DNA from: Carcharhinus longimanus
Lineage: Eukaryota
Assembly (NCBI GenBank): GCA_030264375.1
Contig: JASCQW010000027.1
Coordinates: 79,128,815 to 79,192,814 of the forward strand
Length of the DNA stretch: 64,000 bases
Direction of reading: 5' to 3'
Every line of letters begins with the position of its first letter. Within the stretch, counting starts at the first letter, position 1. Positions 1 to 64,000 of this stretch are shown one piece after another. The notes beneath the pieces were generated by a model that was given only the letters and a program-made list of their open reading frames with translations, was not told the DNA's origin and did not search any database. Both the position numbers and the translations under genes were made by a program.

Positions 1-14
1 ATCGATGGGGCAGT

Positions 15-66
15 AACATAAGAACATAAGAAATAGGAGCAGGAGTAGGCCATCTAGCCCCTCGAG
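15..66 (-). mobile_element. CR1/HER1-type LINE 3' tail fragment
   Basis: (aacataag)n-aaataggagcaggagtaggcc; the same tail recurs at 15555-15624, 41622-41690 and 46676-46783. Confidence 0.75.
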
Positions 67-671
67 TAAAGAAGGTAACATTGTACATTATTACCCAAAG
101 GTACTAAGGTCATCTATAACATTATTATCATGTCTGTCACAGCAAAACCCAGATACTGAACTTGGCAGCTTTCTAATCTGTGAAGCCCAGCTCTAGGACA
201 GATTATACATTTATCTACTAAACCAATCTAGGAGCAACAGTTCTACTTACAGAATGGCATTGAATCTCACCACCTCGCCAATGTTATAATCAAATTACAG
301 GGAACATTACATAGACTTTGAACCATTTTAATACCACCTCATGGCCATATATGACTTTTGCACTGCACAGAACAGGTATTATATCCAGCACAATTCTGAT
401 AGAAACTATCTTTTCGACTTAGGGACTTAGGGAAAACTTTGCAATTATGAAATATTTATATATATATGAAGGTTCAACAAACGTATGGATGTGTTGTGCA
501 TTAAGTATCAAATTTTGAGGAGAATACTTTACAGATTACAACCAGGCAAGGTTTAAGCACTCACTGGCAATTATAAATTTATAGTGCCTGATACTCCAAG
601 ATTAATATTGTATATTGAAAATACCTTGATTCCTAAACAAGCTTAGTAAACTACCCAAAGCAGGTTATATA

Positions 672-865
672 AAGAAAGAATTGACATTTTATTGGCACTT
701 TCAAGAACTTGGGATGTCCCAAAGAGTTTCACAGTCACTGAATTATTTCTGAAACATGCTTTCTGTTTTAATGTAGGAACGTGGCAGCTAATTTGCACAT
801 AGTAAGACCCCAGAAACAGTAATGAGACAATGACTAGAATAATTGCATTTTTAGTGGTGTTTGTT
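672..865 (-). mobile_element. SacSINE1-like DeuSINE, 3' fragment
   Basis: Minus strand reads ...tgtgcaaattagctgccacgttcctacatt...tttgggacatccc...aaatgtcaattctttctt, resembling the shark DeuSINE 3' region with an L2-like tail. Confidence 0.6.
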
Positions 866-1616
866 CTTCAGGCACTCAACATAGACCCCAAGAATTCAAA
901 GCTGTGAAACAAAAAGTAACCTGGAAAGTGAAATTGTATGGCCATAGTAATAGAATCCAATCCTCTACAAACATTAAACTGAAATACATCTGACACACTC
1001 GGTCAACATATTTTATACCTTTCAATAATACATAAACTTTGTACTCCAAACATTTTCTCCTTCTGTAAACACTATCAGTATAGGTGAATGGTAAGTTACT
1101 TGTGCCAAGCAAGGAGTGGCAATGGACTTCAGACTAAAGATGAAATCATACCCTGATCATAGTTAGGAAAAATGGAGCAACAAAGGCAGTAGAAAAGTGA
1201 AATAAGCACGTGAAAACTCACAGAAGGTCCAAGAACCAATTCAACTCCATTCATAAGTACAGATCCCACTTTCAATATTTTTTTAATGGAAAAAAGATTT
1301 TTAGCCTGTAAAATCCATTCCACCAAAAAGGCTTTTACTTTCGCAGAACACCATGTGTCAGAATTAAAGTTACCATGTGGAAACATTACCTCAATTTCAC
1401 AATTCCTGTGATAGTGGAATCTCTGTTGGAAGCATAGAATCATCCCTTTAAATTCAAGAATGAGCTCTACTCTAAAATTAACGTTTTAGCATCTAATGTA
1501 AAGACAGATAGAAATCTGACATATTATAAACATACTGTAAACTGTAAACATAGAACTCAACACCATTAAGTAGATTTCGGAATGAGAACACAAAATAGCA
1601 ATAGGTATTATTAATC

Positions 1617-1960
1617 CATAGAATTATGGAGGAGGAGGAAATTTGGCCCACCAAGTCTGCACCAGGTCTCCAAAAGAGCATCTTACTTAGGCCTCTCCCC
1701 CAGCCCCCCCACCCTTTCCTGTACCTCCATGCAATCCACCTAACCCACACATCTTTGGACACCAAGGGGCAATTTAGCATGGCAAAACTGCCTAACCTGG
1801 ATATCTTTTGACAATGGGAGGAAACCGGAGCACCCAGAAGAACCCCACACAGACATGGGGAAAACGTGCAAACTTGATGCAGCCACCCAAGGACAGAATC
1901 AAAACTGGTTTCCTGGTGCTGTTAGACAATAGTGAGAACCACTCTACTATTGTGCTACCC
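1617..1960 (-). mobile_element. HE1-type V-SINE (CR1-type tail)
   Basis: Diverged tRNA-like head, V-domain (gggaggaaaccggagcacccagaag on +), ctatg tail. Confidence 0.85.
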
Positions 1961-2319
1961 AATCTAAGGGTGATTAATTGATTTGGAAACCAAAATGTTA
2001 ATTTGGCTCATTAACATTAATTTCAGTATTGCAAAGAAAATAAATTATTTCCTCCCAAACACCTTAATAAATTTAATGCAAGGTTTTTAAAACAGAAACC
2101 AAACTTACTCTATCTGACCTGTGGAAACAAGGACATTCAGTACGAATTTCAGATACAAATTCTTCACATCAGAAACATCTCCCCTAGTTGACAGAGATTA
2201 CAACTGAGTTGAATCCTGGTTGTTCAAAGTTGGGTTCTGGAGATGAATGGACAATGCNNNNNNNNNNNNNNNNNNNNNNNNTCAACCTATCAGAGGAAAC
2301 TGCTAATGTATCTGTGCCA

Positions 2320-2720
2320 ACACCTTATATTTATGTAACACCTTTAACATGGTATAGCCTCCCAAGGATAGTAATCAAACAAACTTTGACACCAGGCTGT
2401 ATAAGGCAGATAACCAAATGCTTGATTAAAAAGGTAGATTTTAAGGAGTTTATTAAAGGAAGAAAGAGAAGCAGTGAGCCTCAGCGATAAAATTTCAGAG
2501 CTTATGGTCTTGGCAGCTGTGGTCAAGATCACCAAAGGTGGACTGATTGTATTTAGGGATGCTCAAGAGACTGGAATTGGAGGAGCACAGATTTTGTAGG
2601 GCATAACATAAGGAGGGGTCGGCCCTGGAAGAATTTGAAAATGAGGATGAGAAATTTTAAATTGAGGCATTGCTTGACAGGTTGCCAATGCAGGTCAGCA
2701 AAATTTGAATTGGCAAACCT
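2320..2720 (-). mobile_element. L2-type LINE 3' fragment
   Basis: Purine-rich + strand (ttttaaggag...aaaggaagaaagag, gaatttgaaaatgaggatgagaaattttaaattgaggc) typical of an antisense L2 3' end. Confidence 0.55.
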
Positions 2721-2984
2721 ANNNNNNNNNNNNNNNNNNNNNNNNNNNNNNNNNNNNNNNNNNNNNNNNNNNNNNNNNNNNNNNNNNNNNNNNNNNNNNN
2801 NNNNNNNNNNNNNNNNNNNNNNNNNNNNNNNNNNNNNNNNNNNATGGATTGGTAGGTGTTGATGTGATCGGCGCAACTCATGGGCCGAAGGGCCTGTTTG
2901 TGCTGTAGTGTTCTATGTTCCATGTTCTATGTTTAAATGCAAGATGCAGTCCACAAGAAGCTGAACTAAAATTATTATGGAACA

Positions 2985-3350
2985 AATCATAGAGCCATTG
3001 AGTCATGCCAGATTGAAGGAGGTCCTTTCGCCCATCGAGTCATGGCAGTCTTCTGTCAAGTTATCCAGTCACTCCCATTCCCCTGCTTCATCCCTATAGG
3101 TTTCTTTCTCGCAAGAACCTTTCTAATTGAATTTTGAGATCTTATGATTGTCTCCACATGTACTAGGGCAGCAAGTTCCAAGTTATTATCAGTTGTGGCA
3201 TAAAAAGTTCTTCTCCGTATTCCCCATGCAGTTTTTGCCCAAAACCTTAAATCTGTGTCCCCAGTTGCTAATGGGAACTGTCTATCTTTGTCGATCTTAT
3301 CAAAACCTGTCATAATCATACGCACTTCTACCAAATCTCTCTTCAAGAAC
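2985..3350 (-). mobile_element. CR1 LINE 3' end
   Basis: Decayed RT C-terminus (RDLVEVRMIMTGFDKIDKDRQFPL) followed by the tail. Confidence 0.7.
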
Positions 3351-4419
3351 AAGTGCCAGCTTCTCCATTATAAGGAGGGTTGGAAATACATTTTTTGGTA
3401 CCCATTTTTTAATCAATCCACTGACAGGCTGCTTCCCATTTTGCTAACGTGGGCTCTCTCATTTAAAAACCACACAAGCTCTCTGGGCACATGGGAAATG
3501 CCAGTTAAAATTTAAACAAAAGCTGTAATCCAAGTTCACCTTCATGGATTGGGCACAGCTATTTGCAAGGTCAACATGCTTAGTCAACCACAACTTATGT
3601 GAAAAGGGATTCAGCAGCTCCTCGATAAAATTACTGAGTAGCCCAATAAAAACTGAGCTCAGAATAAAATGAAAGAAAATCACACCATAAAAGATAACAA
3701 AAAACATAAGCACCTCAAATATAAATTCAAGCTCTGAAACGTGAATATTCACAATACGTCAGCCAATGTCGAAGAGACGGGCAGATAATTTCCAGTAGAC
3801 AAAGCAGATGAAAGATTGTACCCAAAATATTAGCACATATCTTTGATTGGCTTAGTGATCCACCGAATAATTGAAGCTTTGTTTTACTTCATGGGTAATC
3901 ATGCTATTCCATGGTAGAAAGCTTGTTACTTCAAACAATTGTAAAACTCCATGAAAAGGTTGGCAGGAAAATCACACGATTCAACCAAACCTCAACATGC
4001 CTTTGCCCCTAAATTTTTTCTGCTCCATTATTCTGCCCAGAGTTCAGGTTTAAGAGACTGCATTGAATTAATCAGATAATAAAAGAACCTAATGTTTACT
4101 CTGTAAAGAAACATGAGTGGAAACTTCTCATTCTAGAATCATGTGTAGATTCAAGGTGACATTAGTGAAGTAAAAATGTTCAATGCTTTATAATATAATT
4201 GGTGGCTTTCAAGTACTTTGCAAGATATTCAAATATAGCTTTAGCTGCTTGAAGGCAAAACCAAAGCAGTGAAAAACAAAATTGTAGCATGCTCATTTGT
4301 CATCTAAGTTGTTGGAATATGGTTACTTGTGTTAACGTCAAGTTGACCAACTACATTCTGATTTAATTCCACTAATAGTCATACACTGTAATATACATGG
4401 TTAGACCAATGAATTCAAC

Positions 4420-4895
4420 CTTTCTTTTATTCATTCATGGAATCTGAGTGTTGTTGGCAAAGTCAGCATTTGTTGCCCGTTTCTAATTGTCCTTGAGGAG
4501 ATGGAATGGGCTGCTTTCTTAAACCATCGCAGTCCATGTGGTTTAGGCATATCTACAGGATTGTTAGGGAAGGAGTTTTAGGTTTTTGGCCCAGCAACAG
4601 TGAAGGAGAGCCATATAGTTTAAAGGCAAGATGGTGTGCTGATTGGAGGGTGACTTGCAGATGGTGGTGTTCCCAGGGCCTGTGTACTTCTGGGTGGTTG
4701 AAGTTGTGCATTTTGAACATGCTGTAAAGAAGGCTTGGTGCGTTGCTGTAGTGCTTCTTGTAGATGGTACACATGACAGGCACTGTGCACCAGTGGTGCA
4801 GGGAATGGATGTCCATCTTCAAGAGTTTTGTTGGAGCTACATTCATCCAGGCAAGTGGAAAGTATTCCACCACACACCTAGCTTGACAAGTTTTA
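4420..4895 (-). mobile_element. CR1-group (L2/Crack-like) LINE 3' fragment
   Basis: ORF remnant VEYFPLAWMNVAPTKLLKMD..HSLHH with tail gggcaacaaatgctg...atgaataaaag; related pieces at 8820-8950, 11335-11705, 12765-12900 and 13690-13905. Confidence 0.65.
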
Positions 4896-4899
4896 AAAT

Positions 4900-5320
4900 T
4901 ATAAAGTTTATTTAATAGTATCACAAGTTGGCTCACATTAACACTGAAATGAAGTTACTGTGAAAATCCCCTAGCCGCCACACCCCAGCGCTTTTTTGGG
5001 TACACTGANNNNNNNNNNNNNNNNNNNNNNNNNNNNNNNNNNNNNNNNNNNNNNNNNNNNNNNNNNNNNNNNNNNNNNNNNNNNNNNNNNNNNNNNNNNN
5101 NNNNNNNNCACCCCAGCGCTTTTTTGGGTACACTGAGAGAAATTTAGCATGGCTAATGCGCCTAACCACAAATTCTTTCGAATAGTGGGAGGAAACCAGA
5201 GGAAACCCACGCAGACATGGGGAAAATATGCAAACTCCACAAAGACAGTGACCCCAAGCCGTGTATCGAACCCGAGTCCCTGGCAATGTGAGGCAGCGTT
5301 GCTAACCACTGTGCCACCAT
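4900..5320 (-). mobile_element. HE1-like SINE, alternative-tail subfamily
   Basis: HE1 head and V-domain, but the tail is ...ctaggggattttcacagtaacttc...aataaacttt; contains a gap. Confidence 0.85.
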
Positions 5321-6317
5321 TTTGGGGAGTGAGGAGGTGAATTACTTACTGCAGGAATCCTAACTTCTGTTCTTGTAGGTTTATGTGCATTTAGTATTTA
5401 CATGACTGGCCCACAAATACATTTCCGAACAATAGTAACCCCTGAGATATTACTAGTCAAGTATTAAAATGGAGGCAGAAACAGGAAACGTCTTAATATC
5501 ACAATACACATTAAATCTCAGCTCTTATCAAGTTGGCAACTAATCAAAGAAAGGTAGGGATAAAAACCATTCGGAAAGTCAGTAGGAAAGAGAAAGAAAA
5601 CAGTGGGCAAGCATCAAAAAGGAGCATTAAGTGGAACAGTAGTTTTGATGGAGGTGTACACTTCAGCAGTGATACTGATGCAACAATCAAACCACTATTG
5701 TGCTGAATCTAGGTTACTGATGGAGTTGGTTTTCATAATTACAAATGTAAAATATTCCATAAACGAGTGCAATAGAACTTAATTGTTTCTGTTTTGCTGT
5801 CCATTAATAGATGTTCCTTGATGTATTTAAGAACAGCAGCCTGGCATTGTTTCACTCATACAGCTGAAAATAGGTTTCTCAGAGAAAATAAGGATTTTTT
5901 TAAAAAAAGGGTGTCTAATCTTCCACCTGTCTATAATCAGATTTAAAATCAATGACAGCCTCTTGAAAAGTGTACTGAAACACTTGCTAGGTTAATGCTT
6001 AATTTTGGTCAGTTTCTTAGTGAATTAGATATTTTTGATTGTAGAAGGTTCTTAAAACATGCCTATTAGTGCCTTTGTGCCTCAGACAATTACTGCAAAT
6101 TAAAGAGCTTTCCTGAACAAAGAAGCTAGATGGAATCCCGCAATTTCGACTTGGGGCTGTAGTCAGTTTTGTGGGCAAGATTTGAATCAAATCTTGAACT
6201 AGCAGAAAACATTACAATAAAGCAAGCGCAAATGATTTTGACACTACTCGTGTGTGTTGAAAATTGCCCAATATTATGTGCTGGTTAGGCTAATTCTAAC
6301 TGAATTGTTCTGATCAA

Positions 6318-7152
6318 ATCATAGAGGTTTACAGCATGGAAACAGGCCCTTTGGCCCAACTTGACCATGCCATCCATCTTTTTTTACAACCCTNNNNNNN
6401 NNNNNNNNNNNNNNNNNNNNNNNNNNNNNNNNNNNNNNNNNNNNNNNNNNNNNNNNNNNNNNNNNNNNNNNNNNNNNNNNNNNNNNNNNNNNNNNNNNNN
6501 NNNNNNNNNNNNNNNNNNNNNNNNNNNNNNNNNNNNNNNNNNNNNNNNNNNNNNNNNNNNNNNNNNNNNNNNNNNNNNNNNNNNNNNNNNNNNNNNNNNN
6601 NNNNNNNNNNNNNNNNNNNNNNNNNNNNNNNNNNNNNNNNNNNNNNNNNNNNNNNNNNNNNNNNNNNNNNNNNNNNNNNNNNNNNNNNNNNNNNNNNNNN
6701 NNNNNNNNNNNNNNNNNNNNNNNNNNNNNNNNNNNNNNNNNNNNNNNNNNNNNNNNNNNNNNNNNNNNNNNNNNNNNNNNNNNNNNNNNNNNNNNNNNNN
6801 NNNNNNNNNNNNNNNNNNNNNNNNNNNNNNNNNNNNNNNNNNNNNNNNNNNNNNNNNNNNNNNNNNNNNNNNNNNNNNNNNNNNNNNNNNNNNNNNNNNN
6901 NNNNNNNNNNNNNNNNNNNNNNNNNNNNNNNNNNNNNNNNNNNNNNNNNNNNNNNNNNNNNNNNNNNNNNNNNNNNNNNNNNNNNNNNNNNNNNNNNNNN
7001 NNNNNNNNNNNNNNNNNNNNNNNNNNNNNNNNNNNNNNNNNNNNNNNNNNNNNNNNNNNNNNNNNNNNNNNNNNNNNNNNNNNNNNNNNNNNNNNNNNNN
7101 NNNNNNNNNNNNNNNNNNNNNNNNNNNNNNNNNNNNNNNNNNNNNNNNNNNN
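6318..7152 (-). mobile_element. CR1 3' tail running into an assembly gap
   Basis: atcatagaggtttacagcatggaaacaggcccttt on +; the rest is N. Confidence 0.55.
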
Positions 7153-10100
7153 AAGCATTTTCCAACTGGTACTGATATATAGTGTCAATTAATAAGTCAC
7201 TGATGCTCATATATATTCAAAACTCGACTCAGGACTGAATGGGGTACTGAAGTTGTGAACAGATTGCCAGAGCCTGGAAGAATTACTGAGGAAGGGGAAT
7301 GAAGTCAGTCAATAGGAAGAATCAAAGACAACTGCTTTGATCTTCTCAATGCTTTAGCTGGAGAAAGTTAAGATCCGTCCAGTACTGGGTGTCAGTAACG
7401 CTGCCTGATGGATTGCAGATGAGGAGAAGTTTTTATGTGAGCTATAATGATCTGGAATGCATTGCCTGAAAGGGTGGTCAAATCAGATTCCATAGTAATT
7501 TCCAAAAGGAAATTAAATTCTGTATATACTTTAAAGTAAAATATTTGCAGTGATATAGGGAAACAATAGAGGACAGGGATTCATTGGTGTTTTTTTTTGA
7601 AGAGTTAGCACAAGCATGATGGGCCAAATGGGCCCCTATTCTGCAGTATAATTTTGAAAGACATGCCAGTTAGGTGCATTGACCCAAACATGCGCCAGAC
7701 TGCAGCAATTAGGGGAATTTCATAGTAACTTCATTGTAGTATTAATGTAGACCTTACTTGTGATTAATAAATAAACTTTAACTTATCTTTATAATTCTAG
7801 GAAATGATCTGATATGCAGTAACCAATATAAGAAATTGACTGGTTGATGTCACATTATGATATATGTTTAAACTGATACACAAAAAACAATTTACTGGGA
7901 AGCACTAGTCAAATTTTCACCTTTGACATTGGTTAAATTAGTCAATAAATAGATCACTCCATACCTCATCTCTTCCTATCTCTGATGTCCTCTCTCAGTA
8001 CAAACACTCATCCTTGTGCTGCTTACCCTTCTTCTTCACCCAGCACTTGGCACCAGTGGATTAATCTTCTGGCCACCTCTCATAATCTGTCTTTCTCTAG
8101 CTCAGTGTTTATTTTTCTCACATCTCTAAAATGCCTTGGGGTGTTTCTCAGTGATAAATAGTCGATCTATAAAACACAAGCTGCTGTTGAGTGTGCTCAG
8201 ACTGCCGAATAGGGCTACACCCACTGGGTGCTCTGATTTTGTTTGGAAAGAAACAATACTGAAGATATGTAGACACATACCCAACATTTACTTACCCAGA
8301 TGCTATGAACAAGAGCAACGGGGAAACTGAGCTATCACTTCTATAGGCAACACAATCTTAACAGAGAATGAGATTGTTTTCACCCATAATTCAGAAGTAG
8401 CTATTCCAAAGTTGTTCTGCTTATCCAATTTAGGTGAATATGGTGTCAGCATTATGACTGGAAGTCAGCTCCTTCTGTTCTATCCTATCCTTTCTCACTT
8501 TGTTTTGGCATTTATTATGAAACATCATTGGAATAAGTCTACAAGTGTGTAAAAATCTAATGTGCAAGACAGAGAATAAATCCCACTTTAAGATGAGTAT
8601 GTGGAATCCCTTATCTTTCTGATTGCTCATGGTTTTTAACCTCTCTACACCTCCTTTCTCACTGGGAAATCAGATACTTTCTAACCAATCAGGTCACTTA
8701 CAGATTGGAGTTGAGAGATACCTGAAACCTTCAATGGAAACAATGGCCATTTAAAATTTGAATTGAAAACCTAAGGCCAGAATTCTCAGCAGAGAGCTTG
8801 CCACCTGATATCCATTGATTCCAGTTTCGCGCCGATTCCTTGATGCCACACTCGGTCAAATGTGGCCTTGCTGTCACTCTGACCTCACCTCTGGAATTCA
8901 ACTCTTTTGTCCATGTTTGAAACAAAGTTGTAATGAGATCAGGCTGCGGAATGCTCCGAGTAGTTGGACTGTACCGCAGCACCTGTCCTTCGTGGAGAAA
9001 TTTTTCCACAAACACACCTTTGACCACATGGCGATTAAGCAATGGTCAGCGCGTAACGTCCTTGGGGCCCTGNNNNNNNNNNNNNNNNNNNNNNNNNNNN
9101 NNNNNNNNNNNNNNNNNNNNNNNNNNNNNNNNNNNNNNNNNNNNNNNNNNNNNNNNNNNNNNNNNNNNNNNNACACAGTAATTTTTGAGGCATGTATATA
9201 GTTTTAAGGTCTGAAATGTTATGACTATAATTTGTATAGAACTGTAAAAAGGTTTAATTCTGTACTGTTTGCAATTCAAAGACATGTAGATTTGCAATGG
9301 TTTATTTCAGATTTTTATGAATAAAGTATAATTTTGGGAAAAAAAAATGAGGTCAGGATCTGAATGATCCTGGCAAAACCCAAACTGGGCGTCATTGAGC
9401 AAGTTATTGTTGAGCAGGTACTGCTTAATAACACCTGCTCAGCAATAAACCGGGCAGGTTATTGACTCTACATTGGGTGTGTAAACGTTTTAACATCCCT
9501 CCATGTTCTGTCAAGTTGATTAGATACATTAAAAACAAACCCATTAAAATTCATGATCAAAACCAGACTGAGAAATTCTGAATTATTTTTCTATATACTT
9601 GCAAAGTTCCATGTGGCTTCAAAAATGGTATGTTTAAAGCCATTTAACAATATTACCACAACAATAACTTCCATTTATATAGCAACTTGAACATGGTAAA
9701 ACATCCTGAGGCACTTTACAAGAACAATACCATTAACCCAACAATTGCCCAAACTGAGGCATTGGAATCACACTGGGATTATATGCAACACTGAAAAGCA
9801 GAGTGAACTGCACTGACTGGTTTCCATGAGGAGGACAGTGATTCATGTGCAATTCAATATTTGAAAAGAATATTTAGTGAGCTCTTACTTCATTGCAATG
9901 GTAAAGGAGGACTGCCAATGCTAAGGGTGCAAACATTTTGGTCTTTAGTCAAATTATTGTATATGTAACTTTCCCTTCCTCAAGGTAAAGAGGGCCTATA
10001 TATATAGTGGACTCATTTCCCCTAAGACAAAGAATGATTTTGCTCCCACCTCCCCCCCCGAAACTGCTTGGCCATGTCAAAACTTTTGTAATTGTATTAT

Positions 10101-12038
10101 CATGGAAACCAAAACATGTATTTGTATTCTTGCAGCAGTAACAGCAGCTTTGAAGTCAAATACTTTATTCAAATTGCAAGCATGGCCAAGGGGTAAGATA
10201 GTTAATATAACATCTGGAAAGTAAATAACTTCATTAGCAGTCTAGCTTTGCCCTCTTCCTATCACCGCTCCCCCCCACACTCCATCCCCAACCAGCCCAG
10301 GTCCCTCACCTTCCCATGCCCCCATTACTCCACTCCCACGCCCCCCACTTACCAACATCCCATCCCCTACCATCACCCCCTCTCAACACACACACACACA
10401 CAAAATCTTCATAGTGCAATTAGTCCAAATTCCAGCAGCATGCAATACTGAATCAAAACTGTCCATCTGCAATATCTTAGAGCTAAATGTAATAATTTGA
10501 TTATATAGTAACACTGTCAGCTCCTCTGCATTACTAAGAATATTTTTAAGAAAGAGTAGGAGTACACCACAGGTTCTTTTAAGCCTGTTCTTCTATTCAA
10601 TTAGATCATGGTTTAACTCCTACATCAATGTCATTTCTACACCCTCTTTCTCAACCGCCTCTCATTCTCCTAAACGCCAGAGAACATAGATCTATTATAT
10701 TCAATCTCTCCTCACAGCCCTCTTATCCTTGGAATCACTTTGGTGGTGCATTCATCTGAGGTAAGTAGATCCTTCTTTAAGTAGTGAGACCAAAATGGTA
10801 TACAGTGCTCCAGATGTGATCTCACCAAAGTCCTGTAGAATTACAGCAAGCACCACAGATTCCAATGATTAGCAGTTCCCTGTATAAGTACTACTTTTCA
10901 TTCCCACTAGTGAACATTTGATTTCATCAAAAACTGGAGTGGTCTAGACTTTCCAACCCTTTCCACTGCCACTCCAAGGGTTTTGGAGTGGACAGAGCAG
11001 AAAAATCAATTGCGTACGTATTCCATGAATCCTCATTTTCTTCATTTCTGGATGGTGTGCCTGGCATCAAAGTCATGTACTCATTCATATGGAACAGGCA
11101 ATGTAAAATATTGAAATAAGGAAAACACAGCCAAGATCACAATGCTCATCATTTGAACATTGGATGCCTAGGCTTCACATCAAGCTTTACAATCCGACCC
11201 TTGAACAGTGAAGATATCCACTGATGTTTATTCCCAGAGATATCTCCACAGCCAACCTGAGGGAGACTGTATAAGTCCCCAGAAGTAATGTATGGGAAAA
11301 TAAACTGTTTTCAATGCTGTTTTCTTCTTCATACTGTAGCACTTCTTGGTACCCCATCCACCACTGTAAACATTCATTTCCTCCACCACCAGTTCACAAT
11401 GGCAGCATCATGAATCTACAGGATGTACTGCAACAATTCACCAGGCTCCTTTGACAGCCAACCCGATGATCTCTGCCACCTACAGAATCAAAGGCAGCTG
11501 ACATGGAGTAACATCACTGTTCCTTTGCTGTTCCTGTATCAAAATTCTGGAACTCGCTCTCTATTAGCACCATGGGTGAACCTACGTCACACAGTCTGCA
11601 GCATTCAAGAAGGCAGCACACCACCACCTTCTCAATGGCAATTAGAAACGGTAATAAATGCAGGGCTTGCACATTGTCAGCAACACTCACATCCCAAAAA
11701 TGAACTTGAACAATCATATCTTTGCTGAGAACTTACCATCAGATTGAGTTAAAGATGAATAATCAGCAGTGTTGTTAACAGCATGTGATCAAAAATTCAG
11801 ATACCTGTGGTCCACCAAAGATATCTTACTCACCAAGGTATCAAAACACTTACTAATGAAGGCGTGTAAACATAATTGATCACATTTTCATGCAATTAAC
11901 TGTATGACCATAAAGTAATGCTTGCAATTTGAAAAACAAAAGTTCTTAGTGGAATGTCAATTCTCAGTCCTTCACATTAGTCAAGCGGGATCATTTCAGA
12001 AGATTTGCAGAATTGTTTTCCTTTTGCATAAAGCCATC

Positions 12039-12374
12039 AGAATCATAGAACCCTACAGTGCAGAAAGAGGCCCTTTGGCCCATCACGTCTGCACCAAACA
12101 CAATCCCACCCAGGCCCTACCACCATATACCCACATATTATGCCCACTAATCCCTCTAACCTACACTTCCCTGGACACCAAGGGGCAATTTCATAGCATG
12201 GCCAATCAACCTAACCCGCACATCTTTGGACTGTGGGAGGAAACCGGAGTACCACTGCACAGACACGAGGAGAACGTGCAAACTCCACACAGACAGTGAC
12301 CCGAGCCGGGAATCAAACCCAGGACCCTGGAACTGTGAAGCAGCAGCGCTAACCATTGTGGTGCCGTGCCACCC
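12039..12374 (-). mobile_element. HE1 V-SINE, near full length
   Basis: Minus strand: GGGTGGCACGGCACCACAATGGTTAGC (A box), GGTTTGATTCC (B box), V-domain, ...tagggttctatgattct tail. Confidence 0.92.
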
Positions 12375-13234
12375 ATTTATTTACACAACTAAAGGCAGGA
12401 TATACTTAGAACACTTAGAATATTTTCAAAAGCAATTCCAAATGCAAAATCAGTCCATGCCTGCAGTACTTGGCAGTCTCCTTAAAACTGAAATCTGAAA
12501 TCGAGTTACTCTTGCCATTTTATTCAGGGAATTAGGTTTTTCCAACTGTATAGGTTCATGTTATCCTTAAAACTTTAGCTTGCCCTAGATTCTCGGAGTT
12601 TTACTTGGAAGTGGCTGTTGCTTTGTTAAAGAACAAATCACAACAATTTTGAATAATTCTGTTGCACCAGACCCACATTTACATCTAACTATTCATTGAC
12701 CAAAATGACCTTTCAGCAAATGGGCAAATCACACATCCTTTCATAGAAACCAGCTTTGTCAAGCCTTTTTTTTATTCTTTCAAAGATGTGCATGCTGCTG
12801 AGAAGGTCAGCATTTGTTGCCCATCCCAAATTGCCCTTAAGCAGGTGAACTGAGTCATTATCTTGAATCACCATGTGGTGTAGGTACGCTTATCGTGGTG
12901 TGAGTCAAAGATTCTTTGAAGCCTTCAAATTTACAAAGTTTGGAATTCATCCCGCAACACGGTAACACTCATACATTGCATTTGAGAAGCAATTGAAAAT
13001 ATAAAGGGAAGTCTGAATCTGCCAAGAATCAAAGGCTTTAAACTACATCTTCCCATTTCCATTGTACTTGCTTTTCATCTAAGAGGACGGAATCATTAAA
13101 TTTCACATAATCAGCAGTCAACTAATGCCACCCATGATTTTTTTTTGTGGAATGACATGACAAGGATTCTGTGTATGAGGCTGGTTGGGTTAACTAAATA
13201 CTGCTCAGCAGTATTGATTTCTAATCTAATCAAT

Positions 13235-14197
13235 CTCTAATCAAACTCTCAGATTGGCTGCCTCTCCATTTTGCCCCATCAATGGCAGCTGTGACTTCAA
13301 CTATTAGGTTCCAAAGACTGGAATTTCCAACCTCTCCATCCTAAAACTCATCACTTAATTTTTTTGTCTCCTTATTCCTCTCTCTGGCTCAATTTGACCT
13401 TTGTATTTCAGTGCAATCTGAGATGTGTTAGATGATGCTAAAGGCATTATATAATTGCAGACAATTGTCATTAAATGCCCCATTCATATTAAAATCTTAG
13501 TCCACTGCTTTTAATTCAATTTAGAGATAGACCATCTGTCCCAACTGGTCTGCGCTGGTGTTTATTCCCTGCACAAACCTCTTCCCACTCTTTACTTCAT
13601 CTCACTATATCAACCTATTATTATATTCCTTACTCGCTCATCCATTAATCCGGCTTTCCCTTAATTAGCAAGTCGTCAAAGAGCAGATCAGAGGCTGCAT
13701 ATTCTGCAGCAAGTAACCCGCCTCCTGATATCCCAAACCTTTTCCACCTCCTGAAGCACAAATCAGGAGCACGGTGGAATTCTCTCCATGTACTTGGCAG
13801 AGTGAAGCTCCAACATTCAAGAAGCTCCACATCATGCAGTAAAAAGTGGCTTGTGTGACTGGCACCCCATCCATCACCTTAACATTTACTTTATCCACCA
13901 TCAGCGCGTCTATAACTTATAAATCCCAATTCCAACCCCCCCCCCCCCCACCACCCCACCCTATACACTGATAAGCTAATTATCATTACTTGATCATTAT
14001 GGATCAAAAATATTCCTCTGCTTTCTAATCAAACCCTCAGATTGGCTGCATCTCCATTTTGCCCCATCAATGGCATATGTGTCTTTAACTATTAGGTTCC
14101 AAAGACTGGAATTTCCTTCCCAAATGACTCAACCTCTCCATCTTAAAACTCACCACTCAATTTTTTTTGTCTCCTTATCCCTCTTTCTGGCTCAACT
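13235..14197 (+). repeat. Local ~160-bp direct duplication (13235-13393 and 14023-14197)
   Basis: Shared ctcagattggctgc.tctccattttgccccatcaatggca...actattaggttccaaagactggaatttcc. Confidence 0.85.
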
Positions 14198-15120
14198 GTT
14201 GTGTTGCATTTTGATTAATGGGCTGAAATGTTCTAATTAGGATTTGTGCTTAATGAAAAATGCACAGAGACAATATATGGAAGTTTATTTCACTGACTGC
14301 CGTAAAAACATTCTTGAAGAGAGATCAACCAGAGCTTCACCAAACACCATTACGCTAGTTTAGTTACAGAGTGCACAAGACCGTGCAGTCTCCAAATCTG
14401 TCATAGGATGACTTATGAAAGATACCAAGCCCAGTAGTTCCATGGTCATATTACCAAGTTACTTCTCATGTTGCAAAGATTCCAGAAACAATCACACTTC
14501 ACGTATGCATGATTACAGTTTACCACAGAAATTCAGGGCATGCTGTTGCAAGTGGGTCAGGCCCTACAAACGGTTACTTGATGTTCCTGTTAATGCTCCA
14601 TGTTTGTACCTTAAATGCACCTGCACGAAGAACAAAAATAGTCACAAGCCAGGGCCTGCTACAATATCCTCTGTTCTTCAGGTTGCTTGGCAACATCAGT
14701 AACGTGGAAATCTTGCTGCTGACTAACATTCTGATATTCAATTAGGCTGGGTGGATTGTTATTACAGCACTTTCGAGCCTACAAAGAGTTATACAACCCA
14801 TCAACGGCCACCACCCAGTGACTTCAAAACCCATGTTCTGACTTGCACAAAGCTTAGATACACTTGTGTCACTTCCTCAGCATCAGTCATAGACAGCAGT
14901 ATTCTCTTAACCCTATAAAACCTCTGCATAATGAGTGCTTGACAAGGAAATGCTTCCATGTGTTGTCACTTATTTTTCTTTCATTAGCTGGGTGACATGG
15001 AAATATATTCAAAGCACCCATGCATTGCCAATCCAAGTTCCTTGCAACTGCATAACCAAGTTACCCAAAATTCCAGTCTGTGACTTACATCAAAATGTCA
15101 GAAAAATTGCATGAGTACAC

Positions 15121-15376
15121 AGAATCCCTACTGTGTAGAAGGAAGCCATTCGACCCAACATGTCTGCACCGACCAAAATCCCACACAGGCCCTATTCCCG
15201 TAATCCTACATATTTACCCTACTAATCCCCGACACTAGGGTTAGTTTACCAATCAATCTAATCCGCACATCTTTGGACTATGGGAGGAAGCCAGAACACC
15301 CGAAGGAAACCCATGCATGCGGAGAATGTGCAAACTCCACACAGACAGTGACCCAAGGCCAGAATCAAACCCAGGG
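15121..15376 (-). mobile_element. HE1 SINE, 5'-truncated
   Basis: Colinear with the 12039 copy. Confidence 0.85.
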
Positions 15377-15694
15377 TACATGGTCGATCATTTAAAAACT
15401 GGTACAAATCAAGTGGAAATCATTGTAAGCAAAATAGTTTCGGAGTATAATATANNNNNNNNNNNNNNNNNNNNNNNNNNNNNNNNNNNNNNNNNNNNNN
15501 NNNNNNNNNNNNNNNNNNNNNNNNNNNNNNNNNNNNNNNNNNNNNNNNNNNNNNATTGAATGGCGGGGCAGGCTCGAAGGGCTAGATGGCCTACTCCTGC
15601 TCCTATTTCTTATGTTCTTATGTTCCTTCTTCACGTCCCTCATTATGTATGAAAATTAAAGTCCATGGCCATCAAACATCACTTAAACACATTA

Positions 15695-15970
15695 GAACCA
15701 TAAAATCTCTACAGTGCTGTCTGCACCGACCCTCTGAAAGAGCACTCTCGTAATCCTATTCCCCTGTCCTAACTGCATAACTACATGCATTGATCATGAC
15801 CAGTCCTCCTGACCTGCACATCTTTGAGCTGACAGGAAACCGGAGTACCTGGAGGGAACACACATAGACACAGGGAGAGCATGCAAACTCCACACAGGCA
15901 GTGACCCAAGGCCAGAATCGAACCCGGGTCTCTGGTGCTGAGACAGCAGTGCTAATCACTGTGCCACCCA
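15695..15970 (-). mobile_element. HE1 SINE
   Basis: Head with GGTTCGATTC B box, V-domain and tail. Confidence 0.85.
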
Positions 15971-16449
15971 TTAGGCACAGAAAATGCAATCACTGATGCC
16001 TTTCCATTTTTTGATGCAGGCTGCATTGACATCATAAAGATACATAGTTACAAGAAATATAATTAGGTCTCTGAGGAAAAATATAAATGCTACACCAGAA
16101 ATATGAGATTGAACAATTCAGCCCATTCAAAACTGGCATAAATTCAGGGAATTCTGGATTAGTATCTGGTGTTCTAAGAAGGCAAAGCAATGTATCCTGA
16201 GTGGCAGGGGATTTCAATAGGAATTCCACAGATTTAGATGGAAGATGGAGTAAATATGGGTACAGTGTAAGCACAGGTCTAAGTGACTTACACATAAATT
16301 TCCCCAGACCTTTTCATCGGAATTAGGCATTATACCATCGTTTCGTGCCAACTTACAGGAAATTCTGAATTCCACCAAATGCTGAGTTTCTGGTGGCTCA
16401 ATATCAACTCAAGATTGTCTCACTGACACAACACAATTTCTTCAAGTCC

Positions 16450-16583
16450 ACAGAGCTCTGAAGAACAGATTATTGAACTCAAAACGTTAACTCTGTTTCT
16501 CTCTCCACCGATGCCGCCAGACTTGCTGGATTTTTCCAGCACTTTGTGTTCATATTTCATATTGCCAACATCAGCACTATTTT
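16450..16583 (+). mobile_element. Penelope-like terminal repeat, family B, with decayed hammerhead motif
   Basis: agagct-CTGAAGA-...ctc-AAAA-cgtt-aactct, then the family body ctctccaccgatgccgccagacttgctg. Confidence 0.55.
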
Positions 16584-17104
16584 ACCATAGAGGTCAAATG
16601 CCAATTGGTAAAGCAAACTTGAATATCTGCTGGGCCGTCAGGCAGTAGCCAGGTAAAATTTGTACCGTTTGAAGGAGCAAATTATAGAGAGGATGTCCAA
16701 GGTAATACACCATCCATTCAACCTTTAGTCTAGAGAACTCAGATGGAACATTCCAGATCCCAGTGAAAATCCTGCCTTTAGGCTCCACTTGACTGGAGCA
16801 ATGTCCTGAAACATTGCAGATTTGTTGACGTGGTTCTTAACTTTCATTAGCATGCAGGTCATCTTGGAGTCATTTAAATCCAAATGGATGCCAACCAACT
16901 GTCCTTGAAATTAATCCCTAACTGCTTGCTTAATTGAGAGATTTAGGTTTAAACCCCACGTCAGCAGAGGGGCAGTTCAATTCACCTTGAAATGGATACA
17001 CACTGTCACCACCCAAATTGCCAAGAAACCAAACTTTTTATTTTACAACTGCAGTTCTGACTGAGTATAAGACATTTTAGAATCAGCGGAATGAGTCTAT
17101 GCGA

Positions 17105-17302
17105 ATAAAACCCATCTGGTTCACTAATGTCCTTTAGGGAAGGAAATCTGCCATCCTTACCTGGTCTGGCCTACATGTGAGCCCAGAGCCACAGCAATGT
17201 AATTGATTCTCAACTGTCCTCTGAATAAGGGCAACTAGGGATAGGCAATAAATGCTGGCCAGCCAGCAAAATGCATGTCCCACAAATTTACAAAATAAAA
17301 AT
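17105..17302 (+). mobile_element. SINE 3' half sharing its tail with the CR1-group LINE at 4420
   Basis: aaaacccatctggttcactaatgtcctttagggaagg...gggataggcaataaatgctggcc; family not named with confidence. Confidence 0.6.
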
Positions 17303-18371
17303 TAAATCTGGTGCGTCCAGCCAGAATTCCACAATCAACACAACCCACACAATTTAAGTAAAAAAAGTGGGGCAATTTTCAATTTCAGAAGGGGGGAAAT
17401 CAATCTTAGTTTAGCTGGAGGAAATTGATCTTTCTTAGGGTCACATTCTTTACAACAGGTCACTACAGTAGGATTAGCACAGTAATAAGATCAAACTTAA
17501 TGATAAACTGAAGATAGTACCTATGCAGAAGTTGTTACAATTCATGCTGACTTCGGGGATACATCAACTTTAACAGTTATCATAGATGTCAGGTTAATAT
17601 TACAGGGGAGAACCAAGCTGAGCATGTGAAAAAAGAAAACAAAAATTAAAGGGAGAGTACTAAAAGAGACTGGCAACAAACATAAAAGGGAATTTAAAAG
17701 TCTTCCACAGCAATATTAATAGTAAAAGAGTGGGAAAATAAAGAGTGGAATCAATTAGGGAAAAAAAAGGGGATTTCCACATTGAGGGAAAAGCCTTGAC
17801 TCATGCATTAAATGAACAATTTACATCTGTCCTTACCAAAGAAGGTATTGCCTCACTCATAGTGAAACACAGGATACATCTGAGACACTAGGAAGGGCTA
17901 AAATTTGATATCGGAGGTATTAGGTAGGCTGGCTACACTTAAAGTTTATAAGTCATCAAGACCACGTGACTAAATGGTGGAAACTGCAGAGGCCCTGACC
18001 ATAACCCTCAAAATCTCTATAGACACAGCTACGGTGCTAGAGGGCTGGAGAGCTGCAAATGTTACATTCTTGTTCGAAAAAGCTTGTAAGAATAGACCCA
18101 TTAATAGAACCTTAGTGGTGAGAAAGTCTTTAGAAGTTAAAATCTGAGACAGAATTAATAATCACTTGGACAAGTATGGATTAATGAAGGAAAGCCAACA
18201 TGACTTTTTTTAAAGGCAAATCAAGTTTGACCAAAATAAAAATGGAAAGTTCTGGAAAAACTTACATAGGTCTTGGCAGCATTTGTGGGGAGAGAAACAG
18301 AATTAATGTTTCGGGTCCATACGACCTTCCTTCAGAGCTCTAATCATTAACTCTGTATTTCTTGTCTCACA

Positions 18372-18598
18372 ATGTGGAGATGCCAGCGTTGGACTGGGGT
18401 AAACACAGTAAGAAGTCTGACAACACCAGGTTTTAGTCCAACCGATTTATTTGATAGTAAACNNNNNNNNNCTGTGCTTTCTATGCTCTGTCTGAGGCCA
18501 GGATTCTCCATTCGCCTGACGAAGGGGCAAACCCCGAAAGCTTGTGAGTTTACTACCAAATAAATCGGTTGGACTTAAACCTGATGTTGTCGGACTTC
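18372..18598. mobile_element. Inverted pair of Penelope-like terminal repeats (family A) with a 14-bp TSD
   Basis: Arms 18372-18462 (-) and about 18505-18598 (+); TTTCTTGTCTCACA at 18358-18371 and 18599-18612. Confidence 0.7.
18510..18549 (+). ncRNA. Minimal type I hammerhead ribozyme motif
   Basis: ATTCGC-CTGACGA-A-GGGG-CAAA-CCCC-GAA-AGCT-T-GTGAGT: complete core, stems I and II, palindromic stem III. Confidence 0.65.
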
Positions 18599-18626
18599 TT
18601 TCTTGTCTCACACACACTGGAAACAC

Positions 18627-18939
18627 AGAATCATAGAATCCCTCTAGTGCAGCTGGAGATCATTCGGCACCGACTCTCTGACAGAGCATCTTACCCAGGC
18701 CCATCCCCATAACCCCATGTACTTCCCTAGCTAATCCCCCGAAGCTTATACACCTTGAGACATTAAGGGGTAATTTAGCATGACCAATCCATCTAACCTG
18801 TACATCTTTGGACTGTGGAGGGAATTCAGAGCACCCCAAGGGAACATATGCAGACCCCACATAGACAATCTTCCAAGGCTGGAATCAAATCCAGATCCCT
18901 GGCACTGTGAGACAGCAGTGCTAACCACTATGCCACCCA
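18627..18939 (-). mobile_element. HE1 SINE
   Basis: Head, V-domain and (ttctatga) tail. Confidence 0.9.
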
Positions 18940-19237
18940 TAGGTGTTGCCAGACCTCTCGCTGAGTTTTTACAGCATTCTCTATTTTTACTTCAGGTTTC
19001 CAATGTCAGCAGTATTTTACTTTAATTTCATGTTTAACTGAACTTGATTAGGTTTTTACAAAGGTAACAGAGAGGGTTGTTGGGATAATATGGTGTACAT
19101 TGACTTTTAATCCATAAAGTATCCTAAAGCAGACTTGTCATAAAAGTTAAAGCCCATGGAATAAAAGGGACATTGGAAACATAGATATAAAGTTATCTGA
19201 GTTACAGGAAACAGAAACAGTGGTAGAGGATTTTTTT

Positions 19238-19945
19238 CATAGAAACATAGAAAATAAAAGACATTCAGCCCATCAAGCCTGTTCTGCCATTCATTTTGAT
19301 CATTGCTGATCATCAAATTCGATATCCTGATTCCCCCCCCCCTTCCTCCATATCCTTTGATCCCTTTAATCCCAAAAGCTACATCTAATTTCTTCTTGAA
19401 ATCACACAACATTTTAGCCTCAACTACATTCTGTGGTAGTGAATTCCTCAGATTCATCACCCTCTGGTGAAGAAATTTCACTTCACTTCAGTCCTAAAAG
19501 GTTTACCCTATCTCCTCAAACTATGACCCCTNNNNNNNNNNNNNNNNNNNNNNNNNNNNNNNNNNNNNNNNNNNNNNNNNNNNNNNNNNNNNNNNNNNNN
19601 NNNNNNNNNNNNNNNNNNNNNNNNNNNNNNNNNNNNNNNNNNNNNNNNNNNNNNNNNNNNNNNNNNNNNNNNNNNNNNNNNNNNNNNNNNNNNNNNNNNN
19701 NNNNNNNNNNNNNNNNNNNNNNNNNNNNNNNNNNNNNNNNNNNNNNNNNNNNNNNNNNNNNNNNNNNNNNNNNNNNNNNNNNNNNNNNNNNNNNNNNNCA
19801 ATTGTAGTATAACATCCCTAGTCCTCTATGCAAATCCTCTTGCTATGAAGGTCAACATACCATTTGCCTTCTTTATTGCCTGTTATATCTGCATGGTTTC
19901 TTTCAGTGACCAATGTACGAGAACACCAAGGTCTTGCTGGGTCTC
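19238..19945 (-). mobile_element. CR1 LINE 3' fragment, antisense, nested in the older CR1
   Basis: FHQRVMNLRNSLPQNVVEAK...FKKKLD; same family as 46930-48575; contains a gap. Confidence 0.8.
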
Positions 19946-21842
19946 CAGACTGGAGGAAGGATTATATTGAGGTTCCTCAGGAGTTCATATTAGGATATGA
20001 CTTTTCTTGATATATATTTATGATTTCAGTTTGGGTATGCCCGGCACAATTTCAAAATTTGCAAATGATATATTGAGAACTATAACAAAGATAGCGATAG
20101 GCTTCAAAAGGACATAGACAGTCTAATGGAATGTATGGACACATGGCAGATGACCTTTTTTGCAGAAAAGTGTGAAATGGTTTTTTTTGGCAGCATGTAC
20201 CAAGTGAGGCAACATAACCTAAAGATTGCGATTCTAAAGGGGGTGCAAGAGCAGAGGAATCTGTAGAAGTCATTGAAGGTGGCAGGTCAAGTTGAGAAAG
20301 CAGTTAATAAGATGTACAGGATCCTGAGTTTTAAGAAAAAGGCACTGAGTACAAAGGCAAGCCTTTAGGGTGAGCCTTTAATAAACGTCTCAACTGGAGT
20401 ATTGTTCATGCTTTTGATATTACAGTGGGTGCAGAAAATATTTATGAAAATAGTTGCAGGGATGAGGAGTTCCATTATATGAATAAGTTTATTTATTTAA
20501 GTTTATTTATTCCTTTCGCAAATAGGCTTACATTAGCACTGCAATGAAGTTACTGTGAAAATCCCCTAGTCGCCTGACTCCAGCGCTTGTTCCAGTACGC
20601 TGAGGGAGAATTTAACATGGCCAGCGCACCCAACCAGCAAGTCTTTCGAACTGAAGAAATTCTGGATGGAATAAATCTGAGAAGTTGAGGTTATTTTCCT
20701 TGGAGAAGAGAAGGCTAAGAGGAGATTTGATAGAGGATTTCAAACTCATAAAGGGACTGGTGAACCTAGGTAGGGAGAAACTGTTCACACTGGCAGAAAG
20801 GTCGCGAACCAGAAGACACAGAATTAATGTAAATGGCAAAAGAACCAAAGGTGACATTTTATGTAGTGGATATTTAGGATCTGGAATGAACTGCCTGAGT
20901 GTATGTCAGAGACAGTTTCAATCATAACATTCAACAGGGAGTTGGATAATTACCTAAAGAGAAGGCATTTGCAGTACAGGGAAAAGGCAGAGAGGCTGGG
21001 TCTTGCCGAATGGATCTTGCAGACAGCTGGATGGGAACAATGGGTAAATTGGCCTCCTGTGTTGCAACCATCCACTGATTCTATTACTAATTTTGAAAAT
21101 TATATTGTCGGCTCATAATGACATCAATGATGACCCTCATCATTAATATGTTACATACATATTAAAAAACAAATCTTTTACAGAATAAAGATTGTGATAT
21201 TGGAAAGGCCAGGTAGCAAAAGTCAAACAGTGCAATATTATTATTGTACTATATTAACTATCCATTTGCTATTGATTTCCAGATCTGAAATTCTTGCTTT
21301 TCCAGATGTCCAAGAATGACAATCAGGGTTCAGAATTCAAAGGTACATTAAAAAACACAAGAGTGAAATAAATCTGAATATTATACATCATAAATATTTT
21401 ATTGCAGCCTTTAATTGTTAATTAACAAACATAGCAACAAGAAGCACGAGTAGGCTTTTTGGCTCTTTGAGCCTGCTCTGCCATTTATTTTGATCATGGC
21501 TGATCATAGAATTCAATATCCTGATCTCAATAATTGTGAATTGGTTAGCTGTTAATGACTTGTACTCCACCCAAGGATTGGTAAAATTCAAGACTGTAAA
21601 AGGCTGCATCTTAATCTTAGAAAAGTGATGCAAGATCAGGGTTTCAATTCAGCCTACATGTAGAAATGCAGATGCAGCACTTTAATATAAATTGCATCAT
21701 TCAACAGGTAACACTGCAGTGCAGACCTTTCATGCGACACATCTGCTCTGTCAATCTGCGATAAAAATCCCAAATGCAATATGGGAAATGACAAACACAC
21801 TAAACAAACAGCTGTGGTCCTCCAATGACTTCCAAATCATTT

Positions 21843-21983
21843 TGGGGTAGCGCGGTGGCACAGTGGTTAGCACTGCTGCCTCAGTGCCTGGGACCCAAGC
21901 TTGGGTCACTGTCTGTGTAGAGTTTGCACATTCTCCTCGGGTTCTGAATGGCCTCCTTCTGCACCGTAGGATTCTATGATTCT
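21843..21983 (+). mobile_element. Internally deleted HE1 SINE
   Basis: Head joined almost directly to the terminal tail (aatggcctccttctgcaccgtaggattctatgattc). Confidence 0.85.
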
Positions 21984-22329
21984 TGACTTTGGAATACAAT
22001 AAAAATGGAATGGAGAATAAGTCAAACAAACAATGTGGATCAACACATTTGGAACTACCGATCCCTAATCCTCCAATCCCACACTTTCCAAACATAAGCT
22101 GACACAATTTATCCTCTTCCATTCCTGTCCATGAACATCAGCATCCCCAAAGCAGGGAAGGAAAGTTGACTAGAGAGAAATCTAAACTCAGTGTATGCAC
22201 AGAGGGGTGTGAGAGAAGGAGGAAATTAATCTCAAAGCAATTTTATCACCAATAATGCATTCAGTAGCTTTAAATACAGATTTAGCTAAAAATGATTTGC
22301 CACATTCTTGTACACAATAGTAAGTTTAA

Positions 22330-22665
22330 TAAAAGCAAAATACGCAGATGCTGGAAATCTGAAATAAATACAGAAAATGCTGGAAAAGCTCAGCAGGTCC
22401 GGCAGCATCTGTGGAGAGAGAGACAGAGCTGAAGAAGAGTTCCACAGATTCGAAACACTAAAGCCGGAATCTTACCACTGTTCATGGCGGCACGATTTTC
22501 CCAACCATCTGTACTGAACAGAGATGTGGCTAGGTGCCAAATTCTCCGATCTCACTACAGCAGGAGAGTGGTGTGAACGGCAGGTAAACTCACACCCTAA
22601 CTCTCTCTCCACAGATGCTGCCAGACCTCCTGAGTATTTCCAGCATTTTCAGTTTTTACTTCAAA
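22330..22665. mobile_element. Palindromic Penelope-like family B repeat
   Basis: 22355-22420 is the reverse complement of 22601-22663; central CTGAAGA-A-GAGTT-ccac-AGATTC-GAAA hammerhead remnant. Confidence 0.65.
22462..22597. mobile_element. Putative PIF/Harbinger-type MITE
   Basis: TAA duplicated at 22459-22461 and 22598-22600; degenerate TIRs agccggaatcttacc / ggtaaactcacaccc. Confidence 0.45.
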
Positions 22666-23457
22666 ACAATAAGTTTATTGCATTTTGGTCCTCCTCAGAT
22701 ATAATTTCATTACCTCGAGCTCTGAAGTGTGTTTATAGCAAAAGATTACAATCCAAATATCTCTGGTATTAAAAGTTGCTTGTTTTTTTTGGAGTGGGGT
22801 GGAGTTTAACTTAGAAAGTTGGAGTCCAAGTATTCACACTGCTGATCCATGCTCCACGTCAAAAAGGACGTTTGTCACCTGGTAGTACAGAACTTAAATA
22901 TTGCAGAAAAAAGATAGCTGTCAAAGCTTTTCTGTTGTACTCAACAGAACTGATGCAAGAATGCCAAATTTAAAAGGGAACAACAATTTGCACTGCATGA
23001 GAAAACGGGTGCTGAGGGTTAGCAAGTTGGCTCCAATTGGTCGAGACATGTCATGACAAATGCACCAGGAAATATTGTTTACTCTTGCTTTGGTTTATTC
23101 AAAAAAGATGCAATGTTTGGACATGTGTTTTTTGTCCACAGAGCACAGGCCCCTGCCTATGAATATATAGCTTCAACCTCATGCCTTTTTTCAATGATAC
23201 TCAAAAACAGTTAAACGAATTACGGGTGCAGATTTTGCAATAAAACAACTGTCTCGCTGCTGACCTTAAAGAAAAAAGACCAAGTGATCTCCATGGCTTG
23301 GTTTCCTCTTTCTCAATGGCTGTTTAAATCTGGTACCAATTAAAGAGGATGCAGCAGCAGTGATGGCAGCAATTAAGTGAAGAATCAATCACATTGAAGT
23401 ATTCAAACTGCTTCCTGTGCAGTGCCCTTCCTTTCCACTATCCCAATATTGAATTTC

Positions 23458-23641
23458 AATAGGTTTATTTGGAATCACAAGCTTTTGGAGTGCTGCTCCT
23501 TTATCAGGTGAGTGACTCACCTGATGAAGGAGCAGTGCTTCAAAAGCTCGTGATTCCAAATAAACCTGTTGGACTTTAATCTGGTGTTGTGAGACTTCTT
23601 ATTGTGCCCATCCCAGTCTAACACCAGCATCTCCACATCAT
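23458..23641. mobile_element. Palindromic Penelope-like family A repeat
   Basis: Inverted arms centred on ggtgagtgactcacc (~23515), each with a decayed hammerhead core. Confidence 0.7.
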
Positions 23642-24394
23642 CATTCAATTTGACATTGCGTAAATAGAAAATTAGCTTCTCGTGGTGAGTGAGAGTGTTT
23701 AGTAGTGATTATGAAATTAGAATGTTGTTAAAAGCCTAGTTACACCTCATTTAATAAAGATAGAACTTTTTAAAGAGTTTTAACAGTGAAACCAATAGAC
23801 AAAAAATTGAAGTTCTTGTCAAATTCATATGATTTCCCATTTATTGTAGCCTTGAGCTGCCTCAACATCCTCTTGGACAAACATAGAATCACTGATATTA
23901 ACTTCTGGATTTCTAAATCTTCGTTAGCAAGTGTGGTTGCTGTCAGTTTCAGTGGAGTAATGACAACAAACATTGATGGTTTCAACATCATTATCACCAC
24001 AAAATCTGGCCCATTACATCAGCGCAGCTGTAACACTTACCCTTTAACAAGGAGTGGTTGGTGATTCACAACTAATACCTGAAACAAGTTACATGCTGTA
24101 GGAAATCCACCCTTTGATGCAGTTAAAAATTGCTTGGATCGGAGGCCAAATATTTTACATTAAAAGAAAGAAGGCTCCACTATAATAATATTGGGCTGAA
24201 TGTATCTGTAATGGTTGTGTTGTGGCTCTCAGCTGTCTGAAGATGATTACATATAGTTCTAAGGTTCAAACAGCTTGCTCACGCTTGGCCTATAGTAATT
24301 GGTGGTTCAATGAAATGTTGTCTGGTCAGGTTTGAAAACAGCATGGTAGATGTCAATTAACGTGTTGGAATTTTCTACTATCCCATTACACGGC

Positions 24395-24616
24395 GTATTT
24401 ACCATGGCTAATCCATCTAACCTACACATCTTTGGACAGTAGGGGACAATTTATCATGGCCAATTCATTAAATCTGCACATCTTTGGGCTGTGGGAGGAA
24501 ACTGAAGCACCTGGAGGAAACCCACACAGAATGTGCAAACTTCACACAGACAGTAACTCAAGTTTGGAACTGAATCCGGGTCCCTAGTGCTGTGAGGCAG
24601 CAGTGCTACCCACTGA
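24395..24616 (-). mobile_element. HE1 SINE fragment
   Basis: Head and V-domain with an internal repeat of the catggc...catctttgg unit. Confidence 0.8.
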
Positions 24617-25124
24617 GATTTTTTGGAAGTAGGGATATAGGAAGGAAACAGATTTGTTTAATTTCACCTACAATTATTCACTTCCTTGAAATAAATTGGA
24701 TAAACTCCACAATGAGGTGAACCCTAGCCAAGCAAGATAACTTAAATGGTCTTATTCTTTTATACTTTTACATGAGTGTGACTGAAAATGTTGCTCAAAT
24801 AAAGCAGGTTTTATGCAAGCAACTGAAGAATCTGCTATAATATTTTATATTGTTCTATTTGTAATTACATTGCTAAACAATCTCATTTTTTTTCCATATG
24901 AAGAATATACTTTCACAGTATGGAATTTAGCATACAGAGCAAACTAGCAGGCAGAATAAATGAAAGATAAGCAAGATCCCTAAGAGGGTTGCGTTAACTC
25001 AAGGATGATAAACTTCTCAGTGGAAAGTTAGGTTGGAATTAAGCTTTTGTGGCAGATTCAGCGATCAACAGCCTCACACAGCTAAGTATATAGAACTCCA
25101 GATAGTGGGCTTTTGACCAGCTAA

Positions 25125-25604
25125 ACTTTTAGGTATTAGTGTCACAAGTAGGCTTACATTAACACTGCAATGAAGTCACAGTGAAAATCCCCGGATCGCC
25201 ACACTCCGGCGCCTGTTCGGGTACACTAAGGGAGAATTTAGCATGACCAATGCACCTAACCCGCACATCTTCCACACTGTGGGAGGAAATTGGGTCACCC
25301 GGAGGAAACCCACACAAACACAGGGAGAACGCGCAGACTCTGCTCTGTTGTTTCCATGCTGTAAACCTCTATGGCTCTATAAAGTTACATGGGTAAAATG
25401 GGTATAGAGGGATATGGGCCAAACGCAGGCAATTGGGATTAGCTTAGGGGTTAAAAAAGGGGTGGCATGGACAAATTGGGCCAAAGGGCCTGTTTCCTGC
25501 TGTAAAGCTCTATGATTCCACACAGACAGTGACCCAAGCAGGGAATTGAACCCAAGTCCCTGGCACTGTAAGGTAGCAGTGCTGACCACTATGCCACCAT
25601 GCCA
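25125..25604 (-). mobile_element. HE1-like alternative-tail SINE interrupted by a CR1 tail (25341-25518, +)
   Basis: gcgcagactc|cacacagacagt is split by a CR1 3' end. Confidence 0.85.
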
Positions 25605-26551
25605 TCTGCTTCATTGATTAGACCTGCTCAAGGCAGCTCAGGATATTTCCATGCAGCTCTGGATAATCTTCACCTGAAAAAATCCTAGATAGTAGGCAAG
25701 CTGTAAATTTTTTAATGGCATGAATTCCATAAGCACCCTTGCACACAATTGGCAGGATTACAATGGTGCGATACAATAAATGAGGCTGATTAGCATGCAG
25801 ACTGTGTTAGTTAAAGATGTGACAGGAGTGGCAATCATAAAGAGGGGAAAAGAGAGGGATTTAGTCTTGCATAGTGAATCATGGTTAAACAACGTTACAA
25901 TGGCTATTAGATCTCTTTCCTAAAACTTGTATTAACTCAGACAAATGTATATACATATTATGACCATATGTTACCAACATATTCAAAATGGAGCATTCAA
26001 ATGAAAATCAGAAACTCTTCAACAAGTTTGGTCTCTCTGTGGTCCAATTTACTTTTTCTGTTCATCATTCTGGTGTCTAGGTGTTCAGTCATCTATTTAG
26101 GACTTGTGCTTTGCTTGCAGAAATGAAGTAAATACTCCTTTCATATTAGCCACTGCACTCTTAGAGATTCGAAGTATAAAGTGGAGGAGGCTGCCTCCAG
26201 CAATCGTTAACAAGAAACAATTCGAAATATGAGCATTTAACTTAAATTGCTTTACTTATCGACGATGCCAAATAAATAAGACAGATTACATTGTGAACAT
26301 GATTTGATGCAACAGCTGACTAAAAATATTAATTTACACTAATCTATGATAAATCTACCAGGGCACAGAAGTCATAATTAAAACACATTTTTTCACTAAA
26401 GGTGTGTTTAGTTTTCTGATCCAATAGAAGCCAAATTTAATTGAAAATAACAGGCAGCAGGAAGTACTGGAATCTAAAATAAGTGAACAAATGGGTTTCT
26501 TGCACCACTGGCTTCAAAAATATGGCGAGATGTTAATGATTATCACAAGGT

Positions 26552-26565
26552 CTGCCACCTTGTGG
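26552..26565 (-). promoter_or_regulatory. CTCF-like motif
   Basis: CCACAAGGTGGCAG on the minus strand, one deviation from CCASYAGRKGGCRS, in non-repeat sequence. Confidence 0.35.
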
Positions 26566-27974
26566 TAGATTTACAAAATCATTGTCTCTTTCCCCCAATT
26601 TGAGATAAAACCATATAAGGGCTTCCTTTGAGACTATTGCTTCACTTCTCATTGAGTGCTAGATAATGCAAAACATCTAATTTTATAGATCTGGCTTTAA
26701 TTACATGGTAACAGATGTCAATTGGCTAATAACAATCAACTGCATATAAAAGTACTTGTAAAATAGCAAATTATTACAGGAGTGATAATGGCATTTGAAA
26801 AGCAAAGTATGAAAACAAGCAACTAGACTAAATTACCCAAAGAATGGCATGAATATATGGATTGAGATTGTGGTGTTAGGCTTTGGATTTGTTATAGCAT
26901 AAGACTTTATAAAGAGATAGAAATGCCCCATATTTAATTTAATGCATTCACAATTTTCTAGTTTGCATCCCCTAGTTTAGTGAAAAGCAGATGTTGTATG
27001 CTAAGGATGCCTTTATCCAGATCTATTGCTGGTGCATTGCAATTTCCTGTGCTGACTGCCTACCTAGGTGAAATTCATCCAGTAAAATCAGTGGTGATTT
27101 TGACTTCACCCTGAATCATCTTAGTTACAAAGCTGTTTCTTTTTTAAAAAATTAAAGATTTCTGATATATGCAAGGAACTGAATCATGTTGTACCTTTGA
27201 ATAGAAAAATCCAGTCTATTTAGAAAAACTAATTTTAACATATTCTCAATCCTCCTGATGGTACATTGGGGACCATACAGGTGGTTCTCAGTGCCTTTTG
27301 CAGGCCAATACTTCCATATACTCCTATGTGGAAGGTACTAGGAATTCAGTTCCTCAAAACATGCAGTCCCACTTCCTTCCACCCACGTTTCAAGGTTATA
27401 ATATTGTTGCCACAACAGGTGCTGTTGAACAAGCTCTAGGCAAGTATGAACAGGCAGTGCAGGTTCGTTTAAGCACTCGCTATTTAAACAAAATGGTTAC
27501 CAAGACACTGCAAAACTAAATCAGAAACAGAAAATTCTGTACACTCAATAACTGACCTCAGATTTAAGAACACTCCACAGTCAGTCAAAAAGCAAAGCAA
27601 CACCTATCTGTTCTATCAACTGCCCTGAACGCAGGACAGCATCCCCAGCTGTCCATTTCCCTCAACTTATTTTTTGGGATTTCGTAAGTACTGTACTTAA
27701 GTTTATCATACGGATTTTGATTCTTCATGCCCTATTACAATCCTTGCACACAGCAGAACAAAAGGAAACAAAGAGATTTTGATGGATTAGTCAGAGATAG
27801 CAGGAGATGTTTTAAACCACTGAACGTTCCAATCCTCCTATGTATTTTTTTTTGTCTAATAGTTATGGTTCAAATCATCTCCAACAATACCAAATTGAAT
27901 AGCTACAGTTTAATAAAATAGCTGGAAGTAACAACCTAAGGATAAAGAGATATCAGCTGTTTATAACAGACTTG

Positions 27975-28895
27975 GATGAAGTTGTCAGATTTGCTGATGA
28001 CACAAAGATAGGTCGAAAAGGGACATAAGGAGACTACAAAAAGATACAGGTAGGTCAAGTGAATGGGCAAAGATCTGGCGAATGAAATATAATGTGGAAA
28101 AATGTGAAGCTGTCCATTTTGGCAGCAAGTATAAAAATGGAGCATATTATCTAAATGGTGAGAGATTGCAGAAATCTGGCATGCAGAGATTTGGGTGTCC
28201 TAGTACATGAATCACAAAAGGCTTGTATGCAGGTACAGCAAGTAATTAGGAAAGCTAATCAAAATTATCATCTATTATGAGGGGAATTGAATACAAAGGT
28301 AAAGAGGTTATGCTACCATTGTACAGGCACTAGTGAGATCACATCTGGAGTACTGTGTACATTACTGGTCACCTTATTTAAGGAAGGATATACGTATGTT
28401 GAAAGCAGTTCTGAGAAGGCTTACAAGACTAACACTGGAATTGGTGGGTTGTCTTATGAGGAAACGTTAGACAGGCTAGGTTTAAATCTTCTGGAGTTTA
28501 GAAGAGTAAGACACAACTTGATTGAAACATATAGGATCATGAGTGATCTTGACAGGTTGAATGTGGAGAAGATGTTTTCTCAGAAGAGAATCCAGAAGTG
28601 GGAGTCACTATTCAAAAGAAAGAGTTGTCCATTTAAAAAGAGAGAAGGCAAAATATTTTTCTATCAGAGATTCGAGCGTCTTTTGGAACTCTTTTCCTTA
28701 AAAGGTGGTGTAATCAGAGTTTTTAATATTTTTAAGGCAGAGATGGATACATTCTTGGTAAGCAAGAAGGTGATAGGTTATCAGGGATGGGCGGGATGCA
28801 GATTTGAGGTTACTAACAGATCAGCCATGATCTTGTTAAATGGCGGAGCAGGCTCGAGGAGTTGAATGGCCTACTTGGCTCCTTGTTCGTATTTT
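27975..28895 (+). mobile_element. CR1 LINE 3' ~0.9 kb
   Basis: FADDTK motif near 27990, GLSYEETLDRLGL..LEFRR, tail agatcagccatgatctt...ggcggagcaggctcgagg. Confidence 0.88.
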
Positions 28896-29097
28896 GTAGT
28901 TGGCAGCTCCTCAAGACAAATTAAAACATTCTGTAGAGAAAGACATGCCTGAACTTTACATATTTTTGAACGGTTAGGACATGTATGCCCTCGTTACATG
29001 TAATGATTACACAAAATAATAATTTGGCTTCTTCCAAAACTTGCAGTTCTCCTGCTCATGTGCTGCAGGGATGGGCATTTAGTGCTACACCAAAATC

Positions 29098-29405
29098 CTA
29101 TAGAATCCTTACAGTGCAGGAGCCATTCAGCCCATTGAGTGTGCACTGACCACAATCCCACTCAGGCCCTATTCCTGCAACCCCATATATTTACCTTGTT
29201 AATCCCCTGACACTACAGTCACTTTAGCATGACCAATCAACTTAACCAGCACATCTTTGGACTTTGGGAGGAAGCCAGAGCACATGGAGAAAACCCCAGC
29301 AGACACAGGGAGAACATGCAACTTCACACAAATTGTGACCTGAGACCTGAACTGAACCGAGGTCACTGACGCTGTGAGGCAGCAGTGCTAACCACTGTGC
29401 CATCA
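29098..29405 (-). mobile_element. HE1 SINE
   Basis: Colinear with the other copies. Confidence 0.88.
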
Positions 29406-30399
29406 TACCACTGTACAGACCAATAACCTACCCCCACACCTCTCACCAACACCCCCCAACCCTAATCATTTTGAGGCCAGCAATGTGACTCTAGAAGAAC
29501 TCCTTTATTTTGCTGTCTTGTCTCTTTGTGCTATACCACCTGGCTCAGCCTGCAAGTCCGCACAGCCCACAGGTACAACCTCGGCACTTCAGCATTTCCC
29601 ACTTCCTGTTCAGTCTACCTCCTGTCAAGTCGGTAAATCTTGAGTTTGGTTCCTTCTCCTCCTCCTCCTCCTCATGCCACCCCCACCCAGTTAATCAACC
29701 CAAACTCTGCCAATGTCCAATGTCCATGATTGAGTAACCTGCACATGTGCACATGGCTAATTCACATTTGCACATACCATTTCCACCACATTAACTGGTG
29801 TGATGTCTAAATGATGAGCCCACTCCCCCATTTCTAAAGGAAAAGTTTGATCTATTGGGATAATCTGGCATTTTAAAACTGTTGGTAAACAAAAATCAGC
29901 TTAGATGCTTTTATTTATTTATCCTACTTACAAGACATTATTTTCTGAGTTTCGTTTCTGATGTCACGGGAGGGTCCCATTCAGAATAAAATTTGAGTGA
30001 CATTTAATATTCTAGGTGAGATTCCAGATGTGTCTCACACAGGTTACATTCAGGCTGTATGATTTCATTGAGAGTTGAGTTTAGATGTGTTCACAGTCTA
30101 ACTGAGCATAACTCGATTAATTCAAGAACATTAAAGCAAGATGTATTCTTTAATTACAAATTGGACATTTTTGACTGGCACAAAATCTTAACAGGATGAG
30201 GCCGATTTTAGGAATTAGAAATTTGCAAAACACTGATAACCGAGCATGAATCTTTAATTTAATGAATCTTTAATCATGGAGTGCGCGTGTCTCCGCATGT
30301 GTGTTTTGTTTTCCCCTAACAATGTGTGAATGTGTTTCCAGCTATGCATGTCCTCTCCCTTTCTGTTTGTGTTATGTGCGTTTCCCTTTCTGGGTGTAG

Positions 30400-30539
30400 A
30401 ACTCCCATTCACCTGACGAAGGAGCAGCGCTCAGAAAGCTAGTGGCTTTTGCTACCAAATAAACCTGTTGGACTTTAACCTGGTGCTGTGAGACTTCTTA
30501 CTGCGTTTACCCCAGCCCAACGCCGGCATCTCCACATCA
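30400..30539 (+). mobile_element. Penelope-like family A terminal repeat with hammerhead motif (30410-30444)
   Basis: CAC-CTGACGA-A-GGAGC-AGC-GCTCA-GAA-AGCT-A-GTG, then ...aataaacctgttggactt...ggcatctccacatca. Confidence 0.7.
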
Positions 30540-31469
30540 AAACTAAATTTCCCCAGTGCACTTCTCAGATCCGTCTCGCAATCCGCAGGTTAGCCGAAGG
30601 GAACTCCGCAATTCCCAGACAAGAACATATTCGTGGGTATTGCTTTGAAGACAACATTGAAATCAAACCGAACTCTCCACTTAATATCGGATCTCTACAA
30701 GGAGATGATACAGCTGAAAGCTACGAAACCAGATACTTCTTTTGCAAGTTAAACACTACCCCCCCCTCCACTCCCCGCTTTGATCCAGAAGCGAAATTAT
30801 TCAAGTGTATACATTACCTTCGCACCCTATTAGAGTTTAATCACTTTCGATTGAATACCATACTTTTTCTAAGCAGTTTAGCAAAATACAAAGCTTACCA
30901 GCAGGAGGAAAGGAAATCCCATGGCCAAAAGAAATGTTAGACTGAAATGAGGCGTCTTCATCGTGTTATATCTTTCTCTGTCACTTCCAGCAATTGAAAG
31001 CCCTTCTCGACAATTGTGCAGCTGCCTCCAACTGAACTAATCTCACTGAACTCCCGACTAATGTAAATTCCTAGTTCCCAGCGTCACCACCGATCACGCA
31101 ACCACTCACACTACACTGAACCTGACTAAGTCATCTACGTAGGAAATTAAACGCCTTCATTCATTTTTTTAAACTCCANNNNNNNNNNNNNNNNNNNNNN
31201 NNNNNNNNNNNNNNNNNNNNNNNNNNNNNNNNNNNNNNNNNNNNNNNNNNNNNNNNNNNNNNNNNNNNNNNNNNNNNNNNNNNNNNNNNNNNNNNNNNNN
31301 NNNNNNNNNNNNNNNNNNNNNNNNNNNNNNNNNNNNNNNNNNNNNNNNNNNNNNNNNNNNNNNNNNNNNNNNNNNNNNNNNNNNNNNNNNNNNNNNNNNN
31401 NNNNNNNNNNNNNNNNNNNNNNNNNNNNNNNNNNNNNNNNNNNTCAATATGTATCTATGCAGCGGAAAC

Positions 31470-31561
31470 AAAACATTGCGGGTGCTGGAAATTAGAAATA
31501 TAAACAGAAAATGCTGGTAATACTCAACTGGTCAGACAGCATCTGTGGAGAGAAAAACAGT
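31470..31561 (-). mobile_element. Penelope-like family B fragment
   Basis: Matches 22330-22430. Confidence 0.6.
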
Positions 31562-31791
31562 CGACGGGGACGTTCTTACCAGAATTTGGTGATGTGTTGG
31601 CTCCAGCGAGAAAAATGGAGTGAATCACACCAACAGCTCCAGCATAGCTTCTGAGCGAATCTTGAGACTGATTAACTAAAGTTTTTATGGCCATGGGAAT
31701 CACACCACGCCACGCTGGCAGTGGCCTGTCTCTGATTGACCCAGCTTAATCACTGTAATCCTGGGGGAGCTCCATATAAACTGCTCCCAGC

Positions 31792-32033
31792 ACTCTGTGT
31801 GTGGAGTTTGCACCTTCTCACCGTGTCTACGTGGGTTTCCCCTGGGATCTCCGGTTTCCTCCCACAGTCCAAAGATGTGCAGGCTAGGTGAATTGGATAA
31901 AATTGCCCCTTAGTGTCAGGGCAATTCGCAGGGTAAATACATGAGGTAACGGGATAAGGCCTGGGTCGGGTGTTGTCAGTGCAGACTCAATGGGCCGAAT
32001 GGGCTCCTTTTGCACTGTAGGGATTCTACGATT
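31792..32033 (+). mobile_element. HE1 SINE, 5'-truncated
   Basis: V-domain to tail (ctgtagggattctacgattc). Confidence 0.88.
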
Positions 32034-32059
32034 CACTCATTCCCGATCTATTAAAGGGG

Positions 32060-33707
32060 ATGGCAGCCAGGAATCCCGCACCATGTTTCTTGGTGGGAAC
32101 CCTCACCAGAATGCTGGATGGAGTGGAGCAGAAGTGTGATGCACTCTACCCCCACTCCTGAAGGCATCGAAACCCCGTCTTGGATACAGTGGCAGCCCTG
32201 ATGAGTACAGTAAGAAGTCTGACAACACCAGGTTTAAGTCCAATGATTTATTTGATAGTAAACTCACAAGCTTTCGGGTTAGCCCCTTCGTCAGGTGAAT
32301 GGAGAGTTCTGGCCTCAGACANNNNNNNNNNNNNNNNNNNNNNNNNNNNNNNNNNNNNNNNNNNNNNNNNNNNNNNNNNNNNNNNNNNNNNNNNNNNNNN
32401 NNNNNNNNNNNNNNNNAGGCCCACACCTACCACATCTCATCACCATCTTAAATGTCAACATTGCTGCCTACATTCTTCACTATCTGTGTTATTGTAGAAC
32501 AAACTCAACAACGACAAAAGTGAGGAAGCACATCAGCCGGAGTAATGCCGGAGCTCAGAAGCCTCACACCGTTTGAGGGAAAAGCCCTCGAACTGGCTGG
32601 GGAGGAGAAATAGTGTATTTGCATTGCTGGTGAAATGGGGCAGTAGACAAAATTAAGAATCCTCAAGACACGCAGTCATGTATCTCCAAGTCTCAAGTGA
32701 TTAATCAATGTTCCTTCACTCACCCCCTTTGGTGCACTAATGCCATCGCCCTTCTCTTGCGGGAAAAACAGCAGAGCAGCCCAGGCCATCCTCACATCCC
32801 TGGACCGAGCAGTTCTGAGGAAGACTTCTCAAGTCCCAGTGTTGAAGAAGTATCACATTGTCACTTACACCTGGCACCAGCGCAGATACTCACATCTTAG
32901 TAGACAGGCGTCTTGGTCACTCACTGGCAAACACCTCACAGCTGTAGATGGAAGCAGGGATGTCCCAGGGAACCTGCACTTAGAGGGATGTCAGAGCCCA
33001 GGACTCTGCTGGGCTCTTGGTCAATGATATGCCCCTGGATCCGGTCATCCCCCAGAGCTGATGGGATGACAGGATCTCTCCTCAGACTGCAAGGCTGACT
33101 GGAGGAGTCTCATCATCCTCAATGAGGCCAACACTCTGAGGATGGTGTCTGCAGTGGAGAGGTTGGCGTAGGATGTGCACTCCATGACAGGAAATATCTG
33201 CACCAAGGTTCAGCTTATGACCCCCATTTCTGAGGGTATGAACTCCATGGTGCAGGTCTTGGACAGCATGGTGCAGGCACTGATAGGAATCCATGAGTGT
33301 CAGTGCCAGAGGGTGGTGAGAATTCTGGCTGTCACTCCAGCTGCCCCTCTATCCCATGGAGGATCACCGGGCCCATCAGGTATCCAAAAAGATGAGGATC
33401 GTCTGGTGCACAGCCCAGAGCCTTCCACCTAGGAATCCCTGGGAATGTCTAACCTATCTGAGTCCCCCCCACCCCTACTTGTGAGTGACACTCCTCCAGC
33501 CCCACACACTTGATGAGGGCAGCCCTGCAATATCCAAGCTACCTGAAAGCAGGCCAGAGCCCGAAAGATCCAGGACTCCCTCAGGGATACCATTCAAGAT
33601 CACCTCAGGCAACAGGGTGTGGAGTGAGCAGGCCTCTTCAGCCTCAAGCTGCCGATTCTGGGGAAGCACCTAGATGTAGTGGGAGGGTAAGGAAGACTAA
33701 GAAATGA
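32060..33707 (+). pseudogene. Decayed Myb/SANT-like gene of a PIF/Harbinger transposon (element roughly 31565-34200)
   Basis: MAARNPAPCFLVGTLTRMLDGVEQKCDALYP from 32060; LTPFEGKALELAGEE at about 32563 after an acceptor at 32497; basic C-terminus GEAPRCSGRVRKTKK*. Many stops and frameshifts. Confidence 0.55.
32203..32321 (-). mobile_element. Penelope-like family A terminal repeat with intact hammerhead motif (32262-32300)
   Basis: Minus strand ATTCAC-CTGACGA-A-GGGG-CTAA-CCC-GAA-AGCT-T-GTGAGT. Confidence 0.7.
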
Positions 33708-34700
33708 TAGGCACAGTTGGCACGGGTGAAAGTAGACACAAGGGTCAAAAGGTCACCACTGTACATAATTGGAAATAGTAAATCACTTTGTACTCTCATA
33801 GAGCCTCCCTCTGTCATTTCATACTGCCATGCTCAGCTGATCCACACACATACTCAGCGCTTCATTCCTGTGGAGTGAGAGAATGACTGTGCTATATCTC
33901 TCCCACACTGAGGACAGAGTAAAGAAGGCCTGCTGTAGGCCACCCCTCCCACCACCCACCCCCACCAACCATCCATTCATCAGGACTAGTGTATCTCAAT
34001 TTTGTATCTCTTCAGTTGGGAGAAAGGGGCAAGGGCTATTGAGGTGCTCATTACCTGTCCACCTCGGGTGCAAAATAAAAGTGAAAACCTGGAGCCAACA
34101 CTTGGGAAGGGCCTGCAGCATCTAACGCTATTTATTCTGGCTTTGATGAATCCCATGAAGTGCACATTCCTTGGCAAGGATTTGGCAGTCAGCACATCCC
34201 CTTGGAGCCAAGTACTGCCCAATATGAAGAGAAGGTAATTGCCTGTAAGCGACCCATCCAGTTAAGGATTAACTGGTTAGATTGTATGGTATGACTGTGA
34301 AGTTGCACATAGGTCCTCAGGCTACTCCTTGCTTTTTCAAGCCCTGAACAGTGCCCTATGCTATGAGAAGGAAAGTGGAGGAGGAGTTGGATTGGTTGCA
34401 AAGGTTTGGAATCATTGAGCCTATTCGGTTTTCTCACTGGACAACTCCAATCATTCCGGTCCTTAAAAACAATGGTACGATGTGCTTTTGTGATGACTTC
34501 TCACTTGCAGTACTTCCATAGCCACACCGGAAAATCTGAGTGTGCTTTCAGGACTCAGAGCTCTTGTTCCTTTTGTTCCTTCTGTCATCTTGTTAAATTG
34601 TGAACTTGCCTTTTTGCTAACTATAATCTCTTAAAAGCTTTGCCAGAACTGCATTTTGCCTCTTTCCAAAGGCAGTAAACCAACAAAGAGTGGGTTTGTG

Positions 34701-35008
34701 ATCATAGAATCCCTAGAATACAGAAGGAGGCCATTCAGCCCATCAAATCTTAACTGATCACAATCCCAGCAAGCCCTGTTCCTGTAACTGTCATTTACCC
34801 TGCTAGTTCCCCTGATAGATACTAAGGGACAATTTAGAATGTCAATCAACCTAACCCACTCATCGTTGGGCTGTGGGAGGAAACCCAGAGGGAACCCATG
34901 CAGACACAGGGAGAATGCGCAAACTCCACACAGACAGTGATCCAAGTTAGAAATCGAACTTTGATGCTGTGAGGCAGCAGTGCTGACAACTGTGCCACTG
35001 TGCTGCCC
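34701..35008 (-). mobile_element. HE1 SINE
   Basis: Head, V-domain and tail. Confidence 0.88.
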
Positions 35009-35347
35009 AGACTGGCCTGCCCCTCAAAACTACTCTAACTGACATTCAATCAGATCATGGTTGATCTGTGACTTAACTTTGTATATTTCCTTTGGTCCAC
35101 ATTCCTTTAAGCCTTTCAATAACAAGAATTTATCAATCCCAGGTTTAAAATTTGCATTTAATCTGACGTTGATTAATTGCCATTTTTCAGAGCTCCAAAC
35201 TTCGACCACCTTTGTGTATAGAAGTGTTAATTAATTTTATTCTTCAATGATCTGGCTAAATTTTAGACTATACTCCCTCATCCAAATGTCCCCTAACCAA
35301 CAGAAATAGTATATCTGTCTAGTTTACCTGTTGGCCCTGAGAAGGAA

Positions 35348-35640
35348 TAAGTAAAGTTGATTTATTCGTCACAAGTAGGCTTAAGTTAATACTGCAGTGA
35401 AATTATCCCTTCGTTGCCACATTCCGGCACCTGTTCGGGTACACTGAGGGAGAATTTAGCATGGCAAGTGCACCTAACCCGCACATTTTTTGGACTGTGG
35501 GAGGAAACTGGAGCACCCGGAGGAAACTCACACAGATACAGGGAGAATGTGCAAACTCCACACAGACAGTGACCCAAGCCAGGAATTGAACCTAGGTCCC
35601 TAGCACTGTGAGGCAGCAGTGCTAATCACTGTGCCACCCA
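35348..35640 (-). mobile_element. HE1-like alternative-tail SINE
   Basis: Tail ...cctcagtgtacccgaacaggtgccgg...aagcctacttgtgac. Confidence 0.9.
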
Positions 35641-36147
35641 AAGACAGTGGGTTCGTGGCAGCATGATATTGATAGGCAATAGCATCCCTACCCATAACAC
35701 TACCAACTTGCCAATGGTGGGAGACTCCAGGCCCATGTCTCTGAAAACTTGTGTCATTAGCTTATCCCGATTATATAATAAAACATTGTTAATAAATTAA
35801 CATCTGTGTTGATTTAAAAAGAATGCTTCATGTTTTGTCCTGGTGTTCAGTATCAGCTTGCCCATTACAGAATTCACCCCACCTTATTATCTATTAAAAT
35901 CAAGTTGAAAATCCACCACAATAAGTCTTAGCTGGGAGGTCAGTAGTTGACGCTTCAGCAGTTTCCGTCTTTTACTCCTTTATGCAACATCTTATGATCA
36001 GCATTTTTATTTTTTTTCATCAATCTCTATCATTTTTATCAGGGTTTTCTTCACATGAAGTTGTGAATCACTCCCAAGCCATTTTCATGAATTAGATTTC
36101 CTCAAGCCTTTTATTCATCTGGCTCAGATGTCTCCAACTCTCCTTAT

Positions 36148-36466
36148 AGAATCATAGCATCCCTACTGTGCAGAAAGAGGCCACTCAGCCCAAGGAGCTT
36201 GCACTGACAACAACCCCACCCAGACCCTATCCCCCTAACCCCATGGATTTACCCTTCTAGTCCCCCTGGCACTAAGGGGCAATTTACCATGGATAATCAC
36301 CTAACCCGCACATCTTTGAACTGTGGGAGGAAACCGGAGCACCTGATGGAAACCCATGCAGACATGAGGAGAGCGTACAACCTCCACACAGTCACCCAAG
36401 GTCAGAATTGAACTTGGGTCCCTGGTGTTGTGAGGCAGCAGTGCTAACCACTGTGCCATCATGCCG
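36148..36466 (-). mobile_element. HE1 SINE
   Basis: Head, V-domain and tail. Confidence 0.9.
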
Positions 36467-36479
36467 TCTCAGTAGAATA

Positions 36480-37165
36480 GAACTGAAAATAGGGAAGTTA
36501 TACCAAAATTGCATTAAACTTTGCTTAGACCACATTAGTGTGTAGATTGCCATATAAAAGAAAGGATATAGAGACAATACATGAAGTTATGGGGATATGG
36601 CCTGGGTGGGGTTATTGTCGGTGCAGGCACCATGAACCAAATGGTCCTCTTCCGCACTGTAGATTCTATGATGCTATGACACTGGAGAGGGTGCAGAGAT
36701 TTACAAGGTCGTAACAGAAATGCATGGGTATCCAAATGAGGAAAATATTTTCAGTTCGGGTCTCTATTCTCTCAAAGAAAGGTGGTGTGATAACCTAATA
36801 AAGATCTTTAAAATTATGAAAGGGTTTGATAGTGTGGATACAGAGATATGTTTTCCTCTATTGGGGAAGATTGTAACTAGGGACGATCAATATAAGACAG
36901 TCACCAAAACATCTGGTCGGAAATTCACCCTTAAATCAAACAATGGTGACAACGTGGAACTTGCTACCACAGGGGGTGGTTGAATTAAGCAAATAGGATA
37001 TAAACATTTAAGGGGCAGCTAGACAAACTTTTGAGGGAGAAAGAAACTGATGGTTCCAATGATAGTTTTAGATGAGGAAAAATGGGAGGAGATTTAAATG
37101 GAGCATACAGACTGGTATGGGCTGGTTGGGTTGAATGGCCTGTTTTTGTGCCATATATCCTATGT
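36480..37165 (+). mobile_element. Old CR1 3' fragment with an HE1 tail piece inserted (36575-36677)
   Basis: GLYSLKER..DNLIKIFKIMKGFDSVD..CFPL. Confidence 0.7.
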
Positions 37166-38147
37166 ACTCCGATGTAAGTGTACGTTGCAGGATTTACACA
37201 CTTCCTCTCCACAATAATGACAACAATTTACCTACAGAAAAATGGTGCATTAAACTAACCAATCATTATCACTGATTCGCATACCAATCCCTCTCTAAAG
37301 ACTTGTCCCCTGCATCACCTAAAGACAAGAAATATAGAATAGTTTATATTCAAGGTTCTATTTGATACTAGCTGTAGGATTCATGCTTCATACTGGAAAA
37401 AGGAAGACACATCAAGGTAGACAATTATGTAACTTAAAATTATAACAATGGTGTCATATCAATATTTATAATAGCAAGTATATATTCTATAGTACAATTT
37501 TCCAAGCTACACAATATCACTGCATACAGTTTGGAGATCGGACTATTGCATTGCGAAGTTTTTCATACAGATTGAAGGTTCTGGTTTAAGGCAACATAAA
37601 CTTCACTACAAATCTGCTATCAAGTTGAACTCCAGAAATTTTAGTTTGTTTTATTTAAATTTCATGTCAACATTTAGAAATTTGAATGGAGCAGGCATTA
37701 TTTGTTAAAATGTTCCAATGTGGTCTTCAATTAGTTGAGCACTGAATTTATAAAATATTTGGAGACATGACTGTGCTTTTAATACAGGGCTCAGGAGAAC
37801 AAATTCCCAGAAGTCTGGCTCCCTAATTCACACTAAATCAGTGAAAATGGAGAGGAGCAATCTCTAATTAAACCTCTAATTAAGTTGAAACTTTGAAAAA
37901 AAAAGGAAAATGGTAGATTGAAGAAGACTACTCAATCCATCAAGTTTACTCCTTCAACAAACCACATGCATTTTATCCATTTCTTTAATCTCCTGAGAAA
38001 AGCTATTTATAAAGACTTCCCAATTCTCAAGGGCATCAGCTCATCTGACATTTGACTAGGTGTCCATGTCTAAACAGCCTATGAGTCAGTTTTGGTTTAA
38101 ACTAACAGCAATTCGGAATTTGTAGTCTGAACTCCCAAATAACTGGT

Positions 38148-38360
38148 TATGTGGGTTTCCTCTAGCTGCTCCGGTTTCCTCTCACAGTCCAAAGATGCAC
38201 AGATCAGATGGATTGGCCATGCTGAATTGCCCCTGAGTTTCAGAGGGATTAATAGGGTAAATACATAGGGTTACAGGAATAGGGCCTGGGTAGGATTGTC
38301 TTCAGTGCAGGCTTGATGGGCCAAGTGGCCTCCTTTTGCACTGTAGGGATTCTATGATTC
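38148..38360 (+). mobile_element. HE1 SINE, 5'-truncated
   Basis: V-domain to gattctatgattct. Confidence 0.88.
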
Positions 38361-39684
38361 TGGTTGGGTAGTCAGCAGTTAATTATTAGTGAAGGACTAA
38401 GGAGGGTTTGTAAGTAACCAATAGATGAAAGCAGAGCAAAAATCCTTCGCTGATAAATTGCACATATTTAGCTGTTAAGATAAAGGAAGCAGAATAGAAA
38501 GCTGTATTCTCCCTAAGAAATATAAAAACCTTAACATTCCAAGGGTTTAAATAAAACCTCTTAAAACTGATCATATATTTTCACATAAATGCAATTTGAA
38601 GTTTGAAGATTAATTTTCTCTTGCAGTGAAGCACACCTTTGATTATTTTAATTGAAAAAAATAAGAAAGTACAATAATTTAAAATCAGTCAATTGGCAGC
38701 TTTACTAAAAATGCAATCTAAGCAGAAAATACTGAGACAACTCAGTAGGTTCGGGACACATCTGTGGAGAGAGAAGCTTCAGGTTGATAACCTTGCATTT
38801 GTGAGCTTTTCAGGTGATTAAATAAGTGGGGCATAATCCAATACAGAGCAGACTGCCTGTGGACAGAGTGAGCTTGGGGGACCCAATTACACATTCTTCT
38901 TCTAAACTTTCTTCAGTATTGACACTCTGACCAGACCAATCACAATTAAACCCATAACAATAAGCGTGCTTAATGATCAATAACTCTACGAATACAACCA
39001 GAGGGTTTTCCACGAAACAATGAATACAGTACACCCTGGAATAAATAAATGTTCCTTGTAACTTTTTAAAATATCTACTTACTATTGAACTCAACTCTGA
39101 CTTCTAATTCATATGAATGTTGATGCATGAGTTTCATCATTTCTGCATATCTTTTTGGTAGTTAATAAACTTATTCTACCTTAACTCAAGAAAGTCAGGT
39201 TAAATTGGCTCCTTTTTAAACATAACTATTGGGCCTGGAAAAGTATCCAAGGAACAGAGAACCTTGTTTGATTAACCCTTTGCTGCTACCAGCAGAAGAT
39301 GGGTTGGATAGAGACACAGAGCTATTCATCCCTCCCCACCCAGGTTTGTATAATTTGGGAGTATCCTGGCTGGATGGTGACAACTCGACAGATCTTGCCC
39401 AGAACCTGAGGCTGCTCGAAACACTTTGGGAGCCTGTCTGGAAAAAATCTGAACCCAATTGAGCCAATATTGTTCCCACAGAGGGGTAACAAATTGAAGA
39501 TTTCTGGTTCGAATTACAGTGGGGAAATAAATTGTCCCTTGAAACTGATTTTAAGAAACTGCAAGAAGACTTCCTTCAGTTTGTGCTGTTAAATCTTTTT
39601 AAATGTCTATGTTTTGTGCCAGTACTTTTCCAATAGCACAGTGTTATGTTTGAGGATTTAAAAGTTTGTCCCTTGAACAGTTAA

Positions 39685-39970
39685 AATAAAGTTTATTTAT
39701 TAGTGTCACAAGTAGGCTTGCATTAATACTGCAATGAAGTTACTTTGAAAATCTCCTAGTTGCCACGCTCTGGCAGCTGTTCAAGTACACTGGGGGAGAA
39801 CTTAGCATGGCCAATGCACTTAAACCAGCACGTCTTTAGGACTGTGGGAGGAAACCCACACAGACACGGGGAGAACATGCAGTTCCACACAGACAGCGAG
39901 CCAAGCCAGGAATCAAACCCAGATCCTTGGTGCTGTGAGGCAGCAGTGCTAACCACTGTGCCACCGTGCA
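39685..39970 (-). mobile_element. HE1-like alternative-tail SINE inside the LTR element
   Basis: Same tail as the 35348 copy. Confidence 0.9.
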
Positions 39971-42900
39971 GTTAAAATAGCCAACCTCACTCTGGTCCTT
40001 ATTGCAGAGTCAGTTTTTACAGAAAGTTCATGAGGTTTGCTCCCTCGTCTGAGGAAAGTGTCACTGACTATGAGGCAGTGAAAGGGGCTATTTTAAGTGC
40101 GCATCAGTTAGTACCAGACACATACATCAGAAATTCCGTACCCTCAGGAAATCATCTGACAGAACATACCTGGAATTTGAAAGGCTTAAGCAACTATCTT
40201 TTGATCAGTAGATGCGGGTACTTAAAACAGAAGTCACTTACAAAGCCCTCTGTGAAATAGTTCTCCTTGAGAAGTTCAAAAACTCCATGCGCTTTCCAAC
40301 AAGAACACGCTCAGAACAGCGGAGGGTCACGGGCCAGGCAGAGCAACGCTGGCTGACAATTACGAGCTGATCCGCCGACCCTCATTCCAGAAGAGACCAT
40401 TCCCGAGTCAATCTCAACGAGCCGGGAAGGGTTGGGGTTGACTTGGTGAGTCATGGGCCAGTGGTGGGAAACCAAGCATCCATGGATAGAGAGAAATTCT
40501 GGGGGAAATTTTCAGGAGAAAAAGGGTAGTGTTGAAATGAATACTGAGGCCAAGAAGCCTGTATGTTTTCACTGCCAAAAGTTAGGGCACATCCAGGACA
40601 ATTGCTGAAGGTCACAGGAAAAACCAATCGATTTATGAGGGCTATACAACCTGTGCAGAGAATGGGAGTCCATCAGAGAGCATAGCAGAGCAGGTTATGG
40701 CTCTGACTGTGACTGCAAATGGAATGCCTCCACAGGGAGAATAAGGTTAAACAAATTCCTTAGAGTTGCAGGGATTTTGTGTCCAGTGGCCATGTTTCCC
40801 TTGGGTGAGGCCAAAAAGCCTGTAGTAATACGAAGGATTACAGACTTTGCTGCTAGGAAAAAAGTATGACCTTCCCACCAGAGAGTGCAGTAAATGCCAA
40901 AGTGTTAATAAAGGGGATTGAAGGAGGGCACATGCTCATTCACCTATACTAGGCCCTATACTAGAAGTGCGACCTTGTGTCAAGACCAGTGACAGTGGGA
41001 ATAGTCCCCCATCCGTGGATGGGGTTTACCTGCTCCTTATAATGACGAGGATCAAGGGTGATTGCATCTTCGTTCATCTCAGTAAAGCACACTGAGGTCA
41101 AGGAGACAGAACAGCTGCAGGAGATGGTGCTTGGCATTTTCCTTGGTTGTGTGGAAACCCGGTCTATGGCCAGACATGCTCCATCAGAGAAAGCTGAAGT
41201 GGCGCTGCATGGAGACACAAGACCCTCCAGTCTGACTATTTGCACCCTTTCTCTGGAGACTAGAAGACCCTAAGAAGGTAATAAATAAATCTTCCTTGGT
41301 CATAGCTCAGCAAGCTGTCTCACAAGGCAGTAAATGAGATCAGTCAAGATCTTATTGAATGGCAGAGCAGGCTCGAGGGGCCAGATGGCCTACTCGTGCT
41401 CTTAGTTCTTGTGAGGTTGGTGAGCAAACTGCACACGGTACAGTGATGCAGCAGGACATAGGCAAGGAGAAGGTGAAAAGGAACGTAGTAGTGATTGGGG
41501 ATAGTGGGGTGAAGGGTATTGNNNNNNNNNNNNNNNNNNNNNNNNNNNNNNNNNNNNNNNNNNNNNNNNNNNNNNNNNNNNNNNNNNNNNNNNNNNNNNN
41601 NNNNNNNNNNNNNNNNNNNNNGAATGGCGGGGCAGGCTCGAAGGGCTAGATGGCCTACTCCTGCTCCTATTTCTTATGTTCTTATGTTCTTAAAACCATC
41701 AACTCAGACTGCTCACACTGTCACTGAGGCTAAATGATACAACATTAAAAATGAGGTGCTGTTGAGGAAATGGAAACCCCCTCATAGACCTTCTAATGAG
41801 GAGCAGACAGTGATCCACCAGGTACCGGTGTCTCAAAGGTACCCTGAGAAATTTTGTGATGAGCCACAAAATTCCAATGGCAGGGCATATAAGTATATGC
41901 AAGTCCACATCAGTCAGCATTTCTACTAGCCGCATCTCCAGAGGGACATAATAAGGTCTTGCCGAACCTGCCCACACATTCCAGGTCATGGGGAAACCCC
42001 GACCTACAATATGACCTGCACCGATCATTGCCTTGTTGGTTTTTGGTGAAACTATTTGACAAAATGTTAGCGGATTGTGTGGGACCCTATCCAAAACAAA
42101 GGGGTTCACAGGTATACTTTTGACCCTAATGAACATGGCTACCCATTTCCTAGAGGCTATTCTCCCGAGAACCAAATCTGCCAAAACAGTGGAACTGACC
42201 CAATTCTTTACCAGGTATGGTCTTCCCACTGAGATCCAGTCAACCAAGGCTCAAATTTCATGTTCAAGATATTCCAGGAAGAAACCTATATCATAAAGGC
42301 CGATTAGCTCAGGGGATACTGACAGAGTTCCCTTGACAGCTTGGGCAAAGGGAATCTCCTCCATCTTTGTGACTCCAGACAGATTATACCAGTGTCGGGT
42401 TATGCCCTTTGGACTCTGAAGTGTCCCAGGAACATCCAAAGGCTGATGAACCAAGCAGTGGCGGCCTTGTCCAATTGTGTGGTATACCTGGGTGATCTCA
42501 TAGTGTACATAGCAACACCTGGAAAATCCATGTAAAGAAACTGGAAGCCCTCTCCGGAGAGTATAGTCAGCAGACCTAGTGATCAATCTCACAAAGAACT
42601 TTCTCGCTATAGCTAAAGTGACCAATCTAGGACATGTAGTGGGCCAAGGACAGGGCTATCAAGGTACAAGCTGTAGTCCAATTTGTCATTCCAACGCAAA
42701 ATGGGAAATCATGAGATTTTTAGGGATTTGGGTGTTTTACCACAGGTTTGTCCCAGATTTCAGTCCAGTAGTCGCACTGCTGATAGACTTACTGCAAAAA
42801 AAAAGTAAAAGTATATGGACTGAGAAATGCCAGACACTTTAAAAAAACTAATGGCCATTTTAATAGGCGAACATGTGCTTGAAGCTCTGGATTTTGACCA

Positions 42901-43604
42901 AGCATTTAAAATAGCCATTGATGCCAGTGAGATCTGGGTGGCAGCTGTAGGAGGACAAATCTGGGAATGAGAACGTAGTATCTTCAAAGACAGGTTACCC
43001 TCAATTAGATTAATTAATAAACAATTTAGGAAAACAACTATTTACAAAGGGTGATATAAAGGCTACCGTCCGTGACCCTGAGACTGCAGAGGCAACCCAC
43101 ACTCTGCTGAGTAGTCAAACAGGTCACATGACACGCCAAGGACTTGCCCCTTAAAGGGGTACAGTACCACAGAGAGACCAATCAGTTACCTCTCCAAAAA
43201 ACTCAACCAGCATCAAATAGAGTATTCCACAGTACAGAGGGACACTCTGGGGTTGTTATTGGTTATNNNNNNNNNNNNNNNNNNNNNNNNNNNNNNNNNN
43301 NNNNNNNNNNNNNNNNNNNNNNNNNNNNNNNNNNNNNNNNNNNNNNNNNNNNNNNNNNNNNNNNNNNNNNNNNNNNNNNNNNNNNNNNNNNNNNNNNNNN
43401 NNNNNNNNNNNNNNNNNNNNNNNNNNNNNNNNNNNNNNNNNNNNNNNNNNNNNNNNNNNNNNNNNNNNNNNNNNNNNNNNNNNNNNNNNNNNNNNNNNNN
43501 NNNNNNNNNNNNNNNNNNNNNNNNNNNNNNNNNNNNNNNNNNNNNNNNNNNNNNNNNNNNNNNNNNNNNNNNNNNNNNNNNNNNNNNNNNNNNNNNNNNN
43601 NNNN

Positions 43605-43679
43605 GGTTGGACTGAAACCTGGTGTTGTCAGACTTTTTACTGTGTTTACCCCAGTCCAACGCCGGCATATCCACATCAC
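43605..43679 (+). mobile_element. Penelope-like family A 3' end following a gap
   Basis: gttggactgaaacctggtgttgtcagac...gccggcatatccacatca. Confidence 0.65.
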
Positions 43680-45284
43680 AGCTAATCACTGACAGCAATG
43701 GCTGTGGGCAAAGGACGGGGGAGGTGGTGTCTGGTGATTGTCTAAGGAACAATGGGACGCCTCCCTGTGCTTCCAGACAAGCTACTTGTAAAATTGTCCA
43801 AAGACTGACTACCATCTCTGGTAAAGACAAAGGAATATCTCATCTCAAAGACCCTGGGCATACTTGCCTAGACAGGTGTGTGCATTCTGGGTCTCCCGTT
43901 AGAAAATACATAGGAGGAGGCTACAAGCCGTCCTGCTATCAGCCTGTGGGTGTCTGTCTGTCAGTTGTATGTGTGTGTGTGCGCACACGCGTGTCCATGC
44001 ATGTGCGTGTACACGTGCTGAGCCAAGGAGCAGCTGGAGGTTTGTCACACTGAAGCTGTCACAATAACTGAAGCAGGGTCCCTGCAAAACAGCCATCTTT
44101 TGCAGGAACATATAAAACTGTCTCTCTGACTGTAGAAGTCAATCAGCCAGCAGAAAGAACTGAAATCTCTCTACCAAACCACTAAATCGAAGAATCAACT
44201 ATTCGTCAGCAGAAGTCAACTCCTGGAATCAACCTGTATCGACAACAATGCTCATCACCTACTCCTTGCAACTCAAAAGCTTGTTCCCTAAACCTATTTT
44301 TTAATACGTGTTTATGATCAATTCTGACTTCTAATTTGTATGAATATAGATGCATGTGTTTTAACAGTTTTTACCTTTTTAGTGGTTAATAAATTTACTC
44401 CTTCTTAACTCAAGAAATCCTACTTAGATATGCTCCTTCTTGTAACTAATAACATAACTATTGGATCTGGAAAATGTATTCAAAGGAAAGGGAACCTTGT
44501 TAGATTAACCCTTTGTTGCCACCAGCAGAGGGTGGGTTGAATAAAGAGATGGAGCCAGTCATCCCTCTCTACTTTGGTTTGTAACAATTTGGGGTTATCG
44601 CAGCCGGAGGGTGACAAACCAAGGGCTCTTGCCCAGATCAACAACTTTTGGGGAACATCACCTGGGGCTGGCTGTAATATTATCTATTGTCATACCTTTT
44701 AATTTAATGCTGCTCATACTTATGTTATTTAAGTTTTATCCTCCAGTTGTGAATACTTAATGTTGCAGCAGCTATCTCACAAGATGAAATCCATGCAACA
44801 TTTTGGTGATATCAGAGCTTTGACATTAAACACCTTTGCCTCGTGAGAATTGTGCATAAATGGAGTGGGGGTCTGGGAGATGTTAATATTGAATCAAGTG
44901 CACTTACTAACCTGAAGTTGCTCTGTTCCTTCTGGGACTGTTTCCATTTTGCTAGTATCAGCAAGGCAGCAAGGAGTTTATTTGAAATGCAAATATCATA
45001 GTCCAACATCATCAATGGCACTGCAGAGGGAATACAGGACTGCATGTAACCACAACAAGTGAGAAATACCATCTGGCCAAAAGAGGCCAAGGTAAATACT
45101 AAAACATAACTTAGTTCTGAACTGTCCAGCTCCAAACTTTCAACAATTGTGGTGAAAATGCCTTTTCCTCCATCCCCTTGTGACTCCCAATTGTGTCAAC
45201 AGGGCTCCTCATTCACCCTGAGCCATTATCTCATCTACCATTCTCCCTGACTTATCCCACAACTGTCAGTGACCAATCCTATAG

Positions 45285-46545
45285 GCACATAAATAGCAAA
45301 GGAGTTCTGAAAGGAATAGGACCAATTATGGACCAAAAAGGAAGAGGATCATGGAGAGAAGGGACATAGCTAAGTAATGAGATGAATACATTCTATCAGT
45401 CTTTACCAAGGCAAATGCTACTCAGGCCATGGCACCAGATGAGGAAACTCTGTCACTATAAGGGTTCAAAATTAATAAGGAAGTATTGGATAAACTGTCT
45501 GTACTTAATGTTGACAGGGCACTGATACCAAAGGAAATTGAGGGAAATGAGAATGGAAATTGCAGAGGCACTGGCCATAATCTTTCAGTCTGCTCTAGAC
45601 TCAGGAGGTTCCAGAGGACTGGAGAATTGCAAATGTTGTACTTTATTCAAAAAAGATTGTAAGGTTTGCCCAAACAATTACAGACCAGTCAGATTGACTT
45701 TGTTGGTTGGGAAGCTTCTAAAACCAATTATTCAGGATAGAATTAATAATCACATGGAAAATGGAGTTGATTAGAAAGAGCCAGCGTGGATTTCTTCAAG
45801 GAAGATTTAACTAAATTGCTGAAGTTTTTTGAAGAGGTAACAGAGAGGGAAGATGAGGGTAATGCTGTTGATGCAGTGTACATGGACTTTCAAAGGGCAT
45901 TTGATACAGTACCTCACCACACACTTGACAGAAAAGTTGTAGCTCATGGAATAAAAGGGACAGTGGGAACATGAATGCAGAATTGACTGAGTAACAGGAA
46001 GCAGAGGGTAATGGTTACTTTTAGGGCTGGAGGAATGTTTGTAGTGGAGTTCCTCAGGGCGAGGTATTGGGACCATTGCTTTTTCTAAAATGTATTAATG
46101 ATCAAGATCTAAGTGTACAGGGGACAATTTCAAAATTTACAGATGATATAAAACTTAAACGCATAGTAAACTGTGTGGAGGACAGTGTAGAACTTCAAAT
46201 GGACATAAACAAGTTGGTGGAGAGGGCAGATAGGTGGCAATTGAAGTTCAATATGGAGAAATGTGATGGACAGACAATATAAAGGATACAACTCTAAAGG
46301 GTGTGTGGAGGCAGGGGGACCTGGGTGTATGTGTACATTAAAGGTGGCAGGACAGGTGGAAATAACAGTTAATAAAGCATACAGTTTCCTAGGCTTTAAT
46401 AATAGTGGCAATAATAATAATAATAATGAGATTATATTAAACTTGTATAAGACATTAGACTCCAGCTGGAATATTGTGTACAATATTCTGCGTACAACAC
46501 AATAGGAAGGTTTTGAATGCATTGAAGAGAATGCAGAAGATGTTT
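45285..46545 (+). mobile_element. CR1 LINE ORF2 (RT) remnant
   Basis: NYRPVRLT, VDAVYMDFQRAFDTVPH, LGPLLF..INDQD...KFTDDIKL. Confidence 0.9.
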
Positions 46546-46929
46546 ACTCTGACTAACCCATGACTTTGAATATCTCTATCAAACCTCCTCTTAGCTGCTT
46601 TCTCCCCAAGGAAAATAGCCTCTACTTCTTCTGTCTATCCTCACAACTGAAATTCTTCATTCCTGGAACCATTCTAAGAACATAAGAAATAGGAGCAGGA
46701 GTAGGCCATCTAGCCCTTTGAGCCTGCCCCACCAGCCATGATCTTATTGAATGGCGGGGCAGGCTCGAAGGGCTCGATGGCTGGGAAAAAGCCACTGGGT
46801 TAAAACCCTACATCTTCCTGCCTCCTTTTGGAGTTCCCTGGGGCAGATTGCCTGTTAGAATGAAAACCTTTGTGGGTGAAACTGCAAAGCCAATTAGGAT
46901 AATTACAAAGCCAATAAAGAGCTATTTTA

Positions 46930-48575
46930 CAATGGCGCTGTCTCATCAGAATATTTAATGTTCTGAGAGAAACAAGTTTTAGTGAGGAGCTGAAGGAAAT
47001 CAGCATTAGCAGAGAAATAGTTCTGGGGAAATTGATAGGATTGAATGTGGATAAATCTCAGGTCCTGATAATCTTTATTCCAGAGTACTTAAGGAAGCGG
47101 CACTGGAAATAGTAGATCCACTGGTGGTTATTTTCCAAAATTCTTTGGACACTGGACTGGTTCCTACAAATGTAAACCTGCCATTCAAAAAGGGAGGTAG
47201 AGAGAAAACAGGGAACTATAGACCAGTGAGACCAACGACAATACTGGAGAAGTTGCTGAAGTCCATTATCAAAGATTTCATAACTCAGCATTTGGAAAGC
47301 AGTGGTATGATCAAAGTCAGTGTGGATTTATAAAAGGGAAATCATGTTTGATGAATCCATTGGAATTCTTTGAGGATGCAATTGGTAGAGTTGACTGAGG
47401 AGAATCTTCGGCTGTGGTTTATTTAGACTTTCAGAAGGCTTTCAATAAGGTCTGTCATAAGTTAAAGCATATGGGACTGCAGGTAATGTCTTGAGATTGA
47501 CAGAAAGCTGATTAGGAAGCAAAGAGTTGACATAAATGGGTCATTTTCTGATTAATGAGTGGTGGGGTTCCACAGGATCTATGCTAGGACCCCAACTGTT
47601 CACATTATATATTAACGATTTGGAAGAGGAAACAGAATGCATTCCCTCCAAATTTGCAGATAATACAAAGTTGGATGGGAGAGTGAGCTGTGAGGAGGGT
47701 GCAGAGATACTTCAGCGTGATTTGGACAAGCTGAGTGTGTCTGCATCTGCATGGCAGAGACAGTATAATGTGGATAAATATGAGGTTATCCACTTTGGTA
47801 GTAATGATAGGAAGGCAGATTATTACTTGAATGGGTGTAAATTGAGAGAGGTGGATACTCAACAAGACCTTGGAGTCTTTGTGCATCAATCGCTGAAAGT
47901 AAACATGCAGGTGCAGCAGACAGCAAAGAAGGCAAATGGTATGTTGGCCTTCATAGTAAGAGGATTTGAGTATAGGGATTGGGATGTTTTGCTGCAATTG
48001 TATAGCGCATTGCTGAGGCCACACCTGGTGTATTGTGTGCAGATTTGGTGTCCTTATCTGAGAAAGGATGTCTTTACTGTAGAGAAAGAGCAGCAAAGGT
48101 TTACCAGGCTGATTCCTGGGAAGGCACGTCTGTCTTATGAGGAGAGATTAAGTCAGTTAGGATTATATTCACTGGCGCTTAGAAGAGTGAGGGGGATCTC
48201 ATAGAAACTTATAAAATTCTAACAGGTTTAGACAGGGTAGATTCAGAAAAAAATGATTCCAATGGTGGAGGAATCCAGAACTAGGGGTCATAGTTTGAAA
48301 ATAGGGGTAAAACTTTTAGAACTGAGGTGGGGAGAAATTTCTTCACCCAGAGGGTGGTGAATGTGTGGACTCACTACCCACGTATGTAGTTGAGGCCAAA
48401 AGGTCTGGTTTCAAGAAGAAATTAGATATAGCTGTTGGGGCTAAAGGGATCAAGGGACGTTGGAGGAAGGGGGAAATCAGAACATTGAATTTAATGATCA
48501 GCCATGATCAAAATGAATGGTGGAGCAGGCTCAAAGTGCCGAATGGCCTACTTCTAGTTTCTATGTTTCCTATCT
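46930..48575 (+). mobile_element. CR1/HER1-type LINE, RT to 3' tail
   Basis: GNYRPV, LGPQLFTLYINDL, FADNTKL, LYSALLRPHLVYCVQIWCP, ctatgtt tail; frameshifted. Confidence 0.92.
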
Positions 48576-50083
48576 GATCAAACAGTGCCTGTCCACCTGC
48601 TCACTTTAGCTGATGGTCCACAATCATATCTAATCAGTAATTTTCCACCCACATCAGTACTTAATTTTATCTATTGTTTTACGTTTATCTCTTTTCAGTG
48701 TTGTATTATCTCCTTGTATGGTGGCTATATTTATTATAAATCAAGAAATTCCTCCATCTCCCTTTTTACCCCCTTGGCTCCAGCACTTGGCTATATTTTG
48801 CTATCAGTCATGTTCCTGAGATGCTAACAATGTCAATAATATTGACGGTTGAAGCTAGTGTTTTATTCCTCCTTCTTGTGTTCGGATAAAAACATTTATG
48901 CCTACCCTCAGAATACTCTAGTTATCATTTGCTCATTAAGATCATTAAGCTTTTTTTTTGCTTACACTTCACCCAACTTATGTATTTAAGTGCACCCTTT
49001 ATCCTGTCCTATCCTACCAGCATGATAGGGAGTGGGATAGCTTGATCTTGGGTTTGGACATGGCTTGGCATAACATCGAGGGCAGGAGGGCCTGTACTGT
49101 ACTATTCTATGTTCTATGTTCTCTGTTATTGCAGCGAGTTAGATTACATAAGGCCTATCTCATCTGAAAAGCTTCCCTATGTGATTATTCTAAATGAGTA
49201 GCTACCTCCTTTAAAATAACTGGTGAGGAATTTTATTTGTGAATGCTAAACATGTGATAATTAAGATTTAAAAGACAGGATCATAAAATCACAATTGCAA
49301 TAAAGGTGCCAGCAAAATTCATGAGTATTATAACAACAAGCAATGCAATATTATGCATGTGCTTTGATTGTAAATTCTGCTGATAATCCTGTTAATAGTA
49401 GGTTAACAAACACATAGTTCACTATCCAGATCAACATGAGTGAGTTCAAATTACCACATCATTTGAACTCTTCATAAAACAATAAAAAGCATCAACATTG
49501 TTCCAGTGGAAGTCAGTACAATGTATGAACAAAATACCAATATTTGAGTCACATTGCATAAGGTGCACCTGGTAAATTCTGATACATCCTGATTGAAGAT
49601 TTAACTCCTCCATTCAAAGGTACCAGGCTCATCTAAAGAGGCCCACAGACATGTGTTTAAAGAATGATTCCAAATAAATGCAGGGCACCTGGAAAATGCA
49701 GCTCACGCAGACATGGGGCTGAATTTTCAAATGGGTCATGCCAATTAATGTTAATCAAGGGGGCAGCAATTGGCAGGTTTGATGAGGGTCCAAGATCTCT
49801 CTGCTGCCACTGGCTTGAGAGTAGATGGCACAGCCTGTTGCCTGGACTTCTGTTCACTTTGGAAGTCAGACAGACACTGTTGCAGTNNNNNNNNNNNNNN
49901 NNNNNNNNNNNNNNNNNNNNNNNNNNNNNNNNNNNNNNNNNNNNNNNNNNNNNNNNNNNNNNNNNNNNNNNNNNNNNNNNNNNNNNCTGTCATGGCTCAG
50001 TTCCACTTTCCGGCCCTCTCCCCATAACCCTTAATCCCCTCTCTTATCAAAAACCCATCAACCAGATTAGAAACTCCAAGGTA

Positions 50084-50827
50084 TGTTATGAGGTTAGCCA
50101 AGACCCCAACTTTTTTTTTAATTTTGGCATTAAGGTGAGTATACTGTGCTTCACACCAGGTATGATTCAATTGATCCACTAGGGAGCTTTTCTTAAACCT
50201 TAAATTTTAACAACACAATTAAAATATAACACAAAGAATTAGCATAACTTTTGCCAATTGGAAATACTTAAACATGACAAGATATCATTCTTAACAGCTT
50301 GCTATCTCTCTAGTTCCAATGTAGATTTTCAGCCTTTAACCCCTCTGGATAGATATCGAAAGACACATGCTTTCTGACTCCCATACAGCAATTTTCAGAG
50401 AGAGGTTTACCTTCAAGCAGCAGAACCCCAGAGAAATGGACTTTTTCCTGGCAGATCCCAGTCTCAAAGTCCCGAGAAAAAATGAAACATAGAAAAAGCC
50501 ACCTCTCCCTAAAGATCTCGAACAGCAAACTGAGCTTGATTTCTTTGTGTAAGCCTAGCTCCACCCAGTCAGATGGCCTTACTTGTCAATCAACCTAATC
50601 AAACCTCATTCTGAAAATCCCCAGCAGACAACACTAAAACAACAACCCTGCAGTAGTCCACATTAAAACAAACATTGTAGCAATTAAGATCAATTATGCT
50701 GCTGCAGGAACAACAAGGACTGTTGGATGCAGTCAAAATGGCACTGATAATAAAACAAACTACTTAAAAAGATCCTGCACAAGAAACATGAGCCAAATAT
50801 ATTTCTTAAAGGCACAGTATCATCACA
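50084..50827 (-). mobile_element. Probable solo LTR
   Basis: Termini TGTTATGA...TCATCACA form a short inverted repeat with TG...CA; no clear TSD. Confidence 0.45.
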
Positions 50828-52099
50828 ATGACTAATTGTTCTATTATTTCTAACCAAAGGAAAGTTTCTCTTTAATAACCAATCAAGTACTTTAATTACC
50901 TTAAATAATTCAATTAGAGCACTGTTTAAATTTCTGTGCTTGAGGGAATTTAAATCTATATAATCTTTCACCATAATTTAACCCTGTTAGCCCTGGTATC
51001 ATTCTATTGAATCAGTGCCGCACCCCGATAGAAAGCTAACACTGTGGCTCAGCCAAGTTCACCTAGATGGTGATAGACTGCAACAATGAGTATTTTTGTC
51101 TAAGATCAAATGGCTTTGGCTTTGATCAAATGTATCTAGTGATCCCAGGGTTGGATAGAGGGTGACTGAAAAACAATGACAGAGGCAGCTGAGTCACATG
51201 CTCTCAGGGCAGCCTGAAGTGAAGTGTGTTCACATGTCCGAGATAGATGAGGCCTTTGGTTGGCCCACTCATTGCTTGTCTCCAAGCAAGAGGCTGTGCA
51301 ACATACTCCCCACAGGAGAAACAAGGGGAAAAATAATACTCTTTTAGAATTTGGCATCTTCTTTGAGTTGTTTATCATATTTTTGCTGCCAATTCTCAAC
51401 ATTGTAGAATGATATTGCATGTGAAGAGGCCATTTGGCCCATTGAGCCTATGCTGGTTCCTTGGTAGAGCTCTTCAATTAGTCCCTTTCTCCTGCTCGTT
51501 CCAGGATTATCTGTTGAATCTGTTTCGACCGGGATCTGCATGGAAACGTGCTAAAGAACTGAGGCTACTCCAGCATCCAAAGTCCTTGCGAATCATTCTG
51601 GGCCAAGCGAATGCATTCAACCCGTGAACGTAAATCTCACTGCATTTATATAGCGGAGTGCAGCTAACCAGGTTTATGGTTCTCGCATCGACAGTGGCAT
51701 TACAAACCCATTCAGTTGTCACTCCGTGATCTAACAGGAGGAAAGACTCACTCCCATGATTGGTATTGTCCACTAGTCAGCCCACGGCACTTGTGGAGAC
51801 AGGCATCTGACGGCAATTAGTAAAAGAGATTGTTCTGTAGTTTATAGAAAGCTCACTCATCTGCTTCCTGTACATTCCATTCATGCCATGTCTTGCAAAA
51901 AGATAATTCTGAATCTTGACCGTACTTTCCGAATTAAATAGAGCAAAGTATCTCATCTGCACATGTGCAGTATGTGTGGGTACGAAGAATAGGTGGATAT
52001 CAATGTAGGGAAGAGCTTGAAATGCTACTTTATCAGATAAAGGGAGATAGCCTCTGAAAATATTGACATTCACATTCCATCACACCCCTCACTTCATTG

Positions 52100-52412
52100 A
52101 ATCATAAAATCCCTACAGTGCAGAAAGAGGACATTCACAAATCCAATCTGCACCAACCACAATCCCACCCAGGCCCTATTCCCGTAACCCCACATATTTA
52201 TCCTGCGAATCACCTGACACTAGGGTCAACTTAGCATGGCTACTCAACCTAACCAGCATATCTTTGGAGTGTGGCAGGAAACCGGAGCACCCGGAGGAAA
52301 CCCACGCAGACATGGGGAGAATGTGCAAACTCCACACAGACAGTCACCTGAGGCCGGAATCGAACCTGGGGTCCCTGGCAGCGGTACTAACCACTGTGTC
52401 ACCGTGCCACCC
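52100..52412 (-). mobile_element. HE1 SINE
   Basis: B box GGTTCGATTCC, V-domain and tail. Confidence 0.9.
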
Positions 52413-53324
52413 CTTGTACCTTGTAGATAGTGGACAGGCTTTGGGGAGTCAGGAGGTGAATTGACTCCTCTTATTTTTTCAAAGGTTTTGTTCTGAATCC
52501 CTTCAGGTTTTACGACACAATGCAGTCCATTTCAGTTCATTGTAACTGCACTTTATTTGCTTTCACAAGTTATCAGGGCAACTAAACCAGACACTGCGTA
52601 GCAGTACCAGGCAACTAGCAGTAACAGTAAGAACACATATGGAAACAACAAGTGGAAGCTCAGACTAAAGTGTCTCAAAAGGAATTTTTCTCTTCTAAAA
52701 AGGAAGAATGTGCAGGGCTGTGGGGAGAAGGTGAGGATGTGGCAGGAGGAGAATTACTCCTTTGGCAAATAAACACATGCATGATGGGCTGAATGGCCTC
52801 CTTCTGTGCTGTACCCATTATATGATGCCGCGAATACAGGCCAGAATGGGTGGAATGGTTGGTTGGGCTGGTGACAACAGATACTGAGTATAACCTCCTC
52901 GGAGCTCATCACAAAATCATCAGAAAGTGCAATTTTAAAAACATTTGAGTGATTTTAAACACAACCTTGTTGAAAGTTTATTTATTAGTGTCACAAGTAG
53001 GCTTATGTTAACACTGCAATGAAGTTACTGTGAAAATCCTATGGAAGGGAAGTGGTTGGATTATTGTCACATTTACTAATCTCTGCATTCTTCAAGATGC
53101 TGCTAGGTAACCCCTCCTAAGCAGTGCTAAAATCCAAATTTACTGGCTGGAACATGTACCCAGACATGTAGAAAATACACTTTCCGATACTGAGTCACTT
53201 TTCACTTCAGAAATGTTTAAATTTGCCACTGGTACAGTTAAATCTTATGTATACTACATTCCCCTCTCTGACCTCTCTCAACTGTAGAGTGCAACTGATG
53301 GATTGTTCTTTGGGACTCTCATGT

Positions 53325-53818
53325 CATGCACGCGATGCTGCCTGGGTGTGTATGTTTGTGTCTGCGTGTGACTGTGCACGTCTGTGTGTGTGCATGTCTG
53401 TGTTTGTGCGTGTGTGCATGCATATGTCTGTGTGTGTGCATACGTGTCTGCGTGTGTGCACATCTGTGTGTGAGCATGTGTATGCATGTGTTCGCATGTG
53501 CATGAGTGTATGTCTGCATATGTCTGCATGCCTGTGTGTATGTGTACTGATGTGTGTGTGCACATATCTGTATGTGTGTGTGCGTGTACATCTTTGTATG
53601 CGCAAATCTGCATGTGTGCGCATATGTGTTTGCATGTGTATGTGCCCGTGTGCACATGTGTGCACACCTGTTGTGCATGTGTGTGTCTGCGTGCCTATGT
53701 GTGTGTGTCTGCATGTCTGTATGTGTGTGTGTGCACATCTGTGAGTGCGTGTATCTGTGTGTGTGTCTATATGTGTGTGTGCATATGCATGTGTGCATGT
53801 GTGCGTTCGTGTGTGTGA
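53325..53818. repeat. Degenerate (TG/CA)n purine-pyrimidine low-complexity tract
   Basis: About 490 bp of tgtg/tgca/tatg/tgcg units. Confidence 0.95.
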
Positions 53819-54179
53819 TTCCTGGGCTATCTGCTTGGGCACCTAATGACGTGCCCATTCTATCCTGCACTGTCACAGTCACACAGCTTTTGGTCCATTT
53901 ACATTCTGACTCACTCCAAAAGACGGGACAGTTCCACCTCTTCACAGGTCTGGAAGTACGCAAGAAGCAGAACAGTTTGTGTTTCATGATCCTTCCGAGA
54001 GTTGCTTCTAGAAATGCTTTTTAAGAGAAGAGGGCGGGCAGTTCACAGGGATAATCAAGGAATAATCAAGGGATAATCTTCCTGGACATGTCAGACCGCA
54101 GGTCATCAAATGTGGAAGACCAGGAACATGTGCTCTTCTTTCTCTCCAGGGCTAAGTCCAGGGTTCAGCCAACAATAGT

Positions 54180-54744
54180 CATGTGGTTGTCCCGCTGAAT
54201 GGTCATGCTCAGAATAATGGATTTCCCCACAGGTCCCTGAAACCATGCATCCACAAGATGCTGCTCAGCATGAAAGCTAATTGCAGAGGAACGACCCTAC
54301 ATTGTTGTATACTTCCGTCATCACAAAACAGAGTAGCCATTTTGCTGTTTGACGAAGGCTTCCCTCATGCTCTTTCCCACTTTGGGTTGCAACAGGGCCT
54401 CACTGACAGAGATTATAGTTCTGGTGAGTCTGGAGACCATTCTCTGTGTTGCTGAGGGCAGATCCTCTCTTGGCAGATTACGCAGGCTAAGTAGTGTGGT
54501 GTAGACAAAGTCTATGTTGTCATAGAGGAATTTTTCAATGAGTTGCTTTTTAAATGTACTGCATGCTCCACTAAACCTTTCGGTTGTGGATATTGAGAGC
54601 TGCATGCACAACGTTCAAAGTCTCATGTGCAGGCAGAGTCTTTGAACTCCCTGTTTCCTGGTGTTATCTGCCACTATCCTCTGCGGAGTGCCATATGCAG
54701 CAAAGTGCCTCCTCAGCTTTTCAATGACTTTGGTTCTCTTCATG
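54180..54744 (-). mobile_element. Ty3/Gypsy integrase remnant
   Basis: VIEKLRRHFAAYGTPQRIVADN and LLSLRNLPREDLPSATQRMVSRLTRT..LQPKV. Confidence 0.75.
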
Positions 54745-55800
54745 TTGATTTGATTTGATTTATTATTGTCACATGTATGAGTATGCTGTGAAAAGTATTG
54801 TTTCTTGCGCGCTATACAGTCAGAGCACATCGTACATAGAGAAGGAAATGAGAGAGTGCAGAATGTAGTGTTACAGTCATAGTTAGGGTGCAGAGAAAGA
54901 TCAACTTAGTGTGAGATAAGTCCATTCAAAAGTCTATTGTCGGCAGGGAAGAGGCTGTTCTTGAGTCGGTTGGTACATGATCTCAGACTTCTGTATCTTT
55001 TTCCCAACAGAAGAGAGTATATCTGAGATGCATAGGATGCTTAATTATGCTGGCTGCTATTCTGAGGGAACGAGAAGTGAACACAGTTAATGGATGGGAG
55101 GTTGGTTTGAGTGATGGACTGGGCTACGTTTGCAACCCTCTGTAGTTTCTTGCAATCTTGGACAGAGAAGGAGCCATACAAGCTGTGGTACAGCCAGAAA
55201 GAATGCTTTCTATGGTGCATTTGTAGAAGTTGGCAGACATGCCAAATTTCCTTAGTCTTTTGAGAAAGTAGAGGTGGGCTTTTTTAACTATAGTATCAGC
55301 ATGGAGGGACCAGGACAGATTGTTAGTGGTCTGGACTCCTAAAAACTTGGAAGCTCTTGATCATTTCCACTTTGTTCCTGTTGACGTAAACAAGGGCATG
55401 TCTTCCACTGCACTTAAGTCGATGACTATCTCCTGTTTTATTGATATCGAGGGAGATTATTGTCGTCGCACCACCTCACCAGATTATATTTCTTTCCCTA
55501 ACTCAATCTAGTCAGTTTGACAACTGACCTACTGTTGTGATGTCATCAGAAAATTTGAAAAGAGTTGGAGGGGAATTTGGTCACACAGTCATAGGTGTGT
55601 AAGGAGTATAATAAGGGGCTGAGGAGACAGCCTTGTCGGGCACCAGTGTTGAGGATGAACGTGGAGTGTTGTTGCCTATCCTTACTGATCTGTGGGTTAG
55701 GAAGTTCAGGATCATTACAGGAGGAGGAGCCGAGCCCCAGGGCAGAGTTTGGAGATGAGTTTTGTAGGAATAATGGCGTTGAAAGCTGAGCTGTAGTCAA
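54745..55800 (-). mobile_element. Rex1/Babar-like LINE 3' ~1 kb
   Basis: NTGARQGCLLSPLLYSLHTYDCV RT motif; (AAATC)n tail. Confidence 0.8.
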
Positions 55801-55954
55801 AAATCATCTAGTTCTTCATGTTCCCTAGTGACAGAAGACTCAGTGAGGCCCCTCTCCTCTCCTCAAACACACATTTTCATCAGCTCTCCTCCTCTACCAT
55901 GCATAGATACCCCTCTCTCTAAGCTCCTTCTCCCACTCTCTCAGTAGCCCTACT

Positions 55955-56675
55955 GGTGAAATTAGCGAAAACAATAATCTCTCCCCCAACATCAGCAAAA
56001 CGAAAGAGATAGTCATCGACTTTTGGAAGCATAGTGGAGAAGATGCCCATCTACATCAACGGGGATGAATTGGAAATACTCAAAAGTTTAAAGTTTCTAG
56101 GTGCCCAGATCACCAACAACCTGTCATAGTTCCCCCCACACCAACGCTATAGCTACAAAAGCCTCTACATTCTCATACTGCTAAGGAAAATTTGGCATCT
56201 CCACTACCAACAGATGCAACTGGAAAGGATGTTTTATATGGTGCATCACAGCTTGGTATGGCTTCTGCTCTGACCAGGACTGCAAGAAACTACAAAGAGT
56301 TGTGAATGTAGCCCAGTTCAACATGCAAACCAGCCTCCCATCCATTGACTGTGTCTGCACTTCCCGCTGCCTCAGGAAAGAAGCCAGCATAATTAAGGAC
56401 CCCATACACTCTGGATGTACCTCTTTCATCTCTTTGTGTCGGGAAAAAGATACAGAAGTTGGAGATCATGTACCAACCGACTCAAGAACAGCTTCTTTCC
56501 TGCTGCCAGACTATTGAATGGACCTACCTTATATTAAGTTGATCTTTCTCTACACACTATGACTATAACACGATATTCTGCACCCTCTCCTTTCCTTCTC
56601 TACGAACGGGATGCCTTGTATAGCGTGCAAAACTACAAACCAATACACGTGGCAACAAAAAAAAAATCAAATCAA
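55955..56675 (+). mobile_element. Second Rex1/Babar-like LINE copy, opposite orientation
   Basis: Reverse complement of about 54745-55465; ends aaatcaaatcaa. Confidence 0.8.
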
Positions 56676-57164
56676 TTTCCCAACAGTCTGGGCTAAACAT
56701 CTCAGAGACTCAATCCCCACTGCTCGCTTTGCCTCGCCAAACCCCACCGATACTGGGGCTCCACTGCTCCCCCAAACTGGCATCTCCCCTGCTGCCTTGG
56801 CAAACACCAAGACTTGGGCCAAGGGGAGTTGGAGGTTGGAAAAAAAATTAAAATACGGAATTCAATTTTCCAAAAGTCAAAATTCTGCCAAATGGCAGAA
56901 AATTGCACGTCCCCAAACAATCATACAATATGCATGGCTAATTATTTCAACTGAATATATCAGATTTTGTTGAAGAGTGCAAGATTACTTGTTTAAATTA
57001 TTCAATTATACTAATGTTACTCACATCCTGAAACTATATTCTTTCTTTAATCTGATATGATTTTAAAGTCAATGTTTTTTTTGGTTTTATTCCCTCTCTA
57101 CCTCTCACCCCCTCCCTACTATATTTGCTGAACTTTCGTTTTGAAACATTCTGTCATTGATGTA

Positions 57165-57490
57165 AGAAGTGTCAGAATTCAGCTATATAAGCTCTTTCAA
57201 TTGGCTCGAAATTCATTAGTAGCTGATCCACCTCCGTTTCACTTTTGTGTCCGATCTCTCTCTCAAATCCTATAACATCCAAAAGCCTATTCCTCACGAT
57301 CTTGAATACAGCTAATGACTGAAGCATCCAGTCTCCCGAGGTGGAGAATTCCAAATACTTACAATCTAGTGAAATTTCTCATATCCATTCCTAATGGCAG
57401 ATCCTCAATCCTGAAAATAGACCCTTAGCTTGAGTCTTCCCAGCATCTACACAGTCAGACCCTCGAGGGTTTTATAGGTTTCTCTCTCCT
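57165..57490 (-). mobile_element. Old CR1 3' fragment
   Basis: tggaattctccacc...attcaagatcg..aggcttttggatg..aggatttg pattern on the minus strand. Confidence 0.5.
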
Positions 57491-57757
57491 CCTCCAGTCA
57501 TTATCCATCTAAGAAAGTAAGATACATCCCAGACTGTAAGACTGAGGTGCTAAAATGTTATTTTAAAATAAAGAGGATAGTTGCAGAGTAAAGTTAATAT
57601 AAATATGCACTCAGTGGAAGAGAGATGCGGAGCCAAATGTGTTAAATTCAATTATTCAAAATCCATCTGTTGAAAACGAGAAATGTTCAATTTAAATTGT
57701 TGGCTTATACTTCCACATTGTTAAAGGATATAATTAAGGATGAAAAGGCACATCTCC

Positions 57758-57781
57758 TGCAGAAAACACAACAGGTTTATT
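57758..57781 (-). terminator. Polyadenylation signal and probable cleavage site of PUM2
   Basis: AATAAA (tttatt on + at 57776-57781), a CA about 18 nt downstream (57758-57759), then a GU/U-rich stretch. Confidence 0.7.
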
Positions 57782-58081
57782 TCATATGTTATTCACATTT
57801 TTTTCTTTTTTATACAGCATATACAATTAAATGAACATAACATTACTCCATCTTAATTGCCAGGGAGCCAGGTGGCAGACCTGATTAAACACAAGATAAA
57901 ATGGTCCATCAACAATCCATGTTAGAAGAAATATCAGTAAAATGCCTAGTGGTTTTGTTCCATTTGTTATCAACGTTATATTTAAATTTCTTGATCTGCA
58001 TTTTCACCCAGACCCCTGCTTTCCAAGCTAAAACCAGAGAACAATCGCACAAAGTGACTTCCTTCACACAACAAATAAATA

Positions 58082-58095
58082 GTTGCCATGGAAAC
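58082..58095. promoter_or_regulatory. RFX X-box-like palindrome
   Basis: GTTGCCATGGAAAC. Confidence 0.5.
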
Positions 58096-58882
58096 TAGGG
58101 CTGTGCCAAAACAAACCTACTGGCTTTCTGAACACAGTAGGCCCAACAGCCAGTCATTTAAACATGGCCAACATGCTCTTTCCCGATGATGTACTTTTTG
58201 CAGCTCTTGGAAGAGATAAGTACTGCAAAGCAATTTGAAAGTTCGCAAGCGAAGTGCCATAGTACAGCTTAACTACGTCAGATTGGAAAATCTAAACGTT
58301 GTAACAGAAAAAAAGGACTGCACAAATTAATAGTATAAAATAATTACAAAATATTACAGCTTCAACATCGAATAATTTAATTCACTGATGCTTTAGTTCA
58401 TTTTTTTAAAATCTGACTGCACAGCCCTAATGAAAACAACTTTTTATCTTTTCAGTGCTAAGGACATCACATCCAAAGGCCTCAAGATAAATAATTCCAG
58501 ATTGTTCCAAATCCACAAACTATTCTGTTAATACAAAATACTGACTTTCAAGGATCATCAAAATACAAAGCACAATCTTATATCTTTCAGAAACTGAATA
58601 TACAAAGCATATTTCAAAATATTTCCAGAGGCAAAGAATACAAATAACTATTAATTATACACATATGGTCACAATTCTGCCTGCAAAATGTCATCAGGAA
58701 ATGTACACAAGGCCTCCTGTAAAATGTACATCATCTATGTGTAGTGTTACAACCTTATGTTCAAATGAAAAATTGACAATATCATACATACTTCCACTTA
58801 CATGTAGGTAGACAATTCCAAAATACAGTACTCTTCTGTACAAAAAAATCATGCCACTTTTAAAAGATGGAAAGAACATTTG

Positions 58883-58896
58883 GTTTCCATGGTAAC
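58883..58896. promoter_or_regulatory. RFX X-box-like palindrome
   Basis: GTTTCCATGGTAAC. Confidence 0.5.
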
Positions 58897-59677
58897 TAGA
58901 TGTTTTAGTTCAAACTTTTCAATTTGACTACGAACAACTTGTACAACATTACACTTGTAAAATTTTCAAAAATTACCATATTAACAGAATTTCAACAGCT
59001 GCGATTATAAACAGAACCTACTGTCCTAATAGAATAAAAGAAAGCAAGTTTAATTTGTAAGCCATATAAAGATACAATTCTTAAAAAATCTTGATTCAAA
59101 GAAATTTACATTATACAACACTATGCTAGGGCAGAGGAGTGAGTTAGTGAATATACACTAAAATGCAAACTTTGTTTTCTGAAGGGTAAAAGACATTTTA
59201 ACATTTACAGCATCAGGTTTACAAATGTACAACTGTACAACCAAACTATGCAGTACTAAGATGGCCAAGCATATGGTTAAACACTAAAACAATAAATTTC
59301 ATTTTTTCAAACTGTAAACTTACACCTATAAATTGCAAAGTCTACACGTATACACTACATATTTATAAGTAAAACAAAGTCTATTTCATTAGTTTTTGCA
59401 TGCGTTACGGTGAGCTACCAAGCTTACCAGTCAATGGCCCCTTAATTTTCAAATCTGCCCAAGATTGCCAAATCTTTAAATTGAGAAAGTAAAAATAAAT
59501 CCACCACACCCTCATAAACATTCTTAATTTAGATACTGAAAAATACAAATCCCCTCATCTCTTTGCAAAATAGACTGAAAAGCCAAATCTAGCAAAAAAA
59601 ACTTTTCAGACAATTTGTATATTTAGGTATGTGTACCATCATGATTCCTTACTGCCCCCTTNNNNNNNNNNCATATG

Positions 59678-59685
59678 TATGTACA
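59678..59685 (-). promoter_or_regulatory. Perfect Pumilio response element (UGUACAUA) in the PUM2 3'UTR
   Basis: tatgtaca on + strand; matches UGUAHAUA. Confidence 0.65.
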
Positions 59686-60377
59686 GTACTTCTATACATC
59701 ACTGAAATAGAAAAGCAGGGCAGTGTTTATCTCAAAAAATAAAACCTATTGAGTATTGACATCTCCGTAGTAAACATCAGGAGTTACATTACATATCAGC
59801 CTGTAATTTAAGCCTTCCCTGAATTACATATTTCAACAGACCATAACTGTTGTGCTATTTAAATATTGTTGTCAAAAAGTAACTTGCTGAAACACAACTT
59901 AACTTTATACAGGTTCTGTTTTTTGACTAATTTAATATTTTTCTCCATCATAAAATTTAATCTATTGGGCCTGAGAACTACATTATGCAGCAAGTATCTA
60001 AAATGATTAGAATTTAAAAGTTGTGAATATACTACTTGAAACTCTTCTAATAATTTTGCAAGGTTTAATTTACAAAACACACAAAAGTTATTTTGATGCT
60101 ATTACATTAAGTTCATATATTCTGTGTTTTACCTAGGCTTTTCAATAAATCTCCAACAAAAGTACTTTAAGGAGAAACAAAACGCACACAAATTCAGGGC
60201 ACATTTAGGATTTGAAGTAGAGTTGACTGGTAAAACACACAATTCACAATTAATGGAAGAAAAAATAGGGGATGCAATAATTACAAGTTAAGTTGTGTTT
60301 AAAGTCTCTCTGCTTTGGCACACTCAATATTTAAGTAGAACAGTTTTCAGAAGTTCTTCTGTGTGCATCACTTCAAT

Positions 60378-60509
60378 TTACAACATTCCATTTGGTGGTC
60401 CTCCAATTGACCCCAGGTCAGTGCTGTTCTTCATGTAATACTTTTCCAGTTTGGCTAAGATGTGTTTTCCATAAGTGTATTTCCTAAGGGTTGTAATATG
60501 AGGTCGAAT
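60378..60509 (-). CDS. PUM2: PUM2 terminal coding exon
   Basis: tgtatatag|ATT start. Encodes [46 protein letters not shown] at 60378-60380. The C-terminal GGPPNGML matches PUM2. Confidence 0.97.
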
Positions 60510-61018
60510 CTATATACAATCAAAAAACATACAACATTTAACAAAAATCTTTTAAATCAGCTCAAGCATTTCATGGTTGCAATTTTTATAATGGATCAGT
60601 GCCCACCATAAGTTCAAGTGTCTTTATTTCCCCCTTTTGTTAATTTTATCAGAAATTTGGCTATAAGTTAATACTTGCATATTTTTAACCAAGATTAGTA
60701 AATGGAAATTAACATAATCCACCATAAGGAAGTAAAATACAGAGTTAGAAAAGAGAGGGAGTTTTTAGCCTTTGAAGATCTTTCGTGATCTGTAAAACTT
60801 GTTCATTCTAATGGAATGGTACATACATTTGAACACAATTACATCTTCAAATAAAAAGCTACATGATTTAAATTGCAGTCTCCTTGCCCAAGCAGCAGTA
60901 ACAAAATAATCAACCCCTTACGGTAACAGCACTGAATGTGTATCTTTGCTACTTTAACCATTTCATCTTGCACATTACAATGCATTCAAAGTTATGCAAA
61001 AATATCAGTAAAATTTAC

Positions 61019-61211
61019 CTTATGCATGATAATTTTACGTTGAGCAGGTTCTGCTACATCAATCATTTTCTGAACCACATAGTTGGCATATTGATCTTTC
61101 ATCATTGTATATAAGGCACTGTGGGGGCCATCATTCTGGCAGCAGATTTCATCAATCAGTAACGCACGTTCAGCACGAGAGGCATGGGTGACGCACTTTT
61201 CAACAACATTG
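61019..61211 (-). CDS. PUM2: PUM2 coding exon
   Basis: 193 nt, ttttttaag|C...AAG|gtaaat; phase matches the upstream exon. Encodes [64 protein letters not shown]; CCQNDG is PUM2-diagnostic. Confidence 0.97.
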
Positions 61212-61548
61212 CTTAAAAAAATGCACAGTACAAGTCTAATCAGTATCCTAAGCTGAATTAATTTTATATTCAAATTTTATGGCTTGCAGATTAAGAAAAC
61301 AAGTCAGAAAAAAAATCTAACTTAAATGGTGGCGGGAAAGGGAGAATCTTCAATGACAGACCTAAGAAACACTTGCAATATTTCACTGTACTAAGGTTGT
61401 TTTTATGTTTACTATAACATTAACTCTGATCGTATGTATATGTTCAAATATTTGGTTCAAGGACACTTATTCAATTAAGCACAAATTCAATAAAAAAAAG
61501 GAACATTTTTCAGGTATTTACATTATCTAGTACTGAAGCACATTTTTA

Positions 61549-61692
<144 letters not shown>

Positions 61693-62916
61693 CTAATTAA
61701 ACAAAGAAAATTAAATCTTAGAAATAAAATTTAGATAAACTTTCTCATACTAGTTGTTTTTTTAAATATAAATTTGTTTATTATTTGTGCATTAGTACAT
61801 GTTGTACATGTACAAATCAGAGGACATCATTCTACTACCATATAGGTCATTGGTTAGACCGCATCTCAAGCATTGAGGCTAGTTTTTCATGATACATTGG
61901 CCTTGGAAAAGGTTAAAAGGAGAGCTACAAGAAAGATTCCTAGCTTTAAGACTCTGATCGCTTTAAAATAGTCATCCAGTTATTTCAGAACAGCATAGTC
62001 TTAGAAGTGACCTGATAAGTATACAAAATAATAAATGGCTAAAATGGATATCTATTAGATTGAGAAGGACCAAGAAACACATTTAAGCTATACAAGTGTA
62101 GGAATAGACTAGATGGATAGGTAACTCTCCTATTCTCAGAGTCTCAGAAAGGTATTGGCTTATTTTCTGTGTTAACTATGTATGCCTTCAAGATGGAGCT
62201 GAACCCATTCATTGTCGCAAACGTAAGTGGAATAACAGGTAATATTCATGCGGTCAATGGGATCTCCAAAAGCAGTTTTGAATGCCTTTAGAAGTCAGAG
62301 AGAAATATTCCAGAGGTTGTTTTTCTAAATCCAAGTCTTTTTTTTCTGTTTAACACTTGCAAGAGTTAGGACTTTATGTCTAATCACGATATTCCAGATC
62401 TTTTCCTGCCCGTCATTTTCACTTATTTGGAAAATAATTTTTGGAATGGATTTACAAGAGTTGTGTGACCAAGTACACTTAAAATCTGAAATTTTCATTT
62501 GTCGAAATTAAATTCATTTCCAATATATAGCAGAAAGCTTTACATGCAATATTTTAGGATGCATGTAAAGAACATTCTTCCTTATTTTTGTCATTTCTTT
62601 AATCTTCTCCCAATTCCTTTGTTTCTTCCTCAGAATTTTACTTCACAATTTGATTATATTCATATCCACGCTTTGCATTTTTTTATTTATTTAGAAAACC
62701 AAACTGTGCATTTCATTTTTGCATTCCTCCAGTTATTAGAGTGCGGAGCCCAGTAGTGAGTAAGCGGAAACTGTCCAGAGTTTAAAATGTAAATGGATAT
62801 ATACTAGTGCCACAAGTGCACTTCCAAATCAAAACAAATGAAGTTTGCGAGTCATTACTGATCATCTGCTTTAAGTATTGTATATAGCATACTTTCCTTT
62901 TTTTAAAATTACTTAC

Positions 62917-62960
62917 TTTGTTTCTTAAAAGATGACTGGCATCATGTCACGGTGAGTACT
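62917..62960 (-). other. Candidate 44-nt PUM2 poison (PTC) cassette exon
   Basis: Branch-like TTAAT at about -28, ctgtctgcttacctgtgcag acceptor, GTAAGT donor, in-frame TAA at 62925-62927. Confidence 0.4.
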
Positions 62961-63463
62961 CTGCACAGGTAAGCAGACAGTTTGCAATTAAAGACAATGG
63001 ATGTATGATGTCGGTGGTGATTATAAGTAGTGCATGTTATGTTAGAAAGTGCAAAACACTAGTTTCCCTTTCCTAAATACAGATGTGTCCAGTATCCTGT
63101 ATATATCATAATTCAAATGGCACAAGTCCTATAAAGTACTCATACACCTATAAATAAGGCCATGGGTTTGCTGCTTATAAAATGGATAAATTATTAAAGA
63201 ACATGATCATCAGAATTGACTAAAAACCACCAAGAAAAAGCCTGGAAAAATTAGAATAGAATTTAACTTATTTTGCCATCATTAACCAGTGATTCTAAAT
63301 GGACAGAATTGTAGAATGTGATCTCAAAACACTAGTGAGGATCTCAGAATCCCATGTAAAAGAAAAATAATTTGATTATTTTGTCTGCTCCTCTATAATG
63401 AAAGGTATAGATTTGAATGGATTCATGCATCTTGTATGCTAATATGTTATCTGCTCTCCTTAC

Positions 63464-63589
63464 CTGTACTAATTGCTCAGTGTGCTGATGCAATTCCTCT
63501 AAGATCGGAAGAGTCTGCTCAGGTGTGCAGTGCTCCAAGATACGCTGAATGACTCGACAACCATAAGGATGAGTTGACAACACAAAGAC
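63464..63589 (-). CDS. PUM2: Pumilio homolog 2, internal coding exon (PUM-HD repeat region); gene continues beyond the window
   Basis: 126 nt, phase 0/0, ttattttctag|...cag|gtaagg. Encodes [47 protein letters not shown] and EHCT are PUM2-type (PUM1 has VFALS and EHCL). Confidence 0.96.
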
Positions 63590-64000
63590 CTAGAAAATAA
63601 TTATCAGTTGCTGAGGAAACAAGACTTTGCTGTTAGAAAAAAAACACAAGAATTTTACAAAATTAAAAACAGTTTTAAAGATAGGAAAAATAAATCCTGT
63701 ACAGTATTAATGCAGGGATACAATGATGAAAGATCATTGACCTGATATGTTAATGCGTCACCTCAGAATTGGGCCCTTTATTTTTTACTGCTTCTCCTCA
63801 TACTTCTTACCAAATGCACCACTTCATACTTCTCTACATTCAACTTTAACTGTCACATATCTGTCAATTCCACCAGCTTGTCTTGTATTAATCACTATAC
63901 TCTGCATAGTTCATAAGTTTGGTGCCATCTTAAATTGTTCCCTCTATATCCATGTCTAGGTCATTAAAAGAGATCAAGAAAAGTAGTGGTTTTAGCACCA

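What the first reader, a model, noticed from the sequence alone, without database searches (positions are those of the whole stretch)
62911..62995. Candidate poison exon in a PUM2 PUF-domain intron
Seen: on the gene strand, ctTTAATtgcaaactgtctgcttacctgtgCAG|AGTACTCACCGTGACATGATGCCAGTCATCTTTTAAGAAACAAA|GTAAGT. This has a branch-like motif at -28, an acceptor, a 44-nt exon (62917-62960) and a full intronic donor consensus. After the phase-0 upstream exon it reads STHRDMMPVIF-stop, with three junctions downstream, and using the AG 2 nt later also hits a stop (TGA). Known: many RNA-binding-protein genes are regulated by NMD-coupled poison exons, and PUM dosage is tightly controlled. Inference: a splicing/NMD dosage control truncating the PUM-HD. 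The pyrimidine tract and exonic donor bases (AAA) are only moderate.
Basis: partly seen in the sequence, partly recalled or inferred. Interest (0 to 1): 0.7.

Follow-up and report, generated by a model that had tools for sequence, protein, structure and literature searches.

The report
RNA helix hides PUM2 splice donor
A conserved stretch inside a PUM2 intron carries an extra splice donor that is used in transcripts of two organisms, and it is predicted to base-pair with the end of the previous exon and hide that exon's normal donor, which would likely divert some PUM2 transcripts into a stop-containing dead end.

Summary
The motifs are at the stated coordinates, and the element is real. The donor at 62917 is spliced to the next PUM2 exon in contigs of 2 of 8 runs laid (two organisms, two studies). 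A 176-nt block differs from organism D at 1 position, against about 9-13% in its flanks. The 44-nt cassette itself is not supported: the junction 63464>62960 appears in 0 of 8 runs, 6 runs bridge that acceptor unspliced, and both spliced forms keep intron upstream of it. The weak 'polypyrimidine tract' is the strand that pairs with the donor. Best reading: a long-range helix hides the normal donor, and splicing shifts to 62917, adding 547 nt with a stop. Every route through 62917 (30 of 30 acceptors, or none) gives a premature stop, so the dosage idea survives in another form. The helix, NMD and regulation are untested. Rivals: a structure-silenced poison cassette, or an ADAR editing partner.

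The parts
63464..63589 (-). PUM2 coding exon (PUF repeat 5), phase 0 at its 3' end
   Evidence: canonical joint 63464>61692 in X1, X2, X3
63451..63504 (-). 5' arm of the predicted long-range helix: last 41 nt of the exon, its donor and intron +1 to +13
   Evidence: 44 pairs at p>0.5, 36 at p>0.9
63458..63466 (-). canonical donor; positions -3 to +5 predicted paired (unpaired probability at most 0.01)
62917..63463 (-). 547-nt intron segment kept when donor 62917 is used without an internal acceptor
   Evidence: X1 contig spliced at 62917 runs on to 63391; X9 contig 62916-63427; X2 contig crosses 63463/63464 unspliced
63344..63346 (-). first in-frame stop of the extended form, 427 nt upstream of the 62917 junction
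62879..63054 (-). conserved block, 1 difference in 176 nt to organism D (limits set after seeing the differences)
   Evidence: X10, X11 span it; X14 to 63054; flanks
62923..62980 (-). 3' arm of the predicted helix; includes the proposed pyrimidine tract and 27 paired positions inside the proposed 44-nt exon
   Evidence: (longest inverted repeat in 60300-64000)
   Evidence: junction 63464>62960 in 0 of 8 runs
62911..62919 (-). alternative donor, 6 nt past the end of the helix arm; used in RNA
   Evidence: joint 62917>61692 with GT..AG ends in X1 (organism A) and X9 (organism D)
61571..61692 (-). next PUM2 coding exon; acceptor shared by both donors

Best explanation
The element carries a second splice donor (62917) that is spliced to the next PUM2 exon, and it is predicted to be the 3' arm of a long-range pre-mRNA helix that pairs with the end of the upstream exon and hides that exon's normal donor, likely diverting a minority of transcripts to the second donor and so into a stop-containing product that would be degraded or held in the nucleus. 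Shown: donor use, conservation, complementarity, and a stop on every route through 62917. Predicted: the 44-pair helix between 63504-63451 and 62923-62980. Inferred: the normal donor is made about 480 nt before the pairing arm, so early U1 binding usually wins (canonical joint about ten times deeper in X1, a crude figure). When the helix forms first, 62917 is the strongest donor left in the intron, and the exon grows by 547 nt with a stop 117 nt in. This would lower PUM2 output, and the switch would be sensitive to elongation speed, helicases or dsRNA-binding proteins. The spliced product cannot be rescued: splicing onward to the AG re-created at the new joint loses one base, and all 30 internal acceptors give stops.
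For:: joint 62917>61692 in X1 (depth 5.1, against 50.4 for the canonical joint) and in X9 (8.4, against 4.06 for the unspliced contig beside it); upstream intron kept in both; 1 difference in 176 nt to organism D, against 33 in 373 nt and 24 in 182 nt on either side (Fisher p about 3e-6, which used 23 for the second figure; limits chosen afterwards). Organism C has no change in 62946-62980; donor-only duplex -26.7 kcal/mol, the best site in the intron, 0 of 500 shuffled introns as good; exon end plus donor -50.8 against -31.5+-3.3, 0 of 300; exon part alone -25.2, 2 of 1000; synonymous recodings 16 of 1000 as good; paralog exon end only -27.5; 8 other PUM2/PUM1 donors z from -2.1 to +1.1, against -5.1 here; the same pairs in 3 of 3 fold windows (661-1201 nt); blocking the 5' arm costs 26-31 kcal/mol of ensemble energy. 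The helix also explains the two donor-like motifs on the + strand.
Against: The helix is computed only, and no covariation could be tested. The single change in the 3' arm (62944, organism D) turns a predicted A-U pair into an A-C mismatch if the exon side is unchanged (-48.4 against -50.8); D's exon side was not seen. The 661-nt region as a whole folds no better than shuffles (z -0.22), nor does the block alone (z +0.29). Donor 62917 is not clearly freed: it is predicted mostly paired at +1 to +6 in one window, and its partner changes with the window. The joint was seen in only 2 of 8 runs, with 29 and 28 letters on the short side; X2, X10, X11 and X14 cross the donor unspliced. Much of the intron is covered in X1-X3 at similar low depth, so the kept segment could be an intermediate rather than a product. 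No single contig runs from the upstream exon through to the downstream exon. The conserved block is wider than the helix arm. The PUM1-like paralog has no such element. NMD was not tested.
Confidence: 0.5

Rival explanations
1. Poison cassette exon. The 44- or 42-nt exon, or a longer one from a stronger acceptor such as 63241 or 63392, is included at a low rate. The contigs show the intermediate with only the downstream intron removed, and the finished form is degraded.
For: Branch-like A, AG and donor are all unchanged in organism D. Conservation extends 94 nt upstream of the acceptor and 38 nt downstream of the donor, as around alternative exons (recalled pattern). The stop is intact in D. 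Poison exons controlled by RNA structure are known in BRD2 and BRD3 (PMC10789245, abstract).
Against: Junction 63464>62960 in 0 of 8 runs, with 6 bridging the acceptor unspliced. The acceptor ranks 6th of 92. Positions -13 to -3 of the acceptor and the upstream donor are predicted to pair with each other.
Confidence: 0.2
2. Exon complementary sequence for ADAR. The helix exists mainly to make exon adenosines editable, for example 63486 (middle of a Gln codon) or 63465 (Gln codon, donor position -2), and use of donor 62917 is a side effect of hiding the normal donor.
For: The shape matches an ECS: a long imperfect exon-intron duplex with a conserved intronic arm (PMC4053846, passages). In organism D the partner of 63486 is C; that A-C mismatches favour editing is recalled. 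7 of 10 paired exon adenosines would recode.
Against: The spliced exon contigs of X1, X2 and X3 have 0 differences in 63463-63591, so there is no majority editing there. No PUM1 or PUM2 entry in the searched supplements of a human recoding catalogue (files 4 and 5 not searched) or of a zebrafish editing paper (1 file). The known conserved PUM2 site is in the 3'UTR. It does not explain why a strong donor is kept.
Confidence: 0.2
3. A DNA-level conserved non-coding element (for example an enhancer), with donor use as splicing noise and the helix accidental.
For: The block is wider than the helix arm. The joint is seen in only 2 of 8 runs.
Against: Complementarity to the adjacent exon end far exceeds the shuffles and 8 control donors. 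The same joint occurs in two organisms about 7% apart in this intron.
Confidence: 0.07
4. An exon of an antisense transcript on the + strand, suggested by donor-like motifs near 62952 and 62969.
For: Two donor-like motifs and an AG near 62932 on the + strand.
Against: All 3 splice-type joints have minus-strand ends, and none were found. A + strand look-alike of the exon end and donor is what an inverted complement of them produces.
Confidence: 0.03

Closest known systems
SMN2 intron 7 ISTL1 (long-distance helix over a 5' splice site; PMC9283826, passages)
   Same: An intronic strand hundreds of nt downstream pairs with part of the donor and inhibits it (279 nt there, about 470 here).
   Different: ISTL1 is 8 bp and causes exon skipping. 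Here about 44 predicted pairs cover 41 nt of coding exon and the donor from -3 to +5, and the observed outcome is use of a downstream donor next to the pairing arm. ISTL1 is proven by compensatory mutation; this helix is not.
BRD2 exon 3b and BRD3 exon 5b, structure-controlled unproductive splicing (PMC10789245, abstract)
   Same: Conserved intronic complementarity tied to a stop-generating splice event, not shared in position between paralogs.
   Different: In BRD2 both arms lie in the introns flanking a cassette. Here one arm is coding exon plus donor, and no cassette inclusion was seen.
Exon complementary sequences of ADAR targets such as the glutamate receptors (PMC4053846, passages)
   Same: A long imperfect exon-intron duplex with a strongly conserved intronic arm.
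   Different: No editing was seen here in 3 of 3 spliced exon contigs, and the arm ends 6 nt before a used alternative donor.
Fungal nmt1 TPP riboswitch, pairing that occludes an alternative 5' splice site (PMC7404189, passages)
   Same: Base pairing chooses between two donors and sets gene output.
   Different: No aptamer: no Rfam match in 60300-64000 at E<=1 (which covered 57500-64000 and found one chance-level hit elsewhere).
Decoy exons in retained introns (recalled; a search for PUM2 with this term found 0 papers)
   Same: A conserved cryptic donor inside an intron that is partly retained.
   Different: Here the donor is productively spliced to the next exon, and a helix over the normal donor gives a direct route to retention.

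Membership tests
NMD-coupled poison cassette exon | 3' junction (donor to next exon) used in RNA | tested here: met
   2 of 4 runs; 0 of 4, on a stretch without the downstream exon
NMD-coupled poison cassette exon | 5' junction (upstream exon to acceptor 62960) used in RNA | tested here: inconclusive
   0 of 8 runs, 6 bridge it unspliced; contigs drop rare forms, so absence is not proven
NMD-coupled poison cassette exon | premature stop more than 50-55 nt upstream of a later junction | tested here: met
NMD-coupled poison cassette exon | conservation above intron background | tested here: met
   essentially one informative organism (D)
NMD-coupled poison cassette exon | rises when NMD is blocked | not testable with these tools
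   no such library was served
Long-range RNA structure masking a 5' splice site | complementarity to the donor beyond chance | tested here: met
Long-range RNA structure masking a 5' splice site | compensatory changes across species | tested here: inconclusive
   one change in the 3' arm, which breaks a predicted pair; partner base in that organism unseen
Long-range RNA structure masking a 5' splice site | splicing changes on disruption and is rescued by compensatory mutation | not testable with these tools
   needs a minigene
ADAR exon complementary sequence | long exon-intron duplex with conserved intronic arm | tested here: met
   predicted duplex; conservation
ADAR exon complementary sequence | A-to-G differences between RNA and DNA in the duplex | tested here: inconclusive
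   none in the exon contigs of X1-X3 or in the 3' arm of X6, X10, X11, X14; contigs show majority letters only

The most novel reading that the evidence does not exclude
An editing-tuned splice switch in PUM2. ADAR binds the exon-intron helix and edits the adenosine at donor position -2 and a Gln codon that sits opposite C in one lineage. It thereby sets how often the normal donor is hidden and transcripts are discarded through the donor at 62917, and it recodes the Pumilio domain in the transcripts that survive. This would couple dsRNA editing to dosage and sequence of a Pumilio protein.
Probability: 0.12. Interest if true: 0.8.

Novelty: new member of a known kind. Interest (0 to 1): 0.55.

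Why it matters
Pumilio dosage is tightly controlled (recalled). The PUM2 controls I found in print lie at the 5' end or in the 3'UTR (10.1101/464404, passages; PMC4053846), none in the PUF-coding introns. If the helix is real, PUM2 in this lineage has a cis-acting off-switch made of RNA structure, with exact arms that can be mutated and rescued in a minigene. It also shows how a donor-masking strand can be misread as the pyrimidine tract of a poison exon, which matters for catalogues of cryptic exons built from motifs and conservation.

Tried and rejected
No listed holder is on record as RNA; the runs used are guesses, though spliced joints show that X1, X2, X3 and X9 contain RNA. X6, X10, X11 and X14 were laid on a stretch without flanking exons, so that is not shown for them. 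I laid 8 of the 22 listed runs and no DNA run. Using X9's 82%-identical exon contig as an orthologue baseline was rejected: 19 of 23 listed differences checked match the genome's own PUM1-like paralog. A shared element in the paralog's 8.9-kb intron was not found by blastn or duplex scan (z -0.9). Autoregulation through a Pumilio site: no TGTA(A/C/T)ATA in the intron. Recursive splicing was rejected: there is no AG-GT at the site, and the AG formed at the new joint shifts the frame. Rfam: nothing in the element. A second genomic copy: 1 match only. Two control rows had misplaced donors and were redone. One search used a wrong 3' end for exon 61211 (fixed); the stops cited lie upstream of it. 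Literature: 10 searches showed no report of this event in their listings or in the papers opened; most listed papers were seen as listings only. PUM2 appears only as a regulator, 9 of 9 times, in the human cryptic-exon table of PMC11632617. All 11 PUM2 rows in supplements 2 and 3 of PMC8052449 lie near the gene's 5' end, but these are subsets, not the full pair catalogue. Supplements of PMC10573301 could not be read and bioRxiv supplements are closed; either could bear on prior knowledge. Three look-ups of earlier findings returned nothing. X3 and X6 contigs stop at 62947 and 62946 without loose ends; unexplained.

Full report
Observation. The host gene is PUM2: exon 61019-61210 matches solved PUM2 domains better than PUM1 (129.4 against 118.4 bits for the best stretch), and a PUM1-like paralog lies on contig C146. 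The intron follows the exon for repeat 5. The 44-nt and 42-nt forms both end in a stop. With recalled frequency matrices, 62917 is the best cryptic donor in the intron, but 62960 is only the 6th of 92 acceptors. In 29,986 nt of upstream sequence, 9 donors score as well and 4 of them have an equally good acceptor 30-200 nt before them; I did not separate true exons from these.

RNA evidence. Of 22 listed runs I laid 8, all assembled contigs. The joint 62917>61692 is present in X1 (organism A, depth 5.1, against 50.4 for the canonical joint) and X9 (organism D, 8.4), from two studies, with splice-type ends and 29 and 28 letters on the short side. The canonical joint has similarly short sides in X1 and X2. 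The upstream joint 63464>62960 is in 0 of 8 runs. X1, X2, X9, X10, X11 and X14 bridge 62960 unspliced; X3 and X6 stop 14-15 nt past it. In X1 the spliced contig continues through the intron to 63391. In X9 the adjoining contig reaches 63427, and an X2 contig crosses the normal donor unspliced. So the donor is used while the 5' part of the intron stays. One search used a short stretch without flanking exons, where a junction would show only as a loose end or a break; none was found. Contigs cannot show absence, level, or whether the form is final or an intermediate.

Consequence. Keeping all 547 nt gives a stop at 63346-63344, 427 nt before the new junction. Each of the 30 AG dinucleotides in the segment, if used as an acceptor, also gives a stop within 38 codons. 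Any use of 62917 is therefore unproductive by sequence. That NMD acts on it follows from the usual exon-junction rule (established knowledge) and was not tested.

Conservation. Organism D differs at one position (62944) in 62879-63054, against 33 in the next 373 nt and 24 in the previous 182 nt, plus gaps. Elsewhere in the intron only two short patches of X9 aligned at 82%. Fisher p is about 3e-6, inflated because I set the limits after seeing the data. Organism C differs at 63038 and 63057 in 62946-63150. No orthologous coding baseline was available: X9's exon contig is the paralog. The paralog has no similar element. Human was not tested.

The helix. The element shows donor-like motifs on the + strand, which means donor complements on the pre-mRNA. 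The proposed pyrimidine tract is the complement of the upstream donor: -26.7 kcal/mol, the best site in the intron, 0 of 500 shuffled introns as good. Folding extends this to a helix between 63504-63451 and 62923-62980, with 44 pairs at p>0.5 and 36 at p>0.9, the same in 3 of 3 windows. It is the longest inverted repeat in 60300-64000. Exon end plus donor gives -50.8 against -31.5+-3.3 (0 of 300); the exon part alone is also unusual (2 of 1000); 16 of 1000 synonymous recodings do as well; the paralog's exon end gives -27.5. Eight other PUM donors give z from -2.1 to +1.1. I noticed the match by eye before testing it, so these controls are after the fact. Against it: the region as a whole is not unusually stable; the only change in the 3' arm breaks a predicted pair; and the pairing state of donor 62917 depends on the window.

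Mechanism. Most likely (0.5) the helix hides the normal donor in a minority of transcripts, the spliceosome takes the strong donor 6 nt past the helix, and the product is lost. Shown: donor use, retention of the 5' segment, conservation, complementarity, stops. Predicted: the helix. Inferred: that the helix causes the switch, the kinetic race with U1, NMD, and a role in dosage. The cassette model (0.2) keeps the helix as a silencer and treats the contigs as intermediates. The ADAR model (0.2) rests on the ECS-like shape and on the A-C mismatch at a Gln codon in organism D, but no edited letter was seen in 3 of 3 exon contigs. These readings are not exclusive.

Comparison with what is known. 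It works like SMN2 ISTL1 (PMC9283826, passages) and like the structure-controlled unproductive splicing of BRD2 and BRD3 (PMC10789245, abstract), and it is shaped like an ADAR ECS (PMC4053846, passages). PMC7404189 (passages) gives the nmt1 riboswitch and ADAR-masking precedents. On PUM2 itself I read passages of 10.1101/464404 (a 5'UTR exon), 10.1101/2021.11.24.469558 (a PUM2 exon event described as affecting protein domains, position not given in the passages seen), 10.1101/2021.11.24.469911 and 10.1101/288159 (UTR editing) and PMC11333368 (one mention). I searched supplements of PMC11632617 (abstract also seen), PMC8052449, PMC8897444 and PMC8096273. None describes this event. Ten searches of an open-access library are not proof that it is unpublished.

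Verdict. A real, conserved, used unproductive donor in PUM2, probably not the 44-nt cassette proposed, tied to a strong predicted exon-intron helix over the normal donor. New member of a known kind; interest 0.55.

Noticed in passing
window 63718-63736 and 61092-61110: A second exon-intron complement in the same gene: 19 of 19 nt between the intron before the repeat-5 exon and a coding exon 2.6 kb downstream (blastn E 1.5e-4 in 36.7 kb, duplex -37.0 kcal/mol). The intronic side has one match in the genome and is itself a short hairpin, which lowers its information. Conservation not tested.
   Followed up: partly
window 62946-62947: Contigs of X3 and X6 (two studies, two organisms) stop here with no loose end and no splice motif; unexplained.
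   Followed up: no
window 63391-63392: The spliced X1 contig ends one base short of a candidate acceptor that scores better than 62960; may be coincidence.
   Followed up: no
window 63562-63700 and beyond: A 3,892-nt contig of X1 runs from the repeat-5 exon into the intron before it at depth 9.4, so that intron is also well represented in the run.
   Followed up: no
window 62886-62897: This conserved segment just past the alternative donor pairs with exon 63519-63507, with 63052-63044 or with 62806-62795 depending on the fold window; a possible competing structure.
   Followed up: partly
G000:C146:7431000-7449500 (L007, L008): PUM1-like paralog with the same exon boundaries; its matching intron is about 8.9 kb and lacks the element.
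   Followed up: yes
window 59678-59685: One Pumilio-site match in the stretch after the stop codon, three with a looser pattern; a short N gap lies just below it.
   Followed up: no
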